A stretch of 64,000 bases of DNA. Origin: an uncultured Bacteroidales bacterium. GTDB lineage: Bacteria; Bacteroidota; Bacteroidia; Bacteroidales; VadinHA17. The notes below the pieces were generated by a model. That model ran no database searches and was not told where the DNA came from. It saw only the letters and a program-made list of their open reading frames with translations. Within the stretch, counting starts at the first letter, position 1. The number at the start of each line of letters is the position of its first letter. The stretch is from positions 10,145 to 74,144 of the forward strand of contig CAWHIG010000016.1 in assembly GCA_963829255.1 (NCBI GenBank), in the 5' to 3' direction. Below are positions 1 to 64,000 of the stretch, in pieces. The translations under genes were made by a program, and so were the position numbers.

Positions 1-223
1 TTCTTTTCATCTTGTAACATAAGATGAATCCGCTGTCATCACTTTCCATCATCAGGTCAAAGATAGCCAGGTCAGGTTTGAATCTTGCAATTACCGATTC
101 TGCCTCAGCCTGACTTTCCACAGCAATAGTTTTGTAACCTTCTTTCTCAAGATTGAAGACTGTCTGAAAAAGGTAATCCGGATCATCATCAGCAACAAGT
201 ATCGTTATATCACTCTTTTTCAT
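1..223 (-). CDS. Response regulator, receiver (REC) domain; only the first 74 codons are present, the gene runs off the window start
   Basis: Own translation from ATG at 223 on the minus strand: MKKSDITILVADDDPDYLFQTVFNLEKEGYKTIAVESQAEAESVIARFKPDLAIFDLMMESDDSGF... It has the acidic DDD pocket and a phospho-acceptor Asp in FDLMM, as in CheY-like receivers. It lies directly downstream of the kinase fusion on the same strand. Confidence 0.8.
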   Translation of the reverse strand, partial: MKKSDITILVADDDPDYLFQTVFNLEKEGYKTIAVESQAEAESVIARFKPDLAIFDLMMESDDSGFILCYKMKR

Positions 224-302
224 CTTTCCACAAATTTCTAAAAATTCTTTAAATCAAACAGTTAATATGATAAATATGATTGTTGTTAATTTAATAACAT
301 TG

Positions 303-420
303 GTGCTGGGTACTGGGTACTGGGTGCTGGTTGCTTAGTCTCTCAGTCTCTCAGTCTCTCAGTCTCTCAGTCTCTCAGTCCCTTAGTCTCCTCTTCTCCT
401 CTTCACCTCTTCACCCCTTC
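303..420. repeat. Three consecutive short tandem arrays: GT(G/A)CTGG x4, (T/C)(T/C)AGTCTC-type 8-mer x7, CTCTTCAC-type 8-mer x3-4
   Basis: Read directly: 303-330 gtgctgg gtactgg gtactgg gtgctgg; 335-390 ttagtctc tcagtctc (x4) tcagtccc ttagtctc; 391-420 ctcttctc ctcttcac ctcttcac cccttc. It sits between the kinase stop and the response-regulator start. Confidence 0.9.
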
Positions 421-2381
421 TATTCTTTCCTCCTTGGCAACACAATTTTAAAACTCGTTCCGGTTGCACCTTTGGCAGGATTATTATTCGAATCTGCAGT
501 GATCTGACCTTTATGCATTTTAACAATGCCATAGGCAGTTGCCAGTCCCAGTCCGGTTCCCTGTCCGATGCTTTTGGTCGTAAAGAATGGTTCGAAAATC
601 TTAGCCCGGTCTTCCTCCTTTATACCCGTACCTGTGTCACTTATAACAATTATTACGTCGCTGAGAGTGTCTTCCATCTTAATATTGACTGTTCCTCCTG
701 CCGGCATTGCATCAAAAGCATTCTTAATAAGATTTGTCAGTACCTGCATCATCTGTTCCTGATCGAGCATAGCTTCAGGATTTGTCGTCCTGTCATCGAT
801 ATTGATTTTAATCTTTGCAGGAATAATGAGGCTTTCAAGGCTGTGTTCTACCAGATCTTTAATACTGACTGTTTGATGGTTAACCTGATTCTTGCGGGCA
901 AAATTCAAAAGACCTGCAACAATTTTCTTGCATCTTCCGGCCTGGTCAACAATCAGTTTAAGATCTTCTCTGACAGGATCTCCGGCTTTCGATTCTTCCA
1001 GGAGAATGTTGCTGTACATTATTACGACTCCGAGAGGATTATTCAGCTCATGTGCTATACCTGCCGAAAGCTGGCCCATATGAGCCAGTTTTTCTGACTG
1101 TTTAAGAGCCTGTTTCATCGATGAGAGCTTCTCGTTTGATAATGCCAGATCCTTTACTGATTTGTGAAGTTTTTCGATAGTATAAGGCAGACACATCTCA
1201 ACTTCAGCCAGTCCCTTTTTGATTGCTATTGCATGCTCCACACAGCTTTCATAACCGCATGCACCACAATCGAGCTGATCCTTCTTTGTCTTCTTACCCA
1301 TCTTAATAAGAATCTCATTCACATCATTCTCATTAAGAGTCTCAATCCCATGATCTTGTGGTTTATGCCTGATCGACAGGTCCAACTCCGCGTATTCGTC
1401 AAACGATTTTTGCCAGCTCTCAGAATCGATATTTTGCATTTTACTGTTGGCATAGGAGCTTACCAGTGACCTTCTGTTGTATTGCTTACCGTTTTTTGAT
1501 AAACCGGGTCCCATAATACATCCCTCACAGCAAAGAAGTTCCATATGCTGGTTCTTAATCAGACCGGCTTCAAATTCCTTTAAGGCTCCCTGAAAGTCAA
1601 TTCTTCCTTCAGCAGCTATAATATTCCCTGTTATCGCATTGTCGCTTATCTTGGCTGTCTGAAGTAATCCACGGGCAACCGGGAAAATAGCACCTCTTCC
1701 GCCAAGAGGCTGATCAAATTCTACCGGGGTACCTGTCTCAGTGGTGATACCTCTCTCAGACAGCATATCTCTTAATTCGGTAAATGTTATAGCCTCATCA
1801 ACTTCACTGCTTTCAGCTTTCTTGGCAATACAGGGTCCGATAAATACAATTCTTGTATCCTTGCCATATTTTTCACGCATCACTCTGCTCATAGCCACCA
1901 TTGGAGAAACAACAGGAGCCAGGTTATCTACAAGAGCAGGGTGATAAAATTTGACATAGTTAACAATTGAGGGGCAATCAGATGAAATATAAAAATTTTT
2001 TCCCTCCGAAACAAGTTTTTTATATCTGTCTGCAACCAGGTCAGCACCGAAAGAAACTTCTGCAACGAATTCAAAGCCCAGCGCCTTAATCATACCTGTA
2101 AGAATATGATGATCAGGGATATCAGAGAATTCTGCGGGAAAACTGGGAGCAACAATAGCTGCAACTTTCGATTCACTTTCGAGAAGTTTTGCTACCCTGT
2201 CGGTTGTATTAAGAAAGACCTTTGCTCCCTGGCTGCACACTTTTGTACAATTGCCGCAGGCTATGCATCGCTCATCAATTACCTCGGCCTGTCCTCCCAC
2301 AATCCGGATAGCTTTGGCAGGACATTCCCTTACGCAGGTATAGCATGTACGGCAAAGCTCCTTTATTGTGTAAACCAACAT
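420..2381 (-). CDS. Putative sensory [FeFe]-hydrogenase-like protein (HydS-type H-cluster domain) fused to a histidine kinase (HisKA + HATPase_c)
   Basis: 653-aa ORF. It has two ferredoxin motifs ([23 protein letters not shown]). The H-cluster domain has variant motifs P1 SSDCPS, P2 GPCIAKKAE and P3 [13 protein letters not shown]. An extra Cx2Cx4Cx16C motif follows ([26 protein letters not shown]), then a coiled coil. Kinase motifs are the H-box [14 protein letters not shown]-box [10 protein letters not shown] and G-boxes DTGTGI and GTGLGL. Confidence 0.85.
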
Positions 2382-2399
2382 GTTAATTCAGTCTTATAA

Positions 2400-4121
2400 T
2401 CATAATAATACATTTCTTTTCTCAAAATGAGTAAAGAATATCTTTTTATCTGCAATATCAGCATTATCTTTTAACAGCTTTTCATATAAGTTGATAAGAG
2501 ACGGCGATTTGCATGGGAGATTAATCGCCTCTGTATCATCAGCCTGGTATACAAGTTTCGACCTGTTCCTGATCTCATCCTTTGAGGGACTGAAAGGTAA
2601 ACCTGCCCCATGTACGCATCCACCCTGACAAGTCATCACTTCAATCAGGTCATACTTTTTACCGGCTGCCATGGAAACTTTTAACTTTGCCAGACCTGTC
2701 AGACCATCGACAACTGCGACGTTAACCCCGTTGTCTCCTACCATAACTGAAATTTCCCTGAATGTTCCTCCCGATCGCAGCTTTTTAAAAATCTGTTTAT
2801 CAGGCTCTTTCTTCATTTTTTGATAATGATATGTCCTGATGACACCTTCAGCCATCCCTCCCGATACTTCAGCCATTATGGCGGCTGAGCTTCTTCCGGA
2901 CAGAGGTTCATCTGCCGGTTCATGTTCAATGTTTGAAGTGTCGATGCCGTATAACCTTATAAGCCTGGCCAGTTCTCTCACTGTCAAAACAGTATCCACA
3001 TCACTTATACCTTTTCTCATCATCCCGTCGCGACGGGCTTCAAATTTCATTGCCATGCAGGGAGTTGCAGATACAGAAAAGATCTCTTCAGGTTTAACCT
3101 GCAGCTGATCCGCTACCAGAGTCTTGATCAGTACGCCGGTGATCTGTTGCGGAGATTTTACGGTCGAGAGTTGAGGAATAAGCGAAGGAATAAATTGCTC
3201 AGCATATTTTACCCATGCAGGACAGGCAGAGATATACAAAGGGGTATCTGACTTATTCTCAATTCTGCCGGAGAGCTGATCTGCGATCTCGGATATACAA
3301 ACATCAGTACCTAATCCTGTTTTAAAGACCTTATCAAAACCAATTTTACGCAGGATGGCATTGAGAATCTTATCAAATTCCCTGGTATATCTCATCCCAA
3401 GTTCCTCGGCAATTCCGTAAACAACCATGGATGAATACTGAATGACCTTTACTATTTCAGGTTTATTAAGATATTCCTGTACTTCTGTAATATTGTGTTT
3501 TTCATGAAGAGCCCCGGTAGGGCAAACAAGTACACACTGGCCGCAATGAATACAGCTTGAAAAGTTAAAGTCCCTGTCCATGGCGGCGCCAACATGTGTT
3601 TCTCTTCCTTTATTAATAAAATCAAGTGATGTTGCAGTAATTACCTCCTCACAGACTCTGACGCATCGCCCACAGAGTATGCATTTGGACAATTCCCGTA
3701 TAATTGCCGGGCTGGATTGGTCGAGACGTGGTTTTATTTTTCTTCCGCGTATGCGCCTCTCTCGTATATTGAGCTCTTCAGCAAGCCTTTGAAGTTCACA
3801 ATTCAGGTTCCGGTCGCAGTACAGGCAATCGTCAGGATGGTTTGACAGCAGCAGTTCGACTATAGTTTTTCTTGCGGTAATTACCCTTGGGGAGTGTGTT
3901 TTAATTTTCATCCATTCCTCAACCGGCTGTGAGCAGGCTGTTACAAGACGGTCACGTCCTTCGACTTCAACAACACACATTCTACAGGCACCTGTAGGTG
4001 TAAACTCCTTCATTCTGCAAAGCGTCGGTATAATAATTCCGTTGCGATTAAGGGCGGAAAGGATTGTTTCACCCTTTTCGGCTTTGATCTTCTTATTATT
4101 TACCTGTAGTGTAAAAAGCAT
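2400..4121 (-). CDS. hydA: [FeFe]-hydrogenase large subunit, HydA-like (NuoEF-coupled architecture) with non-canonical H-cluster motifs
   Basis: 573-aa ORF. The N-terminus is 2Fe-2S ferredoxin-like, followed by HPDDCLYCDRNLNC and two 4Fe-4S motifs (CILCGRCVRVC, CIHCGQCVLVCP). The H-domain motifs are ISACPAW, TPCMAMKFE and EVMTCQGGCVHGAGLP, with a small-subunit-like C-terminal tail. It starts 5 nt after hydB ends and stops 18 nt before the next gene. Confidence 0.85.
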   Translation of the reverse strand: MLFTLQVNNKKIKAEKGETILSALNRNGIIIPTLCRMKEFTPTGACRMCVVEVEGRDRLVTACSQPVEEWMKIKTHSPRVITARKTIVELLLSNHPDDCLYCDRNLNCELQRLAEELNIRERRIRGRKIKPRLDQSSPAIIRELSKCILCGRCVRVCEEVITATSLDFINKGRETHVGAAMDRDFNFSSCIHCGQCVLVCPTGALHEKHNITEVQEYLNKPEIVKVIQYSSMVVYGIAEELGMRYTREFDKILNAILRKIGFDKVFKTGLGTDVCISEIADQLSGRIENKSDTPLYISACPAWVKYAEQFIPSLIPQLSTVKSPQQITGVLIKTLVADQLQVKPEEIFSVSATPCMAMKFEARRDGMMRKGISDVDTVLTVRELARLIRLYGIDTSNIEHEPADEPLSGRSSAAIMAEVSGGMAEGVIRTYHYQKMKKEPDKQIFKKLRSGGTFREISVMVGDNGVNVAVVDGLTGLAKLKVSMAAGKKYDLIEVMTCQGGCVHGAGLPFSPSKDEIRNRSKLVYQADDTEAINLPCKSPSLINLYEKLLKDNADIADKKIFFTHFEKRNVLL

Positions 4122-4126
4122 AAAGG

Positions 4127-6061
4127 TTATTTAACATTTACTGCACTGAACTTACAAATATCAAAACAGATACCACAACCGATACATTTTTCTTCGACAA
4201 TAAAGAAAGGCTGAAGTCGTGTTCCATAAATCGCGTTTACAGGGCATTTTGAAGCACAGGCTGTGCAACCGGTACATTTGTCCACATCAATTGAGAATGT
4301 TCTTAATCCCCTGCAGATATTTGCCCTGCATTTTCTGTCAAAAATATGCTCTTCAAACTCATCTCTGAAATTCTTCAGAGCGCTGATGAATGGGTTTGGA
4401 GCAGTCTGCCCAAGTCCGCAAAGTGAAGTGTCCTTCATTACTGATGCGATTGTTTCGAGTTGCATGACTCCTTTAAACCTTTCAAGAGTTGTACCTGATT
4501 CTTCATTTAAAGGTTTCCTGATCACACTTTCCAGTATCTCGAGCATCCTGCCGGTACCTTCACGGCATGGGATACATTTACCACAACTTTCGTTACGGAT
4601 AAATTCCATATAATATCTTACAAGATCAACCATACAGGTGTTCTCATCGATAATGACGAATCCTCCTGCTCCCATTCCAATCCCTTTTTCTTTAAGATCT
4701 TCGTAATCAACGGCAATATCGAGATTTTCACTTGTTATGAAAGAACCCGAAACGCCTCCGAGCTGTATTGCCTTAAACTCTTTTCCCCCCTTTATTCCAT
4801 CAGCAATATCTTCCAGAACTGTCCTGATAGTTGTGCCCATTTCGATCTCAACGACGCCCGACATACGACCTTTTCCTGCAACTGCAAATACTTTGGTACC
4901 CGGACTGTTTTCGGTTCCCAGCGTCCGGAACCATTCTGGTCCGTTCTGCATTATCAGGGGGACATTCATCAGAGTCTCCACATTGTTTATCACTGTCGGT
5001 TTTCCGAATAGTCCGGCGGTTGTAGGATAAGGAGGTTTTAGTTGAGGCATGCCCCGTTTTCCTTCAAGAGTATTTATCAGAGCAGTCTCTTCACCGCAAA
5101 CGAAAGCTCCGGGTTCAATACGGATCATAATATCAAGATTATAACCGCTTGAGAAAATATTATGTCCGAAAAGCCCGTAATCTCTGGCCATGTCGATTGC
5201 TTTCTGAAGCCTGTTCTTAGCATGGTCAGAACCCGATCTCATAAATATAATGGCATTTGAGGCCCCAATAGCATATGCAGCAATTGCAATACCTTCTATA
5301 AGGCGGTGCGGATCGCTTTCAAGAATGGTTCTGTCAGTAAAAGCTCCGGGATCGCTCTCTTTTGCATTACAGATAAGATACCGTGCATTTGAAGTAGTAT
5401 TCAGAGCATGCTTCCACTTTAGTCCTGTCAGATATCCTCCGCCGCTTCTGCCTCTCAATCCGCTTCTTTCAATTATGTCGCATACCTCTTCAAAAGTATA
5501 ATTTCTGATTGCTTTGATATATGCACGATAGCCTCCACGGGCTATATATTCATTAATGCTTTCAGGATCATAACATCCACAATTTCCAAGTATGATCCTT
5601 TTTTGTTTTTTGAAAAAAGGCAGCTCATCCATAAAAGGTATTCCGGACCACAGTTCAAAACCTTTAGTACCGATCTGACCGGCCAGATCATCCTCATTTA
5701 TATCATTATGAAAAACACCATTCAGAAGAGGCTCCACCTTCTCTTCTGTGATGTTTCTGAAGAACAGTTTATTCTTACCCGGGATCTGAACACATACCAG
5801 TGGTTCAAAAGTTGCAGGTCCGTTACACCCGACATTCACTAACGCTGCAGATGGTTCATTTTCCGTTAAATAGGTCTCGATTGCTGAACAGGTTTTTTCA
5901 GATCCTGCAATAATACTGCTTGTACCGGAAGAGATAAAGATTACCGGCTTGTCAGGCTTTTCCCTTCTCACCTGCTGCAATACCTTTTCTGTTTCCGGCA
6001 ATAATGTATCGGATTCAAACAAAAGTACTTTTTCAATCAGGAATGTTTTTAAATCTTCCAT
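4127..6061 (-). CDS. hydB: NuoF-like flavoprotein subunit of the hydrogenase complex (HydB-like)
   Basis: 644-aa ORF with NuoF/HydB signatures: GLRGRSGGGYLTGLKW, CNAKESDPGAFTDR and ESCGKCIPCREGT. The C-terminus has two 4Fe-4S motifs, CTGCTACASKCP and CIGCGICFDIC. Confidence 0.85.
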   Translation of the reverse strand: MEDLKTFLIEKVLLFESDTLLPETEKVLQQVRREKPDKPVIFISSGTSSIIAGSEKTCSAIETYLTENEPSAALVNVGCNGPATFEPLVCVQIPGKNKLFFRNITEEKVEPLLNGVFHNDINEDDLAGQIGTKGFELWSGIPFMDELPFFKKQKRIILGNCGCYDPESINEYIARGGYRAYIKAIRNYTFEEVCDIIERSGLRGRSGGGYLTGLKWKHALNTTSNARYLICNAKESDPGAFTDRTILESDPHRLIEGIAIAAYAIGASNAIIFMRSGSDHAKNRLQKAIDMARDYGLFGHNIFSSGYNLDIMIRIEPGAFVCGEETALINTLEGKRGMPQLKPPYPTTAGLFGKPTVINNVETLMNVPLIMQNGPEWFRTLGTENSPGTKVFAVAGKGRMSGVVEIEMGTTIRTVLEDIADGIKGGKEFKAIQLGGVSGSFITSENLDIAVDYEDLKEKGIGMGAGGFVIIDENTCMVDLVRYYMEFIRNESCGKCIPCREGTGRMLEILESVIRKPLNEESGTTLERFKGVMQLETIASVMKDTSLCGLGQTAPNPFISALKNFRDEFEEHIFDRKCRANICRGLRTFSIDVDKCTGCTACASKCPVNAIYGTRLQPFFIVEEKCIGCGICFDICKFSAVNVK

Positions 6062-6079
6062 CGGGGATTATTACAGGAG

Positions 6080-6574
6080 TTAGTCGTTTTCAATAATGTA
6101 CTTTAATTTTTTTATCAGTTCAGGAAGTTGCTCCGGTTTCACATGAGTATGATATTCGCCGTTCACATTGATAACCGGGCCATTACAACAGCCCCCCATG
6201 CATGAGACGATCTCATAGCTGAAATTGCCATCCCGTGTTGTCAGTCCTGGTAATACTCCAGTCTCTTCCCTTATTTTATTAATGATTGATTGTGATCCGT
6301 TAAGGAAGCATGAGGTGCCATTGCAGATCCTGATCTGAATTTTTCCTGAGGGAATGAACCTGAACCTGTCATAAAATGTAGCCAGGCCATAGATCTTTGT
6401 AGTGCTCAGACCTAAAAAGCTCCCTGTTTTAACAATAGCTTCCTCAGAGAGATAACCCAGATTGTCCTGTATTTCCTGAAGCAAAGGAATAAGATCTTCC
6501 CTTTTACCCTGTTTGTATTTTTTAAGAATTATTTCAAGATCAGTCGCCATCCAGATTATATTAAAGAATTTCAA
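6080..6574 (-). CDS. hydC: NuoE-like thioredoxin-fold [2Fe-2S] subunit (HydC-like)
   Basis: 164-aa ORF with a Cx4C...Cx3C pattern (ICNGTSCFLNG ... SCMGGCCNGP). An alternative start is the Met at 6550 (MATDLEIILKKY). Confidence 0.85.
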   Translation of the reverse strand: MKFFNIIWMATDLEIILKKYKQGKREDLIPLLQEIQDNLGYLSEEAIVKTGSFLGLSTTKIYGLATFYDRFRFIPSGKIQIRICNGTSCFLNGSQSIINKIREETGVLPGLTTRDGNFSYEIVSCMGGCCNGPVINVNGEYHTHVKPEQLPELIKKLKYIIEND

Positions 6575-6589
6575 TACAAAGATAATTGA

Positions 6590-6634
6590 TTTTATTGTTA
6601 ATAAATAAACATTGTTATTTTATTAACAATAAAA
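6590..6634. promoter_or_regulatory. Perfect 16-bp inverted repeat carrying three ATTGTTA/TAACAAT half-sites, immediately upstream of hydC; candidate repressor operator with Rex-like geometry
   Basis: TTTTATTGTTAATAAA (6590-6605) is the exact reverse complement of TTTATTAACAATAAAA (6619-6634). An inner ATTGTTA (6611-6617) and TAACAAT (6624-6630) are spaced by 6 nt. This is the same layout as TTGTGA-N6-TCACAA. Confidence 0.4.
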
Positions 6635-6855
6635 TAACTAACTATATTTATTATACTTTTTTAAATATATTATTGAATATTAACGTTTTACAAATTTTAA
6701 TAAAATCAGGTCGAGCATAAGTTACATCATCTGAAATGTAAGTCGGACCGGTTTTACATATTAATCATGTGAATCTAAGAAGAAAAGAGGTAGATAACAG
6801 CTCGGAAATAATTATTACTTTTGTTGCTGTTGTTTATTTATGAACAGAAAGAAAA

Positions 6856-7110
6856 ATGGCTCAAAGAATTGAGATGCAAATCTGTCTTGGAAGCTCCTGT
6901 TTTTCAAGAGGTAACAAAGACGTCGTAATGTTCATAAGAGAATATCTCAGGAAAAATCATCTTGATGACAAAGTTGTTTTTAAAGGTGCCCGATGTATGG
7001 GTCTTTGCAGTAATGGACCAAATCTGAGTATAAACGGCGTAACCCTTGAAGGGGTTACTCTTTCAAAAATAGAGAGTATACTTGAAAAAGAATTTGCCGG
7101 AATAGTATAA
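6856..7110 (+). CDS. Small thioredoxin-like [2Fe-2S] ferredoxin (NuoE-fold)
   Basis: 84-aa ORF with ICLGSSCFSRGN ... ARCMGLCSNGP, the same Cx4C/Cx3C spacing as hydC. It is the first gene of the plus-strand unit. Confidence 0.8.
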   Translation: MAQRIEMQICLGSSCFSRGNKDVVMFIREYLRKNHLDDKVVFKGARCMGLCSNGPNLSINGVTLEGVTLSKIESILEKEFAGIV

Positions 7111-7112
7111 GA

Positions 7113-7235
7113 AAAGTTTGAAGTGAGCTAAAGTTTGGAGTGACTAAAGTTGAAATGAAAGAATGAATAATGATAAAGTTGAATAATACTATAATACTTT
7201 AGCACTTTAGCACTCTAGGCACTTTAGGCACTAAT
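7113..7235. repeat. Inverted arrays of a CTAAAGT(G)/(C)ACTTTAG unit between the 2Fe-2S gene and the PAS sensor gene; potential long imperfect hairpin
   Basis: Left arm: aaagtttgaagtgagctaaagtttggagtgactaaagt. Right arm: actttagcactttagcactctaggcactttaggcact. The units are reverse complements of each other. Confidence 0.6.
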
Positions 7236-7245
7236 ATAAGTTAAT

Positions 7246-9132
7246 ATGGCAAACAGAAAGCCTGTTCTTTACATAAATGATGAAAAGTGCAGAAATTCAT
7301 ATTCCTGCGTACGAGTCTGCCCTGTAAACGCAATTGAGGTTAAACCCCAAAAGGCGCATCCGTTCATTCTTCCCGACAGATGCATCGGATGTGGTTTATG
7401 CTATGTTTCATGCACACCACACGCAATAGAATTCCGCGATTCAAAAGAATCAGTTAAGAAACTGTTATCATCCGGAAGAAAAACCGCAGCTCTTATTGAG
7501 CCAAGCATTGCATCGGAATTTGATGATATAACAGATTACCGGAAGTTCGTTGCTATGATAAGGTCGCTGGGTTTTGACTATGTTCACGAAGATTCGTTCG
7601 GAGTCGATCTGATAGCCGCTGCCTATGCAAAACTTTTCTTAAAAGCTGAAGGTAAATATCTGATCACGGCAAACTGCCCTTCAATTGTCAAACTTATTGA
7701 GAAGTTTCACCCCGAACTGGTTCCTAACCTTGCACCACTTGTCTCGCCTATTATAGCTACTGCAATGGTTGTAAAAAAGCTATACGGACCTGAGGTAGCT
7801 ACAGTTCAGATTGGCCCATGTATTGATGCAAAAGATGAATCGCTTATCTATGATTCAGATAAGCTTGTTGACGGAGTACTGACTTTTGTGGAACTGAGAG
7901 AGCTTTTTGATGAATTCAAGATCCAGGAAAGACTGGTAAAGATGTCCGATTTTGATCCGCCTCATGGAAATTGGGGGGCTCTCTACCCTCTGCCAGCAGG
8001 GATTATTCAGGCAGGAGGTATAAAGCGCGATATGGTTTCGAGCAGGGTAATTACAGCTTCCGGAAAAGAAGAAATCCTTGAAGCAATTAATGATTTCGAC
8101 AAATATATTGACACGATACAACACCATTTTAACTTATTCTTTTGCCATGGATGCCTGCTCGGTCCGGGAATGCAACATCATAATGAACGATTCAGGAGAA
8201 GAGCACTGGTGCGGAAGTATGCTGAAAAGAGAGTGGGCAAACTTGATAAAGCTCTCTGGCAAAAAAATATGGAAAAATGGTCAAAGCTGGATTTTTCAAG
8301 AGGTTTTACACCCGATGATCAGAGAATACCTGAACCGCCGGAAGAAGCTATTTTGGAGGTGCTTAAAATCATCGGCAAAAACAGCCCCGATGAGGAGATC
8401 AACTGTGGTGCCTGTGGCTATCTCTCTTGTCGTGAATTTGCTTCAACAGTTGCAAAAGGACTTGCGGTTCCGGAAATGTGCCATACCTTCAATCTTCGTA
8501 ATAAACAGGAATATATTGAGACTCTCCGGCAAACAAACAGGAAACTGGCTGAAACAAAAAAAGCCTTAAAAGAATCAGAAGAACTGGCACGCAGGGAAAA
8601 GGAGATTGCTCAAAGCACTTCAGATATGATGAACAACATGCTCGAAAAGCTTCCTTCCGGAGTGGTAATTGTTGATAATAATCTAAAAATACTTCATTCA
8701 AATCAAAGCTTTATTAACATAATCGGAGAGGATGCAAAAGCCATATCAGATGTAATTCCCGGTCTTGCCGGTGCAGATATCAAGACCCTCATCCCCTTCA
8801 ACATTTATAATATGTTCACATTTGTAATAAAGGAAGATGAACCTGTTGTAAGCAAAGATGTTCATTTTGAAGATAAAATGCTGAATATTTCCATCTTTCC
8901 GATAAGAAAGAACAAGATCTGCGGAGCAATAATCCGCGATCTGTATTCACCTGAAGTACAGGGGGAAGAGGTAACAAACAGAGTCAGTGAGGTGATTGAT
9001 AAAAACCTTGAAATGGTTCAAAAGATAGGATTCCTGCTTGGAGAAGGTGCATCTGAAACCGAGCAGATGCTGAACTCAATAATTGAATCGTACAAAACAA
9101 AAAAAGTGAATCTGAAAAACAACCTCAAATAA
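7246..9132 (+). CDS. Putative sensory [FeFe]-hydrogenase-like protein (HydS-type) with C-terminal PAS-like domain
   Basis: 628-aa ORF. Ferredoxin motifs are CRNSYSCVRVCP (3 Cys) and CIGCGLCYVSC. H-domain variants are P1 TANCPS, P2 GPCIDAKDE and P3 NLFFCHGCLLGPG. It has CGACGYLSCREFASTVAKGLAVPEMC, a coiled coil, then a PAS-like segment (LPSGVVIVDNNLKILHSNQSFINIIG...). Confidence 0.85.
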   Translation: MANRKPVLYINDEKCRNSYSCVRVCPVNAIEVKPQKAHPFILPDRCIGCGLCYVSCTPHAIEFRDSKESVKKLLSSGRKTAALIEPSIASEFDDITDYRKFVAMIRSLGFDYVHEDSFGVDLIAAAYAKLFLKAEGKYLITANCPSIVKLIEKFHPELVPNLAPLVSPIIATAMVVKKLYGPEVATVQIGPCIDAKDESLIYDSDKLVDGVLTFVELRELFDEFKIQERLVKMSDFDPPHGNWGALYPLPAGIIQAGGIKRDMVSSRVITASGKEEILEAINDFDKYIDTIQHHFNLFFCHGCLLGPGMQHHNERFRRRALVRKYAEKRVGKLDKALWQKNMEKWSKLDFSRGFTPDDQRIPEPPEEAILEVLKIIGKNSPDEEINCGACGYLSCREFASTVAKGLAVPEMCHTFNLRNKQEYIETLRQTNRKLAETKKALKESEELARREKEIAQSTSDMMNNMLEKLPSGVVIVDNNLKILHSNQSFINIIGEDAKAISDVIPGLAGADIKTLIPFNIYNMFTFVIKEDEPVVSKDVHFEDKMLNISIFPIRKNKICGAIIRDLYSPEVQGEEVTNRVSEVIDKNLEMVQKIGFLLGEGASETEQMLNSIIESYKTKKVNLKNNLK

Positions 9133-9138
9133 TCTTAA

Positions 9139-10284
9139 GTGAACAGGAACTTTTTTATAGAGGTTAACAGCCAGCAAAGGAACTTCGACGGGGAGAGGAT
9201 CAGCGGCGATGTATTTCTGTACAGGTATATTAAAGAAGAAGACAGGGTTGTTGCCGTATTATCCGATGGTATGGGACATGGGGTTAAGGCAAATATTCTT
9301 GCAACCCTTACGGCAACAATGGCCATAAATTTTACACGCGAACATAAGGAGGTTGACCGTATCGCTGAGATTATAATGAATACACTTCCGGTATGCAGCG
9401 AAAGAAAGATCAGTTATTCAACTTTTACAATTATAGATATTGAAAACAGCGGCAGGACAACAATACTGGAATATGATAATCCATCCTGTATTGTTTTAAG
9501 AGGGAGCCAGATATTTGATCCTTCATGGAAAAAAGTAGTGCTCGAGAAAGGTAAAAACTCAGGTAAGGTTCTGAAAACATGCACATTTTTGCCTGAGAAA
9601 GAAGACAGAATTATCTTCTGCTCTGATGGTGTTTCACAAAGCGGAATGGGAAGTGAACCATTTCCTTTTGGCTGGGAAAGGGACAGCATTGCCACTTATG
9701 CTGCATCGCTTGTTACAAGTGAAGCATCAATTTCTGCCAATATGCTTGCCGGAAAGATTGTTACGATGGCTCATAAAAACGACAACTATAAAGCCCGTGA
9801 TGATATAAGCTGTGCAACAATCTATTTCCGTGAACCCCGTAAATTAATTATCTGTACAGGTCCCCCATACGAGAAGGAAAAGGACAAAGATCTGGCCGCA
9901 AAAGTAGTTGCATATAAAGGAAAAGTGATCCTCTGCGGAGGTACAACAGCAGATATAGTTGCCCGGGAATTAAACAGGACTATTATTGATGAACTTATAT
10001 TCGAAGATCCGGAACTGCCGCCGGAAAGTTTCCTGGAAGGCATTGATCTGGTGACCGAAGGAATCCTGACACTTCAAAAGGTCAACGAAATATTGAAAAC
10101 TTATAATAACAGTGTAAAACTCGGAAAAGGACCGGCAGATAAGATCGTAAGGCTGATTATGGAGAGCGATGAGATTCACTTCGTTATCGGTACCAGGATC
10201 AATATCGCACATCAGGATCCTAATCTGCCTGTTGAACTTGAGATCAGGACGAACTGTAGTAAAGCGCATTGCGCGTCTGCTTGA
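9139..10284 (+). CDS. PP2C/SpoIIE-family serine phosphatase with an extra C-terminal domain
   Basis: 381-aa ORF with a GTG start 6 nt after the sensor stop. SpoIIE-type motifs are ISGDVFLY, VLSDGMGHGVKANILA and IFCSDGV. The 3' end may continue in the +1 frame to 10324 (see findings). Confidence 0.8.
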   Translation: MNRNFFIEVNSQQRNFDGERISGDVFLYRYIKEEDRVVAVLSDGMGHGVKANILATLTATMAINFTREHKEVDRIAEIIMNTLPVCSERKISYSTFTIIDIENSGRTTILEYDNPSCIVLRGSQIFDPSWKKVVLEKGKNSGKVLKTCTFLPEKEDRIIFCSDGVSQSGMGSEPFPFGWERDSIATYAASLVTSEASISANMLAGKIVTMAHKNDNYKARDDISCATIYFREPRKLIICTGPPYEKEKDKDLAAKVVAYKGKVILCGGTTADIVARELNRTIIDELIFEDPELPPESFLEGIDLVTEGILTLQKVNEILKTYNNSVKLGKGPADKIVRLIMESDEIHFVIGTRINIAHQDPNLPVELEIRTNCSKAHCASA

Positions 10285-10332
10285 GGAAAAATGGCTGAAG
10301 AAAGTGACTTTTGAATATATCTGAAAATTCAT

Positions 10333-10508
10333 TTAACCACAAAGTACACTAAGAAGGTGCCCCCTGGGGTTGTCTAAAAAGTCCTTTGTGAACCTTAGTG
10401 TTAACCTTAGTGTCCCTTTGCGGTAAAAAGTAAAAAATTGAACCACAAAGGATCACAAAGTACATCACAAAGGAACACAAAGGAGTGCACTTCACACTTT
10501 GTGGTTAA
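10333..10508. repeat. Palindromic CACAAAG-type intergenic element (terminal TTAACCACAAAG / CTTTGTGGTTAA)
   Basis: It starts ttaaccacaaagtacactaag and ends cacactttgtggttaa, with internal runs of cacaaagg / cctttgtg words. It lies between convergent genes, and the stop codon of the NUDIX gene lies in the terminal TTAA. Confidence 0.8.
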
Positions 10509-10944
10509 TGGATTTTTTTGATCTCTAAATACTCTATCGTCTTGTTGAACAAATGCGGCTGAATATCCGGATGAGTGAGATTTTCGGGAAGATGATCTGA
10601 CAAAACTATTTCAGCAATTTCCGAAATATCGGGTATCGGACCAATCTCAGAAACTTCAGCAAAGTAAAGCCTCCCCCAGCCTGTATCTCCGTCAATTGTC
10701 ACTGAATATGTTGCAACACATATTAGACTCAAATTTCAACAGCACCGGTTTCTTCCATTAATTCTCTTCCGGCTGCCTCAAATGAAGTTTCCCCCTCTTC
10801 AATATGACCTCCGGCAATCTCCCAGGTTGAACGCTTTTGATGCCGGACAAAAATCCATTTGCCTTTGAACCTGGCTGATATAACTGAATAGGTCAGTTTT
10901 GAATCAGGGACAAAAAGCGGGTCGAAAAATTTAACTTCGGTCAT
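10505..10944 (-). pseudogene. NUDIX hydrolase split by one frame shift (may be a consensus error)
   Basis: ORFs 10729..10944 and 10505..10732 are consecutive. The Nudix box GGHIEEGETSFEAAGRELMEETG is in the first part. The frames differ by 1, and the break is confined to aaattt at 10731-10736. Confidence 0.75.
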
Positions 10945-11028
10945 ATTACTCCGACATTGTAATTGCGAATGTAAGAATAATCGGGATAATTAATATTTGC
11001 TTACTTTTGATTATTAAAATTCATTCCA

Positions 11029-12231
11029 ATGGTATTATTGATTATTCTGATCATCACAGAGATTCTCACACCAGTTGTATTACGGCAGCATTTTTACAAC
11101 TATTCAAAGCCAAAATATTACATTTCAATTATTATTCACGTCATTCTTAGCATATGGGTCTGGATCCTTTATATTGAAACAACTTCCAATAAAACCTTTT
11201 TCGATAATCCCCGGCATGTCTGGTTGATGATGAATCTGACAGGAATGATTATTGCGGTGGTAATTCCAAGAATTATTCTGATTATTTTGCATTTCTCCGG
11301 AACATTAATAAAAATTAAGAGCAGAGGCCATGTAAGATCATTGACAAATTCAGGGCTTATTGTAATGAGTATTATACTAACAATAATAGCTCTGGGTTCA
11401 CTTTACGGAAGGTTTAATTTCAAGACAGAAGAAGTCACCATTAAAATCCAAGGGTTAAATAAGGATCTTGACGGTTTGAAAATCGTACAGCTATCTGATA
11501 TGCATCTCGCCACATTTTATCATCACAAAAAATTGTTGCAGAGGGTAATGGATGAAGTAAATACATATAAACCTGATCTGATTCTCAACACAGGTGACTT
11601 TGTCAGCTATGGATGGAGGGAGTTTGAAAGTGACGACACAATTCTCTCAAAAGCCCGGAGTAAATATGGCAATTTTGCTATTTTAGGTAACCACGATGTC
11701 GGAACTTATGACCCATATTTCACTGAAGCAGACAGAGAGAATAATATATTGATAATGAATAAATTGATCAAAGCTTCAGGATACCAGACACTTAATGATG
11801 AATTTAGAATAGTTAATATTGGAAAAGCAAAAATTGCACTTATAGGTGTTATCACCAAAGGACGGCATCCACATATGATTCATGGAGATCTGAACAAAGC
11901 AATTTCAGGACTTGACAGTGTTGACCTTAAGATACTTCTCACTCACGATCCAAATCATTGGGCTGAGGCAGTAACGGGGAAAACTGACATTGGGATCACT
12001 CTTTCAGGACATACTCATGGTATGCAGATGGGGATACTTACAAAAAAATTCAGATGGAGCCCGGCAAAATATTTCTATCCTCACTGGAATGGACTTTACA
12101 GAACCGGTAATCAATATCAATACGTCAACCGGGGACTTGGGGTTCTGGCAATTCCATTCAGAATATGGATGCCACCGGAAATAACAATACTAACAGTTAA
12201 AAGGAATAATCATACTGAATACAGATTTTGA
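11029..12231 (+). CDS. Membrane-anchored metallophosphoesterase (calcineurin-like)
   Basis: 400-aa ORF with an N-terminal multi-TM region. Phosphoesterase motifs are LSDMHL, TGDFV, GNHD and SGHTHG. Confidence 0.8.
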   Translation: MVLLIILIITEILTPVVLRQHFYNYSKPKYYISIIIHVILSIWVWILYIETTSNKTFFDNPRHVWLMMNLTGMIIAVVIPRIILIILHFSGTLIKIKSRGHVRSLTNSGLIVMSIILTIIALGSLYGRFNFKTEEVTIKIQGLNKDLDGLKIVQLSDMHLATFYHHKKLLQRVMDEVNTYKPDLILNTGDFVSYGWREFESDDTILSKARSKYGNFAILGNHDVGTYDPYFTEADRENNILIMNKLIKASGYQTLNDEFRIVNIGKAKIALIGVITKGRHPHMIHGDLNKAISGLDSVDLKILLTHDPNHWAEAVTGKTDIGITLSGHTHGMQMGILTKKFRWSPAKYFYPHWNGLYRTGNQYQYVNRGLGVLAIPFRIWMPPEITILTVKRNNHTEYRF

Positions 12232-12253
12232 TATTCACAATTATTTGAAAAGA

Positions 12254-12282
12254 AACGGGCAGCAGATAAACTGCCGCCCGTT
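12254..12282. terminator. GC-rich hairpin between convergent genes (bidirectional terminator candidate)
   Basis: aacgggcagcag ataaa ctgccgcccgtt forms a 12-bp stem with one mismatch, 20 nt after the phosphoesterase stop. Confidence 0.55.
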
Positions 12283-12290
12283 GTTATTAC

Positions 12291-12331
12291 CCTACCCTGA
12301 TCTTTTTACTAACCTACTAACCTACTAACCT
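12291..12331. repeat. Short tandem array TACTAACC x3
   Basis: tactaacc tactaacc tactaacc at 12307-12330, preceded by the related cctaccctga. Confidence 0.7.
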
Positions 12332-12401
12332 GTGAAGATATGGTCGAAAAAAATTATTTGGAATAATTTACTAACCATCTCAGTTCGGGTAACGTGGAAT
12401 T

Positions 12402-12806
12402 TTAATTTTGTCTTTGCTGCATCATGGCCTGCCTTCTTTCAGCCTCTTTGGTTTTAAAAAGTTCATAATTTTTATCTCCAAGTATAACTTTCAATTCTTT
12501 ATCTCTGGCAGCTGTAATTTCTGTCATCTTTGCTCTCATTGCATCACGGTCTCCTGCAGCCATAAGTTTTTGCCTCTCCTCTGATGATTGTTTGGCATAC
12601 TTCAAAACTACATCGTATACTTTCTTCTGTGTTGCCTCATCGAGCTTAAGGTCGGTTTTCATCCATTCAACCTGTGTTTTTGCCGTCTCTTCAGGAGTTC
12701 TTTGAACTCTCTGGCCTCCCTGACCTCCCTGACCCTGCTGTGCAGAAAGGGAACCCATGAAGAAAGAAAAAACAATTATTGATAAAATTCTGATTCCTGT
12801 TTTCAT
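12402..12806 (-). CDS. Secreted helical protein of unknown function (signal peptide, QG-rich linker)
   Basis: 134-aa ORF. It has the signal peptide MKTGIRILSIIVFSFFMGSLSAQ, then a QGQGGQGGQ linker and charged helical repeats. Confidence 0.6.
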   Translation of the reverse strand: MKTGIRILSIIVFSFFMGSLSAQQGQGGQGGQRVQRTPEETAKTQVEWMKTDLKLDEATQKKVYDVVLKYAKQSSEERQKLMAAGDRDAMRAKMTEITAARDKELKVILGDKNYELFKTKEAERRQAMMQQRQN

Positions 12807-13006
12807 AAAATGTCGGTTTAAAATATTATTTATGATTTATAGACAACATATAACGCAGTAATATTCCTGAAAATTTGATTTTTAGAAATTTTTAACTTAT
12901 CACTTAAAACAATTTAACAGGAGAAATGTTCAAACCGATATTCCCGATGAGCCTGTTCAGGTGTACTATTTTTAGTAAATTGCAACAATTCAGAGTATAA
13001 GAATTA

Positions 13007-13714
13007 ATGGCAGAAGATCCGAAAATCTACAAAATAGAGGATATAGAATTCCAGGTTATTTATTCAGGAAGAAGGAGTATAGGGATCAGCGTCCGACCCG
13101 ATTCATCAGTGATTGTGAGGGTCCCCTATCTTACTTCCTTTAAAACTATAAACAGGATTGTAAGGGAAAAGTACGGATGGCTTTTAAAACATCGTGACAA
13201 TTACAGGAGACTTGATAATAGTTCGCTGAACAAATCATATACAACAGGCGAAATTCATCTTTTCCACGGAGATAAAACTGTTCTTAAAATTGAAAAATCA
13301 GGACAATCCTATATCCGGTTTAACAACAACACATTCGAACTGGGATTGAAAAGAACAGATGATCCGCTGGCAATAAAAAGACTGCTTTATAAAGGTTACA
13401 AAAATGAAGCTTTGATAGTTTTTCCTGAACTGATGAATAAGGTTATCAGGGAACACGAAAATCAAATGTTCAAGCCGGCAGGATTGGTTATAAGAACTAT
13501 GAAAAGACGCTGGGGAAGCTGCTCCAGCAAAGGAATAATAACATTAAGCACTGAACTCATAAAACTTGCAGACCGGTATATTGAATATGTTATTATTCAT
13601 GAGTTATGCCATCTTAAACACCACAACCATGGCGCACGGTATTATAAACTTTTATCAGAAGTTTTCCCGGAATGGAAAACTGTAAGAAAAGAATTGAGAA
13701 AATACATACAGTAG
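13007..13714 (+). CDS. YgjP-like (DUF45/M48-related) zinc metallohydrolase
   Basis: 235-aa ORF with RRWGSCS and the HELCHLKHHNH motif near the C-terminus. Confidence 0.8.
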   Translation: MAEDPKIYKIEDIEFQVIYSGRRSIGISVRPDSSVIVRVPYLTSFKTINRIVREKYGWLLKHRDNYRRLDNSSLNKSYTTGEIHLFHGDKTVLKIEKSGQSYIRFNNNTFELGLKRTDDPLAIKRLLYKGYKNEALIVFPELMNKVIREHENQMFKPAGLVIRTMKRRWGSCSSKGIITLSTELIKLADRYIEYVIIHELCHLKHHNHGARYYKLLSEVFPEWKTVRKELRKYIQ

Positions 13715-13768
13715 GAGGTTTCTCTTGCCTCTGGATATTTCCTTCCCCGATCCCTTCTCCATTATTTT

Positions 13769-13900
13769 TACCTCATCCCCCTGCCCCCTTCTCCTGAAAG
13801 AGAAGGGGGCAAAAGAAAGATAATCAGACACATAGGCCCCTCTCCTTCAGGAGAGGGGTTGGGGTGAGGTAAACTCAATGAGATGGGTTAGGGTGAGGTA
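13769..13900. repeat. Compound palindromic element (two GC-rich hairpins enclosed by ACCTCATCCCC / GGGGTGAGGT arms)
   Basis: Hairpin 1 is gcccccttctc ctgaaa gagaagggggc (13783-13810). Hairpin 2 is cccctctcc ttca ggagagggg (13837-13858). The outer arms are at 13770-13780 and 13861-13870. It lies between convergent genes. Confidence 0.75.
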
Positions 13901-13907
13901 CAGGCAA

Positions 13908-15309
13908 TCAAAGTTCATATTCCTGACCTTTGGCAGGTATTTCAATGTTTTTAAACCCTTCATCTGAAAGAGTCGAAACATACTTTTTCTGTGTCTCGTA
14001 CTCACCATGAACTATAAAAATCTTCGAGAGGCCGCTTTTATTCTGGCAACTTAAAAAGTTGACCATCTCCTTATAATCGCCGTGTCCGCTGAATGATTCG
14101 ATTTTTCTCACTTCAGCTTTTACTTCATAAACTGTTCCAAATATAGAGACTTCTCTATCACCTCTTCCTATCCTTGCTCCTAGTGTTGTTGGAGCACAAT
14201 ATCCTACAATAAGGATCGTATTGCGCGGATCAGAGATATTATTTGCCAGATGATGTTTTACCCGGCCGGCTTCCATCATACCTGAAGCGGAAATAATAAC
14301 ACACGGTTTTTTATGATCGTTGAGTTTTTTTGAATCCTCAACTTTAGTAATATAAAATAGATTTTCAAATCCAAAAGGATCGGGATCGTTTTGCAATACA
14401 TTAAGGAAATTCTGATTATAACACTCCGGATGCATTCTGAAAACAGTAGTTGCATTAACAGCAAGGGGACTATCTACAAAAATATCAATCCTGGGCAATT
14501 TGCCCTGATTAAAAAAGTTATTGAGTGAAAAAACGATTTCCTGTGTGCGGCCAACACTGAAAGCAGGGATTATAAGCTTCCCACCTTTATTTACACATGT
14601 ATTCACTACTACGTTCAGAAGCTCTTCTTCTGCCATCACTGTATCGTTATGTAGCCTGTCTCCATAAGTTGATTCAGTAATAAGGATTTCTGCCTGGGGG
14701 AAAGGCTTTGGAGGAGCAAGTATCTGATCAACCAGTCTGCCTATATCACCTGTATAAGCTATCTTTTTGATCTGCCCGTTTTCGGTGATCTGAAGATTTG
14801 CCACACCGCTGCCAAGCATATGGCCGGTATTTGTGAACTTAACTTTTACGTTTTCATCAACCCTGAAATTCATTTCATATGGTACACCGATAAAGAGTTT
14901 CATACAGGCTGTTGCATCAGCCTGTGTATAAATAGGTTCCACCGGTCGCAAGTCCCTTTTTAACTCTGCGTTTATTGAAAGTCAATGTATCATGCTCCTG
15001 AATAAAAGCAGAATCAGCCAGCATTATAGCACAAAGGTCACGGGTTGCATTAGAACAGATCACCGATCCCCTGAAACCAAGCTTATAAACATAAGGTATC
15101 AGTCCTGAATGATCTATATGGGCATGGGTAAGAATAATATGATCAATCTGAGACGGATCAAACATAAGGTCTCTGTTCATACCATCTGTTTCCAGGCCTT
15201 TTCCCTGGAACATGCCGCAATCAAGAAGTATTTTTTTCCCTGAATCTGTGGTAATAAGATGTTTGCTTCCTGTTACTTCTCTTGCAGCACCTATAAATTT
15301 TATTATCAT
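13908..15309 (-). pseudogene. MBL-fold beta-CASP family hydrolase (RNA-metabolising type), split by one frame shift
   Basis: ORF 14917..15309 carries HAHIDHSG. ORF 13908..14951 continues the family. The frames overlap at 14917-14983, and ...RVKKGL then PVEPIYTQADA reads through if one base near 14946 is removed. Confidence 0.8.
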
Positions 15310-15396
15310 TTTTGTTTCAATTTAATGTTTAAAGATAGCGAATATATTCCAGAAAAGAGAAGGGCGTTGGGCAACGTGCGTCGCAAAAGAGGCAAT

Positions 15397-18300
15397 TTAT
15401 ATCCTCACACCCAGAATTGTAACATCGTCAATCTGATCTGCAGAGCCTTTCCATGTTTCGAACTCACTCTCCAGTATTCTATGTTGTTCAGCCATAGGCC
15501 TGTAGTAGATCTCCGTAATAAGTTTCTTCAGGTTATATTTCATGTATTTGGACATATATGGTCCGCCAAACTGATCAGCGAATCCATCTGTAAATATGTA
15601 GATTGTATCTCCTTTTTGTACATTGATCTCGTAATTAGTGAAAGTATCCTTTTCACCATAGTAAATACCTATTGGCATCCTGTCGCCTCTGTATTCCTTG
15701 AACTCTCCTCCCTGGAAAATGAAGAGCGTATTATAAGCTCCGGAAAATTCAAGTATTTTCCTGTCCTTATGCAGGATGCAAAAGGCTACATCCATACCAT
15801 CATTGGCTTCTCCCTCTTTGCCGGTCTGGTGCATAGACGTTTTAATCTTTTCACGCAACAGATTTAATACAGTATTTGCTTTAAGGTTTTCATTATTGGT
15901 GATTACCTCATCTAATGTTGATATCCCAAGCGTACTCATAAAGGCACCCGGAACGCCATGACCGGTACAATCGGCAACCGTAAAGTAAATATGTTTTTCA
16001 TCTTCACCGATCCAGTAGAAATCACCGCTTACAATATCACGGGGTTTAAATATTATAAAATATTCCGAAAATGAATCCCTGAAATGTTCAGACTCCGGAA
16101 GCATCGCCATCTGTATCCTGCTTGCATATTCAATACTTGAAGTAATCTCCTGTTTTTGAGCCTCAATTTCGGTAGTGCGCTCTTTTACCCTGGTCTCCAA
16201 TATCCGTTTGTCTTTTTTAAGCTGCCTTTCCCTGAATCTGATAACTCCTATTATTACAACCAGTATGGCACACACAACAACTATGTAAAAAAAGGTCGTT
16301 TGTGTAAAAGGCGCTTCAATAGCAAATCCAACCCTTTTGGGTTCACTTATGTTCCCCCATATATCTTTCGCCCTTACCTGAAGTATATATTTACCAGGCT
16401 TTATCATCAGGGTTATCGTATTGTCGTATGACCACTTTGACCATTCCGTCATAACCTTGTCAACAATATATTGATATTGAGTCGAATTCTTCTTAAGATA
16501 TCCAGGAGCTACCAGATCAAAATATACAGTATTATCTCCGCTTCCGAATACTATATCGGAAAAGCTGAAATTAATCCCTTTTGCATTGGAGATACTTCTG
16601 ATGAACAGGTTTATGTCTGTTTTTACGGAAGGAATTTTGTTGCGGACAATTCTGTAAAGCAGATTGTCTCCGCTGATAACCCAGATATTGTCTTTATCGG
16701 TATATATTGAATTAAGATTATCAAAAATTTTAAGAAGTGCCTTATCATTATAGTCAATTCTGCCTGCAGAACTGATATTGATCCATTCGTCTTCGGTCTT
16801 AACCCATGGAATTTCCTGCTGCGATAACACATATTTTATCCTTGCACTGTTATTTGAAAATTCCTTTCTGTATTCTTTAAAGGAATCAAGATTACTGTCA
16901 TAATAACTGACACCTGATAATGTAAAAGCAAATATCGTATCGTTAACATATTCAACTATATACCTCTGTGGCAAATTACTAATACTATACACTTTGGTAT
17001 TCCCGGAAAAGATTCCGTTTTCAAGACTTATTCTGAACAGGATATCATCGCTCCCTGCCCAGATAGTATTCTCATCCGTTGATACTATTGAATAGAGTGG
17101 ATGTGTAAATGTTTTATCGGGATAAACTGCCACCCAACCATTCTTATTATCATGTGTGATATAAAAGTAACCGTCTGTCGTGGCCACATAGTACTTGTTA
17201 TCCCTTGATTTTGAACTAATGTTATTAATATACCTGTTACTTACAACAGCTTTGGCAACGTGGCCTGAAATAATATAAAGGCCTCTGTTTGTTGAAGCAA
17301 GAATATCATTTCCGGCAGAGATCATCTGCTTACATTTTTCATTCAGTCCATCAATTTTGGTATATACATAATTAATTGATTTGAGTCTGCCGGCTACCTT
17401 TTTGAAATATTTTGGTTCCGGTAACCTGATTGCCGGAGGAGTAATTATTTGCACTGGTTGTTCCTGAACAACCGGTGCCACCGGCTTCTTTCCAAATATT
17501 CTGGATAAAATACCTTTCCTTGTTTTCTGTGGCTCCGGAGTTACCTGTTGAACTGGCTTGTTCTGGATTACCGGCTGGATTGGCTTTTCAACTACTTCTT
17601 CATTTTTTACAAGTACCTCTACCTGAGCATATTTTTTAACTTCTTTCAGATAAAACACTCCCTCACTCGTTGCTACATATAATTCATTATTATGCCAGAG
17701 TGAGGCAATGAGGTTGCCCTTCAGTCCCGGATAAATGCTGAAATTGCCGACCGGTAATCGCAAATCTGCACGCGTAAGCCCATACTGATGGGAAAACCAC
17801 AGACCATAATTGTTATCACATCCCCAGTGCAAAAATTTCATCATCGGGTAATCCATTTATATAATTGATCGCATATTTTAGTTTCCCGTTCTGCTTTTCA
17901 ACAACCAGAGCTCCTCCATCAAGAGTTGAAAATGCATATAGACTGTCAGATATTAATAACCCGTCCGACAGAATATTTTGCCGGAGATAACCTTCATCCT
18001 TTATAGGGTAATCATAGAATTTTATCCCGTCAAAAAGAGAAAGTTCTCCATTGCTTTTTCCTAAAAGTACAAGATTCTTGTTATAGGGAAGACTGAAAAG
18101 GATCTCCTCATTTTCAAGCATATAACCAGTAACAATAGGGAACAAGGTATCACTTTCAAGCCTGTAGAGTCCTTTTGACAGAGACATTTATGAAGGTATT
18201 TTTAGGAGTAATAAACATCCCCGTGAAAGGTCTGTTTCCTTTCGGTCTGAGTCGTAATTCAAACTTTTCTGACTTTAAATTATGCCTGCTGATACTTTGT

Positions 18301-18707
18301 TCCCCGTAAAAATAAACAGTTGAATCAGTAAGAATTATTCTGGATATCAGTCCTACTGAGGATGAATCGCCTGAAATAGAATAGTATCTGTAAATACCCA
18401 TCTCATCCCTGGCCAGATATCCGTAATTGTTATCACCACCGACATATACTTTTCTATCCAGAGGGCTGTATTTAAGTGAATAAGGAATTGTAGGCATCGG
18501 AATAAAATTCCAGCCCTGGCCGTCAAAAGTGAGAATACCACGCCGGTTGGCAAACAGCATTACATTGTTATCATCCTGACAGATAGCCCAGCTCGGATTT
18601 TCTATCTCAATGCTTTCCTTAAAATTAGTTAGCAAAGGTGCGCCTTGCTGAGCCCCAAGAGCATAAACAATAAGTAAAAAAGAAACCAGTAAAAGTGCCT
18701 TTTTCAT
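15397..18707 (-). pseudogene. Periplasmic beta-propeller/Y_Y_Y sensor fused to a cytoplasmic SpoIIE (PP2C) phosphatase; split by two frame shifts
   Basis: Three consecutive ORFs: 18156..18707 (signal peptide), 17816..18187 and 15397..17856. They contain propeller-like repeats, a Y_Y_Y-like segment (KPGKYILQVRAKDIWGNIS), one TM helix, a coiled coil and SpoIIE motifs (SGDFYW, ADCTGHGVPGAFMS). The breaks sit in a T4 run (18183-18186) and a C4 run (17823-17826). Confidence 0.8.
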
Positions 18708-18802
18708 GCGTATCGATTCTCAGATTGATCAGCCTCTTTTCTGAAGTTAAAAGTATAAGAAAAAATTCAGAAACTAACAAGTCCGAAGCAGGAATTCTGA
18801 AG

Positions 18803-18967
18803 AAGGTTAAGGTAAAGGGTAAGGTTAAGGTTAAGGTTAAGGTTAAGGTTAAGGTTAAGGTTAAGGTTAAGGTTGATTGTTACCATGCTTGTAGCTCATA
18901 GGTTTCTGATTTCTATACGATACTGATTACTGATTACTGATTACTGATTACTGATTACTGATTACTG
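18803..18967. repeat. Two tandem arrays: AAGGTT hexamer x about 11 (18803-18875) and TACTGAT/CTGATTA heptamer x about 6 (18921-18967)
   Basis: Read directly. The heptamer array overlaps the stop codon of the oxidoreductase gene at 18962. Confidence 0.9.
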
Positions 18968-20077
18968 TCTGCCATCAAAGCCTGGTTCCGGTTTCAATGG
19001 AAATTTAACAGGCAAGTTATCACGGGTGGAACGGTAGATCGCAGAGAAAAGTTCTACCGTTCTGCGACCATCTTCTCCTGTTACTGCAGGGTCAGTCCCA
19101 TTCCCGATTGAACCGAGAAAGTCTTCAATCTGGAATTGCATATACCTGACAGAAGGATCGCAATTATTAAAAGTCTCAGTATCCTGCATTATCCATTGCT
19201 GTAAAAGATTTTCCTCGCCCGGGATTGTCCACAGATCATTTACCGGAGGTTCAGCAACACCTGTCCTTCCTGCAATGAACATTGCCCCGCCATCGGTTTG
19301 CACTCCAACAGATGCACCATTTTCACCATGCACATGTACCTTTCCGTAAAGACCAGGTTTCTGAGAGTTACTTACAAGTATATTTCCTAGAGCACCACTT
19401 TTAAATTTCACAATAGCTAAAGCCGTATCATCCACCTCTATGTAAGGGTGATTCAGGTTCCTCCAGATACCGTACACTTCATCAATTTCCCCCATATACC
19501 ATAAAAGTATATCCAGCTGGTGGGGTGACTGGTTTACAAGAACCCCGCCTCCTTCTGTTTTCCATTTTCCCCTCCACTCATCAGAGTCATAGTAAGCCTT
19601 ATCGCGCCAGCCAAGCAAGGTAACAATTGCAAGAACCGGTTTCCCGATCTTTCCTTGTTCAATGGCCTGTTTAACCCGGATTACTGGCTCGTACCATCTG
19701 CGTTGACTTATTACGCCTAACCTGACATTTTTTTCTCTGCAGGTTTTTATGATTTCATCGCACTCCTGAAGTTTCGAGGCAAGTGGTTTTTCAACAAGTA
19801 CATTAGCACCTGCTATAGCAGCTTCAGTTGCAGGTTGCATATGGTAGGGATGAGCAGTACAGACAATTACAAGGTCAGATTTATTGTCTTTTACCATCTC
19901 TGATATATCCGAGTACGCCTTTGTATTGTAGGCAGCGGCAAAATCTTTTGCCTTCCGGAAAGTTCGGTTCCAAACCCCTGCCAGCCTGGCATTTGTAATA
20001 CCCTGAATTGCTTTTGCATGCAGATGGGCTACCTTACTGCATCCTGCAATCGAAATGCTATAAATCTTTTCAGCCAT
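18962..20077 (-). CDS. Gfo/Idh/MocA family oxidoreductase
   Basis: 371-aa ORF with an N-terminal Rossmann segment (ISIAGCSKVAHLHAKAI) and EKPLA motif, followed by the C-terminal alpha/beta domain typical of the family. Confidence 0.85.
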   Translation of the reverse strand: MAEKIYSISIAGCSKVAHLHAKAIQGITNARLAGVWNRTFRKAKDFAAAYNTKAYSDISEMVKDNKSDLVIVCTAHPYHMQPATEAAIAGANVLVEKPLASKLQECDEIIKTCREKNVRLGVISQRRWYEPVIRVKQAIEQGKIGKPVLAIVTLLGWRDKAYYDSDEWRGKWKTEGGGVLVNQSPHQLDILLWYMGEIDEVYGIWRNLNHPYIEVDDTALAIVKFKSGALGNILVSNSQKPGLYGKVHVHGENGASVGVQTDGGAMFIAGRTGVAEPPVNDLWTIPGEENLLQQWIMQDTETFNNCDPSVRYMQFQIEDFLGSIGNGTDPAVTGEDGRRTVELFSAIYRSTRDNLPVKFPLKPEPGFDGRQ

Positions 20078-20187
20078 TTATCAAAACTATGGTGCAAGTA
20101 TAATGTTATTCAGAATTTCTTCACACGCCATGGCGGTGCCTGATCAGGAATTAATTACCTATAGACGACGATCTGGAGATATACAAT

Positions 20188-20484
20188 CTATTTAACCTCC
20201 TCTTTCGCTACACTGATTATTTTGATTTTAGCCGGTTCTGCAACCAGATCACTGATTTTAGGTCCAAAAGCCTTAAAATAATCGCTGGCAAAATGGGCAT
20301 CAACTGCAGCCTGATTCTTATATTCTTCAACAAAAACAAACTTTGTGTTGTCATAGGGATCCTGATAAAGCTGATAAGATTTGCAGCCAGCTTCTTTATT
20401 TGACTTTTCTATTATCTCCTTAGCAGCGTCAGTAAAAGCTTTAACCTTGTCTGGTTTCACGGTTAACTTCGCTACAATCATCAT
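20188..20484 (-). CDS. ABM (antibiotic biosynthesis monooxygenase-like) domain protein; probably longer, with a signal peptide starting at 20614
   Basis: 98-aa ORF with ferredoxin-like ABM fold sequence (VAKLTVKPDK...YKNQAAVDAHFASDYFK). The upstream frame stays open and an ATG at 20614 encodes MKAKLLI... in a neighbouring frame (see findings). Confidence 0.7.
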   Translation of the reverse strand: MMIVAKLTVKPDKVKAFTDAAKEIIEKSNKEAGCKSYQLYQDPYDNTKFVFVEEYKNQAAVDAHFASDYFKAFGPKISDLVAEPAKIKIISVAKEEVK

Positions 20485-20625
20485 TCCATAAACTGAAGCA
20501 GTAGTTTGTGTTAAATTAGAAGTACTCTTTGAGTTTTCTCCTGCTTTTTTACTCCCATAGGTACTTGAGAATAATGCAAGGACTGAATAAAAGAATTAAT
20601 AATTTTGCTTTCATGATTTTACTTT

Positions 20626-21699
20626 TTATTTATTAATATCAAGGTGTATTTCGCTTACTGATTTAATTGCCCTGTCGGAGAAAAAATCTGATGCAGCAAA
20701 AATTCTGAAGTGACCTCCGTCTTCATCAGCCTTTGTTTTGATAAGCATAAATTCCTGCTGATCATTCCGGTTGAATAGTTCAGAATACGAAACCGCACTC
20801 CTGTAACCATCTATACCAGCGATACAGATCATACCCGATTTCAGATTCTCCGTTGTGACAGGATAATACTTCAGAAGGAGTTCTTTAAGCAGGATCCCGG
20901 CAAACGGCGTAGTACTGTGAATGCCTTTCCCCCTGCCATAAAAAACTGTGTTAAAAGTAACATTGGCGAGATTTTCCGGAAGAGTCTCTATTTGCTCAAC
21001 CTTTTTTGAAGAACTGAAAATATCTATCCGTGATGAATACATCGGCGACATTCCCTGCTGAACAGTAAATGAGTGTGGGTATGACTTAACCGTAATTTTT
21101 GCAGGCGAAGAGATATTTCTTTCAGTTACAAGATCACTTGCTGCCACAATTTTGCTTTCAACAGGCAGCGGCCACAGCTCCTTTGTCTTTGATGGCACTA
21201 TTCGTGACACACTGCTGGCAATCAATATCTTATGCAGATCATTCGGATAATATATTTCACCCCAGCTAAAGACTACTTTTTCCCCTTTATCATTTTCGAT
21301 TTCTACATACAAGTCTATAATGGGTTTGAATTCACTGATGTTTGCCTTTTTAAGTATCCTGTTATCAAGAATATCGAATAATGAATACCCATCATATCTG
21401 TAAGCACCAATAAACCTGTCACCACCGGCACTGTCGAGTAATGTCTCCTTGACAATGACTGAACGAACAGGCAGATTTGTAAAATCGACCTTGCCCGGAT
21501 TAGCTATTTCACCATCAATGAACAATTCTTTTACCGGAAGCGGATAGACTTCAGTGTTATCATAAAAATTATTGGTCATATCAGAGGTATCAATAGATTG
21601 ATTTAAAGGATTTTTTTCATTGCCCACGAGTTGTTTTGGTCGATTTGTACAGGAAATCAAACTTAGTAAAAATAAGAGCAGATAGGAAAGTTTTTTCAT
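20626..21699 (-). CDS. Lipoprotein of unknown function with two internally similar domains
   Basis: 357-aa ORF with a lipobox (LLSLISC). The two halves resemble each other, and loosely resemble molybdopterin-oxidoreductase-fold domains. That similarity is a memory-based impression only. Confidence 0.55.
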   Translation of the reverse strand: MKKLSYLLLFLLSLISCTNRPKQLVGNEKNPLNQSIDTSDMTNNFYDNTEVYPLPVKELFIDGEIANPGKVDFTNLPVRSVIVKETLLDSAGGDRFIGAYRYDGYSLFDILDNRILKKANISEFKPIIDLYVEIENDKGEKVVFSWGEIYYPNDLHKILIASSVSRIVPSKTKELWPLPVESKIVAASDLVTERNISSPAKITVKSYPHSFTVQQGMSPMYSSRIDIFSSSKKVEQIETLPENLANVTFNTVFYGRGKGIHSTTPFAGILLKELLLKYYPVTTENLKSGMICIAGIDGYRSAVSYSELFNRNDQQEFMLIKTKADEDGGHFRIFAASDFFSDRAIKSVSEIHLDINK

Positions 21700-22071
21700 G
21701 ACGATTCGGTTATTTTTATATACTATAAGTTAATGATCTTCTATGTTATTGAGTTATGCCTTTACACTATGGAGCCCTGCTACATCAATATACAATACAA
21801 TGTATGCCGATTACAAAAGTAATTCTTCCGGACAATTCTATAGTGATTTTTATCAGGGTTCGGTAAGTTACTTATTTGATTTTGAGTATTCCATGGTCAC
21901 TGTAATTTTTGGTTTTGTGATTATTTTTCAGTATTTTTAGACTGTATTTTACAGGGAAGTCATTATTGAAAAATATTTTACGATTTCGATACATCCGAAA
22001 GTTTAATTTTTGTAAATGAATTATCTAATTTCTTATTTTAAGAAACAGATGCATCAATATTGCTTTAAAAT

Positions 22072-23340
22072 ATGATTATTAAATTAGCTTATGGCAAAAC
22101 AGGATATGAAATCGAATTATCCGATAATTATAATATAGACATTATTGAACCTCGTTGGGTTGAAAGTGTAAATGATCAGAGCTCGTCAATAACAAAAGCT
22201 CTCAGAAATCCGCATAAAAGTAAACCATTAAAAGATGTACTGGTATCCGATGATAAAGTTGCCATAATATTCAGCGATATTACCAGGGCAACACCATATA
22301 AGATTATTATACCCGCCTTATTAAATGAATTACGAAATATATCAGATGAGAATATTTGTTTTTTTTGTGCAAATGGAACTCATAGACCAGCAACTAATGA
22401 AGAATTGGTTAAGATTCTTGGGAAAACTATCGTAAATAGTTACAAAATTGTTCAAAACAATGCGAACGATGCAGATTTGCATCAATATGTTGGCACCACT
22501 ACTTCAGGAAACAAGATTTTTTTAAATAAGGAAATTCTTAAGTGCAATATAAAAATTCTTACCGGTTTTATTGAACCGCATTTTTTTGCGGGTTTTTCGG
22601 GTGGAGGAAAAGCATTAATTCCTGGAATGGCATATGTGAATACGATTAAATATAACCATTCTATCTCACATTTGTCACATGAAAATGTAAACTGGGGTAT
22701 TACTTACGGAAATCCTCTATGGGAAGAAATTATGGAAGCCGCAGAGTTTGTTCCTGGATTGTTTTTATTAAATATTGCCTTAAATAGAAATAAAGATATC
22801 ACCAATGTATTCGCAGGCGAATTACGAACAGCTCATATGGCTGGATGTCAATTTGTAAAAGAATCTGCAATGGCCGCTGTAGATAATCTTTATGATATAG
22901 TGATAACAAGTAATTCGGGTTATCCGTTGGATCTGAATATCTATCAAACCGTAAAGGGAATGAGCGCAGCTGCTCAGATTGTAAAAGAAGGGGGACATAT
23001 CATTATGGCAGCAGAATGCTGGGATGGAATTCCAAATAACAGTGACTATGAAACGATTTTAACCTCAGTAAATAGTGTAAATGATCTGATGAAGTTTATT
23101 AAAGAGAATGAAAGTACATTAAAAGATACATGGCAGATCTATTTTCAGGCGCTGATTCAACTGAAAGCAAGTGTGTATTTATTTAGTGATAAGATTGATA
23201 ATGAAACTATTAAAAGAGCCCTCTTCAAACCTGTAAATAATATCGGCCATCTTATTAACGACCTGGTTGGAAAGATAGGACCACAGGCTAAAATTTGTGT
23301 TTTACCAGAAGGCCCTCAGACAATTCCCTATATAAAGTAA
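22072..23340 (+). CDS. LarA-family (nickel-pincer dependent) 2-hydroxyacid racemase/epimerase homolog
   Basis: 422-aa ORF. LarA signature positions are present: SDITRATP, NGTHRPAT, EPHFFAGFSGGGKALIPG and a following NH. Confidence 0.8.
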   Translation: MIIKLAYGKTGYEIELSDNYNIDIIEPRWVESVNDQSSSITKALRNPHKSKPLKDVLVSDDKVAIIFSDITRATPYKIIIPALLNELRNISDENICFFCANGTHRPATNEELVKILGKTIVNSYKIVQNNANDADLHQYVGTTTSGNKIFLNKEILKCNIKILTGFIEPHFFAGFSGGGKALIPGMAYVNTIKYNHSISHLSHENVNWGITYGNPLWEEIMEAAEFVPGLFLLNIALNRNKDITNVFAGELRTAHMAGCQFVKESAMAAVDNLYDIVITSNSGYPLDLNIYQTVKGMSAAAQIVKEGGHIIMAAECWDGIPNNSDYETILTSVNSVNDLMKFIKENESTLKDTWQIYFQALIQLKASVYLFSDKIDNETIKRALFKPVNNIGHLINDLVGKIGPQAKICVLPEGPQTIPYIK

Positions 23341-23353
23341 AAGCAAACATCGC

Positions 23354-24670
23354 TCAATTATCGATTAGAGCAACCATTAAATCCATTACATTGGTTTGTG
23401 TTGGTCCTGTTATGATTAATCCACCGGTCTTTTTAAAATAGTTGTAACTGTCACAATTATTGATGTATTGTTCAATATCCAAATGGAGATTTGATGAGTT
23501 CCCCGCGGTTAAGGAATCAACAACAGCGCCAGTTGCATCAGTAGGTCCATCGCTCCCGTCAGTTCCTCCGGCTAAGAAAGTGATCCCGGGTAAATCTTTT
23601 AATAAACTGGCAATAATTAGTGCCAGATGCTGATTTCTTCCACCCAGCCCATTTCCTTTTACCTTAACTGTAGGTTCTCCTGCAAATAATAGACAAATCT
23701 TTTTGCAGGATATTTCTTTTTTGGCTTTGACGGCAGTTTCAACAATGTATCTGGCCACATCACCGACATCACCATCAAGCTTGTTTGTTATAACACGAGA
23801 TTCAAAACCTAATGACTCTGCCTTCTTTTTTGCTGTTTTGAGTGCTAAACTATTATTCCCGATTATTAAATTATTTGTACGAAGTAATATTTCATCCGAT
23901 TCCTTAAGTGTTTCCTGCCGTCTATTTTCAAATCCTTCCTGTAATACCCGATAGATCTTTTCAGGTATTTCTTTTTCAATTTTGTAGTTTCTGAGGATTG
24001 AGATGGCATCTGCAAAAGTTGTCGGATCTGCTGTTGTAGGTCCTGATGCAATTACATCAAGAGGATCGCCGATAACATCAGAAAGGATTAAACTTATAAC
24101 TGTTGCCGGAGATGCGGCTTTGGCTAAAAGTCCTCCTTTCACTTTGGATAAATGCTTCCTGATACAATTCATTTCGGTAATATTTGCACCCGTTCTTAAC
24201 AAAATACTACTTACTGTTTTCAGATCATCAAGAGTACATCCATCGGGAACATCTGCCAGAAGAGCAGAACCTCCTCCTGAGATCAGACAAATCACAAGAT
24301 CGTCTATTTCTGCTTTATGAACAATTGACATTATCTGTTCCGTTCCTTTAGTTCCATTTTCATCTGGCACGGGATGCCCTGCTTCGGTTATAGTAATAAA
24401 TTCTAAAGGCACCGAATGATTATATTTTGTAATTATATGTCCTGAAGTAATTCGGGTCTTCAGAATGGATTCTATAGCCTGAGCCATTGCAGCACTAGCT
24501 TTTCCAGCTCCAACAACATAAATATTCTTAACGGCAGAAAGATCGAACCCGATTTTTTCAATCTGAAGTTTATTTTGATTAATTGAAACAAATCGTTTAA
24601 TCAGACTATAGGGTTTTACACTTTCTACACCTGCTAAAAAAATTTCGATGGCAATCTCTCTGCGATCCAT
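23354..24670 (-). CDS. Glycerate 2-kinase (DUF4147 + MOFRL family)
   Basis: The ORF runs 23354..24721. The likely start is the Met at 24670 (MDRREIAIEIFLAG). Family motifs include VVGAGKAS, SGGGSALL and GGTDGSDGPTDA. Confidence 0.8.
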   Translation of the reverse strand: MDRREIAIEIFLAGVESVKPYSLIKRFVSINQNKLQIEKIGFDLSAVKNIYVVGAGKASAAMAQAIESILKTRITSGHIITKYNHSVPLEFITITEAGHPVPDENGTKGTEQIMSIVHKAEIDDLVICLISGGGSALLADVPDGCTLDDLKTVSSILLRTGANITEMNCIRKHLSKVKGGLLAKAASPATVISLILSDVIGDPLDVIASGPTTADPTTFADAISILRNYKIEKEIPEKIYRVLQEGFENRRQETLKESDEILLRTNNLIIGNNSLALKTAKKKAESLGFESRVITNKLDGDVGDVARYIVETAVKAKKEISCKKICLLFAGEPTVKVKGNGLGGRNQHLALIIASLLKDLPGITFLAGGTDGSDGPTDATGAVVDSLTAGNSSNLHLDIEQYINNCDSYNYFKKTGGLIITGPTQTNVMDLMVALIDN

Positions 24671-24739
24671 TTTTAAAATATCAATAATTAATAACCCCTT
24701 AAGTATCGGGCTATAGCACATGAACGTGAGCGAAAAAAT

Positions 24740-25972
24740 TTAAGTAAAAAAGAGATAAGCGACAAATATTGCTGTTGTAAATCCCGCAAGATCAGCAAGC
24801 AAGCCGCATCCTATCGAGTATCTCGTATTTTTAATACCCACCGAACCAAAATAAACAGCTACAATATAAAAAGTTGTATCGGTGGTTCCCTGCATCGTGC
24901 ATGACAATTTTCCAATGAATGAATCGGCTCCGAAAGTCTGCATAGCATCGATCATAAGACCCCGGGCGCCACTTCCTGATAGTGGTTTCATAAATGCAAC
25001 AGGCAGAGCTCCTGTGAACTGAGTATCTACCCCCATCCATGCAAAGAACTTTGCTATACCGGCGATAATGAAATCCATCGCACCGGAGGCTCTGAAAATT
25101 CCGATTGCAACAAGAATAGCTACAAGAAAAGGTATAATCCTGATAGCAGTGTTAAAACCTTCTTTGGCTCCCTCAATAAATGCATCATAAACATTCACCT
25201 TTTTACTGAATGCAAGAACGATAAAAAGAATAATAATCGACATGAGGATAAAATTTGCCGCAAAAGTCGAAATAGTTGATATTTGTTCTTTGGGTAGCCT
25301 GCTGAAATAAAATATTATACCGATGATTATTGCAGTCAGTCCGCCCAGGTAAGCGAGAATTACTTTATCGAAAAGATTGATTTTCTGAATTATAGCGACA
25401 CTGATCATGCCTGTAAGCGACGCAGCAAAAGTTGAAATCAGTATTGGAATAAATATATCAGCCGGGTTTACCGCTCCCAGCTGAGTCCTGTAAACAATAA
25501 TGCTTACCGGAATTATAGTGAGACCTGCTGCATTTATGACAAGAAACATAATCTGAGCATTGGAAGCAGTCTCCTTAATGGGATTGACTTCCTGCATCTC
25601 TTTCATTGCCTTAAGGCCTAATGGTGTAGCTGCATTATCAAGTCCAAGCATATTTGCTGAAATATTAAGCATTATGGATCCATAAGCCGGATGACCTTTT
25701 GGCAGCCCGGGAAAAAGTTTTTCAAAAAGTGGACCCATGAATCTGCCAAGGATTGCAACCACCCCACCTTTCTCTCCCACCTTTAAAAGCCCCATCCAAA
25801 GCGTAAGAGCACCGGTCAATCCAAGTGATATCTCAAAGCCGGTTTTTGCATTTGAAAAAACCGAGTTAACCAAATCATTGAATATCTGCGTATTACCTGC
25901 AAAGATCAACTGACCCAGAGCAACGAGGAACCCTATAATAAAAAATGCAATCCATATGTAATTTAATGCCAT
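24740..25972 (-). CDS. Nucleoside-recognition (Gate) domain membrane protein, SpmA/SpmB-like fusion
   Basis: Polytopic membrane ORF. The likely start is the Met at 25972 (MALNYIWIAFF). The 46 codons upstream in the ORF track are a translation of the tandem repeat at 26074-26136. Confidence 0.75.
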   Translation of the reverse strand: MALNYIWIAFFIIGFLVALGQLIFAGNTQIFNDLVNSVFSNAKTGFEISLGLTGALTLWMGLLKVGEKGGVVAILGRFMGPLFEKLFPGLPKGHPAYGSIMLNISANMLGLDNAATPLGLKAMKEMQEVNPIKETASNAQIMFLVINAAGLTIIPVSIIVYRTQLGAVNPADIFIPILISTFAASLTGMISVAIIQKINLFDKVILAYLGGLTAIIIGIIFYFSRLPKEQISTISTFAANFILMSIIILFIVLAFSKKVNVYDAFIEGAKEGFNTAIRIIPFLVAILVAIGIFRASGAMDFIIAGIAKFFAWMGVDTQFTGALPVAFMKPLSGSGARGLMIDAMQTFGADSFIGKLSCTMQGTTDTTFYIVAVYFGSVGIKNTRYSIGCGLLADLAGFTTAIFVAYLFFT

Positions 25973-26073
25973 ACCAATAGTTTGGGATGCTAAGATAATT
26001 ATTAGGAAAGACAAAAGGTGAGCCTGGGAGTTAAATCTTTCACGGTTGAAAGGATCTCTGGACATAATAGAGT

Positions 26074-26167
26074 GAGGTGCGAGGTGCAAGGTGCTAGGTG
26101 CTAGGTGCAAGGTGCTAGGTGCTAGGTGCTAGGTACTATCCTGCAACCTGCAACCTGCACCCTGCAC
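26074..26167. repeat. Tandem heptamer arrays (G/A/T)AGGTGC x9 followed by CCTGCA(A/C) x4 in roughly inverted orientation
   Basis: gaggtgc gaggtgc aaggtgc taggtgc ... taggtac (26074-26136), then cctgcaa cctgcaa cctgcac cctgcac (26140-26167). Confidence 0.9.
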
Positions 26168-26238
26168 CATTCTTTAAAGCCGAAACAATAGATTTTTCAA
26201 ATTTTTTGGTACATTTGTCTATACAAACCCTAAAAACT

Positions 26239-26913
26239 ATGGCACGGTTTACCAGAATAGATGTCATCATTAAGATGCGGGAAGCAGGTATCGTACCTGT
26301 ATTTTATCATAAGGATCCTGAAGTATGCAGGAATGTAATTAAAGCTTGCTATGATGGCGGTATTAAAGTTTTTGAATTTACCAATCGCGGCGATTTTGCA
26401 CATGAATTATTCTCTGAGCTTAATAAATGGGCCGAAAAAGAAGTTCCCGGGTTAGTAATGGGAGCCGGATCAATAGTTGACGCCGGGACTGCTTCATTAT
26501 ACATTCAGCTGGGTGCGAATTTCATTGTTTCGCCTGTACTTAATCCTGAGATGGCAAAAGTATGCAACCGGAGAAAAATTCTATGGTCGCCGGGTTGTGG
26601 AACACTCTCAGAAATAAATTATGCCGAAGAACTTGGTGCCGAGATAGTTAAAATATTCCCCGGCTCTTCAGTAGGCGGACCTGATTTTGTCAGAGCAATT
26701 AAAGGACCCTGCCCATGGACAAGCATAATGCCTACAGGTGGAGTTGAACCGACCCTTGAAAACTTGACAGAATGGTTTAATGCAGGTGTAACCTGTGTAG
26801 GCATTGGATCAAATCTTATAACTAAAGAACATATCCTCAAAAAAAACTGGGCCGGTCTTACAAAGAGAGTTTCAGCAGCAGTTAAAGTAGCAAGAATGTT
26901 TCATGTGGATTAA
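26239..26913 (+). CDS. eda: 2-dehydro-3-deoxyphosphogluconate (KDPG)/4-hydroxy-2-oxoglutarate aldolase
   Basis: The ORF runs 26119..26913. The likely start is the ATG at 26239 (MARFTRIDVIIKMREAGIVPVFYH). Eda family sequence continues throughout (VFEFTNRG, EIVKIFPG, PTGGV). Confidence 0.85.
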   Translation: MARFTRIDVIIKMREAGIVPVFYHKDPEVCRNVIKACYDGGIKVFEFTNRGDFAHELFSELNKWAEKEVPGLVMGAGSIVDAGTASLYIQLGANFIVSPVLNPEMAKVCNRRKILWSPGCGTLSEINYAEELGAEIVKIFPGSSVGGPDFVRAIKGPCPWTSIMPTGGVEPTLENLTEWFNAGVTCVGIGSNLITKEHILKKNWAGLTKRVSAAVKVARMFHVD

Positions 26914-27055
26914 TCCTTTTCATTCCCGGCGAGCCTCAGTGCCCCTCTTAGGTCCACTCAGTAAATTGAAAAGCACAAACTTACACTGTATGAATCAGGT
27001 TGTCTGGCTTCATTATTAAAACACTATAACAAAATCATTAAATTTTATTAGAACT

Positions 27056-27709
27056 ATGAAAAAGTGGAAATTGTTTTTTTTGACATTTTTCTGCGGGAAT
27101 GCAATTCTCATGACTATTTCTGCACAGGATATTTCTCTTCCGGCGCCGGATAAAACCGGTGGTAAACCATTGATGCAGGCTTTGAATGAAAGGCAATCAA
27201 CCAGGACATTTACAAAAGATAACCTGACCCGGCAGCAACTTTCAGATCTGTTATGGGCAGGCTGGGGTATAAACAGAGCTGATGAGAAGAAAAGAACTGC
27301 TCCCTCAGCGAGGAATGTTCAGGAGATTGATGTATATGTAGCTCTGCCAGAAGGTCTTTATCTTTATGTTGCTGAAACAAATCTATTAAAGAATATCAAC
27401 AACAAAGACCTCAGGAAATTATGCGGAAGTCAGGATTTTGTTGCGGATGCTGCTTTGAACATCGTTTACGTTGCCGATATGAGCAAACTCGGCAAAAAAG
27501 AAGGCGATGAGATAAAAGATTCTGATTTGCTCTCCTCATATGCCAATACTGCATTTATCGCACAGAATGTATATCTCTATTGTGCGTCTGCAAATCTTGG
27601 ATGCGTAATAAGAGGTATGGTTCCAAAAGAGCAGCTCGCTCCTGAGATGGGTTTAAGAACAAATCAGAAAATAATACTCTCCCAGACTGTTGGAGTACCA
27701 AAAAAATAA
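27056..27709 (+). CDS. Nitroreductase-fold (SagB-type) protein with signal peptide
   Basis: 217-aa ORF with an N-terminal signal peptide and RQSTRTF ... LSDLLWAGWGINR, typical of the nitroreductase superfamily. Confidence 0.75.
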   Translation: MKKWKLFFLTFFCGNAILMTISAQDISLPAPDKTGGKPLMQALNERQSTRTFTKDNLTRQQLSDLLWAGWGINRADEKKRTAPSARNVQEIDVYVALPEGLYLYVAETNLLKNINNKDLRKLCGSQDFVADAALNIVYVADMSKLGKKEGDEIKDSDLLSSYANTAFIAQNVYLYCASANLGCVIRGMVPKEQLAPEMGLRTNQKIILSQTVGVPKK

Positions 27710-27720
27710 AACGAATTCTG

Positions 27721-27815
27721 GTGGGTGAAAGAGGCACAAAGAACACAAAGGTAAAAACCTATATTTAAGCACTTTGTGACCTTTGTGTTTCTTCCTTTGT
27801 GTACTTAGTGGTTAA
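27721..27815. repeat. Palindromic CACAAAG-type intergenic element
   Basis: ggcacaaagaacacaaaggtaaaaacctatattt ... cactttgtgacctttgtg ... cttagtggttaa. It shares the loop core ggtaaaaacctatattt with the copy at 35461. It lies between convergent genes. Confidence 0.8.
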
Positions 27816-27823
27816 ATAAAAAA

Positions 27824-30800
27824 TTATTCTGAAAGATCTTTAATTCGTATGTTTCTGAATTTTACCAGTGAACCATGGCCCAGAAACCCGATATGACCAG
27901 TCTTGTTTTTTAATCCGGGGTGGGCATTGTGATCCATTGTTCCGTTGTCTCTTGGACCAGCAATATCGCCATCAACAATTGTAGTTCCGTTAAGAACAAT
28001 TGTAATCCGGGTTCCTCTGGCAGTGACCTCTTCATAATTCCATTCACCGAGCGGCTTTAGAAATCCTCTTCTCGCAGGAATTACACCATATACCGATCCG
28101 TGATACTGGTAAGGTTGCAGATTTGCATAAACAGGAGCAGTGTCATCAAGTATCTGAAGCTCCATTCCCACATAAGCTGCATCTCCGGTGAGAGGAGCTC
28201 TGATTCCCAGACCATTATTTGCAGCTGGTGTAAGCTGAAATTCAAAACGGAATATAAAATCAGCATACTCATTGGCAGTATACAGGTTTCCACCCGAATC
28301 ATCGACAGGCTTGATAACAATCATACCATCTTCCGCCACATATGACTGTTTGTTCCCAACCCAGTTATCAAGATTTCTTCCATTGAATAGAGAAACATAT
28401 CCTTCAGCTCTCTCTTCAGGAGTAAGATTAAATTCCTTATCACTTATTTCTCTTACATATATATCTCTGAAAGCCAGATCAGTACCATGTGCCTGAAGCT
28501 CAATAGCCCCTTTTGGGAAAATAGGAATTTTTCGGTCCCAATAATTTTCCATAGTTACATTATCTACAACTGGTTCTCCATTCAGCCAGACTGAAACCTT
28601 TTCACCGATCATTACAATTCTGAAACTATTCCAGTCTCCAACAGGATTATCAGCTACTTTGAGAGGTTTGGAAGGATTTACCTGGTTATTGTATAGTCCT
28701 CCCGAACCAACCTGTGCTCCTACCTCCACTCTGGAAGTATCCCATATCTGAACCTGCGGAGAACCTCTGAGATAGATACCGCTGTCGCCTTTCTTTGTGA
28801 TTTTCCAGTCAATCAACATTTCAAAATCACCGTATTCCTTTATTGAGCAAAGATTATCCCCGGCACCGTTGAACCATATACATCCATCTTTTACACTCCA
28901 GTTTGCTGCTACTTTTTTATTTGCTTCGATCTGCTTTTTTGCCAGTTCTGCAGGTTTCATCTTTGCCCGTGTAACCGGGTTTTCAACAAGTCCCTGCCAC
29001 CCGGAAAGATCCTTACCGTTAAACATCGGTTTAAAACCCTCGTCAGCTGGCATCGCAGCTAAATATTTATTTACCATCTCTTTATCATACTCACTTTCCT
29101 GACCTTTAAGTTTACCGGCTGCTCTGGCAAGAATATCCTTTACAAGGTCTCCATACAGGCCTGCCTTTGAATTTACTGAAGGAAGGGCGATATACATAGC
29201 GGCTTTGGCGGCGATGGCCGAAGTTGAAGAATCTTCGAGATAGTTTGCAACAAAATAGAGAGACTGATAGGTTTTGAGTTTCCCTATTGCGGCAAGGAGT
29301 TCGTTTTTACGGTCAGGGCTAAGTGCAAAGGGCATGATCTTTCTGTAAAAGAGCAGCTTCTGCTCATCTTTTAGATCAGTGGAGTTAATTTGTTTTACAT
29401 ATCCCTCAAAAGCCGGTCCCTCATAAGTTTTATTTCCGGAAGCGCATATCTCATATAACGCTGAAGAAGCAGAATAATCCTTCCAGTTTGTAAGAGCCTT
29501 GAAACACGCCTCACGAATATCAGGATTTCCATTTTCAAATTCCTTCAGGACTGTTTTCAGAGCTTCGCGTCCTCCGGTTATTGCCAGGACAGGTATAAGC
29601 TTTTCCTTTTTAATTTTGCCGTCCATAGCTTTAAGAATAGCTTCAGATCTTTTTTCAGGATCAGATATTTTACCGGCAGCGACGGCAATTGCTGTCTGGA
29701 TATCTGCGGTATAATTCTGGTTATCAGGAACTGAAAGAAGCTCAATCAGTTTTGTCTGATCAGCTGGTCCGGCGAGATTTGCCAGGGCTTTAATCGCTGC
29801 TTTTTTTACAGGTTCTTCAGTTGATGAGGTTAAAGGAAAAACTTCTGAAAAATACTCATTACCCTTATTCCAGGCCAGCAACTCAATTGTACTTTTTCTG
29901 GCTGCTGCCGAACCACTTTTGAGAACAGGTATCAGCATTGACATATTATCGCTGCCACAAACAGTCATCAAAGCCGATTTTGCAGCTTCCTGATCAGCAT
30001 CGCTGCTGAATTTCATCATATAATCTATCAATGCCGGTATTGACTCACTTCCACTTATCTTAACAATAGCCTCAGAAGCCTCGATCCTGACACGCAAATC
30101 CTTATCCGATAACGAAGCTGTGATAAGAGGTAATGCCAACTTATCAGCTCTGATACCCAGCATGTTTATTAATTCAGGCCGTGCATCAGGAATAGCTTTT
30201 GGAAAATATTCAATCCACTTCTTTACTGCTTCTTTTTCCGGAATTGAGAGTGACATTTGCATAGCAGCGTTTCTGTATTTGCTATTTGCATGAGCCGCCG
30301 CTTTGATAATGTTATCCATTGCACTGAAACCATGAAATCTGACATAGATATCAAGTGCAACAGTTTTATTTTGAATTGTAATATTATCGTCGCATTTTGA
30401 GATGATAAGCTTACAGATCTTATCCATAGTTTTAATATCCCCATTCTGACCGACAACACTGGCGAAGTTAAGCAGTGAAGCCGTTGCACCGGTAACTTCC
30501 CACATGTATGAAACCTCTTTAGCAGCTTTTAATAGAACAGGATAAGCTGATTGGCTGCCGCTCCAGGCCAATGCATTGTATGCAGAAGATTTAATGTTTA
30601 TATCTCCAACTGAAGCCCATTTAATATACTCATTTACACCTGACTGTGATTTCATTAATGCCAGTGTATTCATTACTGACGCTGCACAGGGAAGGTCTTC
30701 GTTCTTCAGCGATTCAGCTAAAATTTTCTCAGCAGTTTTTCCACCAACGGCTGTTATAACTCCTAATGCCGGGCCACTTATTTCCTTACTTGAGAGGTAA

Positions 30801-31231
30801 ATTTTCATGGCTTCTGCTGATTGTTCTCCTCCAAATTGCTGAAGTTGTTTCATGAAAAAGTCTTTTACTCCAAAGTCCTTTTGTCCGGTAGCATAGCTGA
30901 TACATACTTTTTCCCACATTGCTCTTCCATTTTCATTATTATTCCCTGAAAGAAAACGTGAAAGGCCTTCAACAGCGAATCTGGCACGGGTGTCATCGCC
31001 AGTTCCAGAGGGAATGACCTGATCGCATATTTGTTTTATTCCGTCTTCCCCAAGAATAAGCATATCCGCCATAAGTCTTTCGGTCAATTTCTGGTCGTTT
31101 GCAGGAAGACGGGCAAGAAGGTCAGCTACTTTCGTTTCGGTGGTCCTTTGATCTTGTGGAAAAGATGCTAAAGAAAAAAGGAAGAGAAAAAAACTTAAGA
31201 GAAATATTTTCATGTCAGTAAATTTATACAT
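27824..31231 (-). CDS. Secreted HEAT-repeat protein with two C-terminal DUF1080 (3-keto-disaccharide hydrolase-like) domains
   Basis: 1135-aa ORF with a signal peptide and long HEAT/ARM-like helical repeats. Two DUF1080 openings are present: FNGKDLSGWQG and FNGRNLDNWVG. Confidence 0.75.
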   Translation of the reverse strand: MYKFTDMKIFLLSFFLFLFSLASFPQDQRTTETKVADLLARLPANDQKLTERLMADMLILGEDGIKQICDQVIPSGTGDDTRARFAVEGLSRFLSGNNNENGRAMWEKVCISYATGQKDFGVKDFFMKQLQQFGGEQSAEAMKIYLSSKEISGPALGVITAVGGKTAEKILAESLKNEDLPCAASVMNTLALMKSQSGVNEYIKWASVGDINIKSSAYNALAWSGSQSAYPVLLKAAKEVSYMWEVTGATASLLNFASVVGQNGDIKTMDKICKLIISKCDDNITIQNKTVALDIYVRFHGFSAMDNIIKAAAHANSKYRNAAMQMSLSIPEKEAVKKWIEYFPKAIPDARPELINMLGIRADKLALPLITASLSDKDLRVRIEASEAIVKISGSESIPALIDYMMKFSSDADQEAAKSALMTVCGSDNMSMLIPVLKSGSAAARKSTIELLAWNKGNEYFSEVFPLTSSTEEPVKKAAIKALANLAGPADQTKLIELLSVPDNQNYTADIQTAIAVAAGKISDPEKRSEAILKAMDGKIKKEKLIPVLAITGGREALKTVLKEFENGNPDIREACFKALTNWKDYSASSALYEICASGNKTYEGPAFEGYVKQINSTDLKDEQKLLFYRKIMPFALSPDRKNELLAAIGKLKTYQSLYFVANYLEDSSTSAIAAKAAMYIALPSVNSKAGLYGDLVKDILARAAGKLKGQESEYDKEMVNKYLAAMPADEGFKPMFNGKDLSGWQGLVENPVTRAKMKPAELAKKQIEANKKVAANWSVKDGCIWFNGAGDNLCSIKEYGDFEMLIDWKITKKGDSGIYLRGSPQVQIWDTSRVEVGAQVGSGGLYNNQVNPSKPLKVADNPVGDWNSFRIVMIGEKVSVWLNGEPVVDNVTMENYWDRKIPIFPKGAIELQAHGTDLAFRDIYVREISDKEFNLTPEERAEGYVSLFNGRNLDNWVGNKQSYVAEDGMIVIKPVDDSGGNLYTANEYADFIFRFEFQLTPAANNGLGIRAPLTGDAAYVGMELQILDDTAPVYANLQPYQYHGSVYGVIPARRGFLKPLGEWNYEEVTARGTRITIVLNGTTIVDGDIAGPRDNGTMDHNAHPGLKNKTGHIGFLGHGSLVKFRNIRIKDLSE

Positions 31232-31250
31232 TCAAATCATATATCATTTA

Positions 31251-32519
31251 TCATATTTTCCAGGGCCCGCGCATAGGTGGATTTATCAGTCTGTTGGCAC
31301 CATCATCATTGATAAACTGCTGTTTCACAGGATCATAATTGAGGTTTCTACCCAATCTAAGTGCAATTATTCCAAGGTTTACAATCGAACACGATCTGTG
31401 CCCATTGACCTCATTAAGTGCAAATTTTTTCCTGGAAAGAACTGATTCGGTGAACGTTCCAATTTGTGGGGAGGGATCGGGAAGAGAATCTATCAGTTTT
31501 TGAAAATCAGGAATATCAGATCTGAAACCTTTATATACTTTCCCGTTTGGACCTTCGATATAAGCAGCATCTTTATCGCGGTTTTCACCATCAAGAACTA
31601 TCTGGCACCCGTCACTATAAGTAAAAGTTATTCTCCGCCATGAGCCAACTGCATCATAATGTTGCTGAGGCGCATCAATTTCAACAGTTACCGGTCCGGT
31701 ATCATCTTTACCAAGAAAGTACTGAACAGGATCGAGATAATGCTGACCCATGTCTCCCAGGCCACCACCGTCATAATCCCAATATCCGCGAAATTTTGCA
31801 TGCACCCTTTCAGGATTATATGGCTTATACGGAGCGGGACCAAGCCAGAAATCGTAGTCAAGCTCAGCGGGGACAGGCATTGATTGCAGATTTTGAAGTC
31901 CACTCCAATAAAACTTCCAGTCGTAACCGGTTATTCCGCTGACTGTCACTTTAAGCGGCCAGCCAAGAGCTCCGCTATCGACGAGTTTCTTCAACGGTTT
32001 TACGGTCGTTCCAAGACCATAGAACTGATCTTTAAACCTGAACCATGTATTAAGACGGAACATCCGGCCATTTTTCTGAACTGCTTCAACCACTTTTATT
32101 CCTTCTCCGATTGTCCGAGTCATTGGTTTTTCACACCAGATATCTTTGCCAGCCTCAGCAGCAATTCTGGCTATAATACCATGCCAGTGAGGCGGAGTGG
32201 CAATGTGAACAATATCAATATCTTGTCTGGCAATCAGTTCACGAAAGTCGTGGTAACCTTTGATATTTCCTCCGGCCAATGCGATAGCCTGATCAAGGTG
32301 AGATCTATCTACATCACAAACCGCCAACAAGCGCGTACCTTCATATTCAAAGTGGTTCCGCCCCATCCCGCCAACTCCAATAATTCCTTTAGTAAGCTGA
32401 TCACTTGGAGCCGTATATCCCTGTCCTCCAAATATATGCCGGGGCACAATTGTCAAGGCAAGGGTAGTGATAACTGTTTTTTTCAGAAAATCACGTCTGT
32501 CTGATCTGACTTTTTTCAT
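31251..32519 (-). CDS. Gfo/Idh/MocA oxidoreductase with twin-arginine (Tat) signal
   Basis: 422-aa ORF with SDRRDFLKKTV at the N-terminus, a Rossmann segment (GIIGVGGMG) and an EKPM motif. Confidence 0.85.
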   Translation of the reverse strand: MKKVRSDRRDFLKKTVITTLALTIVPRHIFGGQGYTAPSDQLTKGIIGVGGMGRNHFEYEGTRLLAVCDVDRSHLDQAIALAGGNIKGYHDFRELIARQDIDIVHIATPPHWHGIIARIAAEAGKDIWCEKPMTRTIGEGIKVVEAVQKNGRMFRLNTWFRFKDQFYGLGTTVKPLKKLVDSGALGWPLKVTVSGITGYDWKFYWSGLQNLQSMPVPAELDYDFWLGPAPYKPYNPERVHAKFRGYWDYDGGGLGDMGQHYLDPVQYFLGKDDTGPVTVEIDAPQQHYDAVGSWRRITFTYSDGCQIVLDGENRDKDAAYIEGPNGKVYKGFRSDIPDFQKLIDSLPDPSPQIGTFTESVLSRKKFALNEVNGHRSCSIVNLGIIALRLGRNLNYDPVKQQFINDDGANRLINPPMRGPWKI

Positions 32520-32723
32520 GTTCGCAGGGTTTGCATTTAAGCAAAAAAAATTTAGAAATACGAATTGTAAATCAGGGTATTTAACTTATCCTAATTACTC
32601 TGCAATTTGCATGTTTTATAACCAATTAACAAGTAGGAAAGGTCTATTTTTTTTTAAAACCTGAATCATGTATTTGAGCAGCGTGAGAAGAAATCTGTAC
32701 CAGGACAGGCTTTAAAACCAGAA

Positions 32724-32834
32724 CCCCTTCAGTAACTGTAGCTTTCTGTAAGGAGAACTACAACACTGAAGGGGATAGTTCATCCCGGAGAAAGAAGGGA
32801 AATAGGGAAAATGGGGAACACAGACTCCGGGATG
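32724..32834. other. Two adjacent 10-bp-stem hairpins in a 500-nt non-coding gap
   Basis: ccccttcagt (32724-32733) pairs with actgaagggg (32765-32774). catcccggag (32781-32790) pairs with ctccgggatg (32825-32834). Confidence 0.6.
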
Positions 32835-33020
32835 GAAGTGAATTAACCTAAACTTTTTATAAATTATTACATTTCAACAATAAATTTCATTTGAGGTAAC
32901 CTGATTTAAATCCGTACTAAGATATCCCGATATTCTGTTTGATTATTAGAATTACTAAAGGATTGTATGAAATTCAGCCCCTAATGTATGAATAGCCTGC
33001 TCCGGAGTATGATCGATCTA

Positions 33021-33956
33021 TTACATCAATGGAAGTGCATGTTGAACTGAATTCCAAAAATTATCATTAAGAAGGTATGCGCTTCCCAGAAGAGCTGCAT
33101 CTTCTTTCAGTTCTGAAATAGTTACCTCGCATGTACAATTTTCCTTTTTCAATCTCTCTTCAAATACGTCGCCAAAAAGGTTATATGCATGAGATATATT
33201 TCCCCCGATAACTAATATTTCAGCTCTGAACTTTTTAAGCCAGGGTGCAAGGAATAATCCGGCGTTATCTCCAAAATCTGCAAATAGATCGGCAACTACC
33301 TTGCTGGTTGCAGCAATGGCAGCGAGCTCCCTTACCCCGCTCAACTTTTTGCCGCTTATCTTCTTATATCTGGAAAGTAATCCCCGGGTTGAAAAATAAT
33401 CATCAGCAATTCCGTCTTTATAAGGAAGGTGATAAATACATCCTGATTCAGGTACTTCCGGTCCGTCAACGATCGGTATGCCTTTACTGATAAATGCAGA
33501 TCCGAAGCCTGTGCCAAGAGTAATTGAGAGTGAACGGTCGAACCCTGATGCACTTCCTGCCCACGCTTCTCCAACTGCGAAAGATGATGCATCATTCATA
33601 AATCGGATGAGGAAATCATCATGAAAACCGAGACCATGTGAAATTGCTTCAGAAACATTTAATCCGTAAAGATTTTCATATTTTGCCACACCGCGGATAT
33701 AGGAAATGCCTTTCACATAGTCAAATGGACCGGGCATAGCAAAACCAATCCCCTTAACATTTTCAAAAGTAACTTTTGATAAAGCAGCCGATAAAACCTG
33801 TGTCCAGATAGCGATTATTGTGCTTGCCTGTGCTTGATTATCAACTGATCTTTCTGTTAAAGTTTCCCTGATAATCTTTCCCGAAACCAGATCAACAGCG
33901 GCACAACTGATATGACTTCCTCCTATATCAGTTCCTATTGCGATGTTTTTATTCAT
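33021..33956 (-). CDS. ROK family sugar kinase
   Basis: 311-aa ORF with IGTDIGGSHISCAAVD at the N-terminus and ROK-type sequence throughout. Confidence 0.85.
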   Translation of the reverse strand: MNKNIAIGTDIGGSHISCAAVDLVSGKIIRETLTERSVDNQAQASTIIAIWTQVLSAALSKVTFENVKGIGFAMPGPFDYVKGISYIRGVAKYENLYGLNVSEAISHGLGFHDDFLIRFMNDASSFAVGEAWAGSASGFDRSLSITLGTGFGSAFISKGIPIVDGPEVPESGCIYHLPYKDGIADDYFSTRGLLSRYKKISGKKLSGVRELAAIAATSKVVADLFADFGDNAGLFLAPWLKKFRAEILVIGGNISHAYNLFGDVFEERLKKENCTCEVTISELKEDAALLGSAYLLNDNFWNSVQHALPLM

Positions 33957-34123
33957 ACAAAAAGGAAAATTATAATCTGTACAAAATTGATATCAAATCA
34001 ACCGTTGAAAATATCTAATTTTGTCATCAATGCAAAATATATCACTGCAGGGGTAAAACCATAATTTAGACAGGTTGAACAATAATTCTAAGAATTCGAT
34101 ACATTTACTAAAAATACAGCAGC

Positions 34124-35431
34124 ATGCCAAAAGTAACAAAAGAAGATGCGCTTCTCTACCATAGCAGAGGACGCCATGGTAAGATAGAAGTAATACCCAC
34201 AAAACCATATAGTACCCAGTTTGATCTCAGTATGGCATATACGCCCGGGGTTGCTTATCCATGTCTGGAAATTGAAAAGACACCTGAGGCTGTTTATAAT
34301 TATACTGCGAAAGGGAATCTTGTGGCTGTAATTTCAAATGGGACTGCGGTACTTGGGCTCGGGGATATCGGTACCATGGCCGGCAAACCCGTCATGGAAG
34401 GTAAAGGACTTCTGTTTAAGGTATTTGCCGATGTTGACGTATTCGATATTGAAGTTGATGAAAAAGATCCCATAAAATTGATTGAGTTTTGCAGGCAAAT
34501 AGCTCCTACTTTCGGCGGAATAAACCTCGAAGATATTAAAGCTCCAGAATGCTTCGAGGTTGAAACAGCGCTAAAAAAGATTCTTGATATTCCGGTTTTT
34601 CATGATGATCAGCACGGAACCGCAATAATCTCTGCAGCAGGTTTGCTAAACTCTCTTGAAATAATAGGGAAAAAAATAGAGGATATAAAAGTAGTTGTAT
34701 GTGGCGCAGGTGCAGCTGCGATTTCTTGTTCCAGATTATATGTTTCTCTTGGTGTGAGCAAATCGAATATCGTAATGGCCGATTCGAAAGGTATTATTAA
34801 TACGAAAAGGAAAGATCTGAACAAATATAAGCAGGAATTCATCACCAGCAGAAACCTTGATACTCTGCAACAGGCAGTAAAGGGAGCAGACCTTTTTCTC
34901 GGTCTGTCCGCCGCATGCACGATGACAAAAGAAATGCTGGCATCAATGGCAGATAACCCGATTGTTTTTGCTATGGCAAATCCTAATCCCGAAATCTCGT
35001 TCGAAGATGCGATGGCAACCAGGGATGACATGATTTTTGCCACCGGAAGATCAGATTATCCCAACCAGATCAATAATGTTCTGGGATTCCCATTCATTTT
35101 CCGTGGTGCACTTGATGTGAGAGCCTCAACTATTAATGAAGAGATGAAACTGGCTGCCTCAAAGGCGCTTGCTGCACTTGCCAAAGAGCCTGTTCCCGAA
35201 TCTGTATTAAAAGCATATAATGTTGAAAAACTTAAATTCGGAAAAGAATATATTATTCCGAAGCCGGTTGATCCAAGGTTAATATCACGTGTGGCTCCGG
35301 CAGTTGCCAAAGCCGCAATGGACAGTGGTGTGGCTAAATACCCGATAACTGATTGGGATGCCTACAAGAAAAGTCTGGACAGAAGACTAAGTGAGCACAT
35401 AAAAAAAATAGCTGACTGCAGCAGTATGTAA
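34124..35431 (+). CDS. NAD(P)-dependent malic enzyme (short form, no PTA domain)
   Basis: 435-aa ORF with SMAYTPGVA, LGLGDIG, FGGINLEDI and GAGAAA motifs of malic enzymes. Confidence 0.9.
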   Translation: MPKVTKEDALLYHSRGRHGKIEVIPTKPYSTQFDLSMAYTPGVAYPCLEIEKTPEAVYNYTAKGNLVAVISNGTAVLGLGDIGTMAGKPVMEGKGLLFKVFADVDVFDIEVDEKDPIKLIEFCRQIAPTFGGINLEDIKAPECFEVETALKKILDIPVFHDDQHGTAIISAAGLLNSLEIIGKKIEDIKVVVCGAGAAAISCSRLYVSLGVSKSNIVMADSKGIINTKRKDLNKYKQEFITSRNLDTLQQAVKGADLFLGLSAACTMTKEMLASMADNPIVFAMANPNPEISFEDAMATRDDMIFATGRSDYPNQINNVLGFPFIFRGALDVRASTINEEMKLAASKALAALAKEPVPESVLKAYNVEKLKFGKEYIIPKPVDPRLISRVAPAVAKAAMDSGVAKYPITDWDAYKKSLDRRLSEHIKKIADCSSM

Positions 35432-35460
35432 AATAAAATAAGGACAGTTAAAAAAATCTT

Positions 35461-35580
35461 TTAACCACAAAGTACACAAAGAAGGCGCAAAGCACACAAA
35501 GGTAAAAACCTATATTTCATCCCTATAGGTATCAGGACTTTGTGATCTTTGTGTAAATACTTAGTGATCTTTGTGGTTAA
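35461..35580. repeat. Palindromic CACAAAG-type intergenic element, complete copy
   Basis: The terminal 12-nt inverted repeat is perfect: TTAACCACAAAG / CTTTGTGGTTAA. The internal arms are cacaaag / ctttgtg around ggtaaaaacctatattt. It lies between convergent genes. Confidence 0.85.
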
Positions 35581-35598
35581 TGGATTTAAATTTTGTAT

Positions 35599-36321
35599 TC
35601 AGCAAATCCTGCCAATCTTTTTCCTGTCGGCAATCTGTCTGCAGACTTTCTTTTCATACATTAATAGAATCGTATCTGCAATTTCCTGAATTGAGAAGGA
35701 GCTCCGGTTAATTGTTGCATCGAACAGGTAATCAATGTTCAGAGGCTTCTTTTCCATAAAAGCATGTATAAGATTAAACCGTTTTTCATCCGTATCCAGA
35801 ACAAATTTTTCGGCAGTCTCCAGGTTCATTCCCTTCTTTTTCATCACATTTTCCACCCTCCAGTAGAATGGAGCAATGAGCCTGATATGAAGAGCATCAG
35901 AAATCTCATGCGCAATTGAGACTCCACCTCTTCCAACCAATATAATAAAACCCTCTTTACAAATTGAAAGCACAACATCTTTTATGGCTTTTTTTACCCT
36001 CAGATCGCTCACAAAACCGCCAGAGAAAGCCATTATCATTTCCGAAAGATTTGATAATTCAATTCCTTTATAGAAATTTTCAACGCGTTGAGTATCCGTA
36101 TTCAGCTCCCTTGCAATAGCATATATTATGTCCTTATCGACCCATTTCCATTTAGTAGTTCCAAATTTATGGTTAAGATCATCTGTCAGTATAGCAGCGA
36201 CCTGGCGGGCATCACATCCTGTCAACCGGGAAAGAGTGATTACAGGACCATCTTCAGCAGGAGCCTTTTTAAGTATTGACTCTCTGTACCGACCGTCGAA
36301 ATAATCAAAAAATTTTTCCAT
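35599..36321 (-). CDS. Cytidylate-kinase-like family protein
   Basis: 240-aa ORF. An N-terminal PVITLSRLTGCDARQVA segment replaces a classical P-loop, as in that family (recognition from memory). Confidence 0.6.
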   Translation of the reverse strand: MEKFFDYFDGRYRESILKKAPAEDGPVITLSRLTGCDARQVAAILTDDLNHKFGTTKWKWVDKDIIYAIARELNTDTQRVENFYKGIELSNLSEMIMAFSGGFVSDLRVKKAIKDVVLSICKEGFIILVGRGGVSIAHEISDALHIRLIAPFYWRVENVMKKKGMNLETAEKFVLDTDEKRFNLIHAFMEKKPLNIDYLFDATINRSSFSIQEIADTILLMYEKKVCRQIADRKKIGRIC

Positions 36322-36614
36322 CTGACTTGTCTCCTTTATATTGGTAACTTATTTAAGATGCTTAAACACATAGCGTGTATTATCTTGAATAATAATTACT
36401 TATCCCGTATAACCAACGGATGAGATTTGTCGAAACTCAGAACAGTTTCAAATGAAATATTAACCATATAATTTACGAAAAATAAATGAATCGCTAAAAT
36501 TTTTTTATAACACTACTCTCTGTAACCCTTATATTAATAAATTTGTCAACTAATGATAAAATTACTGTTCTGGCTGGTCCGATTTTTGAGGAATAATAGT
36601 TTAACAGACTATAA

Positions 36615-37157
36615 ATGAAAAACTTTCCCGTAAATACTTTTTTCATTCTCCTTACAGCCTTGTCAATTACCGGATGTAAAAAAAATAGTGCTATCAATGA
36701 AAAACAGGCAATATTATTTCAAGTTGAATATATCAATTATGCCTGGGGTTACACGCATTCCGGATTTATAATAGATGGTGAAGGAAATGTCCTGAAATAT
36801 AAGAATCCTCAAAATTGGAATTACGCTGATAAAGATTCTAACCTCACCCAAAGCCAGGTCAGAGAGAACATCAGTAATTGCATATCTGCGGGCAAAAAAA
36901 TTCCAAAAGAAGAATTACAAAAATATGCCAATTATATTAAAAACATCTCTTCAAGCAAAGTTACTGCCTTAAAGAATGTTGCGGCTGATGCCGGATCATT
37001 GGAGTATGTCTGTTATCAATTCATTGCAAACTCCGGAACTTATAAAAGCTGCCTGATAAAAATGGAAGGTGATTTTACCTGTGAAAATCTGAATTTCTAT
37101 TCCAAAAAGGTTTTTATGTGGTTGAAAAACATTTACGATGACCTCAGTAAGAAATAA
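36615..37157 (+). CDS. Lipoprotein of unknown function
   Basis: 180-aa ORF with a lipobox (LSITGC). Confidence 0.55.
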   Translation: MKNFPVNTFFILLTALSITGCKKNSAINEKQAILFQVEYINYAWGYTHSGFIIDGEGNVLKYKNPQNWNYADKDSNLTQSQVRENISNCISAGKKIPKEELQKYANYIKNISSSKVTALKNVAADAGSLEYVCYQFIANSGTYKSCLIKMEGDFTCENLNFYSKKVFMWLKNIYDDLSKK

Positions 37158-37284
37158 TCGGTTGATCATCATCTGCCTTTAAAATAGTAATAACCACTAC
37201 TATTTTTTGAGTTTTCTGTGGTTTTTATTATATCTTTACTTCATACAAAACTATTATCTCGCTAACAACTTTAAATTATTCGTT

Positions 37285-37737
37285 ATGATCACAAACATTT
37301 TTGCCAAACCCGAAATATTCTGGTTCATATTGGGTCTGGGTCTGTTTCTTCTTGAATTGGTCGTTCCAGGATTCTTTATTTTTTTCTTTGGTCTGGGTGC
37401 CTGGGTCACTGCTCTGGTTTGCCTTATAGCTAATCCGGGTACCAACGTTCAAATAGTGATTTTTGCAGTAATATCCGTTATCTCTCTCATAGCACTCAGA
37501 AGAATAATTCAGAAAAAATTCTTTTACAGCAGAGGAACTCAGTCTGAAGATGTTGAAGATGAATTTACAGGGAAAGAAGCAATTGCCACATCCGATTTCG
37601 GTGGTATAAAAAATGGGAAAGTTGAGTTCAAAGGAACTACATGGACAGCTGAATCTAAATCAGATATCAGAGAAGGACAAAGAGTTATAATCAAAGAAAA
37701 AGATAGTTTTAAATTAATAGTTGAACTTAAAAAATAA
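37285..37737 (+). CDS. NfeD-family membrane protein
   Basis: The ORF runs 37207..37737. The likely start is the Met at 37285 (MITNIFAKPEIFWFILGL). It has TM helices plus a C-terminal OB-like segment (GKVEFKGTTWTAES), and it precedes an SPFH gene by 5 nt. Confidence 0.8.
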   Translation: MITNIFAKPEIFWFILGLGLFLLELVVPGFFIFFFGLGAWVTALVCLIANPGTNVQIVIFAVISVISLIALRRIIQKKFFYSRGTQSEDVEDEFTGKEAIATSDFGGIKNGKVEFKGTTWTAESKSDIREGQRVIIKEKDSFKLIVELKK

Positions 37738-37742
37738 TTAAA

Positions 37743-38681
37743 ATGGAAGGATCTAGTACGACTTTTATTCTCATTGGTGTAATCTTTTTAGGATTTATTC
37801 TTATTGCATCAATGATTAAGATTGTTCCCCAGAGAACAGCAATTATTGTGGAAAGGCTTGGAAAATACAGGGCAACTTTTACAGCCGGTTTCCAGTTACT
37901 CATCCCTTTTTTCGACAAAGTCAGGTACAGGCATACTCTTAAAGAACAGGCAATCGATGTGGCTCCACAGATATGTATAACCCGGGATAATATCGCTGTA
38001 GAAGTTGACGGTATACTTTACCTCCAGGTTCTGGATCCTCAAAAGGCTTCGTATGGGATTGATAACTACAGATTTGCATCTATCCAGATAGCCCAGACGA
38101 CCATGAGGAGTGTTATAGGGAAACTGGAACTTGACAGGACTTTTGAAGAACGTGAAACTATAAATGTTACTATCGTTGAAGCTGTTGATAAAGCCAGTGA
38201 ACCATGGGGTGTTAAAGTAACCCGATATGAGGTTAAAAATATTTCGCCGCCTCAGAGCATAAAAGATGCCATGGAAAAACAGATGAGGGCTGAAAGAGAG
38301 AAAAGAGCTGTAATTGCTGAATCGGAAGGAACAAAACAGGCTAAGATCAATAATGCAGAGGGCGACAAGCAGGAGTTAATTAAAAAATCCGAGGGCGAGA
38401 TGCAGAAACGTATCAACGAAGCTGCAGGCCGTGCCTCGGAGATCGAACAGCTTGCCAAAGCAACCGCTAATGGATTAAGAGCTATATCATCAGCAATATC
38501 TGAAGAAAATGGATTAAACGCTGTTAACCTGAGGATCGCCGAGCAATACCTTTTGGAGTTCGGAAAACTTGCCAAGACTAATAACACAATAATAATTCCT
38601 TCGAATCTTAGCGATATCGCAAGTGTTATTGCATCAGCAACAGCGGTGTTTAATGAGACAAAGGATAAGAAGGTAAAATAG
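37743..38681 (+). CDS. SPFH/band-7 (stomatin-like) protein
   Basis: 312-aa ORF with an N-terminal TM helix, SPFH core (IVPQRTAIIVERLGKY ... RSVIGKLELDRTFEERE) and a coiled-coil tail. Confidence 0.9.
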   Translation: MEGSSTTFILIGVIFLGFILIASMIKIVPQRTAIIVERLGKYRATFTAGFQLLIPFFDKVRYRHTLKEQAIDVAPQICITRDNIAVEVDGILYLQVLDPQKASYGIDNYRFASIQIAQTTMRSVIGKLELDRTFEERETINVTIVEAVDKASEPWGVKVTRYEVKNISPPQSIKDAMEKQMRAEREKRAVIAESEGTKQAKINNAEGDKQELIKKSEGEMQKRINEAAGRASEIEQLAKATANGLRAISSAISEENGLNAVNLRIAEQYLLEFGKLAKTNNTIIIPSNLSDIASVIASATAVFNETKDKKVK

Positions 38682-38768
38682 AAATGGATAGAAATGAAAA
38701 ATAGAAAATGAATAGAAATGAATAGAAATGAATAGAAATGAATAGAAATGAATAGAAATAAGTAGAAG
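38677..38768. repeat. Tandem decamer array AATAGAAATG x about 9
   Basis: Read directly. It overlaps the SPFH stop codon (38679-38681). The same decamer recurs at 42271-42340. Confidence 0.9.
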
Positions 38769-38780
38769 TATTTTGAGTCT

Positions 38781-38820
38781 AAAAACCAGGCCTGGAAGTA
38801 ATCTAAGTCTGGTTTTTTTC
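38781..38820 (+). terminator. Hairpin plus T-run after the NfeD-SPFH operon
   Basis: aaaaaccag ... ctggttttt stem followed by a T7 run. Confidence 0.5.
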
Positions 38821-38850
38821 TCTTTGAGTTAGTATCTAACAATATATTAC

Positions 38851-38923
38851 AATCAATTTCAACCTATTTCAATTCATTTCAACACATTTCAACACATTTC
38901 AACACATTTCAACACATTTCATC
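38851..38923. repeat. Tandem decamer array (A)ACACATTTC-type x about 7, opposite orientation to the GAAATG arrays
   Basis: aatcaatttc aacctatttc aattcatttc aacacatttc x4. It ends at the stop codon of the glycyl-radical enzyme gene. Confidence 0.9.
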
Positions 38924-41296
38924 TTATACTTCTTCATGCTCAGTCCTCCTGATTATCTCATTCTGCAGATCCTCTCCAAGATCGTTGAAATAATCACTGT
39001 AACCTGCCACACGAACAATAAGGTCCCTGTATCGCTCCGGATGTAATTGCGCATCCTTCAGAGTTTGCACATTAACTACATTAAACTGAATATGATGACC
39101 ATCCAGACTGAAATAGCTGCGGATCAACGCCGTAAGCTTTTCATAACTCTCCTCATCTTCAAAAAAGGATGGAGAAAACTTTTGATTTAACAGGGTGCCT
39201 CCTGTTCTGAAGATGGTCAATCTTTGAGGCTGATTTAATGACAGATGTCGGGCCTTCATGATCAACACCCTGAAAAGGTGAAATACCTTCTGAAAGAGGC
39301 AGATAAGCATTCCGGCCATCAGCAGTGGCACCGATAACACTTCCAAAATAGACATGAGAAGTTGTAGGCAGCATATTTATACGGTGGACTCCCCCTCTCG
39401 AATTTGGCTGGCCATTAACCGCATCATAATAGATCTCAAAGACTGTAACTGCCTGTTGATCTGCATAATCATCATCATTGCCGAACTTGGGTGTTTCATA
39501 TACTATCTGGTACTGAATCTGTTCGTACCCTTTGAAATCTGCATCAAGAGCTTTGTTAAACTCTTCCCAGCTAAATGTTTTGTTATCATAAATATTATAA
39601 CGGATTGATGTAAGCATGTCGGTGATACTTCCCAGACCAACACCCTGAATATATGAAGTATTGTAACGTGGCTCCGCCACTATTGTAATCCCTGCCGTTG
39701 GAAATACAATCTTCTACCAGTAAAGATAAAAATGGTACTGGCAACCAATCGGCAAACGTCTTTTCAATAACATTGTTACCCTTTATCTTAATCGCAGCGA
39801 GGTAATTTACCTGCAGTTTAAATGCTTCAATGACATCTTCAAAAGTCTTGTAGTCGTTAGAGTTACCAGTCTTCAGCCCGACAAGTTGATTAGTCCTCCT
39901 GTCATATCCGTTGTTAAGAGTCAGCTCCAGAACTTTCGGAAGATTGAAGTACCCTGTCAGCCAGTATGCCTCCGTACCGAAAGCTCCGGTTTCAACACAG
40001 CCCGATGCACCACCGTTCCGGGCATCAATTATATTTTTCCCCTGCCTGAGCAGTTCCTCGATTATTGCATCTGTATTGAAGCATGAAGGTTGGCCGAATC
40101 CGGTTTTTATTATATCAAGTGCCTTATGAATAAATCTGTCAGGACTGCCTTTGGAGATCTGTATCATCGAACTGGGCTGAAGTATCCGCATCTCCTTTAT
40201 GACATCAAGAAGAATATAGGACATCTCATTAACTGCATCGGTACCATCAGGTTTCACTCCACCAAGATTAATAAGACAAAAGTCGGTGTAGGTATTGCTT
40301 TCACTTGCTGTTACACCCATTTTTGGTGGTGAGGGATGATTATTGAATTTTACCCAGAAACAGCCAAGAAGATCATCGAGTTCACACTCGGAAAGCGTAC
40401 CGGACTGCTGTTTCCCTTTTATAAACCGGATAAAGATGCTGATCGAGTCTGCCCGGATTAAAAGAGTCCCAGGGATTTAGTTCAGTTATAACCCCCAGAT
40501 GTATGAACCAGTAATGCTGAAGCATTTCATGAACAGTCTCGGGAGCATAGGCAGGAACTTTGCGACATACGGCTGCCATCTTTATCAACTCCTCTTTTCT
40601 TTCCGAATCTTTCTCCTCTGCGGTAAGCTTATCCAGCTCATCGGCATGACGATTCGCGTACATTATTATTGCATTGCACGTAATATTCATTGCTCTGAGC
40701 TCCTCCATCTTTTCGTATGCCTGGCTGTCAGTAAAAAAATTAAGAGCCTCAATAGCCTCGCTTATCTCCTCTTTTACAGCCAGAAACCCTGTTTTAAACA
40801 TTCTGTAACCCAATACTGTATGTCCGGGGGCGCGCTGTTCCTGGAATTCAGTAAACACGCCTGCATTATAGGCATTCAGCCATTCAGTTGTCATCAGTGA
40901 CATTATCCTGTCGCGGTTGCTGTTCCCTTTCCAGAAGGGAATAATTTCCTTTTCATAAATGTTCTTCACCTCATCATCTACTCTGAAGAAGACTTTTTCC
41001 CTTGAATCAAGGATCGCAAGATCCTTCAGGGAATGAAGGCTTATTTCAGGATAGGTTGGAGTTTCCTTTGGCGCCGGCCCTCTCTCCCCTACTATCAGTT
41101 CGCCTTCGTTGATGCAAATTTTCTTATTCTTCAGAAGATATTCAAAAGCCTTTGCCCTTTTAACAGGGGCTGACAATTCACCTGCTTCATCACTCTTATA
41201 AAACTCTGTGATAAGCAATGCTCTCTCTGCGCTTATCTTTTCGACTGCATTCAGGCTCTGATCTCTTAATTTTTTAACTCTTTCTGATAAAATCAT
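38924..41296 (-). pseudogene. Glycyl-radical enzyme (PFL superfamily, GCVE eliminase-type active site), split by three frame shifts
   Basis: Four consecutive ORFs (40382..41395, 39595..40320, 39159..39680, 38924..39355) together give about 790 aa. The catalytic loop is GGASGCVETGA and the glycyl-radical motif is VRVAGYSDYF. Breaks are near 40417-40420 (T4), about 39670 and about 39205. The likely start is the Met at 41296. Confidence 0.85.
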
Positions 41297-41328
41297 AACT
41301 ATACAATTACTGATTTCAAATATTATGT

Positions 41329-41456
41329 TTTCTTCCTTTGTGTTCCTTTGTGACATCCTTGTGTTCCTTCGTGGTAAGAAAAAATTTAACCACAAAGGAC
41401 ACGAAGGGATTCACAAAGGAATTATTATAAGAACGTTGCATGCAACGTCCCTACAC
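41329..41456. repeat. Composite intergenic element: CACAAAG-type palindrome plus ACGTTGCATGCAACGT palindrome
   Basis: cttcctttgtgttcctttgtga ... tttaaccacaaaggacacgaaggg, then gaacgttgcatgcaacgtccctac (41431-41454). Confidence 0.8.
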
Positions 41457-41462
41457 ATTTTC

Positions 41463-42264
41463 TCATCCCCCGATTTTTACCTTAATTCCTGTCTCCTCGA
41501 AAAATATCTTTATTTTCTGCATTTTCCCCTTGTCAGGCGGCTCAACTCCCTCCATCCTGTAAGGAATATTGAATCTTTTATATTTAGAAGACCCTATCTT
41601 ATGAAATGGCAAGAGATTGATCTTTTTAACCGAACTGGTTTTTGTCTCTGTAATGAACTGTTTCAGTTTCTCAAGATGATCCTGATCGTCATTAAATCCC
41701 GGAACAACAGGTATCCGTACCATAACGTCCTTTCCGCTATTTATTAAAAGCCGGTAATTATCCAGTATTCCTAGAATTAGAAACTCCTGTGGATTCCAAA
41801 TGCTTCGCTTCATCAAGATGCTTTATATCGAAGAGGAAAAGGTCAGTGAACGGAATGATTGATTTAAAATTCTCAGCTGAGGAATATCCCGAAGTATCAA
41901 CAGCTGTATGATATCCATTTGACTTACAGGTCATTAAAGCTTCACGAAGGAATTCAATCTGTACCATCGGTTCTCCTCCTGAAAATGTAATTCCACCTCC
42001 TGATTGATTAATGAAAACTTTCTCTTTATCAAGGATCTCAATAATGCTTTCAGTTGAATAATATTTCCCAACCTCCTCGCTCTTACTGAATTCCTTGTCA
42101 CCGATTCTGTTCGTCCGGATCACAGTTTCCTGTGAAGAAGATATCCCTTCCGGATTATGGCACCACATGCAGCTCAGAGGGCATCCCTTCATGAAAAATG
42201 TCACCCTTATCCCCGGACCATCATGGATGGAATATTTTTTAACGCTGAAAATGAGTCCTTTCAT
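41463..42264 (-). pseudogene. Glycyl-radical enzyme activating protein (radical SAM), split by one frame shift
   Basis: ORF 41758..42264 has GCPLSCMWCHNPE (CxxxCxxC). ORF 41463..41816 continues the family. The break is near 41776 (...TGVSN then LGILDNYRLL). Confidence 0.8.
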
Positions 42265-42270
42265 TCTTTG

Positions 42271-42340
42271 GAAATAAATAGAAATAAATAGAAATGAATA
42301 GAAATGAATAGAAATGAATAGAAATGAATAGAAATGAATG
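42271..42340. repeat. Tandem decamer array GAAAT(A/G)AATA x7 (same unit and orientation as 38677-38768)
   Basis: gaaataaata x2, gaaatgaata x4, gaaatgaatg. It starts 7 nt beyond the activase start codon. Confidence 0.9.
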
Positions 42341-42711
42341 GGAAAAATCGTTTAAGGAATATTCTGTTCCGTTGAGCCGGATCAGACATATTGATCAGAA
42401 ATTGTAAAACATAAGGCAGCAATAGAGCCGTCTGCCAAGGCGCTGCATCATAAAACGGTATTTCAGTTTTGCAATCATCTGATACTTCAAGTTGGGTGCA
42501 AGTTAAAGCTTTTTAAGGAATATCAGAAATTTTATACTCAGGATAAAGCTCCATACAAATGCAGGCTAAGCTATGATCAGCTATTTTAGCCCCGTATATA
42601 AGCATTGATTATTAGATGATTAGTGCTTATATTTTAAATATTATTTAACATATAAAATACTAAAAGTCTGGAAGTTTAGTTCTAGATTTGTTACAGTCTA
42701 TACCTGCTAAC

Positions 42712-45115
42712 ATGAAACAACTTAATCTTCTTGCAGCGCTATTGCTGTTTCAATTGCCTCTTATTGGACAAAATCCAAACCATTACACTATAAGCGGTTA
42801 CATAAAAGAGGCCATAAGCGGTGAATCTCTTATTGGTGTAAATATCTATCTGTCAGACCATAAGACAGGAACAGTAACAAATACTTACGGATTCTATTCT
42901 TTAACTCTGCCTGAAAATGATACCATAGAACTTGTGGCATCCTATATTGGTTATTCACCGGGGATTGTCAGAGTATCTCTTCACAAAGATGTAGAACTGA
43001 ATATTGAGTTAAAAGCTAATCTTGTTCTTGACGAAGTAACAATTATCGCTGACCGGCAGGAAAAGCAGAGTGAATCTGTAAAAATGAGTACAATAAAACT
43101 TCCGGTGGCACAGATAAAGAATATACCCTCGCTCCTGGGAGAAAAGGATGTACTGAAAGTTCTTCAGCTTTTGCCCGGTGTTCAGAAAGGATCAGAGGGA
43201 AGCAGCGGTCTCTATGTACGGGGAGGAGGACCAGATCAGAATCTCATTATTCTTGATGATGCAATTGTATATAATGCCAGTCACCTTTTTGGATTCTTCT
43301 CTTTATTTAACGGTGATGCTCTGAAAAGTGTCGAACTCACGAAAGGCGGTTTTCCGGCCCGTTATGGTGGCAGGCTATCTTCAGTGCTTGAAATGAATAT
43401 GAAGGAAGGCAACAAGGAACAATGGCACAGCGAAGGCGGAATTGGACTTGTTTCTTCACGGGTTACTATTGAAGGCCCACTGGTAAAAGGCAAATCTTCT
43501 ATCCTTCTTTCTGGCAGACGTACATATGCAGATCTGATTATATATCCTTTTATGAAGAAAGGAAAAGCCGGGTATTATTTCTACGACTTTAATGCCAAGA
43601 TTAATTACGACTTTGGCAGGAATGACAAACTTTATCTGAGCGGATACTTCGGGAAGGACAAATATTATCTGAAAAATAACACAGAGGCTTATAATGAAAA
43701 TACTGGTTTTCTGTGGGGTAATGCCACAGGGACGCTCCGCTGGAATCACCTGTTTACAAATAAGTTATTCTCAAATGCCTCAGCCATCTTCAGTAATTAC
43801 ACATTTGGATTATATGATAAGTACAAAGATCTTGCGGTGAATAAGGATTATTATGCAGAATACTATTCAGGAATCAGGGATTTCTCTCTTAAATATGATC
43901 TGGACTGGCTTCCAAACCCAAACCACTGGATTAAAGCCGGAGCAATAAGTATCTTCCACAGGTTCAATCCACATGCTTTTGTTGAGGAAGATGTCCCGAA
44001 TAATACACACACTAAAAATGTCAAATATACGAACGGGATTGAATCGGGTCTGTATATAGAAGATACGTGGCAGCCGGTTCAGACAATAAAAATCAACGGA
44101 GGTTTACGTTTCAGCCATTTTATTGCCACGAAAAGACAGTACCACTTTTTTGAACCAAGACTATCTGTTGCATGGAGATTAAATAATGACCTGGCATTAA
44201 AAGGATCATATGCCTCTATGAATCAATACATTCATCTTATATCTAATACAGGTATAAGTCTGCCCACCGATCTCTGGGTTCCGACAACCGACAGGATCAA
44301 ACCTCAGCAATCACGTCAGGTTGCACTGGGTCTGGTAAAAGATATAAGCAGGCAGAATCTGTCAATTTCACTCGAAGGGTATTACAAAACTATGAACAAC
44401 ACACTTGCATATAAGGAAGGTGCGACTTTTCTTACGTTTGATGACCCTGGTGCTGCCTCATATATTAATTGGGAAAATAATGTTACGGCAGGTCATTCCT
44501 GGTCTTATGGAGTTGAATTATTGCTTCAGAAAAAAGAGGGCAGGTTAACAGGCTGGATAGGCTATACTCTTTCCTGGACACAGATGCAGTTTGATTCGAT
44601 CAATTTCGGAAGAAAATATTTTGCGAAATATGACCGGCGACATGATATTTCAGTCGTTGCAACATATAAGCTCAATAATCACATAACCCTCTCGGGAACA
44701 TGGGTTTATGGAACAGGAAATGCGGTAACTCTGCCGAGTGCGCAATTCTATACAATGGAACGGTTCCCTGATTCATATCTCCCATCTACACGTAATTACC
44801 ATTTCGGAGGTATCCTTCAGAGTTATTATTATGGAGGTACTTATAATGATCTGAGTGAGAAAAATAATTTCAGAATGGCTCCCTATCACCGGCTTGACCT
44901 GGGAATTCAATTTCATAAGATGAAAAAGTGGGGGGAACGTACCTGGGAAATCTCTGTCTATAATGTTTACAACCGTAAAAATCCTTTTTTGTACTACAGT
45001 GATACCAAAACCGTGGGTAATACTCAAACCATGCAGCTCACTGACGATCGGCATACTTAAGCAGGTCAGTATTTTCCCTATAATACCGTCTGTTACATAT
45101 TCTTTTAAATTTTGA
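42712..45115 (+). pseudogene. TonB-dependent outer-membrane receptor (CarboxypepD_reg-like N-domain + plug + barrel), copy 1; one frame shift close to the 3' end
   Basis: The ORF runs 42688..45060. The likely start is the ATG at 42712 (MKQLNLLAALLLF). The canonical barrel C-terminus ...LKQVSIFPIIPSVTYSFKF-stop is encoded in the +1 frame up to 45115, so a 1-nt correction is needed near 45035. Confidence 0.8.
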
Positions 45116-45117
45116 CT

Positions 45118-45975
45118 ATGAAAAGAACAATTACATATTTTGTGATCTCCGCTTTCATATTGATTTTCTTTTCCTGCGAAAAGGAAGCTGACAATATTAA
45201 ATATCCTGCTTTCAGACAAAAACTTGTGGTATTCGGTGTCCTTGCTCCAGGTTATAAAAACAATTATATCTCGGTTAGTTCAACGGTTAATATTTATGGC
45301 CCGAAATTTTCAATCCCCAAATGGGGTAACATAACTGCTACAATCTCAAATGGCACTGATGAAGTATCTCTTGACACAACCAGTGGAGGATTTGTTTTCA
45401 GATCATCGGATTTCCCGGTCGAAGAAGGAAAAACTTATACTCTCAGAATAACAAGCGACTTTGGATTATCGGCAGAAGCTTCATGCACAGTACCATTCAG
45501 AAGAAACTTCAATCTTGAGATCGATACAACATTGCAGCAGTATAACGACCCTCAAAACATAGCAATCTCGCATACATGGGTGAATTCAGATTTATACTTC
45601 AATGATTATAAGGGGGAAACCAATTACTATCGCTTACTAAATATAACCAGCAGCTATCGTTCAACAGGACCGATATATTCTTCTCCATCAACCGGAAACG
45701 AATTCAGCGTTATAAGTGATAAGGGTCGCGACGGCGAAAGATTCAGGATAACCCTTCCCGGTCACGGGACCGGCGGCTCACAGGATTCAATTTTTTTGAA
45801 AGCATACCTTTTAAATACCGACAAAGTCTACTATGATTATCAAAAGTCGCTTGAGAATTATAGCAGCGGCGAGGATCCATTTACTGAGCCATCTCCACTT
45901 TATTCAAACATTACAGGAGGATTAGGAATTTTTGCAGCATATACAGTTGATTCAATAATATTCAGATTGAAATAA
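45118..45975 (+). CDS. DUF4249-type lipoprotein partner of the receptor, copy 1
   Basis: ATG at 45118 (MKRTITYFVISAFILIFFSC lipobox). It starts 2 nt after the corrected receptor stop. Confidence 0.75.
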   Translation: MKRTITYFVISAFILIFFSCEKEADNIKYPAFRQKLVVFGVLAPGYKNNYISVSSTVNIYGPKFSIPKWGNITATISNGTDEVSLDTTSGGFVFRSSDFPVEEGKTYTLRITSDFGLSAEASCTVPFRRNFNLEIDTTLQQYNDPQNIAISHTWVNSDLYFNDYKGETNYYRLLNITSSYRSTGPIYSSPSTGNEFSVISDKGRDGERFRITLPGHGTGGSQDSIFLKAYLLNTDKVYYDYQKSLENYSSGEDPFTEPSPLYSNITGGLGIFAAYTVDSIIFRLK

Positions 45976-46091
45976 GCGGGGAATTGAAACTAACTAACTG
46001 ATGATGAATACTTGATGGAAGCAGATGTAGTTTTTATATAACAAAGAAATAAAATTCTCTGTTTAACGTTTAATCAAACAAACTACCCTGC

Positions 46092-48515
46092 GTGACCTTG
46101 AAATTTTTTAGACTCTATTTCCTTTTTTCTTTGGTAACTACCGGAATCAGCGGACAGCTAGCTGAACGTTACACTATTAGCGGTTATATCAAAGAGGCCA
46201 TAAGCGGTGAATCTCTTATAGGAGTAAATATCTATCTGTCAGACCATAAAACAGGAACAGTAACAAATACTTACGGCTTCTATTCAATAACATTACCGGC
46301 TGCTGATTCCATTGAACTTATTGCTTCATACATCGGATTTACTCCTGAAGATACGTAAAGTATCTTTTCACAAAAATATTGAGCTCAATATTGATCTGAA
46401 ACCCAATATTTTACTAGATGAAGTTACTATTACTGCCGATCGCAAAGAGAAGCAGAGCGAATCTGTAAAAATGAGCACAGTTAAACTGCAGGTTGCGCAA
46501 ATTAAAAATGTACCCTCGCTGCTTGGCGAAAAAGATGTGCTTAAAGTTCTCCAGCTTATGCCGGGGGTGCAGAAAGGGTCGGAAGGAAACAGTGGTTTAT
46601 ATGTCCGGGGAGGAGGACCTGATCAAAACCTGATCATTCTCGACGATGCCATAGTATATAATGCCAGCCACCTTTTCGGATTCTTCTCGTTATTTAACGG
46701 TGATGCCCTGAAAAGCGTTGAGCTTACAAAAGGTGGATTCCCGGCCCGGTATGGCGGACGACTATCTTCAGTGCTGGAGATGAACATGAAGGAAGGTAAT
46801 AAAGAAGAATGGCATGGAGAAGGTGGCATAGGGATTATTTCCTCGCGTATGACTGTTGAGGGACCTTTAAAAAAGGGGAAGTCCTCAATACTTCTGTCAG
46901 GAAGGAGAACATATGTTGACTTACTTCTCAGACCGGTGTTAGCTGCAGCGAAGACAGAAAATAGCGGGTACTACTTTTACGACTTTAATGCCAAAATCAA
47001 CTATGACTTTGGCAGAAATAACAAACTTTACCTGAGCGGGTATTTCGGGAAGGATAAATTCTATCTGAAAAATAACTCCGGTGGTGTAATAGAAAATGTT
47101 GGTTTCCTTTGGGGAAATGCAACAGGTACACTGCGGTGGAATCATCTCTTCAGTAATAAACTCTTTGCAAATGCTTCTGCTATTTACAGTAGCTACAAAT
47201 TTGGTGTTTATGACAAGTACAAGGTCATTAAGGAGAATAAAAATTATTATGCAGAATACTATTCAGGTATCCGCGATCTGTCGGTCAAGTATGACATTGA
47301 CTATATTCCAAATCCAAACCATTGGATCAAAATCGGGGCAATTTCGATTTTCCACAGATTCAAACCGCATGCTTTTGTTGAACTTGATGTGCCGAATAAT
47401 ATTAATATCAGGGAGATCAGTTATACAGATGGTGTCGAATCAGGCATCTATGCTGAAGATACCTGGCAACCTTTTCAGTCGTTAAAGGTAAACGGGGGAG
47501 TACGCTTCAGTCATTTCCTTGCCTCAAAGAATCAATATCATTTTTTTGAACCCAGACTTGCCCTGGCCTGGAGGCTAAAAAATGATTTCGCTCTGAAAGG
47601 ATCATATGCTTCCATGAACCAATATATTCATATGATTTCAGGAACTGGTATCAGTCTGCCCACCGATTTATGGGTACCTACAACAGACAGAGTCAGACCT
47701 CAGCAGTCGCGACAGCTGGCTCTCGGGACTGGTGAAAGACCTGCAAGGAGTCCGAATGCTTGCGCTTTCCCTTGAAGGGTTATTATAAAACTATGGATCA
47801 TGTAATCGGATATAAAGAAGGAGCCTCTTTTATCGACATTGATGAAGCAACCTCTGCAGTTGGTATAGAACTGGGAAGATAATGTTACTGCAGGCAGAGC
47901 CTGGTCGTACGGAGATTGAATTCCTTCTTCAGAAAAAAGAGGGCAGATTGACAGGATGGATCGGGTATACTTTATCGTGGACCCAGATGCAATTTGACTC
48001 CCTCAATTTCGGAAAAAAATATTATGCCCGGTACGATAGAAGGATATGATATATCAGTTGTAGCAATATATAAGCTAAACCAACCGGATAACCTTGTCTG
48101 GAACCTGGGTCTACGGAACCGGAAATGCAGTTACTCTGCCACTCTCAGAGATATAAAGTATCTGAGCATCCGGCTGATCTTCAGAGAACCAATCTTAAAT
48201 TTTTTATTCCGGCGAAGACGAGGTACGCTTTTGGCAGGAACGTAAATGACTATGAGTGAGAAGAACAATTTCCGGATGAGAGCCTATCACCGGCTGGACA
48301 TTGGTATTCAGTTTCATAAAGAGAAAAAAATGGGGAGAGAGGATCTGGGAAATATCATTTTACAACATGTATAACCGAAAAGAATCCTTTCTTCTACTTT
48401 GCTGAGAGAATAAATTATGACGAAAACTAAGACAGGCAAGTCCTATGAAAGACTTCTGAAACAGGTAAGTTTGTTTCCTATAATCCCATCATTCTCCTGG
48501 TCATTTAAATTTTAA
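46092..48515 (+). pseudogene. TonB-dependent receptor, copy 2 (tandem paralog), many frame shifts
   Basis: ORFs 46092..46358 and 46312..47775 plus short pieces align along the whole length of copy 1. There are long identical stretches such as GLYVRGGGPDQNLIILDDAIVYNASHLFGFFSLFNGDALKSVELTKGGFPARYGGRLSSVLEMNMKEGNKE. After 47730 the frame changes every few dozen codons. The C-terminus ...LKQVSLFPIIPSFSWSFKF ends at 48515. Confidence 0.85.
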
Positions 48516-48518
48516 GAG

Positions 48519-49415
48519 ATGAAAACATTCCGGATTAAATATTATATCCCTTTTTTAATATTGATTTTTACATTTGCCTGTGAATCCGATGCAGATCATG
48601 GTAAAAGCTCCTGCATTTGAAACAGGAGCTCGTGATAACGGCATTTATATCGCCTGCGGGAAATAAAAACATCCTATTTCCGTGTAACTACAAATAAGAA
48701 AAATATATGGAAAGAACTGGATACGGAAGAGCCACTTGGATTAGTGTCTGGATTCGATCTCAGATGGTACAGATGAAGTGGCACTCGACACCTGCAGTAT
48801 TGGTCTGAAACTGAATCATAGAAAAAATGCAGATCCAATATGGCAAGACGTATAAACTAAGAGTTTATAGCGAAAATGGATTGAGTGCTGAGGCAGAATG
48901 TACTGTCCCGGCCAGGAAGAAACTTTTCTATTGAGAGTGGACACATTTTCAATACTGACAGAGGAATCCATGTACAGTCCCTATCCTGGAATATACCGGA
49001 GTTTAAATGTCAGAGTTAAATTTTCATAGATCTATCCGGGAGAAGAAAACTTCTACAGGATTTTTGAGTACTTTCAGAGCTTATTCGCCACGCGTTCAAG
49101 GGTCAGGCCACATTTCATTTGATGAAAGGAGTTCATTAAAAGTGATAAAGGTATGAGATGGCGAAAGATTTTGTTGATCAATATGGACAAGAATAACAGT
49201 TACCTCATTTCATATGCAAAGGATTCATTCGTTCCTTAACGTTTATCTATTCAACACGGAAAAATCTTACTATCAGTTTCATAAATCATTTGCAAAATTA
49301 TATTGATGGTGAGGATCCTTTTACTGAAGCTACCCCACTGTATACAAATATAATTGGTGGATTTGGTGTTTTTACCTCATATACCGTCGATTCGTTGCTA
49401 TTAAGACTTAAATGA
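48519..49415 (+). pseudogene. DUF4249-type lipoprotein, copy 2, many frame shifts
   Basis: It starts MKTFRIKYYIPFLILIFTFAC and ends ...GEDPFTEATPLYTNIIGGFGVFTSYTVDSLLLRLK, parallel to copy 1 (GEDPFTEPSPLYSNITGGLGIFAAYTVDSIIFRLK). In between the frame is broken repeatedly. Confidence 0.8.
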
Positions 49416-49817
49416 TCATAAGTTTACCCACAAAGGGGCACAAGCGTTAAGAAATCGCCATCAACGAATCCGCCAGCTGGCGGTTAACGAAGCTTTGACT
49501 CTGTAAGTATAACATCTAAGAAAATAGTCAAAATTTATGTCTCGTAATTAACAAAGTATTATTTAATATTACTCATTATATGTCAATTACAAATTTTAAC
49601 ATATGATTAACAAATCATTAACAAAAAAACATGCAACAATTTGATTTCCCAAACGTCTATACATTGAATGAGAGACAAAAAGACAATTAACAATAAGTTG
49701 GACAGTTCTTTTTTTATTGATTCACTTTTAATGAAATAATAAGTTTTTTCTTACGATAGTTTAAATTTCTCTATAATCGCCATTCGGCAGATTCTACGAT
49801 CAGGTTTAGGTAAATCA

Positions 49818-49857
49818 AGGAAAGACGCCTCCCGGTGTCTTTCCTTTCTTTTTTTTT
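49818..49857 (+). terminator. Strong intrinsic-terminator-like hairpin with T-run, 38 nt upstream of the dcp start codon
   Basis: aggaaagacgcc tccc ggtgtctttcct forms a 12-bp stem with one G-T pair. It is followed by ttcttttttttt. Confidence 0.6.
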
Positions 49858-49894
49858 GTATTTTCGCCAGATAACCGAAACCAAATTGATCGAT

Positions 49895-52003
49895 ATGAAA
49901 AAGACCCTGATTCTAATGTTTTTGACAGCTATGGCATTAGTCACCAGTTGTAAAGAGGAGGTAAAGAGCGATAATCCTTTCTTCAGCACCTATAAGACTC
50001 CATTCGAGGTACCACCGTTTGAACAGATAAAAGCGGCTCATTTTATGCCTGCTTATATTAAGGGATTTGCAGAACAACGAACTGAAATAAAAGCTATTAT
50101 AAAAAATCCCAAAGTTCCTGATTTTGAAAATACAATTAAACCACTTGAATACAGCGGACAGCTTCTTACTAAAGTCAGCAGGGTATTCGGGGCACTAAAT
50201 TCTGCAAACACAAATGACACATTGCAGAAAATCAATAAGGAACTTGCCCCTCTCTTATCAAAGAACAGAGACGATATTAACCTCAATGACAGCCTTTTTC
50301 AGCGGGTCAAATCAGTTTATGAAAATCGTGATAAATTTAAATTAACTGAAGAGGAGAAAAAGGTTCTTGATGATACCTACAAAAGCTTTGTAAGAAGCGG
50401 GGCTGCGTTAACTGCAGAAGATAAACTTAAACTTCGCAAAATTAATGAAGAACTCTCTCTCCTTTCTGTTCAGTTTGGCCAAAACCTGCTTGCTGAAACA
50501 AACGGATTCCAGCTTGTGGTTGACAGAAAGGAAGATCTGACAGGATTGCCGGATGGAGCTATTGCCCAGGCAGCAGCTACGGCAAAAAACCTGAAAATGG
50601 ATGGCAAATGGGTGTTCACAATACAGTATCCGATAATGGAACAATTTCTGAAATATTCCCAGAAGCGCGATCTGAGGCAAAAGCTTTTCACTGCCTATTT
50701 CATGAAAGGTGACAATGATAACGATCATGATAACAAACAGATAATATCCAGAATTGCAAAACTCAGGCTTGAAAGATCAAACCTTCTGGGTTATAAGAGC
50801 TATGCAGATTATGCACTTGAAAGGAATATGGCCAAAACACCTGAAAAAGTCTTCGGGTTCCTGGGTCAGGTCTGGAATGCAGCTCTCCCCTTTGCTAAGG
50901 CTGAGGCAACTGCGCAGCAGGAATTAATCGACCGTGAAGGTGGTAAGTTTAAACTTGAACCATGGGACTGGTGGTACTATACCGAAAAGATAAAGAAGGA
51001 AAAATATGATCTCAGCGATGAAGTTACCAGACCCTATTTTAAGATTGACAACGTAATGGAGGGCATGTTTTACGTTGCCAATCGGTTATACGGACTTGAA
51101 TTCAATAAAAGAAATGATATCCCTAAATATCATCCCGACGTAAATACATTTGAAGTGAAAAGGGCTGGGAAACATGTTGGTATCTTAATGATTGATAACT
51201 ATCCCCGCTCCTCAAAGAGAGCCGGTGCCTGGTGTGGAGCATTCAGGGGACAAAGCCGTGATATAAACGGGAAAATGATCTATCCGATAGTGACAATGGT
51301 TACAAATTCGACTCCCCCTTCTGCTGATAAACCATCATTGCTTACTGCTGATGAAGCTTCTACACTGTTCCATGAGTTTGGTCATGCACTCCATCAACTG
51401 CTTTCAAACTCAACTTATCCGGGCGTTTCAGGTACTTCGGTACCCCGCGACTTTGTGGAATTGCCATCACAGATTATGGAACACTGGGCCCTGGAGCCGG
51501 AAGTACTTAAGGTGTATGCAAAGCATTATCAGACCGGTGAAATAATCCCCGCTGAGATTGTTGAAAAGCTTGATAAGGCAAGTAAATTCAATACAGGTTT
51601 TATAACTGTGGAATACCTTGCTGCTGCACTCCTTGATATGGAATATCATACAATTAAAGATTCGGTGAATCTTGATATCCGTTCATTCGAAAAAACTGCA
51701 ATGGACAAATATGGTCTCATACCGGAAATCAAACCAAGGTACCGGTCGACATATTTTAATCATATCTGGTCGGGTGGATACGCTGCTGGCTACTACAGTT
51801 ATATCTGGTGCGAAATTCTTGATGCTGATGCATTCCAGGCATTCAAGGAAACCGGGGACATATTCAACAAAGAGGTGGCGGCAAGGTTTGAAAAAGAGAT
51901 CCTTTCAAAAGGCGGAACAAGAGATGCGCATGATATGTATATTGCATTCCGGGGGAAAGAGCCAAGTATTGATGCTCTTCTCATAAACAGAGGACTAAAA
52001 TAG
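49895..52003 (+). CDS. dcp: M3-family peptidyl-dipeptidase (Dcp-like), lipoprotein
   Basis: The ORF runs 49835..52003. The likely start is the ATG at 49895 (MKKTLILMFLTAMALVTSC). The zinc motif HEFGHALH is present, with M3 family sequence throughout. Confidence 0.85.
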   Translation: MKKTLILMFLTAMALVTSCKEEVKSDNPFFSTYKTPFEVPPFEQIKAAHFMPAYIKGFAEQRTEIKAIIKNPKVPDFENTIKPLEYSGQLLTKVSRVFGALNSANTNDTLQKINKELAPLLSKNRDDINLNDSLFQRVKSVYENRDKFKLTEEEKKVLDDTYKSFVRSGAALTAEDKLKLRKINEELSLLSVQFGQNLLAETNGFQLVVDRKEDLTGLPDGAIAQAAATAKNLKMDGKWVFTIQYPIMEQFLKYSQKRDLRQKLFTAYFMKGDNDNDHDNKQIISRIAKLRLERSNLLGYKSYADYALERNMAKTPEKVFGFLGQVWNAALPFAKAEATAQQELIDREGGKFKLEPWDWWYYTEKIKKEKYDLSDEVTRPYFKIDNVMEGMFYVANRLYGLEFNKRNDIPKYHPDVNTFEVKRAGKHVGILMIDNYPRSSKRAGAWCGAFRGQSRDINGKMIYPIVTMVTNSTPPSADKPSLLTADEASTLFHEFGHALHQLLSNSTYPGVSGTSVPRDFVELPSQIMEHWALEPEVLKVYAKHYQTGEIIPAEIVEKLDKASKFNTGFITVEYLAAALLDMEYHTIKDSVNLDIRSFEKTAMDKYGLIPEIKPRYRSTYFNHIWSGGYAAGYYSYIWCEILDADAFQAFKETGDIFNKEVAARFEKEILSKGGTRDAHDMYIAFRGKEPSIDALLINRGLK

Positions 52004-52013
52004 CCAGACAGAT

Positions 52014-54101
52014 ATGCAAATCAGGCTGTTATTCACATACATTCTATTGACCTCTTGTACATTTACATGGGCTGCAAAAGATCATGCGCCGACAGCCATA
52101 AAAGGTATACTGGATCTTCGTGGGATCAGGAATGCCGATCATTTCATTGTAAAACTTAACGGGGAGTGGGAATTTTATTGGAATAAAATGTTGCGCCCCT
52201 TCGATTTCGAAGGAAGGAATCTTAAACCCGATTACTATGGAAAGGTCCCTTCATACTGGACAGATTATCCGCAGGATTCGGTTAAGACTGAAAATTTTGG
52301 TTATGCCACTTACAGGTTAACTGTCTTATTTCCAACAGGATTTAATAAGCCGTTGGGAATTGATCTTCCTGTATTTGATTCCTCATATGATATTTATCTG
52401 AACGGGAAATATCTTGGCGGTAACGGAACACCCGGAAAATCATCCGCTGAAACAAAACCTGAGTACAAAAGAAATTTTTACAGGATTACACCGGAGTCAG
52501 ATTCTCTGAAAATAATCATAAACGTTTCAAACTATGATCACCGCCGGGGTGGATTCTGGTTACCTGTAAAGTTGGGAACTTTCGGTGAGGTGCAGAAGCA
52601 AATGGCCAACAGCTGGGCTGCGGAATGGTCTGTTATCAGCCTTCTTTTAGGATTCTCACTGTTTTTCCTGTTCTTTTTTATCATTTCCCCTAAGGAAAAG
52701 ATCATGGTTTTCTTCAGCATGACAACCATTGGTCTTGCCTTGAGACCACTTTTTACCTCCCATTATCTCATTCTTAATCTGTTCAATATGGATTGGGTCT
52801 GGATCGTCAGATTTGAATACCTGGGACTTTTTCTGATTCTGATCGGCTGGGTCTGGTATGTTTTAAATCTATATCCTTCGAAGTTTTTCAAAGTTATCGC
52901 CTGGCTTGTTACTGTACTTTTTTCCCTGGCGTTTATTTCAGCACTATATCTGCCGGTAAAAATCTTTAGTTACTCAGCATTAGCGTACTATCCCTTGATG
53001 ATAGTGATTATATTATATCTTTTAGTCATGAGTTTTATCGGCTCATTGAAAAAAAATTCTATCGATATAATATATTTTTTGGCATTTGTCTTATTGCTGG
53101 TAGGTGGGATTCATGATATGATGGTATCGCTGGGAAGATCGGATAGCACCATTGGATATTCACTTACTTATATCATTGTACTTTTTGTATTCATTCAGGC
53201 ATTTATTTTACTTTATAGATGGGTACGGTCGTATCGTGAGAAGGAAAGACTCCAAAATGAACTTGAATTCATGAACAGGAACCTCGAACACCTTATTAAT
53301 GAAAGAACCCTGGAACTAAAAACCAGGAATGAAGAGATTGGGAAACAGAACGATAAAATTGCACTTCAAAACAAACAGCTGTCTGATACAATACAGTTGA
53401 AGAACAGGATCTTTTCTGTCATTGCACATGATTTAAGAAGCCCGGTAGTGAACATCCTTTACATGCTTAATCTTCTTAAAGAGAAAGAGTATAAAGAGAA
53501 ATATGATATTTTTGCAAATTCAAGTATTCAATATGCACAGCTTGTAATCAGTCTCCTTGAGAACATGCTGGTATGGGGCAGGGATCAGGAGGACAAAATA
53601 AAGTATTCTCCTGAACAACGCGATCTTGCTGATATAATACTTACAAACCTGAGTATATTCAAAGAGACTTCTGACAAAAAAGAAATATCAGTTAATTTCA
53701 CCCAGGTTGGAAATTCAATTGCTTATTTTGATAAAGACCTGCTGGATATTATAATCAGAAATCTTCTGTCTAATGCCGTAAAATACACCCCACGGGGAGG
53801 CAGGATAAGCATACTTCTTAAGGATAAAACAATGAATGGTGAAGTAATGATGCTGAAGGTTTGCGATAATGGCATCGGAATTCCGATGACAAAGCAAAAA
53901 TATCTCTTTACATCCAGGGAAATCGAAAGCACTCCCGGAACAGAAAATGAAAAGGGAACCGGTTTGGGTTTAAAACTTTGCCATGAGTTAGCAGAAATAA
54001 ACAATGGCAGCATCGCTGTTGAAAGTAAACCGGGTGAAGGAACATGTTTCATAATCACTCTCCCGAGGGAAAAAGGATCCGTACCCGCAGGGAAGCAATG
54101 A
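52014..54101 (+). CDS. 7TMR-DISM sensor histidine kinase
   Basis: 695-aa ORF with an extracellular DISMED2-like domain, seven TM helices and a coiled coil. Kinase motifs are the H-box FSVIAHDLRSPV and N/G boxes NLLSNAVKYT, DNGIGI and GTGLGL. No adjacent response regulator is present. Confidence 0.85.
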   Translation: MQIRLLFTYILLTSCTFTWAAKDHAPTAIKGILDLRGIRNADHFIVKLNGEWEFYWNKMLRPFDFEGRNLKPDYYGKVPSYWTDYPQDSVKTENFGYATYRLTVLFPTGFNKPLGIDLPVFDSSYDIYLNGKYLGGNGTPGKSSAETKPEYKRNFYRITPESDSLKIIINVSNYDHRRGGFWLPVKLGTFGEVQKQMANSWAAEWSVISLLLGFSLFFLFFFIISPKEKIMVFFSMTTIGLALRPLFTSHYLILNLFNMDWVWIVRFEYLGLFLILIGWVWYVLNLYPSKFFKVIAWLVTVLFSLAFISALYLPVKIFSYSALAYYPLMIVIILYLLVMSFIGSLKKNSIDIIYFLAFVLLLVGGIHDMMVSLGRSDSTIGYSLTYIIVLFVFIQAFILLYRWVRSYREKERLQNELEFMNRNLEHLINERTLELKTRNEEIGKQNDKIALQNKQLSDTIQLKNRIFSVIAHDLRSPVVNILYMLNLLKEKEYKEKYDIFANSSIQYAQLVISLLENMLVWGRDQEDKIKYSPEQRDLADIILTNLSIFKETSDKKEISVNFTQVGNSIAYFDKDLLDIIIRNLLSNAVKYTPRGGRISILLKDKTMNGEVMMLKVCDNGIGIPMTKQKYLFTSREIESTPGTENEKGTGLGLKLCHELAEINNGSIAVESKPGEGTCFIITLPREKGSVPAGKQ

Positions 54102-54105
54102 TCAA

Positions 54106-54777
54106 TCAATCTATTGTAAGATCAGCAAGTCCTTCTTTATCAAATATATGTATGTTTTTCCCCTTTGCTTCAATATATCCGTCTGCTTCCATAACACTAA
54201 GTGCTCTAGCAACAGAAGGCCGTGCAACGCCAAAAAACTCAGCAAGATCGCTCTGTGTCATATTCAGGTTGACTGAGCTTAATTCCTGTCCTGCTTTTTG
54301 AAGGATGTAATGCGCCAGTTTCCCCTTTATCGTTTTAAAATTCAGGAATTTTATTTTCTCGGAAAGGAACTGGGAACGGTTTGAAATCATATCCAGGTAA
54401 TTTACCAGGATAATGTCATTCTTCATTAATAATTTAAGAAAATAGGGCTTTTCAATCAGAAGCATTTCAATATCGGTAATCGCAACCACATTCACAGGAA
54501 ATTTGTTCCTGCTTCCAAAGATGAACGCAGGAGCAATAGCGCCGGGTGCAGGAATATCCTCAATTTTTATTACCCTGCCGGTATAATCGACCATTTCGCC
54601 CTTCACTGCTCCTTTTGTTACAACCATCAGTGAATTAACCGGTTCTCCGCTTTGAGATATTATTGAACCTGCTTGAAATTTTTTAATCCTGTTGGGTACA
54701 CTCTTAAGAATTATTTCAATTTCATCAGGGGAAATTCCCTTGAATAAAGGAGCATTTGAGAGAAGTGAATAATCCAT
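54106..54777 (-). CDS. Crp/Fnr-family transcriptional regulator
   Basis: 223-aa ORF with a cNMP-binding-like beta-roll and a C-terminal HTH (TQSDLAEFFGVARPSVARALSVMEADGYI). Confidence 0.85.
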   Translation of the reverse strand: MDYSLLSNAPLFKGISPDEIEIILKSVPNRIKKFQAGSIISQSGEPVNSLMVVTKGAVKGEMVDYTGRVIKIEDIPAPGAIAPAFIFGSRNKFPVNVVAITDIEMLLIEKPYFLKLLMKNDIILVNYLDMISNRSQFLSEKIKFLNFKTIKGKLAHYILQKAGQELSSVNLNMTQSDLAEFFGVARPSVARALSVMEADGYIEAKGKNIHIFDKEGLADLTID

Positions 54778-55000
54778 TTTTTTATTTCAAAAGTAGTAAA
54801 TAACTCCAGTAACTATAGGTTTTCCGAAGTTTATAACCTCATCCCCCTCGCCTCCTTCTCCCGAGACTAATCTTTATACACATCTTTTTTTATTTAGCTC
54901 CAAAGAGCTGAATGTGAATAATCCCCGGCTTCTGTGAGGGGCTAATCATATTATAATCTGCAGCTATGAAGGAGCTGAATATAGGAATTATTAATAAGAT

Positions 55001-55176
55001 TGGAGATTCCTCGCTCCGCTCGGAATGACACGTCATTTCCTGGTCAAAGGGTGGAAGAAGCGGCGAGTCGGTTGCAGATTATTGATATAGAATTGATTCA
55101 TAAACCGAATCGCCGCTTCTTCCACCCATACATGCTACATGTCAATTGTCATTCCGAGCGGAGCGAGGAATCTCCA
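55001..55176. repeat. 176-nt nested perfect inverted repeat (MITE-like / long hairpin)
   Basis: The outer arms are 30 nt and perfect: tggagattcctcgctccgctcggaatgaca (55001-55030) / tgtcattccgagcggagcgaggaatctcca (55147-55176). The inner arms are 18 nt and perfect: gggtggaagaagcggcga (55049-55066) / tcgccgcttcttccaccc (55110-55127). The inner arms extend to 25 nt with one mismatch. Confidence 0.9.
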
Positions 55177-55404
55177 AGGGATAAGACTATGCTAATAAAA
55201 AAAGATCCCTTCAAACAAACGATCTTATAATCAGCTACCAACTCATGGAGATGTGTATAAAGATTAGCTTCAAAAGGAGAGCCTGCCCCGCTTTTGGCGG
55301 GGGGGAACTTTTTTATGCAGTATCTCCCTCTTCTCCAATGCTTATATTGACAGCGATGGAGTTTGAGGACAAACATCAAAAAGGGAAGAGAAATTGCTCT
55401 ATTT

Positions 55405-55420
55405 TGTAACATATGTTACA
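55405..55420. promoter_or_regulatory. Perfect 16-bp palindrome TGTAACATATGTTACA, candidate Crp/Fnr-family operator upstream of the Fe-S protein gene
   Basis: The sequence is self-complementary, 56 nt upstream of the ATG at 55476. It has TGTNA-N6-TNACA geometry, like CRP-family sites, and lies in the divergent region next to a Crp/Fnr gene. Confidence 0.5.
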
Positions 55421-55475
55421 CTTCACCTTATTCTATTTCTTCATTTTTGCTGAATATACTAATAAAACTACAATT

Positions 55476-56255
55476 ATGACGAGAGATATTTTAAAGATTG
55501 ATGAAGATCTTTGTAACGGATGCGGTCAGTGTGTACCTAACTGTCATGAAGGAGCATTACAGGTAATTGATGGCAAAGTAAGACTGGTAAGTGAACTTAT
55601 GTGTGACGGACTTGGCGCCTGTATAGGACACTGTCCTGAAGGAGCTATTACTATTGAGACCAGAGAGGCTGAACCTTACAGTGAAACAAAAGTAATGGAA
55701 CAAATGATAGTTAAGGGAAAGAATACGATCACAGCGCATCTCAGGCATCTTAAAGACCATGGTGAAACAGGATCTCCTGCAATTCATGATCATGAAGGAG
55801 GTTGTCCTGGTTCAAGGGCTATCACTATTGAAAAACCAGGCAGAAATGAAAATGTTCCTCTTCCTGAACAACCCTCAGAACTCAGACAATGGCCAGTACA
55901 AATGCATCTTGTTAATTCGAATGCGCCATATTTCAGGAGCGCCGATCTCCTTTTGGCCGCCGATTGTGTGGCATTCTCTATGGGAGGCTTTCATAGTAAT
56001 CATTTGAAAGGTAAATCTCTGGCGATCGCTTGTCCTAAACTAGACCAGGGAACAGATTCGTATATTGAAAAACTGACTGCTATGATTGACATTGCAAAAG
56101 TGAATACAATAACTGTTATGATGATGGAGGTTCCCTGCTGCGGTGGCTTATTGCAGATGGTAAGAACAGCCCAGGGAAATGCTTCCAGAAAAGTACCGGT
56201 AAAGAAAATGATTGTTGGTATCACCGGAGAAGTGCTCCAGGAAGAGTGGGTGTGA
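55476..56255 (+). CDS. 4Fe-4S dicluster ferredoxin-domain protein with Cys-rich C-terminal domain
   Basis: The ORF runs 55413..56255. The likely start is the ATG at 55476 (MTRDILKIDEDLCNGCGQCVPNCHEGA ... CDGLGACIGHCPEGA). The C-terminal domain carries AADCVAF, ACPKLD and EVPCCGG. Confidence 0.75.
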   Translation: MTRDILKIDEDLCNGCGQCVPNCHEGALQVIDGKVRLVSELMCDGLGACIGHCPEGAITIETREAEPYSETKVMEQMIVKGKNTITAHLRHLKDHGETGSPAIHDHEGGCPGSRAITIEKPGRNENVPLPEQPSELRQWPVQMHLVNSNAPYFRSADLLLAADCVAFSMGGFHSNHLKGKSLAIACPKLDQGTDSYIEKLTAMIDIAKVNTITVMMMEVPCCGGLLQMVRTAQGNASRKVPVKKMIVGITGEVLQEEWV

Positions 56256-56296
56256 TGTAGTAATTTGAGTATGTGCATGTTATATCGTTCAAAAAA

Positions 56297-56310
56297 ATGA
56301 TAAATATCAT
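56297..56310. promoter_or_regulatory. Palindrome ATGATAAATATCAT (FNR-box-like TGAT-N4-ATCA core) upstream of the activase-like gene
   Basis: The sequence is self-complementary and lies 105 nt upstream of the ATG at 56416. The context is AT-rich, so a chance occurrence is plausible. Confidence 0.3.
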
Positions 56311-56415
56311 AAAAAGTATTATTTAGATTGATTCTTAAAATGGGAATTAATATATTTGAACGCATTAGATTCCACCCTAAAAGATTTGCTGTATACCTGA
56401 TCAATTCATCTTTTT

Positions 56416-59400
56416 ATGGTACCTGAATATTCTCTCTCCGGATTACCTGATTCCAAATATTTTCTTGGTATTGACATTGGCTCAGTCTCTATTAACACAG
56501 CTGTAATCGACGAGAACAATAATATCCTGGAAGAATATTATGATTATGTGCATGGAAGGCCTTTTAATGTTTTGAAAGATAGATTATCTTCTGTCCTTGA
56601 AAAACATCCTGCTGAAACGATCAGGGGAATTGCAATTACCGGTTCAGGCGGAAAGCTTGCCACAGAGTTGATAGGAGGGGTTTTTGTAAATGAGATTATT
56701 GCACAGGCGACTTCAACCGGAATACTATATCCCGAAGCCAGGACAGTAATCGAAATAGGTGGAGAAGATTCTAAACTTATTATTCTGGAGAAGGACCCTG
56801 AAAACGGACACTCCAGACTGGTTGATTTTGAAATGAACAGTATTTGTGCCGCAGGAACTGGTTCATTTCTCGACCAACAGGCAAGAAGGATTGGCGTACC
56901 AATTGAGAACGAATTTGGTATCATGGCGCTCAGATCGGTTGATCCTCCAAGGATAGCTGGTCGTTGCAGTGTTTTTGCAAAAAGCGATATGATCCATCAT
57001 CAACAGATAGCAACACCCCTGCATGATATAGTAGCCGGATTATGCTTTGCATTAGCCAGAAATTTTCGGAGCAATGTTGCAAGAAGTAAAGAGATCATAA
57101 AACCAGTCGTTTTTTCAGGAGGAGTTGCAGCAAATATAGGAATGGTAAGGGCTTTCAGGGAGACATTAAACCTCGCTGAAGGTGAACTTATTATACCGGC
57201 TCATCATGCTGCCATGGGGGCAATCGGCGCTGTATATTATGCCTGTGCAAATAAACTGGATATGAACCATTTCTCCGGTATTATCCAAACTTGAGGAATA
57301 TCTTGCGGGAACTACAACCGAATTTGTCAGCCTTCCTCCCCTTAAGGAATCTCTGGCAGAATATAGAAAAAAGGTTCATTTCATCAGAAACGGCGAAGAG
57401 AAAGTACGTGTCTACCTGGGACTGGATATCGGTTCTCTCAGTACAAATGTGGTATTGATTGATGAAAAGCATCGTGTAGTGGCAAGACGCTACCTGCCCA
57501 CGGCAGGGAAACCCCTGGAAGCAATCCAGAAAGGAATGACAGAAATATTCGACGAAGTTGGTGAAGAGGTCATCGTACTGGGAGCTGGTACTACAGGCTC
57601 GGGACGTTACCTTACCGGTGATTTTATTGGTGCCGACAATATCGTTAATGAAATTACAGCTCAGGCAACCGCTGCGATTGACTTCGATCCGACAGTTGAC
57701 ACAATTTTTGAAATCGGCGGACAGGATTCCAAATATATTAGCATAGAAAATGGTGTAGTAGTAGATTTTGAAATGAACAAAGTATGCGCTGCCGGTACAG
57801 GTTCATTTCTTGAAGAGCAGGCAGAAAAGCTGAATATCAATATTGTTGAGGAATTCGGATGCATGGCGCTGAATTCTGAATCACCGGTAAAACTGGGTGA
57901 CAGATGCACTGTATTTATGGAATCTGATCTGAACTCATTCATGCAAAAAGGGGCCAGAAACGAAAATCTGGTCGGTGGCCTCGCTTATTCAATCGTTTAT
58001 AATTACCTTCAAAAGGTAGTCGGTGACAGGCGGATAGGCAATAAGATTTTCTTTCAGGGTGGAGTTACAAACAATAAAGCAGTAGTTGCCGCATTCGAGC
58101 AGGTAGTAGGTAAGAGTATTATTATACCTCCTCATTTTGACGTCACCGGAGCTATAGGAGCTGCTATCCTGGCCAAAAGATCAATGGTTGAAGGTCAAAA
58201 AACCCGATTCAAAGGCTTTGATGTACGAAATGCTACTTACAAGGTCAGCAGATTTGTATGTCAGGGTTGTACTAACCATTGTGAGATCAGACGTGTAAAA
58301 ATAGCCGGAGAAAAGAAATCTCTTTATTATGGTGGCCGTTGCGAAAAGTATGAAACCGACGATAGAAAAAACATAATAAATAATATCCCAAATCTTTTCA
58401 CAAAAAGAACCGAAATGTTGATGGAAGGCTTTGTGGAAAAAGAATCATGGAAATCAACTTCGATTGGAATTCCAAGAGCTCTTATGGTGTTCTACCAGCA
58501 ATTTCCCTTCTGGAGGACATTTTTTGAACAACTTGGATTTACGGTGGTAATTTCAAAAGAATCGGATAAATCTCTGATGACAAAGTCCATTGAGACAATA
58601 ACAGCTGAGACTTGTCTTCCGGTAGAAATGATGCATGGTCATGTAATAGATCTTATAGAGAAGGGTGTCGACTTTATTTTTCTTCCTTTCATAGTTAATG
58701 GTAAACAAAAGGAAGGAAACAATACATTTAACTGTAACTGTCCCTGGGTGCAGACCTATCCTTTTATGATAAAAGCTGCCCTTCGGGGAAAAGTTGATGA
58801 ATCAAAACTCCTTATACCCACACTTCATTTCAGGTTCTTCGAAAGAGCTCTCATAAAGGAGATGACTGAATATTTCAATGAGAAATTCGGAATTGATAAA
58901 TCAGAAATCAGAAGAGCGGTAATCTTTGCTGATAAGGTACAGGTGTCATTCGAAAAACGACTTATTGATTACGGTAAAGAAGTCCTGAGTTCTATTCCTG
59001 AAAACTGCCGTCCGGTTGTGCTTTTGGGAAGACCTTATAACAGCACGGATCAGCATCTTAACCTGGGACTCATAGAAAAGCTAATAAACCAGAATGTTAT
59101 GCCGATACCTCTGGATATGCTTGATCTGTCGCCATATAATATTTTTACAAACTACCGCAATATGTACTGGCCTAACGGACAAAAACTTATTGCAGCAGCA
59201 CAGTTTGTTGCAAAAAATGAAAAGTTCCATGCAGTATATATCAGCAACTTCCGATGCGGACCCGACTCTTTTATCTGGCATTATGTTACAGAAGAGCTTA
59301 AAGGCAAGCCTTTTCTTCATCTCGAGATTGATGAGCATTCCGCCGATGCCGGAATGGTAACACGTATCGAAGCTTTTCTTGATAGTCTGAAAGGATCGGA

Positions 59401-60673
59401 GAAAAACGAAAAGAAGGAAGTGACAGTATTCCGCCCACGTCCAAGTCCCGCCTCACCCCAAAAAGACAGGGTTATGTATTTTCCGTATATGCATGATGGT
59501 GCCTATCTGATTGCTGCTGCTGCCCGAAGTTGCGGAATAGCCTCCGAAGTACTTCCAAAACAGACCGAAGAAGACCTTGCTATCGGAAGAAAATACACCT
59601 CATCAAAAGAGTGTTTTCCAATGATCTGTACAACCGGAAGTTTTCTCAGAAAACTTATGGAGCCAGGGGCCGATCCTTCAAAAATGAGTTTTTTTATGCC
59701 CGATCATAATGGTCCGTGCCGGTTTGGTCAGTATAACCAGTTTCAAAGGATTCTTTTTGACAGACTTGGGTTTCATAAGGCAGAACTTATAACCCCATCA
59801 AATGATACATCATACGAAGATGTTGCCGGGGAACATGGACAAAAATTCAGGATCAACGCGTGGAAAGGATTCGTAGTTGCCGATTACCTGCATAAAATTC
59901 ACAGGGAAACCCGGCCCTACGAATTAAACAAGGGAGATTCAGACAAACTCTATCAGGATTCATTATCCCGACTTGAAAGATGCATCGAAAATGGTTCAAG
60001 TGGCCTGCATAAAACTCTGGTAGGAATTGCTTTTGATTTTATGGCTATAAAGGTTGATAAAAGTGAAAGAAAACCAGTGGTTTCACTGGTGGGTGAAATA
60101 TTCATGCGCGACAATGCAGCCTGCAACGGTAATATCTCAAACCGGCTGGAAGATCTTGGCGTTGAAGTGGTTGTTGCTCCATTTTCTGAATGGATTTCAT
60201 ACTCTACTTATCGTTTCACCCGTGACAGCAGGTGGAAGAATGATAAAACAGGAATATTGAAATCAAGAATTCAGGCAATTGGGCAGGATGCAATTGCTGC
60301 CTCACTTCTCCGGGGTATTGAAAAATTTACAGATCACGAAAAAGATGTATCTCTTCACGATATGCTGAGTTTGTGCAATAAGTATGTGAATGAATTTTAT
60401 GACGGGGATCCGCCTGTGGCAATAGGTACATCTATGGCACTCACAAAGAGAGGGGTATCAGGTATTGCTGCCATTCTGCCATTTACATGCATGCCGGGAA
60501 CAGTTGTTGCTGCCGTCAGCGATACATTCAGAAAAGACCATAATAATATTCCATTTATTAATGTTGCTTATGATGGTCAGGATTCTGTATCACTCGATAC
60601 CAGGCTTCAGGCTTTTGTTTTCCAGGTTAAGGAGTTTACTTTGGCAAGGGCTAAAACACCGGTAGTCATTTAA
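56416..60673 (+). pseudogene. Large CoA-substrate-specific enzyme activase-like protein: two BcrAD/BadFG ATPase domains + dehydratase-like/DUF2229 region; split by one frame shift
   Basis: ORFs 56416..57294 and 57449..60673. The second frame is open back to 57266 and reads ...KLEEYLAGTTTEFVSLPPLKESLAEYRKKVHFIRNGEEKVRVYLGLDIGSLSTNVVLID, so one indel at 57266-57294 fuses them into about 1419 aa. The duplicated motifs are GIDIGSVS / GLDIGSLS, ICAAGTGSFL / VCAAGTGSFL and GRCSVFAKSD / DRCTVFMESD. Confidence 0.8.
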
Positions 60674-60712
60674 TGTTTTTGGCTAAACAAAGTTTGCATA
60701 GTGTTAAGATAT

Positions 60713-61843
60713 TCAACTTTTAAGTCTGAATCCAATATTCTCCAACATCTGTTTAACTTCTTTAGTCCCTCCTTTCAGGTCAACTGTATATGAGGAAAAC
60801 TCTCTCCTGATCCGATAATCGCCCCGAAGTTTTTCAAATTCGGTTGGAGAATGGATGAGATTTGCTTTATCTTCCTCAATATTATAAGTATGTAACACAG
60901 CTTCCCTTACTATTTCTTCTTCAGATTTACCCTTGCAATCAATTGATATATAAGGAGAAAAAGGAAGGGGAACATTCTCCGGATACCAGTTTTTTGGAGG
61001 AAGATTGAAAAATCTGCTTACTGCACTTACCACCATCGCGGTAGAATTGGCTTTACCATCCGTGGAGTATCCGGCAATATGAGGAGTTGCAATAAAAGCC
61101 ATTTGCATAAGTTCCACATCTATATCCGGTTCATTTTCCCATACATCCAATACTGCTCCGCCCACTTTACCTGAATAAAGTACTTTCTTAAGCGCAAACG
61201 TATCCGTCACCTCACCACGTGAAGTATTAACAAACCATGCTCCCCTTTTAATCTTTTTAAAACTTTCGTCATTAAAAAGATGATAGGTATAATCTTCCCC
61301 AACAACATTCAGAGGTACATGAACTGTGACTATATCAGATTGAGAGAGCACTGTCCTTAGGCTATGAAAGTTTTTTTTGCCCTCCAGCCTGGCCCTGGGA
61401 GGGTCGTTCAGAAGAATATTCATTCCTAATGCGCGGGCAAACTTCTCTACCTTTGAACCTACATTGCCAACACCAACGATTCCCAATGTTTTGTCCTTTA
61501 GTTTAAAGTTGTGTTCAGATGATATCCTTACCAGCGCTGCTGCTATATATTGCTGAACTGATGACGAGTTAGAACCCGGTGCATTTGTCCACAGGATATT
61601 CTTCCTATTGCAGTAATGTGTATCGATATGATCAAATCCTATTGTAGCCGTACCTATAAACCTGACGCTTGTCCCTTCCAGGAGATTTTCAGTACATTTT
61701 GTTCTTGTGCGTATCAGCAGGGCATCAGAATCCTTAAGTATTTCTTTGTCGATCTGTTTTCCAGGAATATAGACAACTTCTGCATGAGGTTCGAGTGCTC
61801 CCTTCAGAAAAGGAATTTTATCATCGGCAACAATCTTCATCAC
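60713..61843 (-). CDS. pdxB: 4-phosphoerythronate dehydrogenase
   Basis: 376-aa ORF. It has a D-2-hydroxyacid dehydrogenase fold (GIVGVGNVG) with the PdxB-type N-terminus MKIVADDKIPFLKGALEP and an extra C-terminal dimerisation domain. Confidence 0.8.
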   Translation of the reverse strand: MMKIVADDKIPFLKGALEPHAEVVYIPGKQIDKEILKDSDALLIRTRTKCTENLLEGTSVRFIGTATIGFDHIDTHYCNRKNILWTNAPGSNSSSVQQYIAAALVRISSEHNFKLKDKTLGIVGVGNVGSKVEKFARALGMNILLNDPPRARLEGKKNFHSLRTVLSQSDIVTVHVPLNVVGEDYTYHLFNDESFKKIKRGAWFVNTSRGEVTDTFALKKVLYSGKVGGAVLDVWENEPDIDVELMQMAFIATPHIAGYSTDGKANSTAMVVSAVSRFFNLPPKNWYPENVPLPFSPYISIDCKGKSEEEIVREAVLHTYNIEEDKANLIHSPTEFEKLRGDYRIRREFSSYTVDLKGGTKEVKQMLENIGFRLKS

Positions 61844-62090
61844 AACTGAATTTTTCTGAAAGTTAATACTTTTTAATGGAAGTCCTGAGTTCTGATTCCG
61901 AAGAAAGATTCACTGTAGTACCACGGAGTGATTAAAAAAAATCTTTAAACAATTTACTGTTTATACTTGTTAATACAAAAAACAGGATTGTTTAATCAAT
62001 TTACTTATTAACCTATCCGTAATAAACTCTTTATTCATTGATTAGTACTAATATGAGTTAACAGTCATTTATAATAAAAAACAACTACTT

Positions 62091-62988
62091 ATGAAATCAA
62101 TTCGCTACTCTCGTATTTCTGATTTTCGTTTCCAGCATTGGAATTAAAGCTCAAAAACCAATTCTGGTCTCGGAAGATAGTTTAAAAATTGGAAAGGATC
62201 GTCTGCCGGGACTTTCAGTTATTATTCCCGAAGTTGACTATGAAAAGACGCTGAAAATATGGATAAGGGAATTAGAATCAGGTACCAAATCGAAAATCGT
62301 TACGGAAAATAACGAAATGTCGATATTTGGAGCAAAAATAAAGGAAATCAGCCCTAATCCGGTAAATGTGTACAGTAAACTGACGAATCTTGACTCTGCG
62401 CTTCAGCTTAATGTGTCATTTGAAGTTAAGAAGGATCAGTATATAGAAAGAGCCTCAGGTGAGACGGATCTTATTAAGGCAAAGAACTATTTAAAGGAAT
62501 TTGCCAAAAATCAGTACATCGATCTTGCTAAAGATCAGGCAGATGCTGAAGACAAGAAGCTCCGGGATCTTCAAAAAGAACTTTCTTCTCTCGAAAAAGA
62601 AAAGTCCCGTCTTCAAAAGTCAATCCAATCTGAGAACACTTCTATCGTTACAGAAAAAGATAACATAGCAATACAGAACAATGAGCTGGCATCAGTATCA
62701 GCTGAACTAATTGAGCAGAATAAGCAGCTTGGTTCGATGGAAGAAGGTACGACGAAGAAGGAGAAAACTGATTATATTAATGGCCTTGAAAAAAGGAGGA
62801 AGAAAGTTCAGAGTTCTATCGAATCATCTGAAAACAGGATTAATAAAGCCAACAACGAAATTGACAAAGCCAACGCAGAAATACCCAGAAACGATAAAAT
62901 GCAGGAACAGGTAAATGAAAAAATCGAGAAACAACAGACTGTATATCAGATATTTGAAGATAAGATCAAGACGATAAAATCATATTGA
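62091..62988 (+). pseudogene. Secreted coiled-coil protein of unknown function; frame shift right after the start codon
   Basis: The frame of ORF 62317..62988 is open back to 62095 and encodes a signal-peptide-like NQFATLVFLIFVSSIGIKAQKP, but it has no start codon. The ATG at 62091 is one base out of frame (atgAAAtca). Removing one A gives MNQFATLVFLIF... Confidence 0.65.
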
Positions 62989-62991
62989 TTC

Positions 62992-63040
62992 GTAGGGACG
63001 TTGCATGTTATTGTAGGGACGTTGCATGCAACGTCCTTAC
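62992..63040. repeat. GTAGGGACGTTGCATGCAACGTCC palindromic element (one partial plus one full copy)
   Basis: gtagggacgttgcatg (62992-63007) and gtagggacgttgcatgcaacgtccttac (63013-63040). It lies between convergent genes. A related copy is at 41431-41454. Confidence 0.85.
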
Positions 63041-63051
63041 AAGACCCCATT

Positions 63052-63639
63052 CTATATTATAAATTTCTGCAGTTCTTTATAAAGTTTTTGTACCGGTAAT
63101 CCTACAACATTAAAATACGATCCGTCAATATGACTGCAGGCAATCAGACCAATCCACTCCTGGATTCCGTATGCTCCCGCTTTATCATATGGCTTAAACT
63201 TATCAATATAGTAAACGATTTCCTCCTCTGACAGCGTTTCAAAAGTGACTTTCGTTGAATCAGAAAATGTAATCTCTTTAGACATGGAAAATAGTGATAC
63301 CCCGGTAATTACTTCATGAGTGTTACCGGATATCTCAATAAGAATACGTTTTGCGTCTTCAAAATCAAGAGGTTTTCCAAGCACTTTATTGTTACACCAG
63401 ACAATTGTATCAGCTGCAATAACTATCTCATTATATGATATCTGGTTTTTAAAGGAGTTTGCCTTTTCATGCGCTACATAAGTTGCAATCTCTTCTCCGC
63501 TAAGGCCTTCCGGATAAGTTTCCTGGTATTCCTTAATTACTACATCAAATTTCAGACCCAGTTCCCTGAGCAGTTGCTGTCTCCGCGGTGAACGTGAAGC
63601 AAGAATTATCTTAAAGTTGTTGAGATTATCAATTCTCAT
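63052..63639 (-). CDS. maf: Maf-family nucleoside triphosphate pyrophosphatase
   Basis: 195-aa ORF with ILASRSPRRQQLL and AGAYGIQ motifs. Confidence 0.9.
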   Translation of the reverse strand: MRIDNLNNFKIILASRSPRRQQLLRELGLKFDVVIKEYQETYPEGLSGEEIATYVAHEKANSFKNQISYNEIVIAADTIVWCNNKVLGKPLDFEDAKRILIEISGNTHEVITGVSLFSMSKEITFSDSTKVTFETLSEEEIVYYIDKFKPYDKAGAYGIQEWIGLIACSHIDGSYFNVVGLPVQKLYKELQKFII

Positions 63640-64000
63640 CAGATGAGGTTCCAGGTGAGTATTACTTTTACTACAACAGAGTAAAGTATACCGGTTAACA
63701 TTACTATTTTCATTATGCTGCTGGCACTGTGAAGTTGTACTCTGTCACTGCTGATGACCAGTTTATAAATGACGTACAATAGAGGCAATACTACTGCAAC
63801 AGATATGTAACTAAGTGTAATTATATCATTAATAAAAAAGTACCATGCAAGATAAAGCAAAGCAATAGTAAATATTATGAGACAAACCGAGACAATTTTT
63901 GCTGAAAGGACTCCAATAACGACAGGAACTGTATTCCTTCCATAGGCTTTATCTCCCTCAAAGTCTTCGATGTCTTTAATTATTTCACGTGTAAGATTAG
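63639..64000 (-). CDS. UbiA-family prenyltransferase, 3' part (gene continues past the window end)
   Basis: Own translation upstream of ORF 63639..63860 stays open to the window edge: NLTREIIKDIEDFEGDKAYGRNTVPVVIGVLSAKIV... This is the second Asp-rich motif of UbiA enzymes, followed by TM helices. Confidence 0.75.
   Translation of the reverse strand, partial: NLTREIIKDIEDFEGDKAYGRNTVPVVIGVLSAKIVSVCLIIFTIALLYLAWYFFINDIITLSYISVAVVLPLLYVIYKLVISSDRVQLHSASSIMKIVMLTGILYSVVVKVILTWNLI

Follow-up and report, generated by a model that had tools for sequence, protein, structure and literature searches.

The window, that is, the whole 64,000-nt stretch of DNA analysed here, comes from an uncultured wetland/soil Bacteroidales, and we consider it probable that it carries an intact gene for a single-chain ether-lipid synthase of the PlsA/PlsR-Ger family, whose reading frame is broken by an insertion error of the assembly. 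This assignment builds on the architecture of the protein, its cysteine conservation, fold and phylogenetic position, and on the pattern of artefacts in the assembly; substrate, electron path and product are proposed below by analogy. In the sequence as given, two open reading frames lie one frame apart, 56416..57294 (292 aa) and, from stop to stop, 57266..60673 (1135 aa), and overlap at 57266-57294. Ignoring A57283 fuses both at GGT ATT [A57283] TCC into one protein of 1418 aa (window 56416-60673, plus strand). The single long protein that the first-pass annotation obtained after one frame correction therefore stands, except for its length of 1419 aa, which included the stop codon.

Features of the enzyme gene and its neighbours (window coordinates)
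Feature	Position	Strand	Basis or remark
Crp/Fnr regulator, divergent; cNMP_binding + HTH_Crp_2	54106-54777	-	
Perfect palindrome TGTAACATATGTTACA, GTAAC-N4-GTTAC	55405..55420	.	matches HcpR2 consensus GTAACnnnnGTTAC
Fer4 ferredoxin-like gene; N-terminal 2x[4Fe-4S] motif, C-terminal PF27217 (AF_0155)	55413/55476-56255	+	
Enzyme gene, 5' part; Act1 (BcrAD_BadFG ~56464-57243), cluster Cys C144 and C184	56416..57282	+	Pfam, 1HUX alignment, family alignment
Single extra A, placement +/-1, shifts frame	57283	+	absent from 9/9 congeners and L108; genome-wide insertion pattern
Inter-domain linker and Act2 (BcrAD_BadFG ~57416-58174), Cys C457 and C497	57284..58174	+	Pfam, family alignment
Four-Cys linker CxxCxxxC...C (C615, C618, C622, C642)	58259..58342	+	family alignment
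Reduction domain 1 (Red1): DUF2229 58463-59122, weak HGD-D-like tail 59153-59389; C733, C775, C947	58463..59389	+	Pfam, fold matches, family alignment
Reduction domain 2 (Red2), PlsR equivalent of two-gene systems; C1066, C1101, C1358	59468..60673	+	Fusobacterium split, model, alignment
Stop codon of enzyme gene	60671-60673	+	
PdxB	60713-61843	-	

Two tandem BcrAD/BadFG ATPase domains had been read from the sequence in the first-pass annotation, which named Pfam as the check, and Pfam bears them out, with one BcrAD_BadFG match in the first piece (residues 17-276, E 7e-34) and one in the second (residues 51-303, E 6.5e-40); TIGR00241 scores above its cut-off in both. These are followed in the second piece by DUF2229 at residues 400-619 (E 1e-63) and by HGD-D at residues 630-708, which stays sub-threshold (22.7 bits vs a cut-off of 28.4 bits). 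The predicted cysteine motifs, ICAAGTGSF/GRCSVF and VCAAGTGSF/DRCTVF, are each present in the protein, as is the Cys-rich linker CQGCTNHCEIRRV. In a residue-level alignment, made for Act1 only, its two cysteines align to the cluster ligands Cys127 and Cys166 of HgdC (structure 1HUX), and both Cys motifs of Act2 are 100% conserved in the family alignment of 158 sequences. All four bridging cysteines are kept in 158/158 aligned members, which supports the idea, already put forward from the sequence, of a pseudo-dimeric double activase. Altogether, 14 cysteines are conserved in 93-100% of the 158 family sequences and in 100% of 14 PlsA-clade sequences, so that the cofactor cysteines are common to the window protein and the named proteins of the Listeria/Fusobacterium/Collinsella clade. 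The four linker cysteines, kept in 93-94% of the 158 members, form a candidate extra Fe-S or metal site in a stretch of low pLDDT within an AF2 model of pLDDT 83.4.

The C-terminal half, earlier described as dehydratase-like, is indeed related to dehydratase/reductase subunits, as judged from the AF2 model and its fold matches in the PDB. The best of these were BzdNO, the 2-hydroxyisocaproyl-CoA dehydratase HadBC and MbdO, each with a probability of 1.0 (Foldseek 8s02_B/A, 3o3m_B and 9gai_A; target-normalised TM 0.40-0.51). A sequence profile of this half found no relative in the PDB; kinship with HAD/BCR catalytic subunits is thus clear by fold but weak by sequence alone. When compared with DCCP, the ATPase matched the DCCP reductase 7yyl_E, and DCCP chains were absent from the significant fold matches of the C-terminal half. 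The family version from Fusobacterium is split in two (975+404 aa). Red1 and Red2 did not align significantly with each other by hhalign (probability 1%, E 0.05); the third Cys motifs of both were paired in this non-significant alignment.

In the window protein, a single chain carries two activation domains, then DUF2229 and another reductase-like domain; by Pfam, BcrAD_BadFG x2, DUF2229 and weak HGD-D reproduce the published Ger/PlsA architecture. Reportedly, PlsA/PlsR was described as the anaerobic plasmalogen synthase by Jackson in 2021. The first-pass annotation was mistaken in stating that this fusion has no assigned substrate: the BB-DUF2229 fusion family is PlsA/PlsR-Ger, for which a lipid function has been demonstrated by heterologous expression, namely the formation of vinyl or alkyl ether lipids from sn-1 esters (PMC13159169, PMC12838417, PMC9702350, PMC10191378). 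Ger denotes glycerol ester reductase, and a BBDH... architecture has been described for Ger/PlsA (PMC13159169); single-gene plsA of 4.2-4.9 kb led to plasmalogen formation in E. coli (PMC12838417). According to the literature, homologues occur in about 15% of Bacteroidota, B. thetaiotaomicron is a plasmalogen maker, and PlsA and Ger are not separable by sequence, there being no diagnostic motif. PF09989 was detected in the control genomes of B. thetaiotaomicron, T. maritima and L. lactis. The putative product of the window enzyme would accordingly be either a vinyl ether (plasmalogen) or an alkyl ether. Databases still call this widespread fusion “acyl-CoA dehydratase activase”; since the family is one of anaerobic ether-lipid synthases, its members should no longer be flagged as orphans.

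The family comprises ATP-dependent, oxygen-sensitive iron-sulfur enzymes of the BCR/HAD type; acting on membrane glycerolipids in anoxia, they reduce the sn-1 acyl ester to a vinyl ether or a saturated alkyl ether. In a mechanism modelled on HAD/BCR and on that published for PlsA, Act1 and Act2 would form an intramolecular pseudo-dimer bridged by a single [4Fe-4S] cluster on C144/C184 and C457/C497, which would be reduced by cellular ferredoxin or flavodoxin. ATP hydrolysis would then push a low-potential electron into two three-Cys clusters, those of Red1 and Red2, possibly by way of the 4-Cys linker; there the ester carbonyl may be reduced and dehydrated.

Among known systems, the closest in layout are PlsA/PlsR (C. 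perfringens CPE1194/1195, the single-gene PlsA of E. faecalis, L. cremoris and B. longum, and the Listeria orthologue), with which the window protein shares the order Act1-Act2-Red1-Red2, a length of ~1415 aa, all 14 conserved cysteines, a stand-alone gene and the BCR/HAD-type fold of the C-terminal half. It differs from them by belonging to another well-supported clade and by an identity of only 29% to the proteins of Listeria, Fusobacterium and Collinsella; furthermore, a Bacteroidales PlsA-type copy exists, but is absent from this genome. To the Ger enzymes Tmari_0479 of T. maritima and SHJ90043 of D. alkenivorans the window protein can be likened by description rather than by sequence: these have a BB-DUF2229-HGD-D type architecture and belong to a family of strict or facultative anaerobes from many phyla, including the FCB group, and the wider tree group of the window protein holds Planctomycetota and Deltaproteobacteria proteins. 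With 2-hydroxyacyl-CoA dehydratases and class I benzoyl-CoA reductases, and their activators HgdC/BcrAD, it shares the ASKHA ATPase with two cluster-bridging cysteines and the three-Cys-cluster catalytic halves (Foldseek tops 8s02, 3o3m, 9gai). In contrast to those systems, it fuses all modules in one chain with an extra 4-Cys linker, and its family acts on an ester of a membrane lipid instead of an acyl-CoA.

A statistical reading of the frame shift makes A57283 a probable assembly insertion error. The extra base is absent at the junction in all nine congeners checked, whose frames are open (1418-1439 aa), 11 same-genus genomes have one frame each (1418-1440 aa), and homologues with 96-97% identity likewise have an intact single frame. 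Relative to a 91.6%-identical relative (L108, GCA_936407825.1), whose intact gene encodes 1418 aa, it is the sole indel over 4258 nt, and the codon differences, 269 synonymous to 63 nonsynonymous, keep a ratio of ~4:1 before the shift (62:16) as well as after it (207:47). Furthermore, 8/48 syntenic genes are frame-broken in this assembly, among them rpoB (98.6% aa identity), and 12/12 of these breaks are 1-nt insertions, which in coding sequence occur about once every 6 kb. No motif is common to the 12 insertion sites, and programmed +1 frameshifting was therefore rejected. Were the shift genuine, the gene would be a very recent strain pseudogene yielding at most a free Act1 ATPase. The extra base is, after all, present in the given sequence, no ATG/GTG/TTG precedes the Act2 phosphate-binding motif (the first such start being GTG 57449), congener G012 has a split frame as well, and the genus can do without the gene, as 5/18 congeners lack it. 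We nevertheless regard a genuine shift as improbable, given the same +1-nt insertions in rpoB and seven other syntenic genes, the unchanged substitution ratio after the shift, and 1135 downstream codons free of a second indel or a stop. The shift matches the genome-wide 1-nt insertion errors and gives no grounds for calling the gene inactive; if the insertion is an assembly error, as we suppose, the organism itself most likely has an intact enzyme gene. A rate of roughly one spurious insertion per 6 kb should also temper “pseudogene” readings elsewhere in this genome.

Domain annotation confirmed the stand-alone gene with ferredoxin-like and Crp/Fnr neighbours, and dehydratase, reductase or CoA-transferase genes were absent from the annotated neighbours of the enzyme. 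The probable true start of the Fer4 gene is ATG 55476, which lies on the same strand as the enzyme, with 160 nt between the two genes. A rival reading that extends the first-pass annotation is an orphan ATP-driven low-potential reductase with a non-lipid substrate, its own ferredoxin and Crp/Fnr control. We consider this very improbable. Its appeal comes from the short same-strand distance with no terminator-like site in between, from synteny of the trio in 8/10 congeners and at ~40 of ~58 loci at >=70% identity among the matches listed, and from a Paraclostridium homologue that likewise adjoins a divergent Crp/Fnr gene. However, lipid substrates have been demonstrated for the family, and Fer4 is absent from all listed loci at 55-60% identity, where neighbourhoods vary. 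Among congeners, Fer4 is present without the enzyme in G002, G011, G013 and G014, and the enzyme without Fer4 in G009, G010 and G015; since their phyletic distributions differ, the ferredoxin was ruled out as an obligate partner. Nor is the Fer4 gene a conserved partner: it adjoins the enzyme in part of one lineage only.

Rather than obligate partners of the ether-lipid synthase, Fer4 and the Crp/Fnr gene look like a separate HcpR2/FrdX-type unit, in which a Crp/Fnr regulator is accompanied by a predicted GTAACnnnnGTTAC-type operator upstream of its target gene. This sequence is the nitrosative-stress operator consensus of HcpR2, whose usual targets are hcp and frdX (PMC1274295), which also speaks against the orphan-reductase reading. 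The regulator contains no cysteine and is therefore not an FNR-type cluster sensor of oxygen; it is a candidate HcpR2-type protein. As in the HcpR2-FrdX unit (Rodionov 2005), it is divergent from the ferredoxin-like gene and the operator matches exactly, but the window lacks hcp in the 14 kb examined, and the likeness, with its putative FrdX kinship, concerns the neighbours and not the enzyme. The Fer4 protein is possibly FrdX-like, a lineage-restricted neighbour. The palindrome is kept at the same place in 8/8 congeners having the Fer4 gene.

PlsA-type genes of named genera (Listeria, Collinsella, Fusobacterium, Haliovirga and Paraclostridium) were obtained by tblastn of a plasmid collection, and the search for homologous loci with a 3-sequence alignment covered the 80 closest Bacteroidales MAGs; proteins of T. 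maritima, D. alkenivorans, C. perfringens, E. faecalis and B. thetaiotaomicron lie outside this sample, and no characterised enzyme stands beside the window protein. The window clade (support 1.0) is apart from the clade of Listeria, Fusobacterium, Collinsella and Bacteroidales PlsA-type proteins (support 1.0). The common Bacteroidales PlsA-type groups with Listeria PlsA at 39-41% identity, whereas the window protein reaches 29% with its counterparts from Listeria, Fusobacterium and Collinsella, and by tree and identity falls outside the canonical PlsA orthologous group. By sequence, it is thus a separate Bacteroidales lineage. MAG labels in the tree clades comprise Bacteroidales, Brocadiia, Planctomycetota, Deltaproteobacteria DG_8, Aminicenantes, Zixibacteria and Aerophobetes.

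This position raises the possibility, which we rate as doubtful though worth weighing, that the window protein is a functionally distinct PlsA paralogue, a Ger-type maker of alkyl ethers instead of a plasmalogen synthase, or one acting on another position or lipid class. Besides the separate clade and the siding of the common Bacteroidales type with Listeria PlsA, the window lineage occurs together with the PlsA type in G055 and G233 and with a third lineage in G079, G138 and G091. Its wider tree group holds Brocadiia/Planctomycetota and deltaproteobacterial proteins, and a “modified PlsA” is reported in the literature for two alkyl-ether producers, Ca. Kuenenia and D. alkenivorans; an HGD-D match follows DUF2229 in the window protein and in the representative from the Deltaproteobacteria, and is missing in Listeria and Collinsella. 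Conversely, the deep branches of the wider group are supported at 0-0.4 only, its taxon labels are not the characterised proteins, and the current inseparability of Ger and PlsA by sequence weighs against the distinction. More tentative still is the whole reading, in which at least three paralogous lineages of Bacteroidales ether-lipid synthases exist, with that of the window maybe distinct, Ger-type and possibly HcpR2-linked. If true, co-transcription with the HcpR2-controlled ferredoxin-like gene would tie ether-lipid formation to nitrosative stress, and such anaerobes would be unrecognised sources of environmental alkyl glycerol ether, possibly brGDGT-precursor, lipids. Which of the two products, plasmalogen or alkyl ether, each lineage makes is a question for bacterial lipid biology and for tracing anaerobic sources of those ether lipids that serve as palaeoclimate proxies. 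The window lineage itself was found in uncultured Bacteroidales from peat, fen, soil and sediment, sometimes alongside canonical PlsA.

The two-domain activase fusion that the first-pass annotation had read through one frame correction was borne out: joining both frames gives a protein of 1418 aa. In Pfam, its first piece matches BcrAD_BadFG once, over the complete domain; its second piece matches BcrAD_BadFG again, then DUF2229 (E 1e-63) and, below threshold, HGD-D. Furthermore, both ATPase domains exceed the cut-off of the NCBIfam model TIGR00241 ('acyl-CoA dehydratase activase'), and every cysteine motif quoted earlier was found in the sequence. Here we use the domain names of PlsA-type proteins, Act1 and Act2 (activation) and Red1 and Red2 (reduction). 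In HgdC, Cys127 and Cys166 are the ligands of the bridging cluster, and the Act1 cysteines align exactly with this pair (alignment to 1HUX). The gene is single-copy in the window's genome, and its neighbours encode an M3 peptidase, a 7TMR-DISM histidine kinase, a divergent Crp/Fnr regulator, a 2x[4Fe-4S] ferredoxin-like protein (Fer4), PdxB, a coiled-coil ORF and Maf.

The earlier interpretation held in part as to architecture, but not as to novelty. The architecture described by Sahonero-Canavesi et al. comprises two PF01869 domains, PF09989 and small PF06050/PF09989 pieces. In the same work, the proteins of T. maritima and D. alkenivorans, formerly 'modified PlsA' and now named Ger, yield 1-O-alkyl glycerol ethers in E. 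coli, under anoxia only (PMC13159169). The anaerobic plasmalogen synthase of C. perfringens is PlsA/PlsR; in most bacteria the synthase is one gene of 4.2-4.9 kb, and E. coli makes plasmalogens when given the E. faecalis, L. cremoris or B. longum gene (PMC12838417). Since the PlsA/PlsR and Ger literature gives ether-lipid products, the statement that this fusion family has no assigned substrate is out of date; the database label is still 'acyl-CoA dehydratase activase'. Homologues occur in about 15% of sequenced Bacteroidota, and B. thetaiotaomicron, which makes PE plasmalogens, is one of 4 control genomes in which PF09989 was detected. From family membership, the window enzyme is predicted to make a vinyl or an alkyl ether, between which its sequence does not discriminate; by the field's own statement, Ger and PlsA are not yet separable by sequence.

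Fourteen cysteines are kept throughout an alignment of 158 family members, the named PlsA clade included (table), and the 3+3 pattern of Red1 and Red2 fits two HAD-like clusters. The proposed dehydratase-like character of the C-terminal region was supported at the level of fold: the C-terminal 807 aa, as modelled by AlphaFold2 (pLDDT 83.4, pTM 0.83), significantly match only catalytic subunits in the PDB, those of benzoyl-CoA reductase (8s02), 2-hydroxyisocaproyl-CoA dehydratase (3o3m/3o3n) and methylbenzoyl-CoA reductase (9gai), a kinship barely visible from sequence alone. By analogy with HAD/BCR and the published PlsA scheme, the enzyme would share their electron path and chemistry.

Coordinates of features (window positions unless contig C16 of the window's genome is named; cysteines by residue number)
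Feature	Location	Remarks
First ORF, 292 aa	56416-57294	+ strand
Stop-free frame, 1135 codons	57266-60673	one frame off from first ORF
Conserved Cys, pseudo-dimer	C144/C184 + C457/C497	bridging cluster
Conserved Cys, linker	C615/C618/C622/C642	
Conserved Cys, Red1	C733/C775/C947	
Conserved Cys, Red2	C1066/C1101/C1358	
beta-CASP nuclease	13911-15321	frame-broken
SpoIIE-domain protein	15400-18719	2 breaks
Glycyl-radical enzyme	38936-41302	3 breaks
Activase of glycyl-radical enzyme	41466-42264	frame-broken
Hybrid kinase	C16:8836-9979	frame-broken
rpoB	C16:81465-85272	frame-broken; 98.6% aa identity, Pfam-confirmed
DsbD_2 protein	C16:100241-100871	frame-broken
Perfect 16-bp palindrome TGTAACATATGTTACA	55405-55420	55 nt before Fer4 start

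The enzyme gene belongs to an already known family, of which the Bacteroidales paralogous lineage is a modestly interesting loose end. An exhaustive search of representatives gave 1746 clusters at E<=1e-30, and named genes came from tblastn of a plasmid collection that includes some mislabelled chromosomes: Listeria monocytogenes (1475 aa), Collinsella, Haliovirga, Fusobacterium (split, 975+404 aa, as in plsA-plsR) and Paraclostridium. In maximum-likelihood trees, built without proven Ger, C. perfringens or E. faecalis sequences, the first four form one clade (support 1.0) with Paraclostridium outside. The common Bacteroidales copy falls within this Listeria-type clade, being 39-41% identical to Listeria and 26-29% to the window protein, which belongs to a separate Bacteroidales clade (support 1.0) nested in a poorly resolved group of Brocadiia/Planctomycetota, Deltaproteobacteria, Zixibacteria and Aerophobetes proteins. 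The window lineage is carried by ~17 of 291 good Bacteroidales genomes and another lineage by ~55; the window lineage co-occurs with the PlsA type in genomes G055 and G233, and with a third lineage in G079, G138 and G091. The closest loci among the matches listed all belong to MAGs of uncultured Bacteroidales, recovered from fen, peat, soil and lake sediment.

In Bacteroidales (loci L114-L129 and L027; genomes G021-G305), the fused ether-lipid synthase comes in three or more paralogous lineages, namely the window's, the Listeria-like PlsA type and the third type (G079/G067/G138/G091), and a single genome can have two of them. The 109-kb Paraclostridium bifermentans plasmid pHD0315_2-2 (L110:2285-6922) encodes a 1282-aa member of yet another clade, adjoining a divergent Crp/Fnr regulator and with an ABC transporter downstream. 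In Collinsella aerofaciens, the PlsA-type gene is overlapped at its 3' end by a TetR/AcrR regulator gene (L111:6431-7120), which is reminiscent of E. faecalis, where a TetR is reported to lie upstream of pls.

The frame shift in the enzyme gene is very probably an artefact. All nine congeners checked at the junction have an uninterrupted frame (1418-1439 aa), metagenomic homologues of 96-97% identity are intact (1416-1418 aa), and DNA alignment with congeners places an extra base at 57283 (GGT ATT [A] TCC) in the window only. Against the nearest DNA relative (L108, GCA_936407825.1; 91.6% identity) this base is the sole indel over 4258 nt; the codon differences are 269 synonymous and 63 nonsynonymous, in like ratio on the two sides of the shift (62:16 upstream, 207:47 downstream). 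Moreover, of the 48 syntenic genes compared between this contig and the congener G010 (a SPRUCE peat MAG), all 200 aa or longer, 8 are frame-broken in the window's genome, the enzyme gene among them. All 12 frame-breaking events are +1-nt insertions in that genome, about one per 6 kb of coding sequence, with no common sequence motif among the 12 sites. This pattern is a signature of assembly error, and because a broken rpoB cannot be real, the insertions point to systematic errors in the assembly.

The Fer4 protein, proposed earlier as a possible electron donor, and the Crp/Fnr regulator do lie next to the enzyme, but the phyletic pattern of Fer4 does not track it. Fer4, which ends in a PF27217 (AF_0155) domain, directly precedes the enzyme gene in 8 of 10 congeners and, among the matches listed, at ~40 of ~58 loci of at least 70% identity and none of ~20 at 55-60%, where neighbourhoods vary; it occurs in four enzyme-less congeners and is missing from three with the enzyme. 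Its true start is probably ATG 55476, because the listed ORF start (55413) falls inside the palindrome TGTAACATATGTTACA. This palindrome, exactly kept in all 8 congeners with the Fer4 gene and present in only two perfect copies in the window's genome, matches the published HcpR2 operator consensus GTAACnnnnGTTAC; HcpR regulators usually target hcp and the ferredoxin-like frdX (PMC1274295). The Crp/Fnr regulator lacks any cysteine. The simplest reading is that Fer4 and the regulator form a separate nitrosative-stress unit, upstream of the enzyme gene by chance. Putative read-through from Fer4 into the enzyme gene is possible, as no terminator-like site was found in the 160-nt gap between them.

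The other perfect TGTAAC-N4-GTTACA, on contig C6 (133907-133944) and 22 nt from a near copy, is flanked by a second Crp/Fnr-like ORF (C6:133252-133908) on one side and a methyltransferase-like ORF (C6:134045-134887) on the other. In G010 (contig C17; L012:18349-18364), with no Fer4 beside the enzyme, the same palindrome precedes a DsbD_2-family gene by ~400 nt. Finally, the 640-nt Crp/Fnr-Fer4 spacer of the window contains a long nested inverted repeat (54990-55180; TTGGAGATTCCTCGCTCCGCTCGGAATGACA ... TGTCATTCCGAGCGGAGCGAGGAATCTCCAA), which may be an inserted MITE-like element, since this gap is just 17-40 nt in two congeners.
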